Positions 1 to 64,000 are shown, counted from the first letter of the stretch. The stretch is 64,000 bases of DNA from an uncultured Gammaproteobacteria bacterium (GCA_963764725.1 CAVXTM010000018.1:256001-320000); one strand, 5' to 3'. Notes: generated by a model not told the origin, from the letters alone. Program-made: numbers and translations.

Positions 1-918
1 AGTGCTCTGGCGGCGGCGCTCGGGCAGCTACTCGGCTGGTGGTCCCTGTCCGTACTTTACCACCAGTTTCTGTCGATTTTTCTCGCGGCCAATATGTTTG
101 CATTCGTGCTCACGGGAATCGTATTCCTCCGCGGCAAGCCGCCGTCCGCGCAGAAGGGTCAAAATCCTCTGGCGGAGACCTTGCGCGGGCTGTTCCTCGG
201 CATCGAGTTGAACCCGCGGCTCGCCGGCGTCGATCTCAAGCTCTTCAGCTATCGTCCGTCGCTAATCGGGCTCGCGTTGCTCAATGCTTCGTTCGCCGTC
301 GCGCAGTACGAGATTTACGGGACACTGTCCGGCGCAATGGCTCTGTATGAGATCTTCACCCTGATCTATATCGGCAACTACTTTCAATTCGAACACGGCA
401 TGCTCTATACCTGGGACATTGTCGCCGAGCGTTTCGGTGGGATGCTCATCTGGGGTGATTACGTGCTCGTCCCCTTCTTCTATTCCCTGCCGGGCTGGTT
501 TCTCATCCACCGGCTCGATCCCCTGCCGGCCTCTGCCGCGGTTGCCCTCACGGCGCTGTTCCTCTTCGGCTTCTGGCTGTTCCGCGGCGCCAATGAGCAG
601 AAACACCGTTTCAAGGCCGACGCCAGCGCTCGGATTTGGGGGCGGCCCGCCGAGACTCTTGGCGGCCGGTTGCTGGTCTCTGGCTTTTGGGGCATCGGGC
701 GGCATCTCAATTATTCAGGCGAGATTTGCATCTACCTGGCCTTCGCGCTCACTACCGGCTTCGATTCGGTCCTACCCTATTTGCTTCCGGCCTGGCTCAT
801 CGCGCTCTTGATCCACCGCGCCCGGCGCGACGAGCGCCGCTGCTACGCGAAATACGGGACGCTCTGGACCCAATACACGCAAAGGGCACGCTTTCGCATG
901 CTACCCTTCGTCTATTAA
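1..918 (+). CDS. ERG4/ERG24-family sterol reductase (probable C14 reductase), 5'-truncated by the window edge
   Basis: Frame open from position 1 (SALAAALGQLLGWW...). Motifs GIELNPR, DIVAERFGGMLIWGD, LLVSGFWGIGRHLNYSGE, HRARRDERRCYAKYG match ERG24/LBR/DHCR7 reductases. Confidence 0.9.
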   Translation, partial: SALAAALGQLLGWWSLSVLYHQFLSIFLAANMFAFVLTGIVFLRGKPPSAQKGQNPLAETLRGLFLGIELNPRLAGVDLKLFSYRPSLIGLALLNASFAVAQYEIYGTLSGAMALYEIFTLIYIGNYFQFEHGMLYTWDIVAERFGGMLIWGDYVLVPFFYSLPGWFLIHRLDPLPASAAVALTALFLFGFWLFRGANEQKHRFKADASARIWGRPAETLGGRLLVSGFWGIGRHLNYSGEICIYLAFALTTGFDSVLPYLLPAWLIALLIHRARRDERRCYAKYGTLWTQYTQRARFRMLPFVY

Positions 919-921
919 CTC

Positions 922-2316
922 ATGGAACCCCAAGCTTATCCCGTCGCCACCGACACGCTTCCCCCCAGGCCGATCCCGCGAGTGCGCGGCGGACTGCCCG
1001 TGCTGGGCCACGCTCTGGCCTTTCAGCGTGATCCGCTGAGCCTGCTGGAGCAGGCCTGGCGGGCGCATGGAGAGGTGTTCCAGTTCCGGCTTGGCGGGCG
1101 CGAGGTCGTTATATTTGCCGGACCCGAGGCCCACGATGCTTACTTCCGCGCCCCGGACGATCAGTTGGGCGCGCGCGAGGTCTATCAGTTCACGGTCCCA
1201 ATCTTCGGCAAGGGTGTTGCTTACGATGTCGCGCCCGAGCGCATGGCCGAGCAACTGAGCTTCCTCGCGCCCCTGATGCGGGGCGGACCCATGCACGCTT
1301 ATGCCCGCCTCATAGATCAGGAGATCAAAGACTACACCGCAAGATGGGGGGACGAAGGCGAGATCGACCTCCCGGTGGTCACCAACGAGCTGACGGTGAA
1401 CATCGCCAGCCGCTGCCTGCTTGGGGAGGAGATCCGCACGCGTCTCGATACCGGCTTCGCCCGCCTGTACCACGATCTCCAGCGAGGAATCAATACCTTG
1501 GGGTTCTTTTTTCCGCGCCTGCCGATCCCTGGCCATATACAGCGAGACCGGGCCCGCCGCCAAGTGGCCTCCCTGATGCGCGGCATCCTAGCCGAGCGGC
1601 GGCGAACCGGCACGCGCCCGGGCGACTTCATGCAGGCGCTGATGGAAGCGCGCTATACCGATGGCAGTGCGCTCGGCGATGAGGAAATCACCGGCCTCTT
1701 GCTCACCGTGCTGTTCGCGGGTCAGCACACGAGCAGCGTGCTCGCGGCCTGGGTCGGAATCGATCTGCTGCGGCACCGCCAGTACCTGGCCGCGGTCCTG
1801 GCCGAGATCCAGGCCGTTTATGGCGAGGGCCAGACCTTAAGCCTGGATACGCTGAAGAGCCAATTGGCGCTGGAGCACGCCGTCCGTGAAGGCGAACGCC
1901 TGCATCCGCCGCTCATCCTGCTGGTGCGCAAGGCCCTCGGAGACATCGAGTATCACGGCTTTCGCATTCGAGCCGGGACCCTGGCCATGGTCTCGCCGGC
2001 GCTCTCGCACCGTCTGCCCACGGTCTTCAAGGACCCCGAGCGCTACGATCCGGATCGTTTCGGCCCGCCGCGCGAGGAACACAAGCAAGGGACCCATGTG
2101 CTGATTGGCTTTGGCGGCGGCCGGCACCGTTGTCTCGGGATGCACTTCGCGTACATGCAAGTCAAAGCCCTGTGGAGCCTGTTACTGTCGCGCTTCGATC
2201 TCGATCTGATCTCCCCGCCGCCCGCACCGGATTATGGAAGCTGGGTCACCGGACCACGGCCGCCGTGCCGGGTTCGGTACCGGCGCCGCCCCGTATCGCT
2301 CGGCCCCAACCTATGA
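922..2316 (+). CDS. cyp51: Cytochrome P450 CYP51, sterol 14-alpha-demethylase
   Basis: SRS1 YQFTVPIFGKGVAYD, I-helix LFAGQHTSS, ExxR, heme motif FGGGRHRCLG. No fused ferredoxin. Confidence 0.92.
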   Translation: MEPQAYPVATDTLPPRPIPRVRGGLPVLGHALAFQRDPLSLLEQAWRAHGEVFQFRLGGREVVIFAGPEAHDAYFRAPDDQLGAREVYQFTVPIFGKGVAYDVAPERMAEQLSFLAPLMRGGPMHAYARLIDQEIKDYTARWGDEGEIDLPVVTNELTVNIASRCLLGEEIRTRLDTGFARLYHDLQRGINTLGFFFPRLPIPGHIQRDRARRQVASLMRGILAERRRTGTRPGDFMQALMEARYTDGSALGDEEITGLLLTVLFAGQHTSSVLAAWVGIDLLRHRQYLAAVLAEIQAVYGEGQTLSLDTLKSQLALEHAVREGERLHPPLILLVRKALGDIEYHGFRIRAGTLAMVSPALSHRLPTVFKDPERYDPDRFGPPREEHKQGTHVLIGFGGGRHRCLGMHFAYMQVKALWSLLLSRFDLDLISPPPAPDYGSWVTGPRPPCRVRYRRRPVSLGPNL

Positions 2317-5300
2317 CAAGGTCGAGGGTCCCACACTTCGACGTCGCCGTGGTTGGCGCGGGACCGGTCGGCGCGGTCGCGGCCCTGGCCCATGCGCGCC
2401 GCGGGGCACGGGTCGCACTGTTCGAGGCCAATCCGAGATCGGCGCAACGTTTGGCCGGAGAGTGGCTGCATCCCCCAGCCATAGAGGTACTGCGACAGAT
2501 CGGCATCGATTTGCCCACCGCGATCCCGGAGCACTCGGCCGGTCAGGGTTTTGTGGTGTTTCCGGACGACGGTTCCTCGCCCTGCCTGCTGCCCTATGCT
2601 GGCGGGGCACCGGGACTCAGTTGTGAGCACAGCGCGCTGGTTGGGACCCTGCGAGCCGCCGCCGCCGCGCACCCCAATGTGGACTATCTGACTTCGGCAC
2701 GGGTGCGCCGTATCGAGGATCACAGCGTACGCTATGTGCAGCGGGGTGGAGTGGGCTCGATCGTGGCCGGCCGCATTGTGGGGGCGGATGGACGCCGCTC
2801 CATTGTCCGCGCCAGCCTCGGCCTGCCGGTCGATCACGCCATCTGCTCGCGTATGGTCGGCCTATTGCTTCGCGACGTGGAGCTCCCGTTCGAGGGTTTT
2901 GGGCATGTGTTACTCGGTGGCCCCGGCCCGGTCCTTGCCTACCGCATCACCCCGCATGAAGTGCGCCTGATCCTGGACGTACCTGTGCACCGCCGCGGAC
3001 GCCAGGAGCGCGCGGCTTACCTGTGGGAGGGCTATGCGGCAGTCTTGCCCAGCGCCCTGCGGCCGGGCTTTCGCGCGGCCCTCTTGGAGGGAGCCTTCGA
3101 GGGCGCCGCCAACGAAATCAGGGCGCGCAGTGACTACGGCCGCGATCACGTGTTTCTTGCCGGAGATGCCGTCGGCCATCACCATCCCTTGACCGCGGTC
3201 GGGATAACCCTGGGCTTCGGCGATGCTCTGTGCCTAGCCGAGTGCCGGGATCCGGCGGATTATCGGTCTCGCCGGCGCCAGGCCACGCGGGTCGCCGAGC
3301 TGCTGGCCGTGGGCCTCTATCAGGCGCTGACCGAGAGCAGCGAAGAAGCCGACGCCACTCGCCAAGCCATTTATCGGATGTGGCGCAAGAGCAACGCTGA
3401 ACGCACGCGCACGATGCGCTATCTCGCCTGCCAAGACACGCGGACCGCCCTGTTTGCGTGCTCTTTTGTCCGTGCCATCGCCCATGCCCTGTCAGCGATC
3501 GTCAGCGAGGCGCTATGGCGTAGCGAGTGGTCTCATGCGGCAACGGTGGCCCGGGCGCTGGGCGGGCGCCTGCACTGGCTCCTGCGCGGGATCCTACCCA
3601 CCCAATCCGGCCGCGCCTGGGCTCTCGCGCCGGAGGGTCATGGGAAAGGAACCGCGTCCGCGCCCATCGTGGGCGACGCCGGCCCCCGGCTCGTGGCAGA
3701 GGATAATAAAGAGCTAGAGGATACCGAAGCCGGCCCGGCACTTAGACTTGCTGTCACCGCGCTCATTCGCCAGCAGTCGCCGGGCGGCGGCTGGGAGGGA
3801 GAGGTCATCTGGTGCCCGATGCTGGCGGCGCAGTACGTGCTCATGTGCCATATCACCGGCGTCTCGATCGCGCCTGGGCGAAAGGCGTCTCTGTGCCTTC
3901 ACTTCCGCCGCACGCAATTGGCCTCCGGACTCTGGGGCCTGCACCCGCAGTCCTCACCCTACCTCTTCGTGACTGTCCTCGTTTATGTCGCCGTGCGTCT
4001 GTTAGGGGTGAACCGGGAGGATCCTCTGCTCGGCCCCGCGGCCCGGTTCATCGCGGCCGAAGGCGGGGTCACGGCCATCCCGAGCTGGGGTAAGTTCTGG
4101 CTCGCGCTGCTGAACCTCTATGATTGGGACGGCCTCAACCCGCTGCCGCCCGAGGCCTGGCGGCTGCCCCGCTGGATGCCCTTGCACCCGGGCCGGTTCT
4201 ACTGCCATACCCGGCTCATCTACCTGGCGATGAGCGTGATCTACGCGTCTCGCTTTCAGACACCCTGCACACCCGTGATCGAGGCCTTGCGCACGGAGTT
4301 GTACCCCTTGGGTCATAAGCACGTTGGCGCGAGTCGCAGGGCGCTGCGGCCGGGGGATCTGGTTGCGCCCCCGACGCTCTGGCTTCGAGGGCTCTTTGCG
4401 CTCGGTGCGCTCGTGGAGCGCTGGCACCCTGCCGTGCCGCGGCGGACCATCGTCGAGCGGCTGCGCGAGCGGATCCGCTGGGAGCTGCGGACGACCGATC
4501 ACACCAGCATCTCGCCGGTCAGCGGTTTACTCAATATGATCGCACTCTGGATCCACGACCCCGGAGACCCCGATCTGCTCCGTGCGTACGCCCGCTTCGA
4601 AGGCTGGATTTGGGAAAATGATAAGGCGGGGACGCGGGTTACCGGCGCGCGCAGCGCCTCCTGGGACACCGCTTTTGCGGTGCAGGCGCTGGCGGTCGCC
4701 GGGGTGCATCCCGGTTCCGGGGAGGCCAAGGCACGGGGCGTGGCCTTTCTCCGCAGTCAGCAGATCCGGCAGACGTTCGGCGGGATCGACGAGAACTTCC
4801 GGATCGACCCCAAGGGCGGATGGTGTTTTGCGGGCGTGTGGCACGGCTGGCCGGTGAGCGACTGCACGGCCGAGGCGGTGCTGGCGCTGCTCGCGGCCCC
4901 CGGAGCGCCGCCGGACCCGGAAGCCCTCGGCGAGGCCGTTGCGTTTATCCTGCGCTGCCAGAACACCGACGGCGGCTTTGGCACTTACGAGGCGAGCGGC
5001 ACGCGCTGGGCGCTGGAATGGCTCAACCCCGCGGAGATGTTTGCCGACTCCATGACCGACCGTTCCTGGGTCGAGTGTACAGCCTCCTGCATCGCCGCTC
5101 TCGCCGCGGTCGGGGAACGCTGTCCGGATCTCATGGCGCCAGCGATCGAACGCGCCATCGGGCGCGCGGCGCGCTGGGTTTATGCCAGCCAGCGGTCCGA
5201 CGGAGCGTGGCCCGGAGCCTGGGGGGTGTACCTCATCTACGGTACCTTGTTCGGCGTGCGCGGCCTGCTGGCCGCGGGCACACCGGTCTATCACCCTTCC

Positions 5301-5687
5301 ATCCGCAAGGCCTGCCGGTGGCTCTTGGCGCGCCAGCGGCCCGATGGCGGCTGGGGCGAGCACCACAGCGGTTGTCTGACCGGCGTTTACAAAGAACACT
5401 CGGAGAGCCAGATTATCCAGACCGCCTGGGCGCTGCTGACCTTGCTCGAAGCCCGTGAACCCGACTGGGCCGCTATCGACCGGGGCGCCGCTTACCTCTC
5501 GCGCAGGCAAGACGCACGCGGCCAATGGCCGGCGCAAGACATGGCGGGCGTCTTCTTCCGCACGGCGCTCCTCGACTACACACTGTACCGCGCTTACTTT
5601 CCAGTTTGGGCCCTGGGCCTGTACCAGGCCCGGTGCGCGGAGCGCGCGGCGTTCGCACCGCCGGCGCCGCAAGCGATCCGGGCGTAA
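2313..5687 (+). CDS. Squalene epoxidase - oxidosqualene cyclase fusion protein
   Basis: Start reassigned to ATG 2313, which overlaps the cyp51 stop (ATGA). N-half has GAGPVG, RLAGEWLHP, GDAVGHHHPLTAVG (squalene epoxidase). C-half has QW repeats, WDTAF and catalytic VSDCTAE (OSC type, not the SHC DxDD). Confidence 0.9.
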   Translation: MTRSRVPHFDVAVVGAGPVGAVAALAHARRGARVALFEANPRSAQRLAGEWLHPPAIEVLRQIGIDLPTAIPEHSAGQGFVVFPDDGSSPCLLPYAGGAPGLSCEHSALVGTLRAAAAAHPNVDYLTSARVRRIEDHSVRYVQRGGVGSIVAGRIVGADGRRSIVRASLGLPVDHAICSRMVGLLLRDVELPFEGFGHVLLGGPGPVLAYRITPHEVRLILDVPVHRRGRQERAAYLWEGYAAVLPSALRPGFRAALLEGAFEGAANEIRARSDYGRDHVFLAGDAVGHHHPLTAVGITLGFGDALCLAECRDPADYRSRRRQATRVAELLAVGLYQALTESSEEADATRQAIYRMWRKSNAERTRTMRYLACQDTRTALFACSFVRAIAHALSAIVSEALWRSEWSHAATVARALGGRLHWLLRGILPTQSGRAWALAPEGHGKGTASAPIVGDAGPRLVAEDNKELEDTEAGPALRLAVTALIRQQSPGGGWEGEVIWCPMLAAQYVLMCHITGVSIAPGRKASLCLHFRRTQLASGLWGLHPQSSPYLFVTVLVYVAVRLLGVNREDPLLGPAARFIAAEGGVTAIPSWGKFWLALLNLYDWDGLNPLPPEAWRLPRWMPLHPGRFYCHTRLIYLAMSVIYASRFQTPCTPVIEALRTELYPLGHKHVGASRRALRPGDLVAPPTLWLRGLFALGALVERWHPAVPRRTIVERLRERIRWELRTTDHTSISPVSGLLNMIALWIHDPGDPDLLRAYARFEGWIWENDKAGTRVTGARSASWDTAFAVQALAVAGVHPGSGEAKARGVAFLRSQQIRQTFGGIDENFRIDPKGGWCFAGVWHGWPVSDCTAEAVLALLAAPGAPPDPEALGEAVAFILRCQNTDGGFGTYEASGTRWALEWLNPAEMFADSMTDRSWVECTASCIAALAAVGERCPDLMAPAIERAIGRAARWVYASQRSDGAWPGAWGVYLIYGTLFGVRGLLAAGTPVYHPSIRKACRWLLARQRPDGGWGEHHSGCLTGVYKEHSESQIIQTAWALLTLLEAREPDWAAIDRGAAYLSRRQDARGQWPAQDMAGVFFRTALLDYTLYRAYFPVWALGLYQARCAERAAFAPPAPQAIRA

Positions 5688-5742
5688 TCGCCGACGCCAT
5701 TATCTGTGCTTACGTACAGCAGCTTGGATTCCAACCCAATGC

Positions 5743-5851
5743 GTCTAATATTCATTGTGGACCTCCTCGCTCGTTGCTTGGAAACAGATTCGACTTCCAT
5801 TCTGGCACATCGATGCCGAAGAGTCGGGGAGGTTCATGTCATTCGTTAACG
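5743..5851 (+). repeat. attC-like integron recombination site (degenerate)
   Basis: GTCTAAT ... GTTAACG ends. Inner arms TGGACCTCCTCG-CTC and GAGTCGGGGAGGTTCA pair imperfectly. Followed directly by an RBS (GGAGAG) and ATG 5868. Confidence 0.5.
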
Positions 5852-5867
5852 CCCTCGGAGAGTACTG

Positions 5868-7137
5868 ATGTCATTTCCAGCACATGTGTTCCGGGTTCTG
5901 ATCGCTTCGCCCTCCGACGTGACTGACGAGCGAGAGATCGCAGTGCGCACCATCCAGGAGTGGAACGACCTGAACGCCGCCGAGCGGCAGGTGGTTATTC
6001 TGCCGATCCGCTGGGAGACGCATTCTGCGCCCGAGTACGGCAAACGACCCCTGGAGATCATTAACCAACAAATCGTTGACCATGCGATCTTCTGGTAGGT
6101 ATCTTTTGGACTAAAGTTGGAAGTCCCACCGGCGTTGCGGACAGTGGGACGATCGAAGAGATTGAGCGGGTTGCGCTGAACGGAAGACCTGTGATGCTCT
6201 ATTTCTCCCAGACGAAGCAAGACCCAGACAAGATCGATATAGAGCAACTCAGTAAGCTGCGAGAGTTCAAGAAGAAGACGTTCCCCAACGCTCTCATCGA
6301 AACCTACTCCGATCCCACTGAGTTCAAGGGGACTTTGTCTCGACAGCTTGAGCTGCAGCTGAGGACTCTCTTGGCTGCCGAAATGGGGGGCGCTTCGGAG
6401 GATTCAGCTGTCCCTCCAGTGACCGACATTGTCCTCCACTTCGCGGACGCTGAGAGTGGGAAGGACATTGGGACAACACTTGCGCTTGAGGCGCGCTTTA
6501 TCGAAGTGACCAATTTCGAGGACGTACCAGAGTACGTGCCACCTGAGGAAAAGCGCAATGCCTTGGCAGCCGCTTTGACAGCAGAGGCTGCAACAGCAGC
6601 GACTACCTCTCCACTCTATACTCGGGACCCAACAAGAACTACTTCCGCCAGCTCATAACCTATCACGTCGTCCAGAGCTTTTTCCGGCCCATTCGATTCT
6701 GGCTAACGAATCGCGGAGGTGTAGGAGCGCGGGATGTCTATCTCGACATCAACATACAGTCGAAATCGCGAAACCTGGTTGTCCTATCCAAGGATAGTGT
6801 TCCCACTACTCCGCCTTCCAAGACTGGATCGACCATTGGACTTCTCTCGACCACACACCCCACAAAGCCAGAGGAGGTAATCCGAACTCCTGGTGATAGC
6901 TGGCGCACGCAGATGGAGTTTAAAGCCCTCCAACCCAAGAGGGAGATCAGCCCCATTGCACGGTTTGTGATTGGTGCAAAGGAAAGCTGCGATGTCACCA
7001 TCGCTGCCAGAATTTATGCGGACACGCTGGCGGAGCCAGTTGATCAGGAACTGCAACTTCGATTGAATGTTACCCGCCTATCAATCAAGGCGGAGGAGGT
7101 TATGCAAGATATCGCGGGGCAGTCCAGCGAGCGCTAA
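5868..7137 (+). pseudogene. DUF4062-like (TIR/NDT-fold) domain protein with two frameshifts; gene-cassette-like
   Basis: FRVLIASPSDV...WETHSAP continues after a shift near 6085 as DLLVGIFWTKVGSPTG...SGTIEEI...VMLYFS. A second shift near 6620 continues GPNKNYFRQL... to the stop at 7137. Confidence 0.7.
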
Positions 7138-7227
7138 CCTGCCGTTCAGCCGGAGCGCCCAAGAGCGGCGCTCTTGGGTTCCCGTCGCGCTTCGCGCGAC
7201 GGCGCCCGGTTAACGGCGGCGTTTAAG
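7132..7227 (+). repeat. attC-like integron recombination site
   Basis: CGCTAAC contains the gene stop. Left arm AACCTGCCGTTCAGCCGGAGCGCC pairs with right arm GGCGCCCGGTTAACGGCGGCGTT with two unpaired bases. Central hairpins; ends GTTTAAG. Confidence 0.7.
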
Positions 7228-7284
7228 CCGCTGGGCGGTTGCGAATACCTTGTCTCCTGCTCGGACACACGAAGGCCCTAGTTA

Positions 7285-7395
7285 GTGAACGCCGCAGACA
7301 AGATTGCTCTCGCATCTGCCGCTTTTGCCGCAGCGAGCTTTCTCGCCGCCCTGCTTGTCTACTTGGCTCAGCCCGCGACCGCACAAGTATCGTAG
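7285..7395 (+). pseudogene. Short hydrophobic ORF (36 aa), possibly the 5' remnant of the next cassette gene
   Basis: GTG start, MNAADKIALASAAFAAASFLAALLVYLAQPATAQVS; the stop falls inside the REP GTAG. Confidence 0.35.
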
Positions 7396-7421
7396 GTCGG
7401 GTTAGCGCAGCGTAACCCGAC
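7392..7421 (+). repeat. GTAG-type REP element
   Basis: GTAG followed by a perfect 9-bp stem GTCGGGTTA/TAACCCGAC, next to the RAYT remnant. Confidence 0.8.
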
Positions 7422-7434
7422 AAACCCAATCGGA

Positions 7435-7650
7435 TCATTCATACCCTATTCCTTCAAAATCCATCGCACCCCGTCCCCAATCCGCCGGATAAACCTCAGC
7501 CTCGACATATCGGCGAAAGCTGGAATACGGCCATTCCATCGCGGATGCAACGAGCCCGTGCTTTACCGGGTTGAAATGAACGTACTCGACATGCCGGGTA
7601 AAATCGGCTTCATCCCGCAACGCATGTTCCCAATAGCGATGTTGCCATAG
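7435..7650 (-). pseudogene. REP-associated tyrosine transposase (RAYT), C-terminal fragment
   Basis: LWQHRYWEHALRDEADFTRHVEYVHFNPVKHGLV...WPYSSF; the N-terminal HUH part is missing. Confidence 0.85.
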
Positions 7651-7730
7651 GCGGCGCCTACCCTACCAAACTACATCACCGGTTTCATCCGCTAGCGGCA
7701 TCGCGAGGAACGGCCCACCCATACAAGTGG

Positions 7731-8024
7731 TCAGGCCGCGAGCTTCAACTCAACCTTGAGTCCGGCGCGGGTGGCGAGGGTGATGAGCATGTCCAGGCTG
7801 AACTTGTCCCACTTGCCTCGCACCAGATCAGAGACGCGCGACTGCCCGATCCTAAGTCGCTCCGCCGCCTCCGTCTGAGTCCAACCATGCTCCTCTATCA
7901 AAAGTCGCAGGCGCGCCATGAGGTCGGCCCGCATTGCTAGGATAGCTGCTTCTTCGGGTGGGAAGCCTAGATCGAGAAACACATTGCCGGAAGATTCGGT
8001 TATGCGTATGTCATCGTCGTGCAT
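7731..8024 (-). CDS. XRE/HigA-type HTH antitoxin
   Basis: SSGNVFLDLGF N-terminus and HTH TQTEAAERLRIGQSRVSDLVRGK; lies downstream of the toxin. Confidence 0.85.
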   Translation of the reverse strand: MHDDDIRITESSGNVFLDLGFPPEEAAILAMRADLMARLRLLIEEHGWTQTEAAERLRIGQSRVSDLVRGKWDKFSLDMLITLATRAGLKVELKLAA

Positions 8025-8027
8025 GAC

Positions 8028-8342
8028 TCAACCCCCTATCCCCTGGTAACGCCTGCGTGCCAACTCGATATCTTGCCGGCGCGTGCGCCGCGTTTTCTTC
8101 TGGAAAGCATGGAGTACATAGACCGCCTCTGCAAACTTGGCCACATAGATGACGCGCCACTCGCCGAGCACATGGACGCGGATCTCGTAGACGCCAGGTC
8201 CCACGTCCGCCATGGGTTTCGAGTCGGAGGGTGTCGCCCCGTGCTGGACTTGCCACAATTCGAATCCCGCTGCCCGCCGGGCTTCCGCAGGAAAGGCACA
8301 CAGATCGTCATGGCTAGCCCCGACGAACTTGAGTGGCTTCAT
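8028..8342 (-). CDS. RelE/ParE (Gp49/HigB-like) toxin
   Basis: MKPLKFVGASHDDL...GPGVYEIRV...RVIYVAKFAEAVYVLHAFQKKT; start reassigned to ATG 8342. Confidence 0.85.
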   Translation of the reverse strand: MKPLKFVGASHDDLCAFPAEARRAAGFELWQVQHGATPSDSKPMADVGPGVYEIRVHVLGEWRVIYVAKFAEAVYVLHAFQKKTRRTRRQDIELARRRYQGIGG

Positions 8343-9102
8343 TAAGGACATTATCCAAGTATTTTGATACCCGCTCAAGGCGCATATCGGCGGGATTGCC
8401 TGTGCCGGTACCTCAAGGCATTTTAGTCCCTTATCCATGAAATCTTGTGCAAAAAAGCAAAGAGTGTCATGCATGAGCGGTATTGAGAGCAGGCATGACT
8501 ACATACTCTCGGATAGCGAGTGCGCTGCTGAGCACACGACGACCGAATGTCGTGAGGTAGTACTTGTAGCGATGTCCAATCTTTTTGATGAGGCCATGGG
8601 TGCGCAAGCGTTTCAACCAGTAGGAGGCACGGCCGGTGGAGAGATCCCGGAGATGGGCTCGGAGATCGGAGGCGCGAAAGCCGCTGATGTTCCACTCCCC
8701 GCGGGCGAGGGTGATAAAAAGGCTATGATCTTCACGGAGGAAGAGATTGAAGCCCCGATAGGAGCGGTCTTTCTCTCGTACAGGTTTGGCCATTTTGTCG
8801 ATGGCGTGCAGAGCTGCATTGGGGTTATCGATGCTGGCCATGAAGCTGAGATAGCGTTCATTGGCAGCATGCATCAGCTCTCGCAGATCGGGGAGGCTAT
8901 AGATGTTTTTTCGCAGGGGTGCGAGTTTGAATTGCTTGCGCCCATTGCGTTGTTCCACCCAACGGTGGTGTTTGAAGAAGGAGACATCGTTGGCGGTGCA
9001 TTCCACCCGAGCCATGAGACTGAATTTATCGTAGAGCTTGAGGCTTGCTGGTCCCATATGATGGCGGATGCGTGTACCCTGAATGCGGGTGTGAAAATCG
9101 TT

Positions 9103-10481
9103 GAGGTACCATCAAAGGGTGTGTAAAAAGGTGAAGGCGATGTACCCTTTCTGTAGTAATTAACAAAGAACGGGCTGGCAGGCCCGAGAGAAAGGAGCAC
9201 ACCGCCATGAAGAAGCAAAGCACCGAAGGAGTGGGTAGGTCAAGTGTGGTATGGGAGAATCTCGAGGAATGGGTCCGTGGGCGGATTCAAGGGTATTTGC
9301 AAGATCTGCTCGAAGAGGAAGTCACCGTGTTCTTAGGGCGAGAGAAATCGGAGCGTCGGGCGGAGATAGACGGCCCGGGCGGGTACCGCAATGGGTATGG
9401 GAAGGTACGGAAGTTGGGCCTCAGCTGTGGGACGGTGGAGCTTGCGAGGCCGCGGGTGCGAGGGGTGGAGGAGCGCTTTGAGAGCAGGTTGTTGCCTTTA
9501 TTTGTCCGCCGCACGGAGACGGTGGCGGAGTTACTTCCCACGTTGTATCTCCATGGGTTATCCCTGGGCGACTTTGAGCTTGCGCTGCGGGGGCTGCTCG
9601 GGGATGGGGCGCCGCTTTCGGGGGGTTCGGTGGCGCGGCTGAAAGCGAAGTGGGCGGGGGAATATGCGCTTTGGAATCAACGGCCTCTCGCGGAGTTGGG
9701 GGTCGTTTATTTGTGGGTAGACGGGGTGTATGTCAAGGCGGGATTGGAGAAGGAGAAGGCCGCGCTCTTAGTGGTCGTGGCGGGCCTGAGCGATGGGCGC
9801 AAGGCCTTTTTAGCCATCACCCCCGGGTTTCGGGAATCCACCGAGAGTTGGTCGGCGGTGTTACGGGATTTGAAGAAACGTGGCCTACGTGCACCGCGCC
9901 TGGTGGTCGGTGATGGACATCTGGGGATTTGGGGTGGACTGGCCGAGGTGTATCCCGAGGCCGAGGAACAGCGCTGTTGGAATCATCGCATTTTAAACCT
10001 CTTGGATAAGCTTCCGAAGAAACGCCAGGCCGAAGCGAAAGCGCTGCTCTGTCCGATCCCCTATGCCCCTACCCGCCAAGAAGCGGAGAAGGCCAAAGCG
10101 ACCTTCCAACGCTGGTGCCGTCAACAAGGCTTCCAAGCCGCCGCTGAGCTTCTCGATCACGACTGGGAGCGCATGGTGGCGTTCTACCGCTATCCCAAAG
10201 AACACTGGATCCACTTGCGAACCACCAATCCGATCGAATCGCCCTTCGCCGCTGTGCGGCTACGTACCAATGCGGCCAAGCGGTTCAAGAAAGTCGATAA
10301 CGCCACCGCCCTGATCTGGAAAATCATGATGGTCGCTGAAACGACTTTCCGCCGGCTCAACGCCACCGAGCTACTGAAAGACATCTATAACGGCGTCGCA
10401 TTCGCCGATGGAATACGAACAAATAATGACACCATCAGAAAGGCCGCCTGAACTTATTTACACACCTCTTGACGGAAGCTC
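9103..10481 (+). mobile_element. IS256-family insertion sequence, complete
   Basis: Imperfect terminal IRs GAGGTACCATCAAAGGGTGTGTAAA and GAGCTTCCGTCAAGAGGTGTGTAAA (reverse complement of the right end). 8-bp TSD AAATCGTT at 9095-9102 and 10482-10489. Confidence 0.93.
9207..10451 (+). CDS. IS256-family (Mutator-type) DDE transposase
   Basis: YRNGY, YLWVDGVY, LVVGDGHLG, QRCWNH, RTTNPIES motifs. Confidence 0.93.
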   Translation: MKKQSTEGVGRSSVVWENLEEWVRGRIQGYLQDLLEEEVTVFLGREKSERRAEIDGPGGYRNGYGKVRKLGLSCGTVELARPRVRGVEERFESRLLPLFVRRTETVAELLPTLYLHGLSLGDFELALRGLLGDGAPLSGGSVARLKAKWAGEYALWNQRPLAELGVVYLWVDGVYVKAGLEKEKAALLVVVAGLSDGRKAFLAITPGFRESTESWSAVLRDLKKRGLRAPRLVVGDGHLGIWGGLAEVYPEAEEQRCWNHRILNLLDKLPKKRQAEAKALLCPIPYAPTRQEAEKAKATFQRWCRQQGFQAAAELLDHDWERMVAFYRYPKEHWIHLRTTNPIESPFAAVRLRTNAAKRFKKVDNATALIWKIMMVAETTFRRLNATELLKDIYNGVAFADGIRTNNDTIRKAA

Positions 10482-11527
10482 AAATCGTTACCGGCCTCCC
10501 CGCTGAAGGCCGAGGTGAGTTTGCGTCCCAAGAAGGTGGCGACGTGTTCTGCCTTGAGGGCATGCACGGCGGTACGCACGATGGCTTGATAGAGGGGTTG
10601 GAAATCGGCTTGGCGGTGGAAGATGACATCGGTCGAGAAAGCCAGGGCCAGGGAGTGGCCCTGCTTGGCGCGCCGAGGATGCAACTCCACCTGCATGAAG
10701 CTCCAGTGATAACCAGCGCGAAACTGACCCAAGATAGGACAGAAGCTTTTCGCCCATCGGTCCAAACGCCGATGCAAGCCTTTGGGATCGAGGCTATCGG
10801 CAAGCGCCTGAGCCTGTTGGGGATCGCCGATGGACAAGAAGGCATTATCGGCGCGCTCAAAGGCGATCCCTGTCTTGGTCAGTCGTTGGGCTAACCAGTG
10901 ATGGCCGTTCAAATAGACCTGCAGGCGAAACGGTGCCCAGGTGGGTACTCGGACATAACAGAGCCCGAAGATCTCATCGATGAAATAGAAGTAATAATGC
11001 AAACACTTGCCCGGGGTAGACTTCAAACGGGTCGTATGCTGAAGCTTGTCATGCCAGGGGCGATACGAAGGACAGGCCTCCATCGCCGAGAAGATATGCA
11101 CCAGCCCCGGGTGCTCACCGCGCAAAGCCAAAATCGCTTTGATCCGTTCTTCTTTACGAAACGCCTTGTAATGACGGATGAATTCAATTTCCAACGAAGC
11201 CTCAGCGGCCAGCCGCTCGGCATGGGGTCCGAAGCGCCTCGCGCAGCGGTTCTGCCCAGCGGGGATAGTCAAACAGACGCATACCCCGGACACCCAAATA
11301 CCGGGCCATAGCCTCGGCATGGGCGATCTCCGGAAGCGTGCCAGTGATCACGATGCGGTCAAAGCAACAAAGCACCGCGGCGATCTTCGCTTGATGGCGT
11401 TCAACAAAGGGAGTTCATGGCGACGACCCATCTCAGTTCTTATTGCCCATCCGCCAGAATAGTACATTCAACACTTTGGTTCCGGCTATGCCGGGTTAGG
11501 ATTCTTAGATCGACTGAGACCGACTTT

Positions 11528-13033
11528 TCACACCGGCCGTTTCACCTTGTCGTAGGTATCCATGAAGACACCTTCCGCCTGGTATTTCTGCCTGACGCTG
11601 TCATAGAGGGAGCAGTCGAACATCCGGCGATATTCATCGCGAGTCAGTTCCGATACCGCGTACAGACACTGGTAACCGCCATGCGCTATCGCGAAAGCCT
11701 CCATCCCGCGGACGGCGCGCCGAGAATCGTAGGGCTCGCCGCGTCGAACCGCCCCCGGGGCACCGTAAACACCGACATCCACGAACATCTCCTCGTCGCA
11801 GGCTTCCTGGGACGGCTTCAAGAACCCCTGAGGCTGGGTGCGGAATGTCCGGTGCGGACAAAGCCACAGCGGGTAGCACTCGAAGTTCGTGTGGAAAAAC
11901 TCGATTGTTTCCGTAAGGTGCCTGATCGGCACCAGCATGTCCTGACACACGTGCCGGTCCTCATAATAGGCGCGGATCGACTCGCCCTGGGTAAGTTTTA
12001 GAAAAGAAACCTTGGGCGGCATCATCCATCCGAGGAGGTAACGGAACAGAAGATGATTGCCGAACGGGATGATGAGCTCCCCTTCCCAGAAGATACTGCG
12101 CGTGTGCCGATGGTAGTACTGCCGCAGGGGAATAGACTCCTCGCCGCCGCCTCGCTCCACGAACGACTCGCAGTGTTTGTAAAACCATGGCTTGAACCAC
12201 CAGCCGATGGCATTCACTTTGGAGTGGTCCGGGCCGGCGGCGAAATCGCCGGTCATGATTACACCGGAGTCCCGGCCGTACAGAATGCCCTCGACAAACT
12301 CGGGCGGATCCGGACGGCAAACCTCCCGGGCGAACACCTCGCAGGCCTCGTTGAGGCTATGAACAGGGTGATAACCGAGTCGCACCCAAGGCTTGCAAGG
12401 GATGATGCGCAGCTCCACTGCGACCAGGATGCCCAGCGCCCCGTACGACCAGGGCAGGGCATGGAATAGATCCGCATGGACCTCGCGGGTAGCGCGAACG
12501 AGCGTGGCGTCCCCTATCACCACCTCGCAAGCCTCGACGATATCGGCGAACAGCCCGTACTTGTGGGATGAGCCTTCGATGCCGAATCCCAGGATTAACC
12601 CACTGACCGTTAAATCGTCGAGCTCCGGGACCACCGGCAAGGTCCATCCCTTGGGAACGAGATAACGGGTGAGCTGGCCGATGGTCGCTCCGGGCTCGAC
12701 CCGGAGGATGGCCCGTTCCGTATCGATTGCCAGGATATCGTAGAGATTGACCCGGATGGTGTTGTCGCGGCGCTTGTAGCGGGCGATCCGCATCGAGACG
12801 TTCATCCAGGATTTGCGCGCCGTGCAGAGGGGCTGCCGGCCGCCGGCTGTTCGCCACTGGCGCACCTGTGCTTGGATATCGCGCACGCGCTCCGTGTGCC
12901 CTTCGGGGGCGCTCTTCAAGCCTCGGTAGTACCAGTTCCGGATAGCCCAATAGAGGTCGAACAGCACCGACAGGGGCAAGACTACGAGCACTACGAACAG
13001 CCAGCGATATCGGACTAGTACATCGGTCAGCAA
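11528..13033 (-). CDS. Delta(24)-sterol reductase (DHCR24/DIMINUTO-like FAD oxidoreductase)
   Basis: VVPELDDLTVSGLILGFGIEGSSHKYGLF, ALPWSYGALG, KPWFYKH, YYHRHTRSIFWE, YPLWLCP, YDKV; N-terminal membrane anchor; TTG start. Confidence 0.9.
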   Translation of the reverse strand: MLTDVLVRYRWLFVVLVVLPLSVLFDLYWAIRNWYYRGLKSAPEGHTERVRDIQAQVRQWRTAGGRQPLCTARKSWMNVSMRIARYKRRDNTIRVNLYDILAIDTERAILRVEPGATIGQLTRYLVPKGWTLPVVPELDDLTVSGLILGFGIEGSSHKYGLFADIVEACEVVIGDATLVRATREVHADLFHALPWSYGALGILVAVELRIIPCKPWVRLGYHPVHSLNEACEVFAREVCRPDPPEFVEGILYGRDSGVIMTGDFAAGPDHSKVNAIGWWFKPWFYKHCESFVERGGGEESIPLRQYYHRHTRSIFWEGELIIPFGNHLLFRYLLGWMMPPKVSFLKLTQGESIRAYYEDRHVCQDMLVPIRHLTETIEFFHTNFECYPLWLCPHRTFRTQPQGFLKPSQEACDEEMFVDVGVYGAPGAVRRGEPYDSRRAVRGMEAFAIAHGGYQCLYAVSELTRDEYRRMFDCSLYDSVRQKYQAEGVFMDTYDKVKRPV

Positions 13034-13164
13034 GTGCGTAGGCTCAGCAACTGATTATTCAGTTTTCTCTTGGCGTTTAGTACATTTTCAGCAATGCGAA
13101 AGAATGCTGCAATCACGGTATACACGGAATTAATTAAAAGCCCTGGTCTATATATAATGTTCTC

Positions 13165-15021
13165 ATGACCATATCGAGAACCGCGCTAGTAATGACTGCT
13201 CTTGTGAGCGCTTGCGCGGGCGGTGGGATCGTTTATTTCGGGCTGCGCGCCGCGAGTACCGGGATCGCGGATCCCCTTTCGCCCCCGGTGCGTGATTTCG
13301 CCCTACTCGATCAGGACGGCCGTTTTCATCAGTTGTATCGGCTCACGAACGCCAAGGCGGTCGTACTATATATTCACGGCCTCGGTTGCACCACGGTGCG
13401 CGACAGCCTGCCGGCGCTGAAAGCGCTGCGCGCTACTTACGCCAAACAAGGCGTGGAATTCATGTTGATCAATGCGAACCCGCAGGACGAACGCAAAGCC
13501 TTAAAGATGGAGGCAGCGCGACTCCATCTCGACATTCCCATCTTAAAGGACGAGGCGCAACTCGTGATCCAGTCCCTGCAAGCTGAGCGGACCGGCGAGG
13601 CGATCCTGATCGATACCAAGACGTGGGCCATTCGTTACCGGGGGCCGATCGATGATCGCATGCATTACGGCTCACAACGGCCCGCAGCGACGCGACACTA
13701 TCTCAATGATGCGCTCGCCGCGGTGCTCGACAAGGAGACCGTGACGGTCGCTCAAGCGCCGGTCGTCGGCTGTGTGCTCAACATCGAGCCGCATGGGCAC
13801 GCGCTCTCCTACACGGGCGACGTCGTACCCATACTCCGCGACCGGTGCATAGACTGTCATCGCGCGGGAGGCGTCGGTCCCTGGGCGATGGACCGCTACG
13901 AGACTCTGCGTGGTTGGTCGCCGATGATGCGCGAGGTCATCATGACCAAGCGCATGCCGCCCTGGCAGGCGGATCCGGCGGTCGGCGAGCTCTTAGCGGA
14001 CCGATCCCTGCGTACCGAGGAACAAAAGACTTTGGTGCGGTGGATCGATGCCGGCGCGCCGCGCGGCGACGGGGCGGACCCCCTGGTTGCACAGCCACCC
14101 GAGGGTGTGCAAGACTGGCCGCTGGGAAAACCTGATCTGGTAATCAAACTTCCCGAGCAGAAGCTGCCCGCGCAGGGCGTTCTGCCCTACCGCTGGTTCA
14201 AGATCCCGGGGCCGATCGACAAGGATCGTTGGGTACGCGCGGTGCACCTCAAACCCAGTAACACCGCCGTCATGCACCACGGGTTCGTGATGGTCCAGTA
14301 TCCCGCGCGGCACAAAGATCGCGAGCCCGCGTGGTTAGAAGGCCGAAACGGGTTCTTTGCCGCCTATGTTCCCGGCTTGGATGTGCAACCGATGCCGAAA
14401 GATTCGGGTCAGTGGTTACCCGCAGGATCGACCTTGGTGTTCCAAATCCATTACATCACCATCGGCGCGCCGGCATCGGATCGGCCGGTATTGGGCCTCT
14501 ATTTCCACCGCGCGCCCCCGCCGAGGGAATACGCGGTCGCCAGCGCCTCGAACAGGGACCTGCGCATCCCGCCCTTCGCCGCGAATCACATCGAAATCGC
14601 GGAGACGACCTTCAGCGAGCGCGTGATGCTCTACGGCTTGTATCCCCATATGCACTATCGCGGACGGCACTTCGATTACGTGGCTCATTTCCCGGACGGC
14701 CGGTCGCAGCGGTTGCTGTCGGTACCGAATTATTCGTTCGGCTGGCAGACGCTCTATCGTCTCAAAAAACCGCGGGAGATCCCGGCCGGAACACGGATCG
14801 TCGCGCGCGCGGAATTCGATAATTCAGAGCAGAATCCCGTCAACCCGGACCCCGCACAAGAGGTGCGGTGGGGGCTCGATAGCGATGATGAAATGCTCGT
14901 CGGCTACCTCATGTACACCCGTGAGCGCGATGATTTTCCTCGACGCCTCAACGATATGGCAAGTAGCGCCGCAGGGCGTAGATCGGTTTCTCATACCAAT
15001 GCCAGATCGCAGTTGCCATGA
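13165..15021 (+). CDS. Exported redoxin + c-type heme + copper type II monooxygenase-like protein
   Basis: N-terminal TM/signal, thioredoxin-like domain (DFALLDQDG), CIDCH heme motif, and PHM-like metal ligands MHHG, QIHY, PHMHYRG, DEM. Confidence 0.7.
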   Translation: MTISRTALVMTALVSACAGGGIVYFGLRAASTGIADPLSPPVRDFALLDQDGRFHQLYRLTNAKAVVLYIHGLGCTTVRDSLPALKALRATYAKQGVEFMLINANPQDERKALKMEAARLHLDIPILKDEAQLVIQSLQAERTGEAILIDTKTWAIRYRGPIDDRMHYGSQRPAATRHYLNDALAAVLDKETVTVAQAPVVGCVLNIEPHGHALSYTGDVVPILRDRCIDCHRAGGVGPWAMDRYETLRGWSPMMREVIMTKRMPPWQADPAVGELLADRSLRTEEQKTLVRWIDAGAPRGDGADPLVAQPPEGVQDWPLGKPDLVIKLPEQKLPAQGVLPYRWFKIPGPIDKDRWVRAVHLKPSNTAVMHHGFVMVQYPARHKDREPAWLEGRNGFFAAYVPGLDVQPMPKDSGQWLPAGSTLVFQIHYITIGAPASDRPVLGLYFHRAPPPREYAVASASNRDLRIPPFAANHIEIAETTFSERVMLYGLYPHMHYRGRHFDYVAHFPDGRSQRLLSVPNYSFGWQTLYRLKKPREIPAGTRIVARAEFDNSEQNPVNPDPAQEVRWGLDSDDEMLVGYLMYTRERDDFPRRLNDMASSAAGRRSVSHTNARSQLP

Positions 15022-16003
15022 GGAGTGAAATCGCAAAGCCCCCAGCGACAACGCCGATCTGCTGGGGCAGTGGAAGCTTGAGATCGAGGGAGTTGAACAA
15101 AGTCATGGCGATCAGATGCACGAGATACAGCGTATAGCTCATGGTGCCGAAGTACACCAAAGGTCCGAAGCTTAGCACGCGCACCACGAGGTGGGACTCA
15201 GGCAGCGACCACAAGCCCCAAATGAAGAATCCCATACTCAATGCAATCGGCGTCTGGTAGTGAGAGGTCGAGAATTGTAGAAAGCCGCTTTGGCCCAGCG
15301 AAAACTCGATGCCGATCAAACTCAGTATCGCGATCATCGAGAGGCTCAAGGTCCAGGGCGGGGAGAACCGCGGCAGCCTTTGCTGATACTCGAGCCACGA
15401 GAAAATACATCCCCAGACGAAATATTCCGCGCACACCGGTAAGAGTGTCCCGTAGAACGATTTCGGATAACGAGACATGAACCAGAAACGCGCCGCGATG
15501 CTCATGATCAGCACGGAAAATAACATCGTGGTCCGATAGCGCGGGGGCGTGATGTAAAGGAGCAGCGGATAGACAATATAAAATTGCTCCTCGACGCTCA
15601 AGGACCAGAGATGCATCGATTCATCGCGCCAACCCTGTAAGAACCACTCGTCGAATGCCGCGCTCGGAATCAGGCTCAGGGCAAAGAGTTTGATATTGAA
15701 AAGGTAGGCGAGATAGTACGCCGGGTAGGTGAGTGCTTCCATGCCGATCAATAGCAATACCACGAGATAATAGGCTGGGCATATCCTCAAGATTCTTCGG
15801 GTATAGAAAACCTTGAGCTTGGTAAGCACGCTCGGGTGATCGGCGGACAAAAGCACGTTGGTGATGAGAAAACCGCTCATCACGAAGAAGACGGGTAATG
15901 CATAGCCCAGGTAACCCACGTGAAAAGGGTTCGGCGCGTAATGAGTGGCAAAGACCATCAGGAATAAAACAAAACGCAAGCCGTCGAGCTGGTGTTTTCT
16001 CAT
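14948..16003 (-). CDS. Acyltransferase family 3 (OafA-like) membrane protein
   Basis: LDGLRF, FFVMSGFLIT, FYTRRILRI, HLWSLSVEEQFY, SYTLYLVH, YEKP. Confidence 0.9.
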   Translation of the reverse strand: MRKHQLDGLRFVLFLMVFATHYAPNPFHVGYLGYALPVFFVMSGFLITNVLLSADHPSVLTKLKVFYTRRILRICPAYYLVVLLLIGMEALTYPAYYLAYLFNIKLFALSLIPSAAFDEWFLQGWRDESMHLWSLSVEEQFYIVYPLLLYITPPRYRTTMLFSVLIMSIAARFWFMSRYPKSFYGTLLPVCAEYFVWGCIFSWLEYQQRLPRFSPPWTLSLSMIAILSLIGIEFSLGQSGFLQFSTSHYQTPIALSMGFFIWGLWSLPESHLVVRVLSFGPLVYFGTMSYTLYLVHLIAMTLFNSLDLKLPLPQQIGVVAGGFAISLLMATAIWHWYEKPIYALRRYLPYR

Positions 16004-16301
16004 ATTGATTTCGTCCAGAGTTAGCTACCACAGAGCGCCGCCGGAGCATGATCAACAACACCTACGCTCCAAGGGCGGCCAGGACATGCTTGAGGCTGTG
16101 GCCTCTCAGCCAACCGCTCAGATAATACATCTCGAAGCCAATGTTGGTGATTACATCGCCGAAATGCGGAATTTCAAAGAAGACCCACTGGTCGGCGAAA
16201 TCATGGTAGTTGGGATCCTGCGGGATCGGGTCAATAAATAAGGCGGCGAGTGACGTCAAGGCGCCGGGGGCGATGACAGCCACGATCCGCCAGCGCGACA
16301 T
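16004..16301 (-). pseudogene. Alkaline ceramidase-like membrane protein remnant (internal deletion plus premature stop)
   Basis: The N-terminal motif PIPQDPNYHDFADQ...VITNIGF is joined directly to the C-terminal motif GHSLKHVLAALGA*; the frame continues LLIMLRRR past the TAG at 16062. Confidence 0.6.
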
Positions 16302-16321
16302 CTGCGCCTGGCCGGCATAAA

Positions 16322-16786
16322 TCAGCGTGCTGCTGAAAACTCCGGCACGGGCTCGCCCATCCCAGCTCGCAAGAAGATCAGCGCGCCGGCCCGTGTCGTG
16401 AGTGCAGGGTGGGCGGCGCCCTTGGGCGCAAAGTGATAATCGCCCGCGCGGACGGTGATTTCGCCGAAGGTGATCTCTCCTTCCAGCACCAGGCATTCCT
16501 CATTGGCGGCGTGGAGATGCGGAGGGAGAGTGACACCGGCTTCCAAGCGGGCCAGCAAAGAATTCGCGCGACCGTTTTCATCTCGGTGCAGGATCTTGAA
16601 TCGGATCCCGGGCCCGAAGTCCATCCAACCTTCGGCCGAGCGTATCGTGCGTAGCTGCGTGAGCGGATGCTCGGCACGTACGCGCGCCGTGATCCTCTCG
16701 TGCAAGCCGGCCGGCGGCTGCATCGGGGCTAGCGCATCGGCCCACTGCGTGAATAGCTCGGTATCGAATAGATCTTCGTCATTCAT
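16322..16786 (-). CDS. ChrR-like cupin anti-sigma factor
   Basis: Cupin motif LPPHLHAANEECLVLEGE...GDYHFAPKGAAH; follows the ECF sigma gene. Confidence 0.8.
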   Translation of the reverse strand: MNDEDLFDTELFTQWADALAPMQPPAGLHERITARVRAEHPLTQLRTIRSAEGWMDFGPGIRFKILHRDENGRANSLLARLEAGVTLPPHLHAANEECLVLEGEITFGEITVRAGDYHFAPKGAAHPALTTRAGALIFLRAGMGEPVPEFSAAR

Positions 16787-16789
16787 AAC

Positions 16790-17548
16790 TTACACGACCG
16801 GAGCGCCTTCTTGAGCCGCACCGCAATGTTCCGGCCAAGGCCACATTCCACGGGCCTCTGCGGCCATTAGCTGCTCTTTCATCAGTTGCATTGCCCGCCG
16901 CAAGACCGTCTTCACAGTACCGAGAGGCGTCGCGGTGTAATCCGCGATTTCCTGATGGCTGAACCCCTTAAAATAGCTCAGGACCAACATTTGCCGCTCG
17001 TTCACGCTAAGCGCCTCGAGCGCCGCGCGCACGAGGCTATGCTCCTCAAGGCCGCAGAGGGCATCCAACGGATCGGCGGCTACATCCGCGTCCTCGCACG
17101 GCATCTCGGACGACAGACAGATCTCTGCCGGATTACGGCGGCGTAGCAAATCAATCGCGCGGCTGCGGCAGATCGTGTACAGCCAGGTCATGATCTTTCC
17201 ACGGTTGGGATCGTAGGCGCCGGCGCGTCGCCAAACGTGCAAGTACACGTCTTCCGTGACCTCTTCGGCATCGTTCCGTTGTCCCGTGATACGCAAGGCC
17301 AAAGCAAAAACGCGACCTGCCGTCGCCTCGTAGAGCGCGGAAAGTGCCGCTTCTTCTTTGCCGGCGATACCCGAAAGCAACCCGCGCAAGGCGATCTCTT
17401 GGGTATCGAACTCGATCGTCTCCGAACCGGCGTTCACAGTTGCATTATAACACCCGAACCCACTCTGCGCGCCGGATGCGGCCCGAGAAGGCAGGCGGCC
17501 AGACTGACCGTTGCTGCGCGACGTCCGGTATTCGTCTGCTGCGTTCAC
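16790..17548 (-). CDS. ECF RNA polymerase sigma factor (true start possibly GTG ~17437)
   Basis: DAEEVTEDVYLHVW, WLYTICRSRAIDLLR, region 4 SHQEIADYTATPLGTVKT. Confidence 0.9.
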   Translation of the reverse strand: MNAADEYRTSRSNGQSGRLPSRAASGAQSGFGCYNATVNAGSETIEFDTQEIALRGLLSGIAGKEEAALSALYEATAGRVFALALRITGQRNDAEEVTEDVYLHVWRRAGAYDPNRGKIMTWLYTICRSRAIDLLRRRNPAEICLSSEMPCEDADVAADPLDALCGLEEHSLVRAALEALSVNERQMLVLSYFKGFSHQEIADYTATPLGTVKTVLRRAMQLMKEQLMAAEARGMWPWPEHCGAAQEGAPVV

Positions 17549-17737
17549 TATCCTCAGTACGAGACGGAGGGCATTTTTGGATGTTTCGCGGTGGTTCTCG
17601 ATGGAATTCTCCTCCTACCGCTACGATGGCTCGCATCGCAGGACAGATCGAAGCCCATAGTGGATGGGTTAAACTAGGGCGCGTGAGAATTTCCGCCGAT
17701 GGCCGGGTAGCGATACTAGACAAAAGGGTCCACTAAA

Positions 17738-18004
17738 ATGTCTGAAACAAAGTTACGGGAACATCTCGAAAGGTTGAGGGAACAAGTGAACGATCTCGGT
17801 GCAGGGAAACCCGAATCGATAGAGCGGCTAAACCGGCTTATTACGGACATCGAAAGTCAATTGGAAAATCGAGGTAACCAGACCCAGAATGAGGACCTCA
17901 TCGCCAATGTACAAGGGGCAATCCGGCATTTCGAAGTCGAGCATCCTCGGGCGACGGCGATTTTGAACGACATCATGGTTGCGCTCAGCAATATCGGGAT
18001 TTGA
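17738..18004 (+). CDS. DUF4404-family small helical protein
   Basis: C-terminal FEVEHPRATAILNDIMVALSNIGI signature. Confidence 0.8.
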   Translation: MSETKLREHLERLREQVNDLGAGKPESIERLNRLITDIESQLENRGNQTQNEDLIANVQGAIRHFEVEHPRATAILNDIMVALSNIGI

Positions 18005-18029
18005 GGGAGTGCCCGCCACAATCGGCGGG

Positions 18030-18950
18030 GTGAATATACCAGTGAATGCCAGGAAAACCGCCGAAACGGCACGCATTCAACGCATCACCCTCTACCCGAT
18101 CAAGTCACTCGACGGCGTCTCCGTGGCGGAGACGCGCATCGCCCCGGGTGGGAGCCTTGAACATGATCGTGCCTTTGCCGTCGTGGATGCCCAAGACAAG
18201 TTTGTAAACGGCAAGCGCTTCGCCGAGGTGCATCGGCTGCGCGCGCACTTCGATCTGGACACACACATGGTCACGCTTGCGGATTCAGGGACGAGCGCGC
18301 CGCAGCGCTTCCGGCTAGACCGAGACCTGGAACGGATGGAAGCGTGGCTGAGCACGTTTTTCGGCTTCTCGGTAACGATCCGGCAGGACCCGCGGACCGG
18401 CTTCCCCGACGACACGGACGCCTCGGGACCGACCGTGATCAGCGCGGCGACGCTGGCGGCGGTCAGCGCCTGGTTCCCCGGCGCCACACCGCAAGATATG
18501 CAGCTTCGTTTCCGGACCAATCTTGAGATTAGCGGTGTTTCCGCATTCTGGGAAGACCGTCTGTTCGGGAAGCCCGGCACGCTGGTGGATTTTAACGTCG
18601 GGGGGGTCGCTTTCGAGGGCGTCAATCCCTGCCAGCGCTGTGTCGTACCGGCGCGCGACCCGCGGAGCGGGATCGAGGAGTCGGGCTTCCAGAAAACCCT
18701 GGCCATGAGACGCGAACAGACGTTACCCGACTGGGCGGCCCGCTCGCGGTTTAATCACTACTACCGCCTCGCCGTCAATACCCGGATCCCGCCCTCTGAA
18801 GCCGGCAAGACCCTTCGGGTCGGGGATGAAGTCACGATCCTTGGAGTACGCCCGCGAATGATGAATAGGAATCCCCAGGCGGCGATCTATCGGCCTATAG
18901 GTTCGATCTGCACGGCACCGAGGGACAGGAGTGTGGGCTTTCATGGGTGA
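18030..18950 (+). CDS. MOSC domain protein
   Basis: LYPIKSLDG, HDRAFA, RFRTNLEI, PCQRCVVP; start uncertain (GTG 18030 or 18042). Confidence 0.85.
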   Translation: MNIPVNARKTAETARIQRITLYPIKSLDGVSVAETRIAPGGSLEHDRAFAVVDAQDKFVNGKRFAEVHRLRAHFDLDTHMVTLADSGTSAPQRFRLDRDLERMEAWLSTFFGFSVTIRQDPRTGFPDDTDASGPTVISAATLAAVSAWFPGATPQDMQLRFRTNLEISGVSAFWEDRLFGKPGTLVDFNVGGVAFEGVNPCQRCVVPARDPRSGIEESGFQKTLAMRREQTLPDWAARSRFNHYYRLAVNTRIPPSEAGKTLRVGDEVTILGVRPRMMNRNPQAAIYRPIGSICTAPRDRSVGFHG

Positions 18951-18998
18951 CCCCGAACTACGATAACTTTCGCAATGCTGCGGGTGCCTTTTCGACCG

Positions 18999-21900
18999 TT
19001 ACGCGATCCCCACAGCCGACTCGGCCCGCGCGGGCGTTCGTGCCTCGTGTTCGGTCCGCTCGTTCGGCCGATGCTCGGCTGCGAGCAACGAATAGAACAC
19101 CGGCACTACGAACAGGGTAAACAGCGTGCCGACAATCATGCCCGCGACCAGCACGATCCCGATGCTGTTGCGAGCCGCGGCTCCCGGCCCGGATACCAGC
19201 ACCAGCGGGAGGTGCCCAAAGACGGTGGCAGCGGAGGTCATGAGCACCGGGCGCAACCGGGTCAATGACGCCTCGCGCAGCGCGGCCGCCTTCGAGAAAC
19301 CACGGGACTGCAGTGTGTTCGCGAACTCCACGATGAGGATGCCGTTCTTCGCGATCAGTCCCACCAGCGTGATCAGCCCAACCTGCGAGTAGATGTTGAT
19401 CGTGGTCAGGTCCAGGAAGCTGAACACCAGCGCGCCGCAGATCGCTAGCGGCACCGAGCCCAGCAGCACGATCAGCGGATCGCGAAAGCTTCGGAACTGC
19501 GCCGCGAGCACCAGATAGATGAGGACGACCGAGAATCCGAGCGTGACGGTAAGCGCCGACCCCTCGCGGCGGATCTGACGCGACTCCCCGGCGTGATCGA
19601 GGACGACGCTCGGACCACCAGCGGCCGCAGCCGCGACCTCGAGGACGCGCAGTCCCTCTTCTTTGGTCACGCCGGGATTGACGCCGCCGAAAATGCGCAC
19701 GGCGTTGCGCTGCTGGAAGCGGTTCAGCGTGCGCGGCGCGGTGCTCGTCTCGATGTGCGCGAACGTCGACACGGGCACGAGCTGGCCATCCGGCGTCTTG
19801 ATCTTGAGGTCGAGCAGTGGGCCGAGCGTCGCCCGGTCTGCTTCGCCGATCTGCGGGATGACCTTGTAACTGCGATCGAAGAAGTTGAACCGGTTCACGT
19901 AATCGCCGCCGAGCAGCGTGCCGAGCTCCTGACCGACGCCAGCGAGGTCGAGTCCGAGATCGGCGAGGCGCTCGCGATCGAGCACGACTCTAGCCTCGGG
20001 CAGGTCGATCTTGAGGTCCGTATCGACGTATAGGAATTTGCCGCTCTGCCAACCGGCGTCGAGCACTGCCGCGGCTGTCTCTAGCATCTGCTCGGGCGGC
20101 GCGTCGCTCTGCAGGACGAGTTCGACGTCGTACTGGCCAGGGGTCGGCAACGGCGGGTCCAAGCGCGGGAATACGCGCAGGCCGGGGATCTGCGAAACGG
20201 CGCCGTACACTTCGCCGAACATCTCCTCGGTCGAGCGCTCGCGCTGCGTCCAGTCCTTGGCGACCAGACCTCCGAAACCGCCCCACGCCGCGGTCAACGA
20301 CCACATGAAGTCGGTTTCGGGAAACGAGGCTATGGCGCGCTCGACCTGCAGGGAATCGCGGTTAGTTGCGGCCAAGGTCGAGTCAGGCGCGGCCTCGAAG
20401 AACAGACTGATGTGGCTTTGATCCTCGACCGGCGCGAGCTCCTGGCGCGAGAAGGTGTATAGCGGCCAGGCCGCGGCCGCGACCAGCAGCCAAACCACAA
20501 CGATCGCCCAGCGCATACCGAGCGTCCCTTCGATCATCCATGCGTATCCGCGGCTGACGTACTCGAAGCCGCGGTTGACCCATGCGGTCAGCCGGCCTTC
20601 CTTGCCGTGCGCATGCACGAAGCGCGAGCTCATCACCGGCGAGAGCGTGAGCGCGACGAAGCCCGACACGACGACCGCGGCGGCGAGCGTGATCGCGAAC
20701 TCCAGGAACAGCGAGCCGGTCAGGCCGCCCTGGAATGCAATCGGCGTGTACACCGCCGCGAGTGTGATGGTCATCGCGATGATCGGGCCGCGCAACTCGC
20801 GCGCGCCGATCAATGCAGCCTCGGTCCGCGACTTGCCGAGGCGCACGTGCCGCTCGACGTTCTCGACGACCACGATAGCGTCGTCGACCACCAAGCCCAC
20901 GGACAGCACGATCGCGAGGATCGTGAGCAGGTTCAGGCTGAAGCCGAACGCGATCATGACGATCGCGGCGCCGATGAGGGAGACCGGCATCGCGACGAGC
21001 GGCACGAGGGCGGTGCGCACCGAGCCCATGAACAGGAACACGACGAGCGCGACGATGGCGATCGTCTCGCCAAGCGTTTTCGTGATCTCCTCGAGGGCGT
21101 CTCGCATGAACATCGTGCCGTCCCAGACCAAACGCATATCGATGTCCGCGGGCAGCGTCGGCCGGATGCGTTCCATCTCGTCGCGCAGCCCCCGCGCAAC
21201 TTCGATCTCGTTCGAGCCGGGAAGCGGCCAGACTCCTAGATAGACGCTCTCACGGTCCTTGTACTTGGCGACCATGGCGGCTTCTTCCGCCCCGAGCTCC
21301 ACCCGCGCCACATCCGAGAGCCGCACCGTCGCTCCGTTGCGATCGGCGACGATCAGGTTCTCGAATTCCTCCTGGGCGCGCAGGTCGGTGTTTGCGAGGA
21401 GATTGACCTGGACGAGGTTGCCCTTCGTCCGGCCGACCGCCGCGAGGAAGTTGTTTCGCTGTAGCGCCGCATGCACGTCGCCGGGCGAGAGATTAAGCGC
21501 TGCAAGGCGATCAAGATCGAGCCAGACGCGCATCGCGATCGCCTGGCTGCCCTCGAAGCTGACGCGTTGCACGCCGGACAAGGTCGAGAGCTGCGGCTGC
21601 AAGCTGCGCGAGAGCCAGTCGGTCAGCGCGGGGACCTCTCGCTCGCTCGATGTGAAGCCTATATAGAACGTCGCGTACGGCCGATCGGCGCGCTGCACTT
21701 CCACCACCGGCGGCTCGGCTTCCTCCGGCAACTCGGAGCGAACCTGCTGCAGGCGCGCGGTCACTTCCGCGAGTGCCGCCGTGCTGTCGTGGTTGACCTT
21801 CAGGCGCACGGTGACGGTGCTCACGCCGGCTCGGCTGGTGGACTCGAGGTGGTCAACGCCACTGATAGCCGACACGACCCGCTCGATCGGCGTGGTGAGA

Positions 21901-22088
21901 AAGCCGCGGACGGTTTCGGCACCGGCGCCGGTGTAGACCGTTGTGATCACCACGGAGGAGCTTTCGATGCTCGGAAACTGCTGCACCGGAAGGGTGAACA
22001 ACGCTCGTGCACCCACCAGCACGATGACGAGATTGACGACCACCGCCAGCACGGGGTGTTTGATGAAAACGTCGGTGAAGGAGCGCAT
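18999..22088 (-). CDS. RND efflux permease (AcrB/MexW-like)
   Basis: 1029 aa; GLVVDDAIVVVEN, GLIAKNGILIVEFA, RLRPVLMT. Confidence 0.95.
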   Translation of the reverse strand: MRSFTDVFIKHPVLAVVVNLVIVLVGARALFTLPVQQFPSIESSSVVITTVYTGAGAETVRGFLTTPIERVVSAISGVDHLESTSRAGVSTVTVRLKVNHDSTAALAEVTARLQQVRSELPEEAEPPVVEVQRADRPYATFYIGFTSSEREVPALTDWLSRSLQPQLSTLSGVQRVSFEGSQAIAMRVWLDLDRLAALNLSPGDVHAALQRNNFLAAVGRTKGNLVQVNLLANTDLRAQEEFENLIVADRNGATVRLSDVARVELGAEEAAMVAKYKDRESVYLGVWPLPGSNEIEVARGLRDEMERIRPTLPADIDMRLVWDGTMFMRDALEEITKTLGETIAIVALVVFLFMGSVRTALVPLVAMPVSLIGAAIVMIAFGFSLNLLTILAIVLSVGLVVDDAIVVVENVERHVRLGKSRTEAALIGARELRGPIIAMTITLAAVYTPIAFQGGLTGSLFLEFAITLAAAVVVSGFVALTLSPVMSSRFVHAHGKEGRLTAWVNRGFEYVSRGYAWMIEGTLGMRWAIVVVWLLVAAAAWPLYTFSRQELAPVEDQSHISLFFEAAPDSTLAATNRDSLQVERAIASFPETDFMWSLTAAWGGFGGLVAKDWTQRERSTEEMFGEVYGAVSQIPGLRVFPRLDPPLPTPGQYDVELVLQSDAPPEQMLETAAAVLDAGWQSGKFLYVDTDLKIDLPEARVVLDRERLADLGLDLAGVGQELGTLLGGDYVNRFNFFDRSYKVIPQIGEADRATLGPLLDLKIKTPDGQLVPVSTFAHIETSTAPRTLNRFQQRNAVRIFGGVNPGVTKEEGLRVLEVAAAAAGGPSVVLDHAGESRQIRREGSALTVTLGFSVVLIYLVLAAQFRSFRDPLIVLLGSVPLAICGALVFSFLDLTTINIYSQVGLITLVGLIAKNGILIVEFANTLQSRGFSKAAALREASLTRLRPVLMTSAATVFGHLPLVLVSGPGAAARNSIGIVLVAGMIVGTLFTLFVVPVFYSLLAAEHRPNERTEHEARTPARAESAVGIA

Positions 22089-22129
22089 GCCGATGCCCTT
22101 ATAGCCGTGCCTCTTTCTGCGTCAGCCGA

Positions 22130-23242
22130 TCATCTGACCCTGCTCGCGAGCGCTGCGGGGTCGCTCACAATCGCGACGAGCGTCCCATCGATCAACTTGA
22201 AAGATCCCGAAGCGGCCACCTGCTCACCGGCGGAGAGTCCCGCCAGGATCACGATCTCGTCGCCGAGCATCGCCCCGCTCTGCACAGCCCGCAGACGCAC
22301 TCGGAGTTTGCCCTCGTTGTCCGGCGCGAGCACGAATACATGGTCGCCGCCCGGTCCCTTGCGCAGCGCGCTCGCCGGGACCGCGATGCCCATGCGCGGC
22401 GGGCCCACGGGAACTCGGACGCGCACCGAGGCGCCCGGTGCCGGCACGTTAGCGGCGCCCTCGATCCGCGCGCGCACCAAAGCGTTGCGGGTCGAGGGGT
22501 CGATGCGCGCGTCGACTGCGACGGTTTTCGCCGCGATGGGGTCCCCGTCGCGGGTCGCGAAAACGTCAACGCTGTCGCCCTCGCGCAGTCCCGCGGCGAC
22601 GAGCTGCGGGACCGAGAAGTCCACATGCACCGCGTCGTCGACGCCTTGCAAGGTCGTGAGGCGCGTGCCCTCTTCCAGGTATTGGCCGGGGTGCAGGTCG
22701 GCCATTCCGACGCGCGCGCGGAACGGTGCGCGGATCGTCTTGCGGGCCATGATCGCCCTGGTGCGCGCGATCTGCGCCAGCGCGACGTCGCGCTCCGCGC
22801 GCGCGCGATCCACGTCCGTCGCGGACGCAACACTGTTCTGGCCCAGACGGTGCATGCGGCGGAGCATCGTCTCGGCCAGGGTGGCTTGCGCCTGCTGCGC
22901 CTTCAACTCGGCCTCCTCGACAGAGACGTCGAGGGCGACAAGCACGGCGCCCGCATCGACGACTTGCCCAGGCGTGAGCATGACTTGACGGACGGTGCCG
23001 GGGAGCTCGTTGCGCAGGGTGATCGAGCGCAGCGCCAAGACCGTCCCGATCGAGGTCGTCGTCCGGCGGTGTTCACGTTCCTTCGCGACGGCGACCGTCA
23101 CCGACTCCATCGGTTCGGGCTGGTTCGCGGAGATCGCGTCTGATTCCTGAATAGACGCGTACTTCCACGCGGCGAGGCTGCCGCCGGTCCCAACGACAGT
23201 CACGAGGAGCAGAAAGGATCCGATTCGACCACGGCGAACCAT
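22130..23242 (-). CDS. RND efflux periplasmic adaptor (MFP)
   Basis: Start MVRRGRIG overlaps the TetR stop; TM anchor, lipoyl-like IRAPF motif and coiled hairpin. Confidence 0.9.
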   Translation of the reverse strand: MVRRGRIGSFLLLVTVVGTGGSLAAWKYASIQESDAISANQPEPMESVTVAVAKEREHRRTTTSIGTVLALRSITLRNELPGTVRQVMLTPGQVVDAGAVLVALDVSVEEAELKAQQAQATLAETMLRRMHRLGQNSVASATDVDRARAERDVALAQIARTRAIMARKTIRAPFRARVGMADLHPGQYLEEGTRLTTLQGVDDAVHVDFSVPQLVAAGLREGDSVDVFATRDGDPIAAKTVAVDARIDPSTRNALVRARIEGAANVPAPGASVRVRVPVGPPRMGIAVPASALRKGPGGDHVFVLAPDNEGKLRVRLRAVQSGAMLGDEIVILAGLSAGEQVAASGSFKLIDGTLVAIVSDPAALASRVR

Positions 23243-23862
23243 CAGCGGTGTCCTCCTACGCCTTTTGCGGCGTGGACCTTGGCCTCGGGCGAGCACACCG
23301 GCAGCGAGCGCGCGAGCATGTCCTCCAGCGCGATCCGAACTCGAACGACCAGGTCTTGATTCACTGCGGCCAGCCCCAGCACCCAGTAGAGCCATAAACC
23401 GTCGATCGCCGCGGCGACGGCCTCGCCGACGCCCGGAGGCAGGCCGTCTTCCGCGACGCGCCGATGGAGCTCGCTGTAGACTGCGCGCATCGGCTCGATC
23501 AGGGAGGGGTTTTGCGCCAAGGCCGCGAAACACGCTGACGAGCTACGCTGGAGCTCCCCCGTCCAGCATTGGGCATCCGAGAGGCAGTGGTCCAGCAGAG
23601 CCCGCGCCATGCGCCCGGGTCCTTCCGAAGTGCGTTCATAGGCTTCCATGTAACACGCTCGCCAATTGTCCGCGGAGCGTGTGACCAGCGCTTCGACGAG
23701 GCGGTCCTTGGTCGGGAAGTGATGCAGCAAACCGCCCTTGCTCATGCCCGCTTCGGCAGCGACGGCATCGAGCGTCAGGTTGGCGATGCCCTGGCGCACG
23801 ACCACTGCTTCCGCGGCGTCCAGTAGTGTGTCCCGTAACTTATTCGTGTCCGCTCGTTCCAT
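23242..23862 (-). CDS. TetR/AcrR-family regulator
   Basis: LTLDAVAAEAGMSKGGLLHHFPTKDRL HTH. Confidence 0.93.
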   Translation of the reverse strand: MERADTNKLRDTLLDAAEAVVVRQGIANLTLDAVAAEAGMSKGGLLHHFPTKDRLVEALVTRSADNWRACYMEAYERTSEGPGRMARALLDHCLSDAQCWTGELQRSSSACFAALAQNPSLIEPMRAVYSELHRRVAEDGLPPGVGEAVAAAIDGLWLYWVLGLAAVNQDLVVRVRIALEDMLARSLPVCSPEAKVHAAKGVGGHR

Positions 23863-23869
23863 AAGGCTC

Positions 23870-23911
23870 ACAATACCGTCCGGACGGTCTGGTGTCAACC
23901 GTCCGGACGGT
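23870..23911 (-). promoter_or_regulatory. Sigma70 promoter with two identical palindromic TetR operators
   Basis: TTGACA (23898-23893), 17 bp, TATTGT (23875-23870). Perfect palindrome ACCGTCCGGACGGT at 23875-23888 and 23898-23911. Confidence 0.85.
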
Positions 23912-24175
23912 CTTTCTTCCGTGCCTGTGACACAGAGGTGCGGCTGGGAATAATGGACACTTTCGATCTGTTAGATTGAGGATCAACAGGTGTGAATTGG
24001 AACGAAACAGGTTTATACGGCGGAATTTCAAGCTGAGGCGGTGCGTCTGGTGGTAGAGTAAGGGCTGTCTCTGGCAGGTACAGCACGGCGCATGCCAATC
24101 CTAGTTCCCGTGGCGCTGCTGTCTAACGCACGCTACGCCACGTGCAAATTGCAGCTGTCGCGTCGTTCACCCAAA

Positions 24176-24523
24176 TCAATACTGACCAGGCTTTGAAAAC
24201 GATATGAATGATCGATGCCGGATTCGAGATCCAGAAGCCATCAACAAACCCTCCGGTTGGGGTTCTATTTCATCGCAGCGCACGACACCACCCGCGGCCT
24301 TGAAATGAGCTGAAGCGACCGCGACATCGTCGGTAACAATCTCCAGCCAGAGTTCCGCCTGGCTGAGTCCCGTCACTCGATCGATCCAGAGCTAGTTCGA
24401 TCCAAACTCGAAGCCCACCGCGGAAAGATACGAGCACGTCCCGATTGAACTGCACTGTTGCGCATATTGATGAGAGGGAACTTTCAGGGCGATATTGCGA
24501 GTTCGGATGTCATTCGTCTGCAT
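24176..24523 (-). pseudogene. VOC/glyoxalase-like protein, frameshifted
   Basis: Pieces NIALKVPSHQY, FEFGSN, LWIDRVTGLSQAELWLEIVTDD...VVRCDEIEP, GFWISNPASIIH lie in different frames. Confidence 0.55.
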
Positions 24524-24572
24524 ACCAAACCGCGCCTTCTCGAACAAGGTCGAGCGAATTTTGTTGGACGCA

Positions 24573-25349
24573 TTATAGCAGCCCCCTTCTCTGCCGCATG
24601 GCTTCGTAGAGGCAGATCCCGGCGGCGACGGAGACGTTCAGGCTCTCGATCGCGCCGGCCATGGGAATGTGGACGAGGCGGTCGCTGCGCTCGCGGGTTA
24701 GGCGCCGGAGGCCTTTTTCTTCCCCCCCCATCACCAAGGCCGTCGGTCCGCGCAAATCCAAACCGAATAAGCTGTCACTAGCGTCCCCGGCCGTCCCGAT
24801 GACTTGCAGGCCATACTCTTTCATCTCGTCGAGCGCCGCCGCGAGGTTTCCGACCTGAATTAAGGGCACCGTTGCCGCCGCTCCGCTGGCGACCTTTTGC
24901 ACCGCCGCGGTCAGTCCCACCGCCCGGTGGAGCGGCACGATCACGGCATGGGCGCCAGCGCCATCGGCAACGCGAAGGCACGCGCCCAGGTTGTGCGGAT
25001 CCTGGACCCCATCGAGCACCAGGAGTAGCAGCGGCGCCGCGCCTTCGGTCAGCAGCGTTTTTAGGTCACGCGCGCGCGGCACCCGCGGATGACGGCAGCG
25101 TAACACCGCCCCCTGATGGCGAACGCCGGCCGCTAGCCGATCGAGCGTTCGGGAGGCCGCCCCCTGCACGGCAAGCCCATGTCGGGCCGCGAGTTTCAGG
25201 AGATCGCGCAGGCGTGGATTCGGCGGCCCGGTCTCGATCCATAGCTCGAGTGCGTGCTCCGGCGCGGCCGTCAAGACCTGGCGCACCGCGTGGATCCCGC
25301 AGACGATGAGGTCCCGCTCGGCCACATCCCGCGCCCCCCGTTTGGACAT
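24573..25349 (-). CDS. rlmB: 23S rRNA (Gm2251) methyltransferase
   Basis: LDGVQDPHNLGACLR, GGEEKGLRRL, SLNVSVA; follows rnr. Confidence 0.95.
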   Translation of the reverse strand: MSKRGARDVAERDLIVCGIHAVRQVLTAAPEHALELWIETGPPNPRLRDLLKLAARHGLAVQGAASRTLDRLAAGVRHQGAVLRCRHPRVPRARDLKTLLTEGAAPLLLLVLDGVQDPHNLGACLRVADGAGAHAVIVPLHRAVGLTAAVQKVASGAAATVPLIQVGNLAAALDEMKEYGLQVIGTAGDASDSLFGLDLRGPTALVMGGEEKGLRRLTRERSDRLVHIPMAGAIESLNVSVAAGICLYEAMRQRRGLL

Positions 25350-25384
25350 GATTGCCGCGCCCGGCTTGCGTTATACCCGTTTCA

Positions 25385-27550
25385 TCACACGAGATCGAAG
25401 TCGATGCGCCGGCCATCGAGGTCCACGCGTACGACGCGCACCGATACCTCCGTCGCGATCCGGTAACTGCGTTTACTGTGCTCGCCCCGAAGCTCATGAC
25501 GAAGCGGATCATGATGGTAGTAATCGTTCTTTAAGGAGGTGACGTGCACCAGGCCTTCCACGTAGATGTCCTTGAGCTCGACGAAGAAGCCGAAACCGGT
25601 CACCGCCGTGATGATGCCCGCGTATACTTCGCCGATCTTATCTTGCATGAACTCGCACTTGAGCCACGCCACCGCATCGCGCGTCGCCTCATCGGCGCGC
25701 CGTTCGGTCAGGGTGCAATGGTCTCCGAGGCTTCCCAACTGCTCCGCCCCATAACGGAACTCCTGGGATGGTTTTTTCGCCAGCAGGTGGTGAATCGCGC
25801 GGTGGACCAAGAGGTCCGGATAGCGCCGGATGGGGGAGGTAAAATGGGTGTAGGCGTCATGGGCGAGGCCGAAATGACCGGCGTTCACCGGGCTATAAAC
25901 CGCCAGCCGCAAGCTCCTCAGCATTAGCGTTTGAATCAAATGCGCGTCGGGCCGTCCCGCGGTTTCCGCGAGCAGAGCCGCGTAATCGCGCGGTTCGGGT
26001 TGCGCCCCGCCACCAAGGCTAAGCCCAAGCTCACCGAGAAAGGTGCGCAGATCATCGAGCTTTTCCCGCGCGGGCGGTTCGTGGATGCGGTACAGGCACG
26101 GCAGCCCGCGCTCTTCGAGGAACTCCGCCGCAGCGACATTGGCGGCGATCATGCCTTCTTCGATGAGGCGGTGGGCATCGTTGCGAACCGTGGGGACAAT
26201 ACGCTCGATTTTTCGCGCCGTGTCGAAAATGATCTTGGTTTCCGTGGACTCGAAATCGATGGCCCCACGCTCGTCGCGCCGCCGGCGGAGCTGACGGTAG
26301 AGTGAGTAAAGCTCATCGAGATGCGGTGTCAACGCTCGAAAGCGATTTCGCAACGCGCGTTGACGCTCGGCCACAATGGCATTGACCTCGTGATAGGTCA
26401 AACGCGCGGCCGAGCGCATGACCGCCTTGCGAAATTGATAGGAATGAACACTCCCGCGCGCCCCGACGTCCATTTCGCATACCAGGCACAAGCGATCAAC
26501 CTCCGGATTAAGGGAACAGAGACCGTTCGACAGCGCCTCGGGCAACATCGGGATCACTCGGTCCGGGAAATAAACCGACGTGCCCCGAAGATGAGCCTCG
26601 ACATCGAGCGCCGAGCCTGGTGCGACGTAGTGCGCCACATCTGCGATCGCGACCAGCAGGCGCCAGCCGTGCGCGGTACGCTCGCAATAGACGGCATCAT
26701 CGAAATCGCGCGCGTCCTCCCCATCGATCGTGACCAGAGGCAGCGATCGCAAGTCGAGCCGGCCGGCCCGGTCCCGCGCGCGCACCGTCTTGCCGAGACC
26801 GGCGGTCTCGGCAAGCACTGTCTCGGGCCAGGTATGCGGCAGATCGTAGGCGCGGATGGCGATGTCGATCTCCATGCCGGGCGCCATGTGATTGCCCAGG
26901 ATTTCGCTCACCCGGCCGATCGGCTGACGCCGCCAATCAGGTTGCCGCACGATATCGACCATGACGATCTGACCGTGCTGGGCGCCCGCCGCGGCATCGC
27001 CGGGGATCAAGATATCTTGATGGAAGCGTTTATTGTCGGGGGCGACGAAAGCCACGCCTCCCTCGCTGAAGAAGCGGCCGACCAAACGCTGGTTGGCCCG
27101 TTCCAAAACCTCGACGAGCGCGCCCTCGGTGCGGCCGCGGCGATCCTTGGCGACCACGCGTACCACGGCGCGATCGCCATGGAGCAAGCTGCGCATTTGC
27201 CGGCCGGAGAGGAACACGTCTTCGCCGCCATCTTCGCGCACCAGAAAGCCGTAGCCATCCGGATGAGCCGTCACCCGCCCCGCCAGCAGGTCCATCTTGG
27301 CCACTGGACCGTAGGCTTCCCGGCGATTGAGAATCACTTGCCCTTCGCGTTCCATGGCCTTGAGCCGCCGCGACAGGGCCTGCAATCCCTCCGGCGTGAC
27401 GACCTCGAGATCGCGCGCGATTCGCTTATGCGTCCTCGGCCCGCTGCAATCGCCGAGGTAATGCAAAATTAACTCACGGCTCGGGATCGGCTTTTCATAG
27501 CGCTCGGCCTCCCGTTCCGCGTGGGGATCTTCGATGCGCCGCTTTCTCAT
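25385..27550 (-). CDS. rnr: Ribonuclease R
   Basis: TIDGEDARDFDDA, HFTSPIRRYPDL, C-terminal S1 domain. Confidence 0.97.
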   Translation of the reverse strand: MRKRRIEDPHAEREAERYEKPIPSRELILHYLGDCSGPRTHKRIARDLEVVTPEGLQALSRRLKAMEREGQVILNRREAYGPVAKMDLLAGRVTAHPDGYGFLVREDGGEDVFLSGRQMRSLLHGDRAVVRVVAKDRRGRTEGALVEVLERANQRLVGRFFSEGGVAFVAPDNKRFHQDILIPGDAAAGAQHGQIVMVDIVRQPDWRRQPIGRVSEILGNHMAPGMEIDIAIRAYDLPHTWPETVLAETAGLGKTVRARDRAGRLDLRSLPLVTIDGEDARDFDDAVYCERTAHGWRLLVAIADVAHYVAPGSALDVEAHLRGTSVYFPDRVIPMLPEALSNGLCSLNPEVDRLCLVCEMDVGARGSVHSYQFRKAVMRSAARLTYHEVNAIVAERQRALRNRFRALTPHLDELYSLYRQLRRRRDERGAIDFESTETKIIFDTARKIERIVPTVRNDAHRLIEEGMIAANVAAAEFLEERGLPCLYRIHEPPAREKLDDLRTFLGELGLSLGGGAQPEPRDYAALLAETAGRPDAHLIQTLMLRSLRLAVYSPVNAGHFGLAHDAYTHFTSPIRRYPDLLVHRAIHHLLAKKPSQEFRYGAEQLGSLGDHCTLTERRADEATRDAVAWLKCEFMQDKIGEVYAGIITAVTGFGFFVELKDIYVEGLVHVTSLKNDYYHHDPLRHELRGEHSKRSYRIATEVSVRVVRVDLDGRRIDFDLV

Positions 27551-27590
27551 TGACTACCCATTGTGGCTTCGGTAGATTGCCGACTCCCTC

Positions 27591-27677
27591 GCCGAGGTGG
27601 CGAAATTGGCAGACGCGCAAGGTTCAGGTCCTTGTGGGGGCAACCCCGTGGAGGTTCAAGTCCTCTCCTCGGCACCA
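27591..27677 (+). tRNA. tRNA-Leu(CAG)
   Basis: GCCGAGG acceptor stem, anticodon arm CAAGG-TTCAGGT-CCTTG, long variable arm, GTTCAAGTC, CCA end. Confidence 0.95.
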
Positions 27678-27696
27678 TTGTTCTTTAAGCAAATCA

Positions 27697-28998
<1,302 letters not shown>

Positions 28999-29015
28999 CT
29001 AAGCTACGTTATTTC

Positions 29016-30207
29016 CTACCCATGTAGAACATCGGTCACCTGCCACTGACCGTCTATGCAGTTCAACATCTTGTTACACCCGAGTTCAGCGAGCGCCCCC
29101 GGCTTGGCCGGGCAAGGCGTAGACCACGCGCCGGCCGCCTCGCCTTAGGTCCGCGACGGCCGCGGCTAAGCGGACATCTTCCGACCAGGGCGCGAAGACC
29201 GCGTCTTGCACCGCCCCGGCAGCGGCGCCCGAGCCAACCAGCAGTTTCAGATCGGTGCTAAAGCCGGTCGCCGGCCGCGCCCTGCCGAAGACGCGGCCGA
29301 TATCGTCGTACCTGCCGCCCTTCGCGAGGGCCTGGCCCTGACCCGGGACATAGGCCGCGAATATCACGCCGGTATGGTAGTGATAACCGCGCAGTTCCGC
29401 GAGGTCAAAATGCAGCTCGACGGCGGGCGCGCGCTCTGCGAGGAGACGCGCGATTTCCCGCAATTCGGCAAGCGCCTCGATGACGCTCTGGCTTGCACCG
29501 GCGAAGACCTCTCGGGCTTGCACCAAGATCGATTCCTCGCCGTTAAGCGCTGGGAGCGCGCGCATCAACCCGGCGGCCCGCGGGGCGATGCTCCAATCGT
29601 TTAAATAACGGTTGATCTCCGGACAAGCCTTGCGCTGTAAAGCATCGAATAAGGTGCTTTCCTGATCGCGATCAAGCGCGGCCTCCCGCGAGAGGCCGCG
29701 AAAAATGGCCATGTGGCCAAGATCCAAGAGCACCGAATCGAAGCCCGCCTCGGCCAGGGTGTCGAGCATAAGGCACATCACCTCGACATCGCTTTCTAAA
29801 CCCCGATGCCCGTAAAGCTCCGCTCCTATTTGAAAGGGATTACGTGATCCCGCGAAGGAATTCGGCAAGGTATGCAGCACGGGTCCGAGATAGCACAAGC
29901 GCGTGGGCGCATCGCGTCGCAAGCGATGGGCGTCGATACGCGCGACCTGCGGGGTCATGTCCGCCCGCACGCCCATCAGCCGGCCGGTCAGTTGATCGGT
30001 AAGCTTGAAGGTCTGGAGATCCAGATCATGCCCCACCCCCGTCAACAGGGATTCCAAATATTCGATGAGCGGGGGAATGACCAAGTCGTAACCCCAGCTA
30101 TGGAAGAGATCAAGGATCCTGCGGCGTAACGCCTCGAGGCGCTCGGCTTGGGGAGGTAATACCTCATCCACGCCCTCGGGCAGGAGCCAGCGGTCCTCTA
30201 GAACCAT
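29016..30207 (-). CDS. hisZ: ATP phosphoribosyltransferase regulatory subunit (apparent frameshift in a G-run near 29098)
   Basis: WLLPEGVDEVLP, RADMTPQVARIDAH, GGRYDDIG. The expected tail AELGCNKMLNCIDGQWQV lies in another frame and ends at 29016. Confidence 0.9.
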
Positions 30208-30211
30208 GGGC

Positions 30212-30400
30212 TCAATGAAAACCGACCAGGAGCAAGACGCCGAGCAGCATACAGGTCAGCCCCGCGAAGCGTAGCGTTGCATCGTCTAAGCGGGCCGCCT
30301 GCACCATGAAGCGCCGAAAGGCGTCGGGGTTCAAAAAAGGGGCGATGCCTTCGAGGACCAGCATCAGGCCAAGGGCAACCGCGAATTCTTGCCACATCAC
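30212..30400 (-). CDS. DUF2065 (YjeT) small membrane protein
   Basis: ALGLMLVLEGIAPFLNP...LRFAGL; conserved position after hflC. Confidence 0.9.
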   Translation of the reverse strand: MMWQEFAVALGLMLVLEGIAPFLNPDAFRRFMVQAARLDDATLRFAGLTCMLLGVLLLVGFH

Positions 30401-30478
30401 AGCGTTAACCGTGCCTTAGCTTGCGCGAACGGTCCGGCGCCGATGGGGGGGGACGGGAGGGGACGGCGAAAGCGGCGC

Positions 30479-31342
30479 TTATGGGCTTGCCGGGCTCTTA
30501 AAATAGTTGAAGAAATCCGACGTCGGATCGAGCAATAAAATATCCTGATTCTTGCCGAAGCTTTTCTTGTAAGCGTTGAGGCTACGGTAAAAGGAATAGA
30601 ACTCTTCATTGCGTCCATAGCCGCCGGCGTAAGTCTCGGCGGATTTGGCGTCTCCCTCGCCGCGGGTCTGTTCTGCTTCCCGGTACGCGTCCGCCAAGAT
30701 CACCGTGCGATCACGGTCCGCGGCGGCGCGAATGCGCTCCGCCGCCTCGGCCCCTTCGGAGCGAAGCTGGCCCGCGACCCGCGCGCGCTCGGCGCGCATG
30801 CGGTCATACACCGCGCTGCTCACGTCGTCGGGAAGGTTGATGCGCTTGGTGCGCACATCCACCACCTTCACCCCGAACTCATGCCCCTTCTCGCGCGCCG
30901 CTTTGGTGACGATGTCGGTGACATCGCCGCGAGTCTCCGCCACGACTTCTTTCACGGTGCGCTTACTGAACTCCTGGCGCAGACTATCGTTTATTTGCTG
31001 AAACAGGAGGTCGCGAGTGAAGGCCTCATCACCCCGGGTGCGTTTAAAGAAGGTTTCCACGTCTTCGATCCTCCACTTAACGAACGCATCGACGATGAGG
31101 AATTTTTTCTCCTTGGTGATGAACCGCGCCGGCTCGGATTCTAAATACATCAAACGCCTCGGGAATCTACGCACCGTATTCACCACCGGGATCATGAAAT
31201 GCAATCCGGGCTCGAAATCCGAACGCTGTATTTCCTCGAACTTGAAAAGAATCGCAAACTCCCGCTGGTCCAAGGTGAAAAGCGAGAACCACCCTATAAT
31301 CGCAATCAACACCAGCGGTACTATAATCTTAGCGTCAAGCAT
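30479..31342 (-). CDS. hflC: FtsH modulator HflC
   Basis: SPFH domain, RMRAER, EFYSFYRSLNAY. Confidence 0.95.
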   Translation of the reverse strand: MLDAKIIVPLVLIAIIGWFSLFTLDQREFAILFKFEEIQRSDFEPGLHFMIPVVNTVRRFPRRLMYLESEPARFITKEKKFLIVDAFVKWRIEDVETFFKRTRGDEAFTRDLLFQQINDSLRQEFSKRTVKEVVAETRGDVTDIVTKAAREKGHEFGVKVVDVRTKRINLPDDVSSAVYDRMRAERARVAGQLRSEGAEAAERIRAAADRDRTVILADAYREAEQTRGEGDAKSAETYAGGYGRNEEFYSFYRSLNAYKKSFGKNQDILLLDPTSDFFNYFKSPASP

Positions 31343-32506
31343 TAACGTGTCCTGCGGATCCGCCGTTCATCCCGTTCCGGCAGCTCCCGCTCGGAGACCA
31401 AAGGCTCGGGCTCCGGGAGCGCGTTCGATTCCGTCACAACGGCAGGAGAATTTAAACGCTCTCGATGCTCGAATAGTTTATCGAGCGGTAAATAGACGAG
31501 GTTATTACCGCCTTCGGTATCCAATAACACCTTCGGGGCGTTCGAGAGCACCGATTCCATGGCATCGAGATACAAGCGCTCTCGGGTGATCTGGGGCGCT
31601 TTTTCGTATTCCACCAAGAGCTGTACGAAGCGGCTGGCGTCGCCTTCGGCCTCGGCGATCACCCTCGCCTTATAGGCGTGCGAATCCGCCAACACGCGGG
31701 CTGCGCTGCCGCGCGCCTTGGGGATGATGTCATTACGATAGGTCTCGGCTTCGTTGATCTGACGTTGTTCATCCTCGCGTGCTTTGATGGCGTCGTCAAA
31801 GGCGCTCTTGACCTCCTCGGGGGGTTTCGCCGCTTGCATGTTGACGCTGGTGACTACCATCCCTGCCTGATAAGTATCCAGTAGACTTTGGATATCGACT
31901 TGTATTTGGTTTGCTACCGCGCCGCGCCCCTCGGTGAGCACGAAATCCATGTTGTTCTTGCCGATGACCGCGCGTATCATGCTCTCCGTCGCCTGCTCGA
32001 CCGTACGATCGGGAGCGAGGACGTTAAACGAGTAATCCTTTACGTCCTTCACGCGGTAAAAAACCGTAAACTCGACATCCACGATGTTTTCATCTTTGGT
32101 GAGAATCGACGCGTTGTGAGCTATCGAGCGGGTCTGCTCGACATTGACGAGCTCGACACGCTCGATGGGTCTCGGCCAACGGATATTCAAGCCCGGATCC
32201 AAGGTCGCGACATAAGCGGCCAAAGCGAAACACGATGCCTTGTTCCTGCTGCTTGACCACGTAGGTCATGTTCCAACCGATGACGATGACAAGGATGAGC
32301 GCAATGCCGGCCCAGGTGCCCCGACCCGGCGCGCCGCGGGCCGACCACGGACCGCTTCCGCCCCCGGTGGCGCCACCACCGAACAGCCCTTTGAGCTTTG
32401 CTTGCAGCTTCCGGATCACCTCATCGAGATCGGGCGGGCCGCCCTGGCGTCCGCGATTACCCCACGGATCGCGGTCCTTACCGCCCCCCGGCTCATTCCA
32501 GGCCAT
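31342..32506 (-). CDS. hflK: FtsH modulator HflK (single +1 frameshift near 32218)
   Basis: MAWNEPGG...GPPDLDE N-terminus and an SPFH domain split across two frames at GIVFRFG / YVATLDPG. Confidence 0.9.
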
Positions 32507-32541
32507 CGTTTAGTCACTCCGCGCGCTCATGTGGGTGGGTA

Positions 32542-33849
32542 TCATACGGGCCTCGGCATGCCGCCGCAAGTTATCGGTGCCGGCTCACCATCCTCGCAAC
32601 AGAGGGTTTCAAAGCGACGCCGGCTCATTGCGATGTCAAGCAACCATCCCCCCTCGCGTGCGTGGCGTTCGCCGCGGACAACGCCTTCGGCATAGAGCCG
32701 CGCGCGTAGTCTTGCCGCCGCAACCGGTAGTTGCAGCCATCCGCGCAAACAGTCTCCAGCTAGGTGCTCGCCGATGGCTTGCTGGAGGGTATCCAGACCT
32801 TCCCCGGTGAAAGCGGAGATCCACACACGCCGCATCGATCCATCGCCTTCGTGTTGACGCGCGGAAGCGCCGCTCTCGGCCCGGCAGCGATCGATCTTGT
32901 TAAATGCCTCGATCTGGTGCACGGTGTCCGCATGGAGATCGCGTATGATCTGCGCCACCTGCAGCCTCTGTTCATCTCTGAGCACGGTAGGCAGACTGGC
33001 ATCGACCACATGGATGAGCAAGTCCGCGTGCCGTAGCTCTTCCAGGGTGGCGCGAAACGCCGCCACCAGTTCATGCGGGAGGTCTTTGATGAAACCGACG
33101 CTGTCCCCGAGAACCACCGTGCCGGCTAAGGGCGCCTCTAAGCGCCGCAAGGTCGGATCCAGGGTCGCGAACAGGATATCCGCGGCGTAAACCGAAGCAC
33201 CGGTAAGGCGGTTAAATAAGGTTGATTTACCGGCATTGGTGTATCCGACCAAGAGTACGGTCGGCACGGCGGCCTTGCGGCGCGCCCGGCCTTGCAACTC
33301 GCGTTGATGGCGTATCTCCTCAAGCTGGCGGGTAAGCCGCTTAATGCGCTGCCGCACCCAGCGCCGATCGGATTCTAATTGGGTTTCGCCGGGTCCGCGC
33401 AGCCCGATACCGCCGCGCTGACGTTCCAAGTGACTCCATCCCCGAACCAGGCGTGTCGAGAGGTGCTGAAGTTGCGCCAGTTCAACTTGCAGCTTGCCCT
33501 CAAAGGTTCGCGCGCGCTGGGCGAAGATATCGAGGATGAGATCGGTACGATCGACGACCCGGCAGCCCACGAGGCGTTCTAGATTACGCTCTTGGGCGGC
33601 ACTCACTGCGCGGTTTACGATCACGACGTCCGCGCAGGTCTCCGCAACGAGGGCGCTCAACTCCTCGGCCTTACCGGCGCCGAGAAGATATTTCGCATTG
33701 GGGGCGTCCCGCGCCACCAAGACGACGCCCGCGCACGCAGCCCCTGCCGAGGTAACAAGATCTCTAAATTCGTCTAGTGTCTCGTCCTCTCGGCCGGTTC
33801 CGTAGTGGACTAGGACCGCACGCTCGCCTTTTTCGGGGCGTTCGAACAA
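32542..33849 (-). CDS. hflX: Ribosome-splitting GTPase HflX
   Basis: GPGETQLE, GYTNAGKST, LFATLDPT. Confidence 0.97.
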   Translation of the reverse strand: MFERPEKGERAVLVHYGTGREDETLDEFRDLVTSAGAACAGVVLVARDAPNAKYLLGAGKAEELSALVAETCADVVIVNRAVSAAQERNLERLVGCRVVDRTDLILDIFAQRARTFEGKLQVELAQLQHLSTRLVRGWSHLERQRGGIGLRGPGETQLESDRRWVRQRIKRLTRQLEEIRHQRELQGRARRKAAVPTVLLVGYTNAGKSTLFNRLTGASVYAADILFATLDPTLRRLEAPLAGTVVLGDSVGFIKDLPHELVAAFRATLEELRHADLLIHVVDASLPTVLRDEQRLQVAQIIRDLHADTVHQIEAFNKIDRCRAESGASARQHEGDGSMRRVWISAFTGEGLDTLQQAIGEHLAGDCLRGWLQLPVAAARLRARLYAEGVVRGERHAREGGWLLDIAMSRRRFETLCCEDGEPAPITCGGMPRPV

Positions 33850-33879
33850 CGGGATTGGTACAAACCTGTAAGGGCCTGA

Positions 33880-34122
33880 TTATTCTTGCGGCGACTCTTC
33901 TTCCTCGCGCGGCAACCGCACCGGTTTCGACGGTACGATCGTGGAGATAGCGTGTTTATATACCATCTGGCTGACGGAATTTTTCAGCAACACGACAAAC
34001 TGATCGAACGACTCGATCTGCCCCTGAAGCTTGATGCCATTGACCAGATAGATGGACACAGGAACATGTTCTTTACGCAACGTATTGAGGAACGGCTCTT
34101 GTAATGACTGGCCTTTACTCAT
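33880..34122 (-). CDS. hfq: RNA chaperone Hfq
   Basis: [22 protein letters not shown]. Confidence 0.98.
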
Positions 34123-34406
34123 TATCTACCCCTCCTGCTTCAATTTTTTTCGTGTTCTTCAAATCACGCCCTTCCTTCTCGGGAGTAAAGCGCCGTACTA
34201 CCTCGCTTCTTCCCTATCCGCCGCCCGCGCATAGGTTCCTCCGAAGATGTAGTCTATCTGATTACGCGAGTAACGAAAAATTTCGTGCGCCCTTACTTAA
34301 TGTGCACTCTTAATTTTCATCGACAGCCTATTGTTAAGTTATGCAATGACTGAGCGCATCATTTCCTGCTAGCGGCCGGTGTGATCGCCCCTTGTCACGC
34401 ACCTAG

Positions 34407-35357
34407 CTAGGACGGGCATGAGCCCGCGACGGCGTGCTGGCCGAGAAAGGTCACGACGTTGTGGCGCAGACGGGGATCATCGCTCATGAACCAGTGAGCG
34501 TAGCGTTCCGCGCGTAACCACGTCAATTGGCGTTTTGCGAGCTGCCGCGTCGCGGTGACGGCGCGCTCGATCATCGTCTCATAGTCAAACTGTCCCTCCA
34601 GGTATTGCCACACCTGGCGGTAGCCCACCAACCGCATCGACGGTAACGCCGCGGTGAGATCCCCCCGCGAATACAGGCCCTCGACTTCATCTACGAGACC
34701 GCGATCGAGCATGTGCCGAAAACGGGTCCGCAAACGCCGGTGCAAATCCATCCGATCCCCGGGTGCCATGACCAGCTTGAGCGCCCGGTATGGCAGCGGC
34801 TGCCGGGTATCTTTCCGTAGCAGTTCGGTGAGGGTCTTGCCGGACACCTCGCAAACTTCCAGAGCCCGTTGAATGCGCTGCACGTCGTGCGGGTGTATGC
34901 GCGCGGCGGCGCGCGGGTCGAGTGTCGCAAGTTGCTCATGCAAAGCATCCCAGCCTTGCTTGGACGCCTCTCGGACGATCCGTGCGCGCACCTCCGTATC
35001 GGCGCTCGGGAGCGCCGAAATACCCTCGTCGAGCGCCCGAAAATAAAGACCGGTTCCTCCGACCAACAAGGGCACCCGCCCTCCCTTAAAGACCGTGTCC
35101 AGCTCGCGCAGCGCGTCGGCGCGAAACTCCGCCGCCGAATAAGTTTCCCCGGGGTCACGGATATCGATGAGGCTATGCGGTGTGCGGGCCAGAACTTCCA
35201 GGCTAGGCTTTGCGGTGCCGATGTCCATTCCGCGGTAGATCATTCCCGAATCGACGCTGATTAACCGGCATGGAAGCGCCGCGGCCAGATCGACAGCCAG
35301 CGCAGTCTTTCCTACGCCCGTGGGGCCCATGAGAAAAATCGCGGCCGGCACCGGCAT
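34407..35357 (-). CDS. miaA: tRNA dimethylallyltransferase
   Basis: GPTGVGKT, DSGMIYRGMDIGTAKP, AKRQLTW. Confidence 0.97.
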   Translation of the reverse strand: MPVPAAIFLMGPTGVGKTALAVDLAAALPCRLISVDSGMIYRGMDIGTAKPSLEVLARTPHSLIDIRDPGETYSAAEFRADALRELDTVFKGGRVPLLVGGTGLYFRALDEGISALPSADTEVRARIVREASKQGWDALHEQLATLDPRAAARIHPHDVQRIQRALEVCEVSGKTLTELLRKDTRQPLPYRALKLVMAPGDRMDLHRRLRTRFRHMLDRGLVDEVEGLYSRGDLTAALPSMRLVGYRQVWQYLEGQFDYETMIERAVTATRQLAKRQLTWLRAERYAHWFMSDDPRLRHNVVTFLGQHAVAGSCPS

Positions 35358-35362
35358 CCCAC

Positions 35363-37087
35363 TTACTCGACCGGATGCTCGTCGGGTTCACGCAGCCTGC
35401 CTGCAATCAGGGATGACAGTTCCTGACTGGTCAGTTGCCGCCACAGGCCGTGGGCCGCGCCGGGGTGTCCCAGACCCAGACTCTCCATCTCACGCAGCAT
35501 GCCGTCCCAGTGGCCGAGGGTTCTCGAAGCGAGCGCCAGGGTTGCACCATGCGTCGCTAAGGCGTCGCAAAGCGCCCGTTCTAGCGCCGCTTCAGGATCG
35601 TCTGGCTTAGCCAGGATCACCGCGATATCTTGGATCAAGCGTTCGCCGTCGCAGCCGCGCAAAAGCGCTGGTATGCGCCGCACGATGATGGTACGGGGGC
35701 CTCCGCGATCGATTTCCAACCCCAAGCGCTTCAATAAGCGCGTGTGACCGAGGACCCGCTCAACCTCCGCGGGCGACACGCTGACCGGTTGTGGGAGCAG
35801 CAAGGGTTGGGAGCAAACCGGGTGGCCCGGGCACGCCGATCGGATGTGCGAGGCAATCAAGCGCCGCAGCGCGCACTCGGCATCGATGACCACCAATCCC
35901 AGGGCATTTTCCGCAAGCAGATAGCGCTGCTTCAACAATGCAATGACGCGTCCGAGTGGCGCACCGAGAGAATCCGGGCCGGCCTCCGGACTTTGAGCCT
36001 GCACATAGGTGGGACGCGCCTGGTTAACGCCAGGCGGCGGCGCAAACTTATGCGCCGCGTTGTCCCTTAAGCGAGAGCACTCACTGCCTGAATCTGTAAG
36101 CGCGCGCTTCACCGCGCTATAGACAAAATCATGAATTAGCCGAGATTGACCAAACCGGACCTCGTACTTGGCGGGATGCACATTGACATCGACCGCGCCC
36201 GCTTCCATCTCCAAGAAAACGATAAAGGCCGGTTCTACGCCTGGAGGTTGCGTATCTTCATACGCCCGGCGGATGGCATGGTTAACCGTGCGATCACGCA
36301 AGATTCGACCGTTCACATAAAAGTATTGAATACTCGGATCTCCCGCTTGCGGGAGCGCCGCCCAACCCCAGGCGCGGATCCCGTCGCTTGTCAGATCGAA
36401 GGAAGCCGCACGCCCCGTAAAGCGATCGCCGGCTAATTCTTGCACCCGAGACTCGCTCTTAGGTTCTGTCGAGCGAAGATTGAGCACGGCGCGGCCGTTA
36501 TTGAGTAAGCGAAAAGCCACGGTGCAGCGGCTTATCGCGATGCGCTTCAGCAACTCCTGTATGTGCAGGAATTCGGTGCGCTCGCGGCGCAGAAATTTTC
36601 GCCGCGCAGGGGTGTTGAACATGAGATCGCGGACGGTAACCGAAGTCCCGGGCGGATGGGCCGTCGGCCGAGGATCGGAAGACCGCGCGGCGCCTTCCAT
36701 ATCGAGGGCCCAGCCAATGTCTGAACCCGCGGTACGCGACGCCAGCGTCAGCTTGGAGACAGCCCCGATACTCGGCAAGGCCTCGCCCCGAAATCCGAGG
36801 CTGGTAATTGCATAGAGGTCTTCCGCACGCTGGAGCTTGCTCGTGGCATGACGGCGGAGGGCGAGCGCGAGATCCTCGGGTGCTATCCCGCAACCGTCGT
36901 CACGCACCCGGATAAGGCCTATTCCGCCCCCTTCGATCTCAATCTCAATGCGTTTAGCCCCGGCGTCGAGGCTATTTTCAATAAGCTCTTTGACCACCGA
37001 CGCGGGACGCTCGATGATCTCCCCGGCGGCGATTTGATTGATGACATCATCCGTCAATAAACGAATCCGGCCAGGCGCGATCGGCAT
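35363..37087 (-). CDS. mutL: DNA mismatch repair protein MutL
   Basis: NQIAAGEIIERPASVVKELIENSLDAG, GFRGEAL, DVNVHPAK. Confidence 0.97.
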   Translation of the reverse strand: MPIAPGRIRLLTDDVINQIAAGEIIERPASVVKELIENSLDAGAKRIEIEIEGGGIGLIRVRDDGCGIAPEDLALALRRHATSKLQRAEDLYAITSLGFRGEALPSIGAVSKLTLASRTAGSDIGWALDMEGAARSSDPRPTAHPPGTSVTVRDLMFNTPARRKFLRRERTEFLHIQELLKRIAISRCTVAFRLLNNGRAVLNLRSTEPKSESRVQELAGDRFTGRAASFDLTSDGIRAWGWAALPQAGDPSIQYFYVNGRILRDRTVNHAIRRAYEDTQPPGVEPAFIVFLEMEAGAVDVNVHPAKYEVRFGQSRLIHDFVYSAVKRALTDSGSECSRLRDNAAHKFAPPPGVNQARPTYVQAQSPEAGPDSLGAPLGRVIALLKQRYLLAENALGLVVIDAECALRRLIASHIRSACPGHPVCSQPLLLPQPVSVSPAEVERVLGHTRLLKRLGLEIDRGGPRTIIVRRIPALLRGCDGERLIQDIAVILAKPDDPEAALERALCDALATHGATLALASRTLGHWDGMLREMESLGLGHPGAAHGLWRQLTSQELSSLIAGRLREPDEHPVE

Positions 37088-37197
37088 AGCCGATAGTATA
37101 GGTGACGCCCTGCCTTAGGGGGATGCGTGTCGCGTGTACGTGCGCTAGCGTTCGCCGTTTTTGATCCAGCTATGCTTGCCGCACGGACGTGATCGCG

Positions 37198-38385
37198 CTA
37201 ACGCAGGGCGCGCGGGGTCAACGCCCTCGCGTCGCTCAGTGTGTCCTTGTGCATGGCGAGCAGCGTCCCGGGCGGAGCCGCCTCCAGGAAATACGCCCGG
37301 ATACCGTCCAAGATGGCTGCCGCCAGGGCCCCTTGATGGCGTGGATCCGTGAGTTTGCTTTCTTCGAGCGGATTGGTAATGAAGGCCGTCTCCACCAAAA
37401 CGGAGGGGATATCGGGCGATTTCAAGACGGCGAAGCCCGCCCGCTGAACGCCCTGATGGTGGATTTTTCCAAGCCGCTTCAGGCGTTGTAGAACGCGGCC
37501 GCCGACGTTCACGCTGGCGTCGATGGCCGCGGTCTGGGATAGATCGAGCAACACCTTTCGCAACAACTCGTCTTTGTCGTCGAGACTGACCCCGCCGACC
37601 AGATCGGAGGCATTCTCCCGCTCCGCGAGCCAGCGCGCCGCTTCGCTGCTAGCGCCGTGCCTGGAAAGCACATAGACCGACGAACCACTGGCCTGCGGAT
37701 CGCGAAACGCATCGGCGTGGATCGACACAAATAGATCGGCCTTATGCTGGCGCGCGCGCTTGATGCGATTCCGAAGGCTTATGAAATAATCCCCATCGCG
37801 AATGAGCACCGCGCGCATTCCGCGTTCGTCGTTGACCCGGTGGGCAAGCTTGCGGGCAATGGCCAAAACGACCTGCTTTTCGCGCGCACCCCGCTTCCCT
37901 ATCGCCCCCGGATCTTCGCCTCCGTGACCGGCATCGATGGCAATCACGACGTTCCTTAAGCGCAACTGTTCGAAAGTCAGTAGGGCCACCTGCGGCGCCA
38001 CCGCCTCCTGGCCCAGGAGGTCCACGACCAACCGGTGGCCGTAGGGCCGCTGGGGGGCAAGCGCAAATCCCTTGACCTCGGTTCGTTGCTTAAGGTCCAA
38101 CACCACCCGCAGTTTCCGTCCGTGCGGAGCGTATCGAATCGACTTCAAGAATTGATCCGCGGGATCCGATGGCGGCGGGGGTTTCACGAAGCGCCCGCCT
38201 TCGATGTCTAGCACCACGCGGTGCGGACGGGTCATCGTAAAAAGGTGGTAGTTCACCGGAGCGCTTAAATCGAAGACCACCCGCGTATTATCAGGGGCCG
38301 CCCACATGCGTGGGCCGCTAATACTGGTAGCCGCGTGGCAAGGGACGGCAATGCTTAAAAGAAGTGCAGCTAGGCCGCGTGGCAT
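37198..38385 (-). CDS. N-acetylmuramoyl-L-alanine amidase (AMIN + Amidase_3; AmiB/AmiC-like)
   Basis: IDAGHGGEDPGA, FVSIHAD, SVLVETAFITN. Confidence 0.93.
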   Translation of the reverse strand: MPRGLAALLLSIAVPCHAATSISGPRMWAAPDNTRVVFDLSAPVNYHLFTMTRPHRVVLDIEGGRFVKPPPPSDPADQFLKSIRYAPHGRKLRVVLDLKQRTEVKGFALAPQRPYGHRLVVDLLGQEAVAPQVALLTFEQLRLRNVVIAIDAGHGGEDPGAIGKRGAREKQVVLAIARKLAHRVNDERGMRAVLIRDGDYFISLRNRIKRARQHKADLFVSIHADAFRDPQASGSSVYVLSRHGASSEAARWLAERENASDLVGGVSLDDKDELLRKVLLDLSQTAAIDASVNVGGRVLQRLKRLGKIHHQGVQRAGFAVLKSPDIPSVLVETAFITNPLEESKLTDPRHQGALAAAILDGIRAYFLEAAPPGTLLAMHKDTLSDARALTPRALR

Positions 38386-38612
38386 TGGGAGCGACGCCGG
38401 GTTTATTGGTAGTTCTTATTTTGGTGAGTTATAGCATAAATATCAAGTCTTATGTAGAAATATACACTAACAGTATGAATTTTGGAATAAATATACTTTG
38501 CGTGCGGGATATGAACCCGCCTTGACCAAGGGGAGAGCTGCGCTTCTCCCCTTTGGAAACCCCATCGCTAAGGTACTCGCGGCAAGACCGCGGGCTATGC
38601 ATTTAATATATC

Positions 38613-39116
38613 CTACCGGTCGGTTTCAGGCACCCGAACTCTGGACCCGTCCCCGCTCATCCGCTTCAAGACCGCATTTCCCCATCCGCTGCAAGCCTTG
38701 ATGGCTATTTCACGCTGCTCCCCGGCCAGCGCGATGCGCAAGTGCAGGTCGGACTGTAATAGTCCCACCGCACCGCGTTCCGGCCATTCGATAAGACATA
38801 GCGCCTTCCCGTCAACAAAGTCGCGTACCCCGATAGCCTCGAGTTCGTCTGAACCCGCCAGGCGATATAGATCCAAATGATGGATGGAGCGCCCGCCAAT
38901 CGAATACGTCTCTACCAAGGTGTAGGTCGGGCTCTTGACCAAACCGCGATAGCCCAGAGCCTTCAATAGACCACGAACGAAGGTGGTCTTACCGGCGCCG
39001 AGATCACCGCTCAGGAACACCGTGCCCGCGCCGCGGCCAATCGCCCGCGCGAAGCGTGCAGCGAGCGCGTCCATCTCCGCTTCGGTGCCAATGCCACATC
39101 GCCAGTTGAGGCTCAC
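38613..39116 (-). CDS. tsaE: t6A biosynthesis ATPase TsaE
   Basis: GDLGAGKTT, SPTYTLVE, HLDLYRL, IEWPE. Confidence 0.96.
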   Translation of the reverse strand: MSLNWRCGIGTEAEMDALAARFARAIGRGAGTVFLSGDLGAGKTTFVRGLLKALGYRGLVKSPTYTLVETYSIGGRSIHHLDLYRLAGSDELEAIGVRDFVDGKALCLIEWPERGAVGLLQSDLHLRIALAGEQREIAIKACSGWGNAVLKRMSGDGSRVRVPETDR

Positions 39117-39137
39117 ACGGTCGTTCTAGGGCGGGTC

Positions 39138-40646
39138 TTACCAGACATCGCAGTGCGATTGTGTCGGATTCGCAAGATGTCGGAGATGGGGAAAGAGATC
39201 GCTCGCCAGCAACCCGCGTTGGCCCGCCGCGGCCGCCCGATCCCCCGCGCGCGCGTGTAAACAGGCGCCAAGCGCGGCCGCATCGAGGGAAGAAAGACCC
39301 TGCCCCAGCAACCCGGCGATGACCCCGGTGAGCACATCGCCCATCCCCCCGCTTGCCATGCCTGGATTACCGTAAGGGCAGAGGCTGATGTCCCCGTTCG
39401 GACCGCAGATAAGCGTACCGCATCCTTTGAGAATGACGACGCCGCCGTAACGGCGCTGCAGCTCCGCAACCGCCCGAAAGCGATCGGCTTGAACCTCCGC
39501 CACCGTCGTCCCCAGCAAACGCGCTGCTTCTCCCGGATGCGGTGTGAGCGTCCAAGTACTCTTAGCGATGGGGTCCAGGGCGATGAGATTCAAGGCATCG
39601 GCGTCCGCCACCATAGGCAACTCGCTCTCGATGACACGCGCGACGAGATTGACGGCCCACGATGAGCGGCCGAGACCGGGACCCAGCGCGATGACCGTGG
39701 CTTGCTCCAAAAGCCCCTTGATCTCCGCCGGCGTTTCCACCGGGTGGCACATGATCTCCGGGCGCGCCGCGCATAGCGTAGCAGCATGGGCCGCACGCGT
39801 GGCCAGGCTGACCAGTCCCGCGCCTACCCGCAACGCCGCTTCGGCGGCCATGCGGGCGGCTCCCGCGTACCCGATCTCTCCGCCGACCACCAGGATGTGG
39901 CCGAACCGTCCTTTATGGGAGTCGCGCGGCCGTTGTGGCATGAGGCGTCGCAACGGCCCTAATTCCAAGCGGCGGGCGGAGCACGGCACGCGTTCAAAGA
40001 CCGCGCCCGGCACGCTCAGGTCATCGTAATAGATCTCGCCGCAATGCTCGGGACCGGCGCGCGTGAACATACCCTGTTTGAGACCGATGAAGCTGACGGT
40101 CGCTTCGGCGCGCACCGCCGCCCCCATCACCGCCCCCGTATCGGCATTCAGTCCGGAAGGGATGTCGATCGACAGACGTGGGCGCGGCGACTGATTGACG
40201 GAATCAATGGCTAAGCGAAATTCATCGCGAACCTCGCGATCGAGGCCGGTACCGAGCATCGCATCCACCAACACTTCATGGCTGCTCAGAGACGAAGCAT
40301 CGAACGGCTGCGGCGCGAGGCCCGCAGCTAAGGCCGTCTCGGCCGCGGCGCGCGCATCGCCTTTGAGTGCGATATCGCCGACCTGCTCGATAGCGGCCGT
40401 CAAGCCCGCGCGCCGCGCTTCGCGCGCCAACACATAGCCGTCTCCGCCGTTATTACCGGGGCCACACAGAACGAGGATGCGGCTGGCCGCGGGCCAGCGG
40501 GTACGCAAAACCTCGAAAGCCGCGGCGCCGGCACGGTTCATTAAGATCAAACCCCCAATCTCGGTGCCCTCCATTGCCTCGCGATCGAGCGCCCGTACGG
40601 ACTCGGCGCGGTATAGTGCTAAGGGAAGCGATGAGCGTACGCGCAC
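39138..40646 (-). CDS. nnr: Bifunctional NAD(P)H-hydrate epimerase/dehydratase
   Basis: GPGNNGGDG, DIPSGL, TPHPGEAARLL, GGMGDVLTG. Confidence 0.95.
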   Translation of the reverse strand: MRVRSSLPLALYRAESVRALDREAMEGTEIGGLILMNRAGAAAFEVLRTRWPAASRILVLCGPGNNGGDGYVLAREARRAGLTAAIEQVGDIALKGDARAAAETALAAGLAPQPFDASSLSSHEVLVDAMLGTGLDREVRDEFRLAIDSVNQSPRPRLSIDIPSGLNADTGAVMGAAVRAEATVSFIGLKQGMFTRAGPEHCGEIYYDDLSVPGAVFERVPCSARRLELGPLRRLMPQRPRDSHKGRFGHILVVGGEIGYAGAARMAAEAALRVGAGLVSLATRAAHAATLCAARPEIMCHPVETPAEIKGLLEQATVIALGPGLGRSSWAVNLVARVIESELPMVADADALNLIALDPIAKSTWTLTPHPGEAARLLGTTVAEVQADRFRAVAELQRRYGGVVILKGCGTLICGPNGDISLCPYGNPGMASGGMGDVLTGVIAGLLGQGLSSLDAAALGACLHARAGDRAAAAGQRGLLASDLFPHLRHLANPTQSHCDVW

Positions 40647-40649
40647 GGA

Positions 40650-41207
40650 TTAAAGCTTGAACAGATGTTGGCGGTAATAGGCCAACTCGTCGATCGAGGC
40701 GAGGACATCTTCCAAGGCCCTATGATTGGAGTCTTTATCATAGGGTTTGAGATCGGGCGCCCAGCGCCGCGCGAGCTCCTTGAGGGTGCTGACATCGAGA
40801 TTGCGGTAATGAAAAAAACGCTCGAGCTCAGGCATCAGCCGGTGCAGAAAGCGCCGATCCTGACACACGCTGTTGCCGCACATGGGCGAGGCCGACGGCG
40901 CCACAAACTGGCGCACAAAATCCAAGCTCATCCGCTCCGCGGCCGCGACCGTCCATGAGCTTTGTCGGACCCGTTCCGATAGTCCCGATTTTGCGTGCTG
41001 TTTTTTGTTCCAGTCATCCATGGCGCCGAGCACCTCCGGGGGCTGATAGATCGAAAGCACGGGACCTTCCCCTAAAATTTGCAACTGGCCATCGGTCACG
41101 ACCGTCGCGATCTCGATAATGTGATCGGAAAGCGTATCGAGCCCGGTCATTTCCAGATCGATCCAGATGAGGTTGCCGGTTGATTGCGTCACGTATAGGG
41201 TGCTCAC
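40650..41207 (-). CDS. orn: Oligoribonuclease
   Basis: [28 protein letters not shown]. Confidence 0.97.
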
Positions 41208-41803
41208 AGATCGCGGCGGCAGGCGATCGCGTGTGACAAGGTGGTACTATCGACGTATTCCAACTCACCCCCTACCGGGATGCCATGGGCAATTCGCGTC
41301 GCGCGCAGCCCAACCGCGCGCGCGACCTCACCGATATAATGCGCCGTGGCCTCGCCTTCGGCCGTGGCGCCCGTCGCGACGATCACCTCCTTGACCTCGC
41401 CGCTGCTCAGCAGGTTCTTTAACTTATCGATCCCGATGGCCTCCGGACCCACGCCATCGAGCGGCGACAGGCGGCCCATGAGCACGAAATACTTGCCCTG
41501 AAATGCCGCCGCTTGTTCGATCGATTGCACATCGGCTGGGTTTTCGACCACGCACAGTACGCTCGGATCACGCCTCTCGCTCGCGCAGATCGCGCACAGC
41601 GCTACCTCGCTGAGATTGCGGCACCTGTGGCAATAATTGACGCCGGCCATGGCCTCGATCAGCGCGCGGGCCAGGCGTTGGGCTCCCTCGCGGTTGCGCT
41701 CCAATAGGTGAAACGCCATGCGCTGCGCGGATCGCGGACCTACCGCGGGAAGACAGCGCAGGGCGTGGATCAGTTCCTCGATGAGCGGACTGTAGCGTTT
41801 CAA
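41204..41803 (-). CDS. recR: Recombination protein RecR
   Basis: HhH, C4 zinc finger, Toprim domain, GGELEYVD. Confidence 0.97.
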
Positions 41804-41851
41804 TTTCTAGGTTGAGCGCAAGGGTATTAACAACCGACTCCACGTATGAAT

Positions 41852-42175
41852 TTACATAGGGAGTGTGAACCCCGGAGGTAGGCCCATACCGGCGGTGAGA
41901 CCAGCCAGTTTGTCTTGACTCGCTTGCTCCACGCGCCGATTCGCGTCGTTGACGGCGGCTGCCAGGAGATCCTCAAGCATCTCCTTTTCTTCTTTGAGCA
42001 AGGCCGGATCGAGCGTAACCCTGCGCACGTCATGGCGCCCGGTCATGACCACTTTCACCATGCCCCCGCCGGATTCACCGATGATCTCGACGTTGGCGAG
42101 ATCCTCTTGGGCGCGCTTGAAATCCTCCTGCATTTTCTGGGCTTGTTTTAGTAGGTTACCGAAACCGCCTTTCAT
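41852..42175 (-). CDS. ybaB: YbaB/EbfC nucleoid-associated protein
   Basis: [23 protein letters not shown]; between dnaX and recR. Confidence 0.95.
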
Positions 42176-42309
42176 CTGGAGCCTCCTTAATATTTAGTCC
42201 CGGCGATGCCGCGGGGACCTTTGCAATGGGTTTTCCACGGACGCGGAATCGCGCCCCTGGGTCGGATACACCGTGACGGCAGGTTCATGGACGTAGCGTA
42301 TCGCATCTG

Positions 42310-43869
42310 TCAGTTTGCCCTGATCGTCGTCGGATCGACCTCCGCACCGAAGGCCTTTCGCAAGGCCCGGACATTGGGATCGTTTTCGAGCGCTTGTTGC
42401 GCCTGCGCGCGCCGCTTGCGGGCCGCTTGCGCCTCGAGGTCCGCCGGGCTTGCCCGCCCGGCGAGATCAGCGACGGAGATTTTCAAGCGGCTACCGCGCC
42501 CATAGTGGTTTTGCAGCGCCTCGGCTAATCTCGATTCGATGTTGTCATTGACCAGATGGCGTGCCGCCGGAGGCGCGACTAAGTGCAAGTCGGGTCCCAG
42601 GTGATCGGCCGGTACGCACTGCATCGCGAGCTCTCTCACCAAGCCGGAGAGTGCAAGTTCATCGATTAATTGTTGCCAGGCGCCGGCGTCCGCGCTTGCT
42701 GTTGCGGATGCTGTTACGATCCGTGTCTCCGCGGGCGCTGGAGTGAGCGTCTCGTTTCCGGCGCGCGGTTTCTCATTGCTCCCATCTTCGCGGGAGAAAG
42801 CGAGCATACGCAACATCACCATCTCAAAACCCCGCCTCGGGTTGGGCGTGAACGCCAGGTCGCGCCGGCCGATGAGCGCCGTTTGGTAGAATAGCTGGCA
42901 ATCCTCGGGCGTCAAGCACGTTGCCAGCACGCGGACCGCTTGGTCTTCGTCATCCGCGTTGACCTCGGCATCGGGGAGCACCTGACTCACCGCGATGCGG
43001 TGCAATATTCCAAGCACCTCTGCTAATGTCTGTTCAAAATCGGGCGTTAAGGCGGCCAACTGGTCAATCTGCCGCAGTAACCCCTGGGCATCTTGGTTCG
43101 CGAGAGTCTGCAACAAGCTAACTACTTGCCGGCGATCGACGGTTCCTAACATCCGGCCGATGTCGTCCGCGAGCAGGCTTCCGCCGCAGTAAGCGATCGC
43201 CTGGTCCAGCAAGCTCAACGCATCGCGCACGCTGCCATCGGCCGCCTCGGCGATCATTCGGCGTGAAGCCGAGTCACTCGACACGTTCTCCTCCTTCAGA
43301 ATGCGCTCCAACTGTTGCTCTAGGATCTCCTGGGGGATGCGTTTGAGGTTGAATTGCAAGCAGCGGGAGAGGATCGTGACCGGGAGCTTCTTGGGCTCGG
43401 TGGTCGCCAGCAGAAACTTCACATGCGGCGGCGGCTCTTCAAGCGTCTTCAGTAAGGCGTTGAAGCTGTGGTTGGAAAACATATGGACTTCGTCCACGAG
43501 GTACACCTTGAAGCGTCCTCGCGTGGGAGCGTAGGGGACGTTTTCCAGCAATTCGCGGGTCTCGTCGACGCGCGTGCGCGAGGCGGCATCCACTTCGATT
43601 AAATCGATAAAGCGCCCCTCGTCGATCTCAGTACAGGAGGTACAGGCGCCGCAGGGCTGGGAGCTTACCCCCGCTTCGCAGTTGAGGGCCTTGGCCAGAA
43701 TACGCGCGACGGTAGTCTTGCCGATGCCGCGCGTCCCGGTGAAAAGGTAGGCGTGGTGGATGCGGCCCGAATTCAGGGCGTTGGTCAACGCCCGCACGAC
43801 ATGATCCTGGCCGACCAGCTCCTCGAATCGCCGCGGCCGCCATTTGCGCGCGAGTACCCGGTAGCTCAT
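42310..43869 (-). CDS. dnaX: DNA polymerase III subunit gamma/tau
   Basis: LARKWRP, GTRGIGKTT, DEVHM, SRC. Confidence 0.97.
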   Translation of the reverse strand: MSYRVLARKWRPRRFEELVGQDHVVRALTNALNSGRIHHAYLFTGTRGIGKTTVARILAKALNCEAGVSSQPCGACTSCTEIDEGRFIDLIEVDAASRTRVDETRELLENVPYAPTRGRFKVYLVDEVHMFSNHSFNALLKTLEEPPPHVKFLLATTEPKKLPVTILSRCLQFNLKRIPQEILEQQLERILKEENVSSDSASRRMIAEAADGSVRDALSLLDQAIAYCGGSLLADDIGRMLGTVDRRQVVSLLQTLANQDAQGLLRQIDQLAALTPDFEQTLAEVLGILHRIAVSQVLPDAEVNADDEDQAVRVLATCLTPEDCQLFYQTALIGRRDLAFTPNPRRGFEMVMLRMLAFSREDGSNEKPRAGNETLTPAPAETRIVTASATASADAGAWQQLIDELALSGLVRELAMQCVPADHLGPDLHLVAPPAARHLVNDNIESRLAEALQNHYGRGSRLKISVADLAGRASPADLEAQAARKRRAQAQQALENDPNVRALRKAFGAEVDPTTIRAN

Positions 43870-43944
43870 AGGCCTCTCACGGCTCCGCTAGCCTCCGTAA
43901 TACGGGCGCAACGCGTTGCCTGAACTGGGCGCCGGGCTTTTTTG

Positions 43945-44058
43945 GGTGGCGGCCCGTGCCAGCCACGCCCCAGCACCCGCTCCGCTGCTGCCGCTGCTCC
44001 CTCTCGGGCCTGACGGGGTTCACAACCTCGCGTCGCGGGGGTACCGGCACGCGCCACC
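43945..44058 (-). ncRNA. ffs: Signal recognition particle RNA (4.5S)
   Basis: Long hairpin with domain IV core TCAGGCCCGAGAGGGAGCAGC (GAGA GNRA loop); upstream of dnaX. Confidence 0.88.
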
Positions 44059-44105
44059 ATGCTCTCACTATCATGCAGGCTGAAAAGTTCCGGATAGAGT
44101 ATGAT

Positions 44106-44198
<93 letters not shown>

Positions 44199-44702
44199 GG
44201 ATAAGCTCGTTTCAGCGGGCAAGCGACAATCTTTCCGATGTGGGTTTTATAGGGCTCGCTTTTGGAACGCATCGAGCGCCTGTCGCCCCGCTGTTTAAGC
44301 GCTCTGCCTCTCCGCTACCACGCAGGAAAGGGTAAACCAGAACCTTGGGCGGTGCAATTCGGTGCCTCGATGAAGCTTAAGCCCCCAGCCTGCGGGCTAA
44401 CGATAAGACCATAACAGCGCGGGTCATACCGGTGGGTGCGGGTCTAGCCGGACGCACGTGAGTATGAGACGCTAGGTCGCATCAGCCCTGACTTCCCGTG
44501 CGGAAGCGAGACTTGCTCATACGCACGCGCTTCGCATTCGCAGAGACGGTCTGGCGGGCGCCGCCGTACGAAGCGTGAGCTAAATCACGTAATGTGGCGC
44601 TCGATCAATATTTTAATAGCCCACCAGCCTAATATGTCCGTCCCCTTGGTGTCTCCGCACAGTGAGGTTTTGTGAACCAGGCGCCGATATTCTTCAAAAC
44701 CA

Positions 44703-47132
44703 TTGGGTAATGCCTTGAAGCTACGAGCGAAGATTCTCCTGACGCTGCTGCCATTAGTAATCGCGCCGCTGGCCCTCCTAGCGGCAATTGCGGCCAAGGA
44801 CCTGCAGCAGGCGAGGGAGCAGGCGATCGCGGCGCACCTGCTCGGGCCTATCGAGGCGGTGGCGTCACGCTTCCAGTGGACTATGCGCGGGGTGCGCAGG
44901 GACCTCACGGCGCTGGCTCGTCTGCATAACGACGCCGCGGAGAGCGGACCACAAACGCTGTATTCAGAAATCCAACGATCGTTTCTCCTCACTCAACAAA
45001 CCCGATCCGGCTACCTCGATCTCATGCACGTCAGCGAAAAAGGCGGGGTGAAGGTGCGTTCTCATCAAACGCCCGGGAGCAAGCGGTATGCCTCCCAGCC
45101 GGCAATAGCCGCCATGCTGAGGCATGAGACAGACGAATTCAGTACGCTGATATCCGTCGATAGTAAAACAAAGTGGGCTTTGTGGATTTCAAAACGCATT
45201 GCGATAAACGACCCTAATCGGCTCGTTGCGAGTCTGTCCCCGGGCTATTTCGTGGTGGTGGTCAGTCTGGATAGCCTGAGCGAAATCGCCGCGAATGAAT
45301 CACTGAGCGCGTCCTCGCGGCTACTCATTACCGACGGATCCGGCCATACCCTGTTGCAAATCCCACGGGCGAGCCCGACCATGTTAGGCACTCTTGAGGC
45401 CTCTGAGTTGCGACGCATAGCCTCGCAGCGAGAGAGGATCAGCGTCAAGGAAGAGGGGCAAGCGTGGTGGTTCACGGGCCATCAGCTGCACGGTGAATTG
45501 CTCGCGTTCATTGGCCTTCCTGAGGCGGCGCTCGAATCCACTCTACCGGCATTCGCCCCGCGGGTGATGTTGCTTGGATTGGCGTCGATCGCGGTCTTTA
45601 TCGTGCTTGGTTCGATGGTGCTGCGAGCCTTCCTAACACGTCCAGTGGAGGCACTCAAACAAGCGGCGGAACAGCTTGGCCAAGGAAGTAAACCGGTTGC
45701 GATTGATGTTCGCAGCAAGGATGAGCTCGGTGAGCTCGCGGATTTAATCAGCAACGTGGGCCGGGATTTGAAGCAATCGAGCGATAAAATTCGTTACTTC
45801 GCGTATCACGATAGCCTCACGCGCTTGCCGAACCGGCGCTTGTTCAGAGAATACCTGAAACACGCCCTAGCCCACGCGCGCCGCCGCGAGCAATCGCTGG
45901 CGCTATTGTTTCTAGACCTCGATGACTTCAAACGCGTCAACGACATGCTTGGCCATCAAGCCGGCGATGTGGTGCTGCGCGAGCTTTCAGGGCGGCTGCT
46001 AAACTGCGTGCGCGCGGACGATTACGTCGGCCGGCAGTTCCCGAATCCGGCCGAGGGCCAGACCGTAGCGCGCTTAGGCGGAGACGAATTCACTATCTTG
46101 TTACCGAGCATCAGTCTTCCTATCGAGGCCGCGACGGTGGCCGAGCGCGTGCTCAAGGCCGTGGAAACACCATTTCTTCACGGCAATACCGAGCTACATG
46201 TCGGGGCCAGCATCGGGATCACCATTTACCCGAATGACGGCATGGATGCCGATACGCTGATCAAGAATGCCGACATGGCGATGTACCATGCCAAAGAGCT
46301 AGGAAAGAATATCTATCAATTCTACCGCGAGGCCATGAACGTTGCGGCCGTCAAGCGTCATGCGCTTGAAAACGCATTACGGAAAGCCGTCGAGCGGAAT
46401 GAGTTGAAATTGGTCTATCAACCGCAGGTGGAACTGAAGAGCGGACGGATTGTGGCCGCCGAGGCGCTGTTGCGATGGCATCATCCGCACGAGGGCTTGA
46501 TCGGGCCGGAACGATTCATACCGTTAGCCGAAGAGACCGGGCTCATCGCTCCGATCGGAGAATGGATCATCCACTACGCTTGTCAGCAAGCCGGCGCTTG
46601 GCGGGCGGCCGGTCATCACGGATTGACCGTCGCTATCAACGTATCGGGCGTGCAATTCATCCGCCAAGATCTTGTGGCTCTGTTTCAATCCGCGTTACAC
46701 GAATCGGGACTGCCTCCCGAAGCGGTCGAAATCGAGCTCACGGAGACCTCAATACTCCGCGCCGAACAGTCTATCTTCAAGACGCTGCCGGCGCTTAAGG
46801 AGTTGGGAATCCGAGTGACTCTCGACGACTTCGGCACCGGCCGTTCGTCCCTAAGTTACCTCAGGCAACTGCCTGTCGATAAGCTCAAGATTGATACAAG
46901 TTTCGTTCGCCATATCACCGTGGATCCGAAAGACGCCGCCATCGTTTCCGCTATACTAGCCATGGCCGAGAATCTCAAAATCCCGGTGGTGGCCGAGGGC
47001 GTCGAAACCGACGCGCAGGTTGAATTCCTTCGGCGAAGGAACTGTTCCTATATTCAGGGATATATCATCAGCCGGCCCGTATCCGGAGATGTCCTGCCGT
47101 CGATGCTTGCCCAGGCCGCGGTCAGGGCGTAA
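44703..47132 (+). CDS. Membrane sensor HAMP-GGDEF-EAL diguanylate cyclase/phosphodiesterase
   Basis: Two TM segments, HAMP (DELGELA), intact GGDEF, EALLRW, DDFGTG. Confidence 0.93.
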   Translation: MGNALKLRAKILLTLLPLVIAPLALLAAIAAKDLQQAREQAIAAHLLGPIEAVASRFQWTMRGVRRDLTALARLHNDAAESGPQTLYSEIQRSFLLTQQTRSGYLDLMHVSEKGGVKVRSHQTPGSKRYASQPAIAAMLRHETDEFSTLISVDSKTKWALWISKRIAINDPNRLVASLSPGYFVVVVSLDSLSEIAANESLSASSRLLITDGSGHTLLQIPRASPTMLGTLEASELRRIASQRERISVKEEGQAWWFTGHQLHGELLAFIGLPEAALESTLPAFAPRVMLLGLASIAVFIVLGSMVLRAFLTRPVEALKQAAEQLGQGSKPVAIDVRSKDELGELADLISNVGRDLKQSSDKIRYFAYHDSLTRLPNRRLFREYLKHALAHARRREQSLALLFLDLDDFKRVNDMLGHQAGDVVLRELSGRLLNCVRADDYVGRQFPNPAEGQTVARLGGDEFTILLPSISLPIEAATVAERVLKAVETPFLHGNTELHVGASIGITIYPNDGMDADTLIKNADMAMYHAKELGKNIYQFYREAMNVAAVKRHALENALRKAVERNELKLVYQPQVELKSGRIVAAEALLRWHHPHEGLIGPERFIPLAEETGLIAPIGEWIIHYACQQAGAWRAAGHHGLTVAINVSGVQFIRQDLVALFQSALHESGLPPEAVEIELTETSILRAEQSIFKTLPALKELGIRVTLDDFGTGRSSLSYLRQLPVDKLKIDTSFVRHITVDPKDAAIVSAILAMAENLKIPVVAEGVETDAQVEFLRRRNCSYIQGYIISRPVSGDVLPSMLAQAAVRA

Positions 47133-47227
47133 TTCTTTATTAGCAAACCGTAGCGGCAGCAATGAGCCCCCCGCGCCCTTCGCCAGGGACGCGCAATGAT
47201 AGTAGTTCATCATCGAACCGACACGAT

Positions 47228-47848
47228 CTACGCCCGCCCCATGCTCCCGAGGTGCGTTCTCAAGACACCGACGACGATCCCCTCAATGACAAGGGAGTCG
47301 TCACGCATATCGACTTCGACGGGGGTGAACTCTGGGTTCTCGGGGAGAAGCCGTACCTGATTACCACGGCGGCGGAAGCGTTTGACGGTAATCTCCTCTC
47401 CCAGACGGGCCACGACGATCTGCCCGCTCGCGGCCTCGGGTGTGGCATGAACGGCTAGGAGGTCGCCGTTCTGGATCCCGGCATCCCGCATGCTCAATCC
47501 TCGCACCCGCAGGAAGAAATCGGCCGCGGGATCGAATATGTCCGGGTCTATGGCGCAGTGGCTTTCGATGTTTTCCTCGGCGACGAGGGGGACGCCCGCG
47601 GCAACCCGGCTCACAACCGGGATCCCGGCCGGCCCTTCGGTTAACACCTGTATGCCGCGAGAGGCCCCTGGTAGAAGCCTGATCGCACCTTTGCGCTCGA
47701 GCGCTCTGAGGTGGTCCTCGGCCGCATTCGGAGAGCGAAAACCAAGCTTGCCTGCGATCTCGGCGCGCGTGGGTGGAAATCCTTTAGAGGCCATAAACCT
47801 GCGGATCATCTTAAGGATTTGAGCTTGACGTGACGTAAGTTTTTCCAT
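47228..47848 (-). CDS. lexA: SOS repressor LexA
   Basis: [12 protein letters not shown] cleavage site, GLSM catalytic Ser, TVKR catalytic Lys. Confidence 0.97.
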
Positions 47849-47863
47849 AGTAATATCGTCTGA

Positions 47864-47879
47864 CTGTCTTTAAACACAG
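47864..47879. promoter_or_regulatory. LexA (SOS) box
   Basis: CTGTCTTTAAACACAG fits CTGT-N8-ACAG, 15 bp upstream of the lexA start. Confidence 0.85.
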
Positions 47880-48032
47880 CCTATTTTAGCCGCTATTGGC
47901 AGGAAAGCAAGCCCATTCGTTCCTGGATATAAAAATATTTGCATATTGCTCCAGGGGCAAACGCTCTTAAAACACGTCCTTCTATCCACTAAGTTGTTAT
48001 TTATACGTGAGTTTACAAATTGAATCCACAAG

Positions 48033-49385
48033 CTATGCTTCCACCCGGCGTAGGGTCACGAATTCCTCCGCCAGCGTGGGGTGTATGCCCAAGGTGGCAT
48101 CGAACACCGCCTTGGTGGCCCCGGCCTTGAGAGCGATGGCGATGCCTTGGATCACTTCGGCGGCCTCCGGCCCCACCATATGGGCGCCGACCACCCGATC
48201 GCTCGGCGCCGCGACGATGAGCTTCAGAAAAGCCCGCTCGTCACGTCCGGAGAGGGTGTATTTCAGGGGCGTAAACTGCGTCTTATAGACCTTGATCTGA
48301 TCAAAACGCGCGCGGGCGCCCGCCTCCGTGAGGCCGACGGTGGCGAGCTCTGGCTGACTGAACACGGCCGTCGGGATATTGCCGTAATCGACCCCGTGCG
48401 CTGCGTTTCCGAAGAGACAACGGCTCACCGCCATGCCCTCGGCTATGGCTAGCGGCGTTAGTCGGACGCGATCAATGACATCGCCGATGGCATAGACGGA
48501 TGAAACCGAGGATCGATACTCATCGTTTACCACGATTGCGCCGCTTTCGGTCCTGGCGATGTCCAGGGCGTCGAGACCAAGTCCGCTTACCTGCGGGACC
48601 CGTCCGATCGCATACATCACAAGCTCCGCTTCGAGGTCCTCGCCGGTGCCGAGAGACACACGCGAACCGCCCGGGATGCGCGTGAGTGCGTTTACTTCGG
48701 TATTAAACCTGAACGAAACTCCTTTGTTTTGCATCTGCTCCGCCAAGAAACCGCGCGCATCGTCATCGAAGCTCCGAAGAAACAGGGGCCCCCGATGCAG
48801 GAGCGTGGTATGCACTCCCATCCCATTGAAAATGCCAGCGAATTCGACGGCAATGTAACCTCCGCCGACGATCACAATGCGTTTGGGAAAATGCGGGAGC
48901 GAGAAAGCTTCGTCGGAGGTAACCGCAAGCTCCTGCCCGGGAATGTCCGGACGCTTCGGCCGGCTCCCGGTCGCGATGAGAATGAAACCTGCTGTGTAGC
49001 GCGCCTCATCGACCGCGACCGTATGCGCATCCACCAATCGGGCGCGCCCGTGGATGATCGTCACGCCGGCTGCGCGCAACAGGCGTCCATAATGTTGCCG
49101 CAGCCTAGCGACTTGCGCGTCCTTATTGGCGATCAACCGGCCCCAATCGAAAGCCGGTTCTCGTACGCTCCAGCCATATGCGGGGGCCTCACTCAGGTCG
49201 TCGCGATAGTGAGCTCCATAGACGAGGAATTTCTTAGGAACACAACCCAAATTAACGCATGTGCCCCCGAGTTGGCGTGGCTCCGCGATCGCAACGCGCG
49301 CGCCGAGCTCGGCGGCGGTGCGCGCCGCGCGTATGCCCCCGGAACCGGCGCCGATGACAAACAAGTCAAGGTTGTAACCGGACAT
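48033..49385 (-). CDS. gor: Glutathione-disulfide reductase
   Basis: GAGSGG, GGTCVNLGCVPKK, GGGYIAVEFA, IHPTLAEEFV. Confidence 0.93.
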   Translation of the reverse strand: MSGYNLDLFVIGAGSGGIRAARTAAELGARVAIAEPRQLGGTCVNLGCVPKKFLVYGAHYRDDLSEAPAYGWSVREPAFDWGRLIANKDAQVARLRQHYGRLLRAAGVTIIHGRARLVDAHTVAVDEARYTAGFILIATGSRPKRPDIPGQELAVTSDEAFSLPHFPKRIVIVGGGYIAVEFAGIFNGMGVHTTLLHRGPLFLRSFDDDARGFLAEQMQNKGVSFRFNTEVNALTRIPGGSRVSLGTGEDLEAELVMYAIGRVPQVSGLGLDALDIARTESGAIVVNDEYRSSVSSVYAIGDVIDRVRLTPLAIAEGMAVSRCLFGNAAHGVDYGNIPTAVFSQPELATVGLTEAGARARFDQIKVYKTQFTPLKYTLSGRDERAFLKLIVAAPSDRVVGAHMVGPEAAEVIQGIAIALKAGATKAVFDATLGIHPTLAEEFVTLRRVEA

Positions 49386-49503
49386 CCTGTGCGCGCCTAC
49401 TCATGGGTATAACACAGTGGCATCGAACGCCGCCCGAAGAGTACTGGACGCGCGTAGCTCTCGAGACCGGTCATGCCGTGTGCGCCCCCCCGCAAGGGAC
49501 GAT

Positions 49504-50547
49504 CTAAGGTGTTCCCGTGCAAAAAGCGGCGAGCACCTCGATGCAATTGGCCATCGCGCCCAGGTGCGCGATCTCATATCCGTGCGTGTTCTGCGTCGGG
49601 AATCCTAGGCAAGCCGCGCGTCCGATATGACCGAATTTCATGGCGAGCGACGCATCGCTACCGAATCCGCTGATGGCGGCTAGCTGCAGTGGCACGTTGC
49701 TCCTTGCCGCGGCTTGCCGCAGATCCCTATTGAGGCTTTCGTCGTAGAGTCCGTGCCCATCTTGAGAGAGTAACACCGGGGCAATCCCATCTTCGATCGG
49801 GTACTCGGGCGCCAAGGGACAGATCTCAAGTGCGATCAGCGCATCGAGCGGCTGTCGTTGCGTGAAGAAAAGCGCGCCCAGTGCGCCGACCTCTTCCTTA
49901 GCGGAGGCCACAAGATAGATGTCGCGCCCGCACTCCCGTAATTGCTCCGCCAGTACCAACAGAATTGCGATCGACGCCTTGTTGTCCAGGGTATAACTGG
50001 CGATATAGTCCTTGATCCGGAAAGGCCGCTTGCGGTGCTTGCCCACTACCATGCGCGTCCCAGGCCGAACGCCCGCCTCGCGCAGTTCACGCGCGCCGCA
50101 TTTGGTTTCGACCCAGACATCTTGCCAGCGCAACGGGGTCTCATCTTGTTTTGCCTTCTGCGGCGATTCGTGCGAAACATGACGGGAGCCGAACGACAGT
50201 ACCCCGCTAACAACAGCGGCGTCCCCGAGTAAGTCCACGACGCCTTCTCCATAAACCCACGGGAAGGCCCCTCCCAATGCGCGTACGTTGACGCGCCCGT
50301 CGGCACGCACCGTTTTCACGATCGCTCCGATCTCATCCTTGTGCGCGGTGACGGCGATCGCGCCCTCATTGCGCCCCGAAACCTTGACGATAATGTTACC
50401 GGCCGGGTCTTGAACCACCTCGTGGCCATACTCTCGCAATCTGTAAAGCAGAAATTCATCGATTTCGCCTTCCACCCCACTCGGCGAGTGATGCATAACC
50501 AGAGTTTCGATCTCCGTGAACAATCGATCGTAGGATACGGACGGCAT
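49504..50547 (-). CDS. M42-family metallopeptidase
   Basis: SPSGVE, AHKDEIG, LDNK, EEVG, NTHGYE. Confidence 0.88.
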   Translation of the reverse strand: MPSVSYDRLFTEIETLVMHHSPSGVEGEIDEFLLYRLREYGHEVVQDPAGNIIVKVSGRNEGAIAVTAHKDEIGAIVKTVRADGRVNVRALGGAFPWVYGEGVVDLLGDAAVVSGVLSFGSRHVSHESPQKAKQDETPLRWQDVWVETKCGARELREAGVRPGTRMVVGKHRKRPFRIKDYIASYTLDNKASIAILLVLAEQLRECGRDIYLVASAKEEVGALGALFFTQRQPLDALIALEICPLAPEYPIEDGIAPVLLSQDGHGLYDESLNRDLRQAAARSNVPLQLAAISGFGSDASLAMKFGHIGRAACLGFPTQNTHGYEIAHLGAMANCIEVLAAFCTGTP

Positions 50548-50683
50548 GACTTAGAATAACACGAGCACGGGGGGACGGTTCGTCTCTGTCGAATCAATGC
50601 ACTATGATATACGGGAGCATGTGCGCTGTGAGTGCAAGGTTGGCATTCTTCGCCCCGGATGTGACTGCCCATCAACGTAGCCG

Positions 50684-51121
50684 ATGAAATACACACGGTT
50701 TGCTATTAACATCCTCGAAAACGATCGCAACGAAATTCTGCTTCTCAAACGGTCCCTGCACCTAAGCCTCGGTCCAGGACAATGGGGATTCCCGGCCGGT
50801 CATATCGAGCCCGATGAAACGCCGGAGACGTGCTCCATACGCGAGTTAAGGGAGGAGCTAGGCCCCCATCATCGGCTCGTACCCGTGCGCAAGCTCGGCC
50901 CGGTTCGGGACACCTTTTATGGCGGTAAGTTCGAGATTTTCTTACTTCATTACCGGTGGCAGCGTGGAAACATCGAGCTCAACAACGAGCACACCGGCTA
51001 TGCTTGGGTCGGGCGAGAAGCCTATCGCAGTTACGAGGTCGTCGATGGAAGCGACGAGGACCTTGATTATTTCGGGATCTGGCCGCGGTCGTACTTAAAC
51101 AAAGACAAGCTACCCGGCTGA
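50684..51121 (+). CDS. NUDIX hydrolase
   Basis: Nudix box GHIEPDETPETCSIRELREELG. Confidence 0.9.
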   Translation: MKYTRFAINILENDRNEILLLKRSLHLSLGPGQWGFPAGHIEPDETPETCSIRELREELGPHHRLVPVRKLGPVRDTFYGGKFEIFLLHYRWQRGNIELNNEHTGYAWVGREAYRSYEVVDGSDEDLDYFGIWPRSYLNKDKLPG

Positions 51122-51327
51122 TCGGAGCATGATAGAGAACGGGGGCACACACGCGGAGATCCCCGAAACGCCGTGCAATTTTTCACTACACAGTCTAAAG
51201 TAACTAAAGTAAGTGTGTGAACATGGTTTACAACCTTACCAAGAATCTGGACGGCAACCGGCAAAATGCGAACCGTTTTTAATACGTAATCTTCATTTGC
51301 TGCATAAACACGAGCGAGGTGAGCACC

Positions 51328-51519
51328 ATGCAAAGATTCATCTACGGCCTGTTGTTGGTGATGTTATTGAGCGCATGTGGAAAGAAGGAACCAGAAGCGC
51401 AAGTATGCGGCGGTATCACGGGGAAGCAGTGTCCTGCCGGCCAAACCTGTATTGATGATCCCAGCGATACCTGCGACCCGCAGAAAGGCGGGGCGGATTG
51501 CCAAGGGATCTGTAAATAG
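51328..51519 (+). CDS. Small cysteine-rich lipoprotein
   Basis: RBS GAGGTGA, lipobox LLSAC, six-Cys domain CGGITGKQCPAGQTCIDDPSDTCDPQKGGADCQGIC. Confidence 0.8.
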   Translation: MQRFIYGLLLVMLLSACGKKEPEAQVCGGITGKQCPAGQTCIDDPSDTCDPQKGGADCQGICK

Positions 51520-51631
51520 CTCAAGCTCGGCTGGCTTCAACGAAGTTGTCCAACCGGCGGACGGTACGGCGCCGACCGCCCGCCGGCACGCGCACGACCC
51601 GACGCGGGGTTTTTGAACCCCTCGTTTCTGC

Positions 51632-51661
51632 GGCGGATTGCCCTGCGTGTATCCGCCCTAT
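51632..51661 (-). repeat. REP-like palindrome
   Basis: ATAGGGCGGATACACGCAGGGCAATCCGCC, stem GGCGGAT/ATCCGCC; similar to 59856-59886. Confidence 0.55.
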
Positions 51662-51677
51662 CAGTCGGCCTTACGCC

Positions 51678-51956
51678 TTATAGTTCCAGCTTGTCGTCGG
51701 GAACGAGTCGGACGGTGTAGGCATCAACAAACATTACGGCGATGAGCCAGCCGATTAAGAAAAGAGGAGTCGGGAAAAGAGGAGTCGCTATGAATAAAAA
51801 GATCCCGGAAAAAAAGAGAACCGAGATGACAAAAAATTGCCTGTCGATCGATCGCGTTAACCTCGTTCCGCAACGATCACAGCGCAAGGGTGACCAACGG
51901 GAGATTAGCCAGACTTTAAGAGGGGATAGCTTATTGTTACATTTTGGGCATTGCAT
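51678..51956 (-). CDS. Small zinc-ribbon plus two-TM hypothetical protein
   Basis: CPKC...CDRC followed by two hydrophobic helices; RBS-like AGGA upstream. Confidence 0.7.
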   Translation of the reverse strand: MQCPKCNNKLSPLKVWLISRWSPLRCDRCGTRLTRSIDRQFFVISVLFFSGIFLFIATPLFPTPLFLIGWLIAVMFVDAYTVRLVPDDKLEL

Positions 51957-51982
51957 AGGGGTACCATCCTGACTGAAAAGGT

Positions 51983-53206
51983 TTACGTGATTTTCGAACG
52001 TTGTCCTGCTATACGCATCCGAAGTGCATTTAATTTTATGAAACCACCCGCGTCTTTTTGATCATAGGCTCCGGCATCGTCTTCGAAGGTCGCAATAGCG
52101 GTGTCGAAGAGACTGTCCGTGTCGGATTTCCGGCCCGTCACCATGACGGTGCCTTTATACAGCTTTAAACGCACGACGCCGTTCACGTGCGCCTGCGCCG
52201 CGTCAATTAATTCCTGCAACATACGGCGCTCGGGGCTCCACCAATAGCCGTTGTAGATCAGCGCGGCATAGCGGGGCATGAGATCGTCCTTTAGATGGGC
52301 CACCTCGCGGTCGAGCGTGAGCGATTCGATCGCGCGGTGCGCCTTGAGCAAAATCGTCCCGCCCGGCGTCTCGTAGCAGCCGCGTGACTTCATGCCGACG
52401 TAGCGGTTCTCTACGATATCAAGCCGCCCGATCCCATGCTCACCGCCTAAGTGATTCAGCGTCGCGAGCACCGCCGCCGGCGCCAGGCGGGTGCCATCAA
52501 TGGCCACGGCGTCACCGCTTTCGAAGGTCAATTCGACGTAACGCGGCTGGCCGGCGGCGGCCTCGGGCGATTTCGTCCAACGCCACATTGAGGGATCAGG
52601 CTCGACCCAGGGATTTTCGAGCTCGCCGCCCTCGTAGGAGATGTGCAAGAGGTTCGCATCCATGGAATAGGGCGCTTTCCTGCCGCTCGTACGCTCGACG
52701 GGTATCGCGTACCGCTCGGCATAGACGAGCAATTGCTCGCGGGAGGCAAGGTCCCACTCGCGCCACGGCGCGATGACCTTGATATCGGGCTTGAGCGCAT
52801 AGGCGCCGAGCTCGAAGCGCACCTGATCATTGCCCTTGCCGGTGGCGCCGTGAGCGATCGCGTTCGCCCCGGTCTCGCGCGCGATCTCGACCAGGCGCTT
52901 AGCGATGAGTGGCCGAGCGATCGAGGTCCCCAACAGATACTCGCCCTCGTAAATCGCGTTCGCGCGGAACATCGGAAACACAAAGTCACGCACGAATTCT
53001 TCCTTGAGATCGTCGATATAGATCTCCTTCACACCGAAAGCCTGCGCCTTCACGCGTGCGGGCTCGAGCTCTTCGCCCTGGCCGATGTCGGCCGTAAAAG
53101 TCACCACTTCACAGCGGTAGGTCTCCTGCAGCCACTTTAAAATCACGGAGGTATCGAGCCCGCCGGAATAGGCCAGCACGACTTTCTTAATCGATTCGTT
53201 CCTCAC
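51983..53206 (-). CDS. argG: Argininosuccinate synthase
   Basis: [32 protein letters not shown]; start GTG 53206 with GGAG RBS. Confidence 0.97.
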
Positions 53207-53439
53207 ACGATTACTCCGAATCATCTGGTTGAGCCACACACAATCGCTTCCACCATTGTACACATCCGTGCCCCAATTCCCATGAAACGGGCCAAAATTA
53301 ATCGCGGCCTCTACGCATGCGGCTGGTATTGAGCGGCCTGTAGCGTTTTTACATGTATTTTCTGCGCAAGGCGCCGGTTGTTAGCTATAGCCTTATCGCC
53401 GTAGCTCGGCACCGCGCTTGCGCAAGCGTGGTAGGTTTC

Positions 53440-55911
53440 TTAGCTCAGCGGCGCTGTTACGCCGAGCAGAATGAATGCGCCCCAGTAATAGGGATGGTCA
53501 AAGGGATGGTATGAGTCGGGTTGTGTAAGGTATGGTTCGAGGGCAGCACGAACCGTCATCTTGTGATCGCTGAGGCGCTCAAATATCTTGGTATTAAACC
53601 ACCAATCGCGGAGCTGACCGATGGTGAGTTGCCGAAGGTAGCATTGTGCCTGCCGCAGGGCCTCATCGCGACGCATACGCGCATCGATCAGGTTCTCGTA
53701 CAACCGCGACATGAAGATCGCCGTCGGTAAGTCCGCGACTTTCCAAAGGCTCATGATGAGGGTTTTAGTTCCCGCCAGGATGAAGGCTCTCCGCAAGCCC
53801 AACACACCTTCTCCGATCGCGACATCACCCAGCCCCGTTTCGCAGGCCGACAGTACGACAAGCTCCGTGGCTAGCAAATCAAGACCGGCGACCTCTTCCG
53901 CTGTCAAAACCCCATCGTTCCCGTCTTCAGGTAAGACTTCCCGCGTGAAGACATGATTAGCGCCGGCAAGCGCGAGCCCCGAATGCAGTAGCGGGTTTTC
54001 CAGCGGGAATAACCAGGGTTCAGACTCACTAAACGGCAGGGCGGGATCCGAATGAGACCGGTGCTTATTCAAGAAAAACCCATGCGTTGCGAGGTGAAGG
54101 ATGCGCGGAGATCTCCGCCCCTTGAGATGTTTGACCAAGGCTGTTGAGCCGTGCCACAGCGGAACACCAAGCATACTGGCAATGATCTCACCTTCGATGC
54201 GTGTTCCCGGCAGTCGCTCGAAATACCACTGCTTATACCGAGCGTTTGGAGTCTGACGGTTCGACGCTTTATCGCCTGCATCCGGCCGTTCGCTCTCGGG
54301 TCCACCGCGGCCGCGCAACTTTCGAAGCAGTGCTTGGAATAGAGAACGGCTGCGGTGATACCCGTCGCGCCTTGAAAGGTCGAAGTCCGGATCCGCGATG
54401 ACCACGGGCGATGAAGCTAAGGTGCTCGATCCCGTTCGCGAGCGCAACAACTCCCGTCCGCTATCGAGGTAGCTTAGGCAGTAGTCGTCTGCTAAGAACC
54501 GGGTCCCACTGTCTAGAGGTAAAGCTTCAAAAGGTAGCCGAGTGAGCTCCCCATCTGTCGCCAGGATCACGCGCGATCTGTCTCCAATGATGCGCCGTAT
54601 AGGGTCAAAGAGCGCTGCACGTAAGGCTAGTCCCGGCGATTCCATTAGCGCCGTCGATGGTTCCTCGTCGGAAACCAAACCACGATACTGTACATTCGCG
54701 CACCCAATGACGCATGAGCGGAATCGACTAATGAGCCGATCAATCGTAACAGCATCGCCAAGGTCTATTATTCGGACTGCCTGAGGCGCGTCGGCTAGCA
54801 GAATTAACGCCGCATAGCGATACTCCTGCCACAGGTTATTTTCGTGGATTTGCATAGAAGCAACGTCGTATCGGCGGAACTTCACAAACTCGACCAAGGC
54901 GCTGCTTGATGGCAGGGCCGATGCTACGGCATGCAGGCTAATGACGCCTAGCGTCTCTTCAAATGGGGTTACGTCGGAAATCTCCCGCGACAATGCCGCT
55001 TCCTCTTCCCGTCGCTCCGTCTGCCGATTCTGCAGGTCCCGGTAATGCGTATCCGGCGATTCGTTCGCGGACGAGCAGCGAAGGGCCTTCCGTGCGATTT
55101 GCTGGCGGAGCAGCCGGTAAGCTTCTAACCGAGGTTGAATGGGCAACTTACGTTCAGACATCAACGCAACACGCCGGACTAGCGACAATTCGAGACCGAG
55201 CGCCTTACGTCGGAAGATGATCTCCAGCAGCACTCCGGGTGCGTCCGGTGAGCCCGGGAAATACCGCAATGCGATGGAAAGGAACAGATAGTATCCTTGA
55301 CGTATCGATTCAACGCACGCCGTCTGGTCTCGCTCGGAACCCCGGGAAACGACTCGGCTGATCATCTGGTCACGTGCGGTTTCCGAATCCCACATGGCAG
55401 CTAGAGCTTCTCGAACACGACCGGTTATGGCGTATACCCACGCTAGATCGGTCAGGATACTTGCGATAGCCGCCGGATCGTGCAATCGTTTGTAACGATC
55501 CAGGGCTTGCCGGTAGAGTATCTCAGCCTCGGAAAAATTACCCATAGCCCTATGGACTGTGGCCAGGTTGCTGAGACTCATAAGGTACAGAGGGCCGTCT
55601 TCCCCGGCCGTGGCGCGCGAGATGTCTATGACCTGCTGGTGTAGTGTCGTGGCTTCTTTGTAACGTCCCATTGCCACATAAGCTAAAGCAAGATTGTTTA
55701 TACTTTCAGCATAACCGGGATGGGATGGACCATACATCGCAAGGAGCATGTCACTGGCCTCGCGGTAGCGCTTCTCGGCCTGCGCATGGTCTCCTTCCGC
55801 AAGTAGCACATCGGCCTGACGCTGCAGATTTTCCGCGCGCTCAACAGATGGGGCTAACATATGCACATTTGCATCATTCACATCGCCCCATTGCGTGTGC
55901 GCAGTCCCCAA
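53440..55911 (-). CDS. TPR-CHAT (caspase-like) protease
   Basis: N-terminal kinesin-light-chain-type TPRs (HPGYAESINNLA). CHAT dyad ILHLATHGFF (His) and LVVLSACETG (Cys). C-terminal HPYYWGAF. Confidence 0.92.
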   Translation of the reverse strand: MGTAHTQWGDVNDANVHMLAPSVERAENLQRQADVLLAEGDHAQAEKRYREASDMLLAMYGPSHPGYAESINNLALAYVAMGRYKEATTLHQQVIDISRATAGEDGPLYLMSLSNLATVHRAMGNFSEAEILYRQALDRYKRLHDPAAIASILTDLAWVYAITGRVREALAAMWDSETARDQMISRVVSRGSERDQTACVESIRQGYYLFLSIALRYFPGSPDAPGVLLEIIFRRKALGLELSLVRRVALMSERKLPIQPRLEAYRLLRQQIARKALRCSSANESPDTHYRDLQNRQTERREEEAALSREISDVTPFEETLGVISLHAVASALPSSSALVEFVKFRRYDVASMQIHENNLWQEYRYAALILLADAPQAVRIIDLGDAVTIDRLISRFRSCVIGCANVQYRGLVSDEEPSTALMESPGLALRAALFDPIRRIIGDRSRVILATDGELTRLPFEALPLDSGTRFLADDYCLSYLDSGRELLRSRTGSSTLASSPVVIADPDFDLSRRDGYHRSRSLFQALLRKLRGRGGPESERPDAGDKASNRQTPNARYKQWYFERLPGTRIEGEIIASMLGVPLWHGSTALVKHLKGRRSPRILHLATHGFFLNKHRSHSDPALPFSESEPWLFPLENPLLHSGLALAGANHVFTREVLPEDGNDGVLTAEEVAGLDLLATELVVLSACETGLGDVAIGEGVLGLRRAFILAGTKTLIMSLWKVADLPTAIFMSRLYENLIDARMRRDEALRQAQCYLRQLTIGQLRDWWFNTKIFERLSDHKMTVRAALEPYLTQPDSYHPFDHPYYWGAFILLGVTAPLS

Positions 55912-56712
55912 TCAAAGCACTTCGTAGTCTTTTCTGAGCAGTTGCCAAAGCGTTTTTGGGGTCTGGGCTATATGGGTAGCCAAGCGGTCGAGTGCATCCG
56001 CCCGGCATCCTTGCATAAGACCTGCGTATAGATCATCGGTAAGGGGGGAGCCCGTGATCAAAACCAAAACGCTTTGCGGTCCTACCGGACCGGCAACTTT
56101 TAAGGTTTTCTCCGGCGCCCTTTGCGGGACTAGCAACGTAGGAGAATTTAGCTGCGCATTTGGCGCCAATGCGGATGGGCAAAGACAAGTGGTTTTAGCA
56201 CGGTCCACACTCAGCAACACTGCGTAGCTATGGCCGCGTTGTGAGTTTTCATTCCATTCGTCAGTCAAGGTAAGTGAAATATACAGCCGTTCACCTAATT
56301 GAAACTGTTCAAGCGGTTCGTCATCGTCAGCGATCAGACCGCGTGACTGAGCTTCCAGCTCTAAACGATGCTCTTGACGCACGAGATGAATCGCATCCGA
56401 GGTAGCTGCCTGCGCTAGCAGTTGCGGCCAAGGCCCGTCCCGTAATGGCGATGAGTGCAGTAAGGCCTTGAATTCCTCTAGCGAGTCGATCTCCAGCCAC
56501 TGCATGGGTACCTCAAATAGATCCGTGATACGCTTGATATGCCGGCTCGGCACCAGCTCCCGCGCACGGACCTCATTGCCGTTGATCCAGATCGAGATGT
56601 TGTTCGGTGCGATCCCGAGATGCTCCGCGAGGAGCTCGTGCGTGTTCACGCGCTCGTGGCGCTGATACAAACACTGTAGCTTCTTGGCTAGGCTTGGAAC
56701 ATGTAGGGGCAT
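55912..56712 (-). CDS. XRE-like HTH + DUF4384-like domain protein
   Basis: HELLAEHLGIAPNNISIWING HTH; C-terminal FQLGERLYISL...LCPS...VPQ...GPVGPQSVLVLITGSPL resembles DUF4384. Its stop abuts the CHAT start; alternative start 56736. Confidence 0.7.
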   Translation of the reverse strand: MPLHVPSLAKKLQCLYQRHERVNTHELLAEHLGIAPNNISIWINGNEVRARELVPSRHIKRITDLFEVPMQWLEIDSLEEFKALLHSSPLRDGPWPQLLAQAATSDAIHLVRQEHRLELEAQSRGLIADDDEPLEQFQLGERLYISLTLTDEWNENSQRGHSYAVLLSVDRAKTTCLCPSALAPNAQLNSPTLLVPQRAPEKTLKVAGPVGPQSVLVLITGSPLTDDLYAGLMQGCRADALDRLATHIAQTPKTLWQLLRKDYEVL

Positions 56713-56880
56713 GACCTTACGCTTCTCGGAGCTCAATACGACAGAATCCTGCGGCCCGGTGTCACCCGTTCAGTCCGGTATTATGCGCCCGTGTTGCTGG
56801 TATCCTCCTCGTGTAAGGCAGGATTATAGGACCCGAGCGCGGGAGATCAATGTAAAAATTCGACATTTCTAAGCTGCCAC

Positions 56881-57840
56881 TCACTGGTTTGGTACCTGCT
56901 TCAATCGCTCCGCAGCGATGACGCGAACGGTCTCATCCGCGTCCGAAAGCGCCTTCTCGAGCAGCGCTTCGCCCTCCTTGCCGGGAGCCACGCTGTCCAC
57001 AGCGACGATCCGCACACCTGGGTCTGGGTCCTCCAACGCTTGCCAGAGCTGGCCCATGGCTTCCGGCCCGCCGCGGCTCACCAGGGCTTGATGCGCCGCA
57101 CTACGCACGCTAGGGTCCTTGTCGCTGAGCGCCGCGTCGAGGGTGTTGCGAACCTCCGGCTCGTCCGATTTACCGCTTTGCCCCAGCGCCGAGACCGCTT
57201 CGGCACGCATGGCGGGATCGTCATGCTCCGCCATCTTCGTGTAGTGTTGGATGACATCGTTCTCATCGAGCATCGAATCACTCGCGTCACCTTCGGATTC
57301 AACTGTACTCGGCTGCTCTTCCGGCATCGGTATGGCACCGTGCGCTGGCGCATGAGCTCCGTGCCGCGCGGACGCACTGCCTCCTTCTTCAAGCTGTCCA
57401 AGGATCCAGACCTCCTTCGGTGCGGACGGCGATCCTGACCCGTTTGGAGGATACCGAAAAATAAAACTCGCTTCCGGTCCGAACAGTCGAGCCATGGCTG
57501 GCTCAAAGGAAAGGCCGGTAAAGGACGCGGTGACCGATCCTTGAAACGGGTGGGCGTGATGAAACCGGATCCCGGTCCGCGCTTGGATCGCGTCCAGCAC
57601 ATCTTTCCAGGAGCTGTGCGCCGCCTGCAGGCTTAGCCGGCCGTTTTCAAAACGTACGCTCGGCACCGTGTCGACGGTCACCGGGGATCTCGATAGCGCT
57701 TCCTCGTTAGCGTTCGCACTGGCTAGCGTCGTGAGCAGCCCCGTCGTAACGAGCATGGCAACGAACGCCAGTGCGCGATTAGGCTTACTCCCGCAGTCTC
57801 GGTTTTTCGATAAGGCATTGATTCGGGCGACAGGGTTCAT
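56881..57840 (-). CDS. Exported protein with secretin-N0/STN-like domain and HEAT repeats
   Basis: Signal peptide (..ASANA), LSLQA...WKDVLDAIQARTGIRF, then four HEAT repeats of the form D.DP.VR..A. Confidence 0.75.
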   Translation of the reverse strand: MNPVARINALSKNRDCGSKPNRALAFVAMLVTTGLLTTLASANANEEALSRSPVTVDTVPSVRFENGRLSLQAAHSSWKDVLDAIQARTGIRFHHAHPFQGSVTASFTGLSFEPAMARLFGPEASFIFRYPPNGSGSPSAPKEVWILGQLEEGGSASARHGAHAPAHGAIPMPEEQPSTVESEGDASDSMLDENDVIQHYTKMAEHDDPAMRAEAVSALGQSGKSDEPEVRNTLDAALSDKDPSVRSAAHQALVSRGGPEAMGQLWQALEDPDPGVRIVAVDSVAPGKEGEALLEKALSDADETVRVIAAERLKQVPNQ

Positions 57841-57863
57841 AAGTCGTGACCTACTTCTTGTTA

Positions 57864-57902
57864 GGGGCCGGCCGCCGTCCCTAAAACCGGGCCGGCGGCC
57901 CC
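57864..57902 (-). terminator. GC-rich hairpin downstream of secreted paralog 4
   Basis: GGGGCCGGCCG...CCGGCGGCCCC imperfect stem; no clear U-tract. Confidence 0.4.
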
Positions 57903-57915
57903 AGCTTACCCTGCG

Positions 57916-58371
57916 CTACTGGTCCTGAACGAGCGTTGCTTGATCCCCGGCAAAGCGATTGCCGTTGGCGTCATGGCAGTCTACCGTGAGGGTATACCCC
58001 TCGAAACCTTCGCCGTCTTTGTGGACCATACCCAGGTAACTGCCTGGTCCGCCCGCCAAGATCGCTTCAGGAGACAAACCTCCATTTACACCGCTCTCGG
58101 TGACGGCACTCCCATGGGGGTTAATGACCTGTACGCTGAGCTGTACTACGTCATTGTTACCTTCGTTGATTTTCGCTCGTGCCGTACTGGTCTCCGGAGG
58201 GCAAGCGAGGAGATACACGTCGGTGGCACCGATCTTATCCGTGGTCGGATCGTTGCTACCGATCCCTCTGGCAGTAGGACCATCTCCCGCCGCATACGCG
58301 GAGAAGGCGCCGCCTATTCCGGCGACTAACGATACCGCCGCGGTCATACATCTAAGTGTCTTCGTATTCAT
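57916..58371 (-). CDS. Secreted two-Cys beta-rich protein, paralog 4
   Basis: MNTKTL signal peptide, TDVYLLAC, GPGSYL...K...EGY...C, ends QDQ; RBS AGGAG. Confidence 0.8.
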   Translation of the reverse strand: MNTKTLRCMTAAVSLVAGIGGAFSAYAAGDGPTARGIGSNDPTTDKIGATDVYLLACPPETSTARAKINEGNNDVVQLSVQVINPHGSAVTESGVNGGLSPEAILAGGPGSYLGMVHKDGEGFEGYTLTVDCHDANGNRFAGDQATLVQDQ

Positions 58372-58427
58372 GATAAGTTTCTCCTTCCGTTAGCAAGCTA
58401 ACGAATGATCTATTAAGTAGCAATTAT

Positions 58428-58627
58428 GCTGGGGCATCCCTCCGTGGGCACTTCAGCGTGAAAAGCGAAAGCCAGGCTTTTGCTTCTCTCTGGTGATTCT
58501 CAATCCATTCTCGATTGAAAAATCTGGGTCCCTTCCTGGTGCCGCTTGCGATCTAACTCAAGCAGTGATCCCAGAATATCGAGGGTCGGCGGAGGGAGCT
58601 ATTGCAGGAACTTGAGGATTATTGAGG
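58428..58627 (-). repeat. Conserved ~200-bp upstream leader, copy A
   Basis: Shares identical blocks with 59405-59606: 58435-58479, 58526-58568 and 58599-58627. Confidence 0.9.
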
Positions 58628-58823
58628 TTATCTTTCGCAGACGGTGAAAGCTCGGTTGGGCTGGATGCAATGAACCCCAACAGAATCCGGCGCCGCCACC
58701 ACTTGCAGCATATGGAGATGTCTGGCTGTTGGGGTTCGTACCTCAGCCCAACGAGCTACCGCGGTCGCCGATAAGGCATTGACACGGGCGACAGGGAGCA
58801 TGAGTCGTAACCTACTTCTTTTT
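58628..58823 (-). pseudogene. Degenerate duplicate of the 5' end of the HEAT-repeat gene
   Basis: 58771-58823 resembles 57810-57863; MLPVARVNALS versus MNPVARINALS. Confidence 0.65.
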
Positions 58824-58867
58824 AGAAAAGCGTCGAGAACGATCATCTCACTGGGGCCGTACCCGCC

Positions 58868-58904
58868 TCGGGCCGCTGGCCCAGATTTAGGGACAGCGGC
58901 CCGA
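58868..58904 (-). terminator. Hairpin downstream of secreted paralog 3
   Basis: TCGGGCCGCTG...CAGCGGCCCGA, 11-bp stem. Confidence 0.5.
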
Positions 58905-58914
58905 ATTGGACCCA

Positions 58915-59355
58915 CTACTGGTTTATCCGCCGCGTTAAGCCTGCGACCGGGGCAAGAACCGCCCCGTTAGTGCAAAACGCTTCGCCGGTATAACCTTCAG
59001 CGCCACCGCCGGTCTTCTTGAAGGCCATCGTGTAGCCGACTGGCCCATCAGAGACCGCGGCAAATCCGGACGCCGCACCACCCTCGGTGTCTGTCGCTTG
59101 GGCAGTCGGATTGCCATCGTGTCCCAACACCACTTGCACAGCAGCGGCGGCATTGTTGGGTCCGTTATCCAACACCCTGGCTACGGCACCCAGAGCGGCC
59201 GGCCCACAGGTGAAGGTCCAGACGTCGATACCGTTCGCCACAACAACCCCCAGCGCCTGCTGGCCGGTCGTTGTTGCAAGTGCGGGGGAGGCGGCGCCGA
59301 TGCCGATGAGCAACGATGCCGCTGCGGTCATACCTTTTAGTGTCTTCGTATTCAT
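58915..59355 (-). CDS. Secreted two-Cys beta-rich protein, paralog 3
   Basis: MNTKTL signal peptide (SPALA), IDVWTFTC, GPVGY...KKT...EGYTG...C, ends INQ. Confidence 0.8.
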   Translation of the reverse strand: MNTKTLKGMTAAASLLIGIGAASPALATTTGQQALGVVVANGIDVWTFTCGPAALGAVARVLDNGPNNAAAAVQVVLGHDGNPTAQATDTEGGAASGFAAVSDGPVGYTMAFKKTGGGAEGYTGEAFCTNGAVLAPVAGLTRRINQ

Positions 59356-59404
59356 AATATTACTCCGTCAATGTAGTGAGACTAATGTATTTCAGTGATT
59401 TAAT

Positions 59405-59606
59405 TGCTGAGACATCCCTCCGTGGGCACTTCAGCGTGAAAAGCGAAAGCCAGGCTTCAGCTTTTCTCTGTTGTATCTCGATCTTCGCGCGATCGAAAAA
59501 ACTCGGGTCCCTTCCTGGTGCCGCTTGCGATCTAACTCAAGCAGTGAGGGCAGAATATCGAGGGGCGATCGATCCGACTATTGCAGGAACTTGAGGATTA
59601 TTGAGG
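59405..59606 (-). repeat. Conserved ~200-bp upstream leader, copy B
   Basis: Identical blocks 59413-59457, 59505-59547 and 59578-59606 match copy A. Confidence 0.9.
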
Positions 59607-59640
59607 ATGGGCGGTACCGGCACGCGCGGGGCCGCGGCCG

Positions 59641-59796
59641 CACCAGGCCTATCGGCGCCGGGGCAGGGAAAGAAGCGGCGTGCTGCCGGACTTTTTCATC
59701 GGTGCCCACGCGGCCGTCCTCAGAGCACCATTACTGACGCGCGATGTGCATCGCTTTCAAAGCTATTTTCCGAGCGTTCGGCTGGTAACGCCATAA
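59641..59796 (+). pseudogene. PIN/VapC toxin C-terminal remnant
   Basis: HQAYRRRGRERSGVLPDFFIGAHAAVLRAPLLTRDVHRFQSYFPSVRLVTP*; absent from the ORF track because it has no start. Confidence 0.75.
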
Positions 59797-59855
59797 CGCG
59801 CGTGCGGGGCCTGCGTGCGTTCCGCGGAATGACAGCCGGCCGAAGCCACCCATGC

Positions 59856-59886
59856 GGCGGATCGCCCTACGGGGCATCCACCCTAC
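59856..59886 (-). repeat. GTAG-type REP element
   Basis: GTAGGGTGGATGCCCCGTAGGGCGATCCGCC. Confidence 0.65.
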
Positions 59887-60249
59887 GGGCCCTTTGAGAT
59901 AACGGGCACGCGGGGCGAGATGGTGGAAAGCTCAGTACCGAGGATCTCGGCGCGATACGTTACGCCCTATTGCAGGAAGCCGGCTGGATGGGTAACCCCG
60001 TTAAACCTATTTCGAGGCCGCCAAGCGCACACAAGCCTAGGAATCTCTTCGGCGCCGAACACATGCTCCGCGTCCAAAATCTCGATACCAACAAGGCTTC
60101 ACCCGGTCCGATATTCAGCGCGACCTGATCATTCAGCCTCCGAGCATTGCTCCATGGCATGCTTGGTCAGGCGAATCGCTTTCATCGGATCATTGTAGGC
60201 CCGCCGAGCGCCCCACCAACCTACGAGGTAGCACCGGGTAAAGAGCCGC

Positions 60250-60383
60250 GTGTTACCCGGACTTTTTCATCGGTGGCCGCGCGGGCTATCTCATCAGCGG
60301 AGATCGCGACGCTCAATCCGTTTCAGGAAATCCTTATCGTCACCCCGATGGCCTATCTGGAGTTGGGGAAGCAGGGAGTGTAG
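60250..60383 (+). pseudogene. Second PIN-domain remnant (degenerate, possibly chimeric)
   Basis: DFFIG...YLISGDRD then LNPFQEILIVTP across frameshifts; shares CCGGACTTTTTCATCGGTG with 59686-59704. Confidence 0.5.
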
Positions 60384-60667
60384 CGAGCCTACTCCCATGC
60401 TCGCCGTCCTGCTGGTCCAATGCATGCTAAGTATCGGCCCTCAATTGGTTTATCACAAAGCATTATCTGGAAATTTACCCCAGCCCCGATGCGTGCGATC
60501 CGCACGTACGGATCTAAACCGTGGGTGCTGGTAACCGGCACCCGTCTCAACTGAGACTATGCGTTTGCTACATCGCTGGCCCGATGTGATAACACAAGAC
60601 CTGGCACCTCACGTACGCTGCCCTTCTGGCAGTGGTCCGAACTCGAAAGATTCAGTGGTCTTGTACT

Positions 60668-61134
60668 TTAGTCATTGTCTCGTACGTTAGTCCAATTTTC
60701 TGGATCCGAGCTCATGCCTCCGGCTGTCCTACAATCCACAGATCCTCGGTAATTCTCCCGTCCGCTAGCCGTTTTCAAAAAAACCGCGAGATAGAGGCCG
60801 GGCCCCTTGACTAGGACGGCATAAGGGGATGGGGACGGTGGCGACGTAGGGCCTTCGCCTGCAGGTGCGGGGTCCACGTCCGTGACCTGGGCGGCGCCGC
60901 CTCCCTTCGCCAGCATCACTCTCATCCGGGCCGGCGTATTGTTGGGTGGCAGATCTTGAACGTTGGCTTGAGCGCTGACAGCGGGCGTAGAACACCTGAA
61001 AGTAAAGGCGTCGGTAGCCGTCGCCTCCTCTCCTAACGATTCGTCGATGGTAGTCGCTAGGACGGGAAATGCGCCGCCCATTCCGAGGGAGAGAGCTACC
61101 GCCACACCTAAAGCTTTCATCGTTTCGTCTTCAT
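60668..61134 (-). CDS. Secreted two-Cys beta-rich protein, paralog 2
   Basis: TDAFTFRC, GPGLYLAVFLKTAS...ENYRG...C. The likely true start ATG 61134 (MKTK) is one base out of frame in an A-run; in-frame ATG at 61120. Confidence 0.78.
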
Positions 61135-61289
61135 GATTAGTTACCCCTACCGTTAGCGAGAGGCTAACGGTTCGTCATTCGAAAACAATTCGGTTCTATT
61201 TTGTCTCCTCCAGGTGCCTTCGAGTCAATAGTGCATAGCAAGCCCTCGGCCCGCTAGGCACCCGTGACACCCATGCGCTTTTGGTCGAT

Positions 61290-61763
61290 TTACTGGAACT
61301 GAGTCTGTTGAGGAGCAACCACTCCTGCGACGTCGCCACCGCTAGCGTTAAGGCATCTGATCCGGCCGGTGTAGCTTTCTTCGTTGGAAGCCGTCTTAAG
61401 GAAATGCACTTGGTAGAGACCGGCACCGTCTCCTCGCCTGGTCTCTGGCGAAGATCCACCGCCTTCCCCGGTACCTGCGGGGGTTGCGTCTTCTGCCAGG
61501 ATGGAGGATGGATTAGGAAACTTGATCAAAAATACTCTCATCTTTGCGGTGTTATTCACAGGCGCAGGATCGACGACATCCCAAACCCAAGCTTTAGCGT
61601 TGTTGGTTCCATTGATTCCACTCAGGCAGTTGATCGTAAAGACATCTACGGCGTTCTGGCTTACGCCAAGTGTTCCAGCGACATCGAAGGCACGCACCGC
61701 CGACGCGGTGGCCATACCGACGACTAGCGTTACTGCAGCACCTATCAACATCTTTGTATTCAT
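61290..61763 (-). CDS. Secreted two-Cys beta-rich protein, paralog 1
   Basis: MNTKML signal peptide (AVRA), VDVFTINC, GAGLYQVHFLKTAS...ESYTG...C, ends QFQ; RBS GGAGG. Confidence 0.8.
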   Translation of the reverse strand: MNTKMLIGAAVTLVVGMATASAVRAFDVAGTLGVSQNAVDVFTINCLSGINGTNNAKAWVWDVVDPAPVNNTAKMRVFLIKFPNPSSILAEDATPAGTGEGGGSSPETRRGDGAGLYQVHFLKTASNEESYTGRIRCLNASGGDVAGVVAPQQTQFQ

Positions 61764-62069
61764 GAGGTATGCCTCCTTCTGTTAACTAGACTAAACGTGC
61801 GTCAATAATAAGCCGCTGAGACAGTCCCTCCCTAGACTGGCTCGCCGGGAAAATCAGCGTTCGCTTCCTTCGTCCGCTTGCAAGTTGCCGCAAGACAATC
61901 CGCTGTTGAAATCGACCACCTTCATCCGGTGCGGTGCTCATGCTGCTATTAGGGTTTTCTCCCACCCAAGGCTACGCAGCGTAAGCAGCACTTGTTCTAA
62001 CTATCGGCTCCCTCCGCATAGCGATTACCTTTTGCACGGCGACAGTATAGGCATGAGTAGTCGGGATAA

Positions 62070-62096
62070 CTATTGAAGAATATTGAGCATAATTGA
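62070..62096. promoter_or_regulatory. Three ATTGA boxes at 10-bp spacing upstream of paralog 1
   Basis: ATTGA at 62072, 62082 and 62092; homologous to 58599-58627 and 59578-59606. Confidence 0.55.
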
Positions 62097-62251
62097 CCCC
62101 GCATGACCCAACCCCAAAGCAGACTCGCTCCAGTTGATTCAGCGGCTGAATGGACTATACCCTAGTACCGTCGCAACTTACGAAATTGATGGCAGTGGTA
62201 AAAGTAAAAACGTTACACATATATAGTCAACCAGTTACTTGCGAACGGGCC

Positions 62252-64000
62252 CTAGAAACTGAGCGTGACTCCCACGAAGATCGTACGATCTGGGGTAAAA
62301 GCGGAAACCGTACCCAAATCCGGCCCTATTTCCTGACCGGGAGGAATCGGGGTGAAAGCGCGAAAATTGTCGTCTTGATAACGAAATTCTTCGTCGAGTA
62401 GATTGCTGACCCCCACGCTGATGATCCCCCGACGCTTAGGTAGACGGTAACCGACGGCCGTATCGAGGGTCACGAAGTCCTCGCGGCCACGTGACTCGGG
62501 TGACAGCGAGGGAAATGTTTCGACCTCTTGCTGGACATAGGTCGCACCGAGGCCGGCAAAAAAGCCTGCTGGGTGAAAGTAGCGTAGGGTGAACGGCACG
62601 GTTGTCGTCTGTGTCAGTATTACGCGATCATCGGGAAAATCCCTCTGATCTTCTAATTCGAATCGATTGAACCGGTATTCGGCGCTGACGGCCCAGCGGT
62701 GTACAGGTGTCCAATAGAGGTAGACCCGGTAGAATTCTTCACGTACTGCTTCTTCTTGAACCGTCCCGTCAGCTATAAAATCAACGAGAGGAACTTCGAT
62801 ATCTCGTAGTGAGACTTCCAGCCCCCCGTAGAAGCCGTCGCTCATACGCGTATCGATGCCTATACCATAGCGCCTCGCGTGCGTGCCGGGCGAATCATCG
62901 AAAAACTGATTGAAGCCCGCGATTTCAGTGGGTTCGAGGGTCTGCTCGATGAGGACAGCGGGCCGCAAGGTTTCAAAGTAGGCCATCCGCACATGCAGGT
63001 TGTTGTTGACATTCCACTGCACGCCGACCTTAGGATGTAGCGCGTCGGTGACGTCGATATCGCGCTCGTCGTAAGAATCGTAGCTTAGGCCGAAGGTCCA
63101 AGAAACGTTATTGGGCCAGTTGAGGTGGCTATACAGGTAGGCGTTATGCTGGTCGCGCGAAAAAGAATTAAGGCCAAAGGCGGGGATGACAGCGAAACCC
63201 GGTATTATTACTCGACCGCTCGGCTCGATGTCCGTGTGATACACGCTGCCGCCAGCGCCCAGGCTGAAGCGTTCGATTCGAAAGAGATACTGGGCGTCGA
63301 ATTGATAACCCGTTTGATCCTGCAGAAACTCCGTCTGAACTAAATTAAACAGCCCGAAGTCACCCCGTTGTGAACTGGTTCGTTTATCTTCGATGTCCCC
63401 ATAGAGGGCCGAAACTACGAAATCGGAGTGGGGTGACAGCCTGATGTGAACCCCAATGCGTCCGGACTCCTCGGTGATGCTCTGCCGGCGCTCGGGTAGC
63501 ACATCAGGTAGCTCAGGATTACCGAAAAAATTTTTTGGATCGAAGTTCAACCGCAGGTCACCTTGCTCGCGGTCCTGAAAACGGTATTCGGTTTGGATAT
63601 CCAAGAACGGCGCGACGGCGACCTGGCCGAAAAGATCGTAGGCATTGTGCTTGAGATCGTTGTTGGCGCGGAAGCCCTTGGTATCGGAATGGAACTGCCC
63701 GAGACTCACGGCGTAGCGATCGTAGAGTCCCGAGAGCACGGCTTCCTCTCCCCAGGTGCTGTGATTCCCGCCAAAGGCCGAGGTCAGGAGCCGCACGCGG
63801 TTGCGTTCGAACAAGGGTGAGAATTCGTTGAACCCGGCATCGGCGGGACCCGCGAACCCGGCGATTCGGATATCCGAGGCGCTGCGGCTCGGGCGCACGG
63901 GGTTGCTCGTTACCGGTTGCAAGATCCGGGATTGCAGCAACTCGCTTCCTCGTGCGATTTCATGGCGTGCCAATCCCAAGTAGCTGTCCGAGAGCAGACG
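62252..64000 (-). CDS. Outer-membrane beta-barrel (TonB-dependent-receptor-like) protein, 5'-truncated by the window edge
   Basis: Amphipathic beta-strands, PKVGVQW, SNLLDEEFRY, C-terminal Phe (VGVTLSF); the frame is open to the window end. Confidence 0.8.
   Translation of the reverse strand, partial: RLLSDSYLGLARHEIARGSELLQSRILQPVTSNPVRPSRSASDIRIAGFAGPADAGFNEFSPLFERNRVRLLTSAFGGNHSTWGEEAVLSGLYDRYAVSLGQFHSDTKGFRANNDLKHNAYDLFGQVAVAPFLDIQTEYRFQDREQGDLRLNFDPKNFFGNPELPDVLPERRQSITEESGRIGVHIRLSPHSDFVVSALYGDIEDKRTSSQRGDFGLFNLVQTEFLQDQTGYQFDAQYLFRIERFSLGAGGSVYHTDIEPSGRVIIPGFAVIPAFGLNSFSRDQHNAYLYSHLNWPNNVSWTFGLSYDSYDERDIDVTDALHPKVGVQWNVNNNLHVRMAYFETLRPAVLIEQTLEPTEIAGFNQFFDDSPGTHARRYGIGIDTRMSDGFYGGLEVSLRDIEVPLVDFIADGTVQEEAVREEFYRVYLYWTPVHRWAVSAEYRFNRFELEDQRDFPDDRVILTQTTTVPFTLRYFHPAGFFAGLGATYVQQEVETFPSLSPESRGREDFVTLDTAVGYRLPKRRGIISVGVSNLLDEEFRYQDDNFRAFTPIPPGQEIGPDLGTVSAFTPDRTIFVGVTLSF

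Follow-up and report, generated by a model that had tools for sequence, protein, structure and literature searches.

For thousands of bacterial CHAT and caspase-like proteases, the substrate is not known. The locus described here, in a 64,000-nt stretch of DNA (the window) from an uncultured Gammaproteobacteria bacterium of a sulfur cave, raises the question of whether the substrate of such a protease is encoded next to it. On the minus strand, a gene for a TPR-CHAT protease is preceded by a gene for a smaller protein (the partner), which consists of a predicted helix-turn-helix (HTH) domain, a loop and a DUF4384-like domain, and the two proteins carry a similar short motif. A first-pass annotation of the window proposed that cleavage at this motif controls a transcriptional switch. 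In our estimate, the chances are even that the two genes form a protease-substrate switch that resembles Csx29-Csx30 but works independently of CRISPR.

The two genes and their twin loops

The longest open reading frame of the protease gene (53440..55911, minus strand, as are all features below) encodes 823 amino acids, and its assignment is based on Pfam, an AlphaFold2 model (pLDDT 81.9, pTM 0.84) and Foldseek. In Pfam searches, this protein matches CHAT (PF12770) over residues 427-817 (53461..54633) with 222.8 bits against a cut-off of 24 (E 8.4e-66), and also TPR_12 (E 2.1e-39). The best Foldseek matches of the protease are Craspase TPR-CHAT/Csx29 chains (E 5e-13 to 1e-10), followed by separase. 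Residues ~21-217 (55261..55851), which are modelled as helices and match TPR families in Pfam, form a helical-repeat region that is a candidate sensor or peptide-binding domain. A three-stranded beta mid-region (residues 337-386, 54754..54903), with modelled strands at 337-348, 361-372 and 375-386, leads from the helical part to the protease domain. The catalytic residues are His610 (codon 54082-54084) and Cys690 (53842-53844); both are present in the window's protein, and among 40 aligned relatives the histidine is invariant and the cysteine is kept in at least 90%, so that the dyad is indeed intact, as first annotated.

The longest open reading frame of the partner gene, directly upstream (55912..56736), encodes 274 amino acids. 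Its start codon is probably the ATG at 56712 (residue 9), which is preceded by AAGG and lies at the position where 15 of 19 aligned partner homologues begin. The protease probably starts at the ATG at 55860 (residue 18): residues 1-18 of the longest reading frame have pLDDT below 50, and in the L002 orthologue the CHAT reading frame follows a 44-nt gap and its first residue corresponds to residue 16-17. For these reasons the intergenic gap is probably 24-51 nt, and the earlier description of the genes as abutting without a gap holds for the longest reading frames but not for the probable true starts. Upstream of the partner, a sigma-70-like site (TTGATC-16 nt-TATAAT, 56823..56850) with 10 of 12 matches gives a weak indication of a promoter from its sequence; it is the single such site in 53200-57000, where shuffled sequences contain 2.1 on average.

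The N-terminal part of the partner (residues ~10-108, 56413..56709) is probably a helical Xre-like HTH domain, judging from the AlphaFold2 model (helices 16-24, 33-40, 44-52, 64-74 and 86-95), weak Pfam matches and profile comparison. The window's own sequence matches Pfam HTH models weakly (E 0.025-0.08), the family profile matches HTH chains of the homeodomain, HipB, Cro and LexA types (E 6e-5 to 0.05), and the L124 homologue passes the HTH_3 cut-off (32 bits against 23). The same N-terminal domain also heads NACHT/nSTAND-TPR proteins. The C-terminal part (residues 143-274, 55915..56310) is strand-rich in the model and forms a DUF4384-like beta-sandwich, completed by a strand at 116-120, that is a candidate docking domain. 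It lies below the Pfam cut-off for DUF4384 (PF14326; 23.7 bits against 27), while homologues lie above it (L035, 36.6; L124, 37.7; L125, 32.8 bits), and we therefore regard it as a divergent relative of DUF4384 rather than a scored member. A fold search with the partner model returned generic beta-sandwiches only (GlgE N-domain, RhoGDI, LPMO) and no solved Csx30 chain, and Pfam detected no S24 or ImmA-type domain in either protein.

The motif reads YRGLVSDEEP in the protease (residues 409-418, 54658-54687) and SRGLIADDDEP in the partner (residues 131-141, 56314-56346). Both peptides are found at the coordinates given in the first-pass annotation, on the minus strand; the plus-strand translation gives unrelated peptides. 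Translation, model and orthologues delimit a pre-CHAT loop in the protease (residues 405-425, 54637..54699) and a corresponding loop in the partner (residues 121-142, 56311..56376). In the AlphaFold2 models, protease residues 408-423 are coil with pLDDT below 50 between helices 387-404 and 426-434, and partner residues 124-140, also below 50, lie between strands 116-120 and 143-145. The guess of a likely loop is therefore true of both motifs, and both loops are exposed.

Among all ungapped 8-mer comparisons between the two full-length proteins, the motif pair scores highest. Taken alone, however, it is within chance expectation, since shuffled partner sequences equal it in 49 of 300 trials for 8-mers and in 33 of 300 for 10-mers; support for a shared motif thus rests on the relatives. 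The motif codons of the two genes differ at synonymous sites (cgt/cgc, ttg/ctg, cca/ccg), which indicates that the likeness is kept at the protein level and is not caused by recent gene conversion. The complex of protease residues 18-823 and partner residues 105-274 was also predicted, with a separate alignment for each chain; its scores of 0.01 and 0.04 fell short of the mark of 0.32, and we count them neither for nor against binding.

Conservation, pairing and covariation of the motif

R132, G133 and L134 of the partner do not vary among its 19 orthologues, whose identity goes down to 52%. The profile search extends this to more distant members of the family: 96 of the 150 matches listed span the loop, and in these the three motif columns hold R, G and [LIVFM] in 66, 60 and 71 cases, respectively, making them the best-conserved columns of the loop. 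Among the matches listed, 38 of the 49 occurrences of RG[LIVMF] in a total of 26,803 residues are inside the partner loop. In the protease, R410, G411, S414 and E417 are invariant in six orthologue rows, and R-G-[LF] followed by acidic residues is found in 12 of 12 close CHAT orthologues as against 0 of 42 remoter TPR-CHAT proteins in the same alignment. Taken together, the 19 partners and the 12 close CHAT proteins bear out the view that the motif is a conserved functional element of both proteins.

The two genes also tend to occur together. In L001, L002, L003 and L007 the partner gene immediately precedes the CHAT gene, and of the 80 nearest genomic TPR-CHAT loci, 7 have it upstream. When cyanobacterial partner homologues were collected independently of CHAT, a TPR-CHAT gene was found directly downstream of 8 of 11, the other three having no adjoining CHAT gene. 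The median length of the pre-CHAT loop is 32 residues with a partner (n=7) versus 18 without (n=76). Beside long-looped CHAT genes that have no DUF4384 neighbour, the best recurrent match concerned another type of partner, an IS630-type transposase HTH (L065, L070); it falls in a folded region and was rejected as due to chance.

In distant gene pairs the motif changes together in both proteins, the covariation that the first-pass annotation had suggested looking for. Other motifs (TL[GA]W, DH[FL]GM, LG[VA]R and L[DE]MG) are found in distant cyanobacterial pairs, and they match within each pair. When the whole protease (741-1405 aa) is searched for the best match to the partner loop, 12 of 17 pairs have it within the ~30-aa pre-CHAT loop, where the length of the loop leads one to expect about 3% per pair. 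These 17 pairs remain after setting aside L001, L008 and L010 (truncated CHAT), L039 and L040 (partner broken or missing), L087 (partner loop unaligned by the profile) and L128 (different CHAT architecture). In loop-versus-loop shuffles, the observed score was equalled in 0 of 2000 trials for L126, L127, L129, L131 and L132, and in 1 of 2000 for L130. One cyanobacterial genome (G637) contains two of these pairs, L127 and L129, with slightly different motifs that are matched within each pair. When lineages, represented by one pair each, were re-paired, the observed sum was equalled in 2, 20 and 4 of 5040 permutations, the lineage classes having been defined after the motifs had been seen and pairs inside one class being kin.

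The mimicry is not seen in every pair. It is weak or absent in L035 and L042, where 208-782 of 2000 shuffles equal the observed score. The corresponding counts are 95-202 for L041 and about 1710 for L066, and for L125 they depend on the window size (446 for window 5, 71 for window 6). L087, whose loop was taken by position, gave a low score. In L128, where the CHAT protein is built differently, the partner loop finds its best match in the C-terminal tail, a non-significant one that 160 of 1000 shuffles reach.

These observations bear on the simplest reading of the likeness, namely that the loops, both of them acidic and flexible, are alike by chance or composition and have no common function. 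The window's pair fits this reading when taken by itself, and acidic runs do produce cross-lineage matches in the score matrix. However, neither chance nor composition fits well with motif columns that are invariant in orthologues of both proteins, with non-acidic motifs such as TL[GA]W and DH[FL]GM that match within pairs too, or with the loop positions and pairing permutations given above, and we regard this reading as very improbable.

A proposed protease-substrate switch and its alternatives

The mechanism that we favor is as follows. The partner would combine an N-terminal DNA-binding domain with a C-terminal DUF4384-like beta-sandwich, and would bear the motif on the flexible loop that joins the first two strands of the sandwich. 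The TPR-CHAT protease would recognize this loop and most likely cut there, so that the HTH domain would be separated from the rest of the partner and transcription would change. The protease's own copy of the motif, in the pre-CHAT loop, would compete for the same site. It could be a pseudosubstrate, holding the enzyme inactive until a signal is sensed by the TPR part, or an autocleavage site like that of separase. We propose that a single site reading both loops is what makes them drift together in evolution.

As to the bond that would be cut, the first-pass annotation placed it after the arginine. This part of its proposal does not hold up well: the Arg of R-G-L is absent from the motifs of the cyanobacterial pairs, what the motifs have in common is a small residue with a hydrophobic one after it, and three Craspases that have been studied cut after M, L or A instead. 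By analogy, it is more likely that the scissile bond follows the hydrophobic residue (RGL|V in the protease, RGL|I in the partner) than the Arg; the reported Craspase sites VGM|KK, IDL|D and A|S fit the order of small residue, hydrophobic residue and cut. The broader idea of a cleavage-controlled switch fares better, being supported by a conserved, covarying and exposed loop motif and by the analogy to Csx29-Csx30. Note that, for Craspase, the loop sequence is reported to matter little for Csx30 cleavage, which makes strict conservation somewhat unexpected here if the motif is purely a scissile site.

Alternatively, the motif may be a docking peptide that binds a groove of the kinesin light chain (KLC) type in the TPR region, with a cut elsewhere or none, and the protease's own loop would then autoinhibit in cis. 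The first-pass annotation had also mentioned docking, and this alternative gains weight from the nature of the TPR part, which matches KLC TPR domains in a profile comparison at E 2e-66. Competition in cis and trans would account for the covariation equally well, and the motifs consist of hydrophobic then acidic residues, or contain Trp. KLC itself possesses an internal autoinhibitory peptide. Judging from entry titles, the Foldseek matches include KLC TPR domains with tryptophan-acidic cargo peptides (3zfw, 6f9i). On the other hand, the partner motif is located where Csx30 is cut, in the loop or hairpin that opens the C-terminal domain, its pattern is like that of known Craspase cut sites, and in the solved Csx29-Csx30 complex the substrate contacts the active caspase domain only. 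On balance, we consider docking in the TPR groove rather unlikely, though it is a serious competitor.

Another possibility is that a third factor reads both loops, for example a host protease such as an orthocaspase cutting after Arg, or a protease of an invader that is baited by them; the CHAT protein and the partner would then be co-regulated targets and not an enzyme-substrate pair. A search of gammaproteobacterial genomes for the partner is relevant here. It gave matches at E <= 1e-5 in 10 of 401 genomes, full-length only in the window's genome and in G117, which is 99% complete. The homologue in G117 keeps R-G-L while no CHAT match at all was found in that genome, so that the motif is able to persist without a CHAT protease, and two Peptidase_C14 genes are present elsewhere in it. 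An Arg at the first column of the motif, as seen in 66 of the 96 distant members of the family, would suit a protease of this kind, as would the frequent fusion of DUF4384 to caspase-type proteases. However, a matching loop is missing from the G117 caspases (the score is reached in 92-302 of 500 shuffles), the pairing of the two genes is tight, extending beyond the 8 of 11 cyanobacterial loci to all orthologue loci where the contig allows, and the difference between the motifs of L127 and L129 in G637 is better explained by pair-specific reading. We therefore judge a third factor to be improbable.

The twin loops may further constitute an evolvable address code, in which protease and substrate change the code together. 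Each TPR-CHAT protein would set its own threshold through its built-in copy of the substrate's loop, and several modules could coexist in one cell without cross-talk, as the two pairs of G637 may illustrate. This extension is tentative, and we hold it to be possible rather than probable. If it is true, nature offers a panel of self-inhibited proteases that are orthogonal to one another and whose substrates can be predicted; some would stand alone, and others would be attached to CRISPR adaptation genes. Mutually orthogonal pairs could serve as sets of protease and substrate that can be programmed, a use to which Craspase orthologues have already been put.

From sequence alone, this analysis names a candidate substrate (the partner), a candidate site of ~10 residues in its loop and a candidate control element, the loop copy in the protease. 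The evidence from within-pair covariation spans distant lineages and does not depend on any one alignment. A search of full-text literature found no description of the module or of the twin loop, although supplements of comparative-genomics papers may list the pair.

Comparison with known systems

In LexA/CI self-cleavage and in the cleavage of ImmR by ImmA, an HTH repressor is inactivated by a cut that parts its DNA-binding domain from its C-terminal domain. The protease resides in the same protein or next door and, unlike the CHAT protease, belongs to the serine S24 class or the metalloprotease class. We know of no substrate-mimic loop in the protease of either system.

DdvA, a transmembrane anti-sigma factor of Myxococcus xanthus, also ties a TPR-CHAT protein to transcription control, and its structure is among the fold matches (8rot_A). 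It differs from the present protease in that it is periplasmic, membrane-anchored and dimeric and has an incomplete active site. Autoproteolysis of DdvA in its flexible linker has been suggested, and neither a separate DUF4384 partner nor a common motif is described for it.

Separase, like the window's protease, joins a TPR-like domain to a caspase-fold protease (fold match 9hn5_A, E 4e-11). It differs in being eukaryotic and much larger, in cutting after Arg in ExxR, and in having cohesin rather than a transcription factor as substrate. To our knowledge, no lineage-by-lineage change of motif has been described for it. According to the separase literature, its unstructured pre-protease inserts carry the substrate's motif and have been seen in the active site, the autocleavage motif is kept there, and its inhibitor securin imitates the substrate. 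The present protease parallels this self-mimicry, an own unstructured loop with the substrate's motif, at the sequence level only.

The closest counterpart is Csx29-Csx30. Csx29 has the same fold as the window's protease (8d9f_A, E 5e-13; 8eey_B), and the top Foldseek matches show that the latter has the combination of TPR, pseudo-caspase and active-caspase domains. As described in the Craspase papers, Csx30 is encoded beside the protease and has a regulatory N-terminal part, like the partner; it docks on the protease via its folded C-terminal domain and is cut in the flexible loop that opens this beta domain, and the partner model likewise has a disordered loop (residues 124-140) between the first two strands of its sandwich; and the cut sites vary between orthologues. 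A preprint classes some Csx30 C-terminal domains as DUF4384, and the analogy drawn in the first-pass annotation is thus apt.

There are three differences. First, Csx29 works with Cas7-11 (type III-E), whereas the window's module appears to be without Cas7-11: a search with RAMP-family models gave no match in the 96.9%-complete genome, the Cas1 genes of this genome are on other contigs only, and the window contains no repeat or tandem array. Second, the output of Csx30 is a complex of Csx30, Csx31 and a sigma factor, while the partner here has a predicted HTH domain of its own for a direct effect. Third, the window's protease has a substrate-loop copy of its own, a feature that the Csx29 literature consulted does not describe. 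The module would thus extend the logic of Csx29-Csx30 outside CRISPR-Cas and join it to self-mimicry of the separase style.

The gene pair and its two motif loops

The window encodes two proteins on the minus strand: a TPR-CHAT protease (ORF 53440-55911, 823 aa), with Pfam hits to CHAT (residues 427-817, E 8.4e-66) and to several TPR families, and, directly upstream on the same strand, its partner (ORF 55912-56736, 274 aa), which scores 23.7 bits against DUF4384, below the cut-off of 27, and has only weak HTH matches. The first-pass annotation had drawn attention to two similar peptides in these proteins. Both are present where it placed them, but they are encoded on the minus strand: translation of 54658-54687(-) gives YRGLVSDEEP (residues 409-418 of the protease), and that of 56314-56346(-) gives SRGLIADDDEP (residues 131-141 of the partner); the plus strand yields unrelated peptides. 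The His/Cys dyad of the protease is likewise in place (His610 and Cys690). The genes abut, as also claimed, if the TTG of the CHAT ORF is taken as its start; however, translation more probably begins at Met18. The model leaves residues 1-18 without structure, these residues are unconserved, and in the orthologous locus L002 CHAT starts 44 nt past the partner's stop. The partner gene is preceded by one sigma-70-like site.

AlphaFold2 models both proteins with good overall confidence (partner, pLDDT 81.1; protease, pLDDT 81.9 and pTM 0.84). Two stretches come out unstructured: residues 124-140 of the partner, between strands 116-120 and 143-145, and residues 408-423 of the protease, between helices 387-404 and 426-434. 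Of all ungapped 8-mer matches between the proteins, the motif pair scores best, but 49 of 300 partner shuffles equal it; by itself, the match in the window's pair is thus not significant, and the case rests on relatives. The motif codons of the two genes differ at synonymous sites, which indicates that the likeness is maintained at the protein level.

Upstream of the module, the window encodes a 319-aa HEAT-repeat protein whose N-terminus carries a hydrophobic segment (56881-57840(-)) and two paralogous proteins of about 150 aa with signal-peptide-like N-termini (57916-58371(-) and 58915-59355(-)), which match no Pfam family. The near-identical locus L001 also has the HEAT-repeat protein, the 57916-58371 protein and two more ORFs of about 155 aa with similar N-termini; this cluster is not seen at L002 or L003. 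Another contig of the window's genome carries a further CHAT-domain ORF, which is shorter (419 aa, 66 bits; G000:C10:102980-103777, L012).

Conservation and covariation of the loops

The partner family is small, with 18 matches among 5.8 billion clusters. Across 19 aligned sequences R132, G133 and L134 never change, and A136, D137 and D138 are each shared by at least 90%; the remaining linker is variable. Among 54 aligned protease homologues, found using residues 300-560, R-G-[LF] followed by acidic residues occupies the same position in each of the 12 close relatives (identity 49% or more) and is absent there from the 42 remoter ones. Where the contigs permit a check, the partner gene lies next to the protease gene (L001, L002, L003, L007, L008); at L003, with 52% partner and 37% protease identity, R-G-L is kept in both proteins. 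The flanking ORFs are not alike among the window, L002 and L003. Of 15 genomes of the window's order, 4 have the partner, and these belong to one genus (4/9, the window's genome included); two of the genomes behind this count, G008 and G011, are unpublished. The behaviour of the pair is that of an accessory module of two genes.

ORFs of the 80 genome loci with the TPR-CHAT nearest to the window's were searched by a partner profile, and seven cyanobacterial loci were found with a partner homologue directly upstream of TPR-CHAT on the same strand. The profile alone, run against 401 genomes of the cyanobacterial class, gave 11 further loci: TPR-CHAT is immediately downstream in eight (seven of the same build, one of another), and the other three have no CHAT next to the partner. 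The pre-CHAT loop is longer with a partner (median 32, n=7) than without (18, n=76). The loop motifs vary among lineages and agree inside each pair: both proteins have RG[LF] and then acidic residues in Gammaproteobacteria, TL[GA]W in seven Nostocales-type pairs, DH[FL]GM in L126, LG[VA]R in L125, L[DE]MG in L035 and L042, and GL[CM]D in L041. In two cyanobacterial loci, L039 (2468-2935, 3896-4999, 4936-7692) and L131 (1798-7344), the partner is truncated or the CHAT gene is broken up into several frames, which reflects either decay or misassembly.

When the 22-residue partner loop was run along the entire protease, the best match fell inside the pre-CHAT loop of about 30 residues in 12 of 17 pairs, at scan window 5 and also at 6 (at 6, by lineage: 4/4, 6/7, 1/1, 1/1, 0/2, 0/1, 0/1). 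Both loops were also shuffled, in 2000 trials per pair. In the newly fetched set, the observed score was reached in 0/2000 for L126, L127, L129, L131 and L132, in 1/2000 for L130, and in 446 (scan window 5) or 71 (scan window 6) of 2000 for L125; for the window's own pair, which belongs to the first set, it was reached in 21, 3 and 1 of 2000 at scan windows 5, 6 and 7. Mimicry is weak or absent in some pairs: within the first set, the signal is weak for L035, L042 and L041 and lacking for L066; L087 also belongs here, and mimicry is absent for L128, a CHAT of another build. Proteases and partners were also re-paired, with one pair per lineage; in three sets of representatives, the observed total was reached by 2, 20 and 4 of the 5040 permutations, with lineage classes set after the motifs had been seen, kinship among pairs within one class and some cross-class scores inflated by acidic runs. 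The reported motif likeness is upheld, its significance being established via relatives, by orthologue conservation and within-pair matching across lineages, and not via the window's single pair.

The wider partner family

A partner profile search of 1.84 billion representatives gave 190 proteins at E <= 0.001. In the 96 loop-spanning proteins among the 150 that were listed, the three motif columns (R 66, G 60, L/I/V/F/M 71) are conserved like the fold core, and the adjacent loop columns are mostly gaps; among the listed members, 38 of the 49 occurrences of RG[LIVMF] in 26,803 residues fall within the partner loop. Without the rest of the partner, the N-terminal domain also stands at the head of NACHT/nSTAND-TPR proteins, a setting typical for output domains of conflict systems. 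The cyanobacterial partners at L035 (2970-3854), L042 (2705-3589), L066 (2315-3265) and L087 (2834-3736) share another N-terminal domain of about 100-180 residues that is not Xre-type and for which Pfam, run on the L035 partner, gave no family. What stays constant in the partner is its loop together with the DUF4384-like domain, whereas output domains can be swapped.

Partner homologues also occur without an adjacent CHAT (L124, L133, L134). In genome G117, R-G-L is kept and no CHAT match was found; its two Peptidase_C14 proteins have no matching loop. The orphan homologue there (L026) lies amid small paired ORFs (4498-5087, 8450-8990, 9339-9975) whose translations look like toxin-antitoxin pairs.

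Proposed mechanism and comparison with known systems

The fold of the protease model matches, in order, Craspase TPR-CHAT/Csx29, human separase and DdvA; the partner model retrieves only generic beta-sandwiches. According to work on Csx29-Csx30, the folded C-terminal domain of Csx30 docks on the active caspase domain, and a cut in the flexible loop with which the Csx30 domain begins frees the regulatory N-terminal part; a preprint remarks that some Csx30 C-terminal domains are DUF4384. The window's pair repeats this anatomy, here known from sequence and models. No RAMP-family match was found in the window's genome, its Cas1 genes are on other contigs, and the window contains no repeat array; therefore, the module stands alone. 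By analogy, it is most likely a stand-alone version of the Csx29-Csx30 anatomy, in which the partner's loop would be the putative cut element, its N-terminal part would be freed, and the most obvious candidate for a sensor is the TPR part.

The mechanism proposed in the first-pass annotation, cleavage at R|GL with release of the HTH, survives in part: the motif in both loops and its covariation support it, and the position of the cut is not supported. Arg lies outside the matching motifs of the cyanobacterial pairs, and the aligned motifs share a pattern in which a hydrophobic residue (L, F, W, M, V, A) comes directly after a small one (G, A, D, E). Known Craspase sites (VGM|KK, IDL|D, A|S) are cut after a hydrophobic residue in the same pattern, so that, by analogy, cuts at RGL|V and RGL|I would be favoured over R|GL.

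The main rival is that the motif loop docks on the TPR domain. This domain matches kinesin light chain TPRs (E 2e-66), for which, by the titles of the structure entries, complexes with short tryptophan-acidic peptides have been solved, and competition of the cis and trans loops for the TPR would yield the same covariation.

The Nostocales-type pairs, unlike the window's pair, look CRISPR-associated, because the gene divergent from the partner is an RT-Cas1 fusion and G813 has CRISPR-like arrays (period about 72 nt) after the RT-Cas1 gene. The divergent ORFs are L037 2-829(-), incomplete at the locus edge, L038 822-2909(-), L127 1-1158(-) and L132 7448-8701(+), with further coordinates for genes and arrays at L135 (351-2357 and 2707-3387); RVT_1 was found in four of six upstream ORFs tested, and Cas1 as well in three of those four. 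On the other side of one RT-Cas1-linked pair (L136: 11510-12394(-), 12462-13481(-), 14645-16918(+), 17910-18818(-)), a Peptidase_C14 caspase adjoins a DUF1822 protein, and a sigma70-r4/NB-ARC/TPR protein and an M48 peptidase are also present; this neighbourhood looks like a conflict-system island.

In the accessible parts of literature mentioning DUF4384 the module is not described, the nearest mention being a remark on Csx30 C-terminal domains; main texts on CHAT with HTH and substrate, and on TPR-CHAT since 2023, cover in their available parts only CRISPR-linked systems, DdvA and unrelated work. For the protease's own loop copy, separase is the best precedent: an unstructured insert ahead of its protease domain is reported to have substrate-type autocleavage motifs, the active site is seen to hold one of these, and securin acts as a substrate mimic. 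At the sequence level, the window's protease resembles separase in having its own copy of a substrate-type motif before the protease domain. The module varies the TPR-CHAT protease-substrate theme and is set apart by a putative substrate-like loop inside the protease that co-evolves with the loop of its partner.
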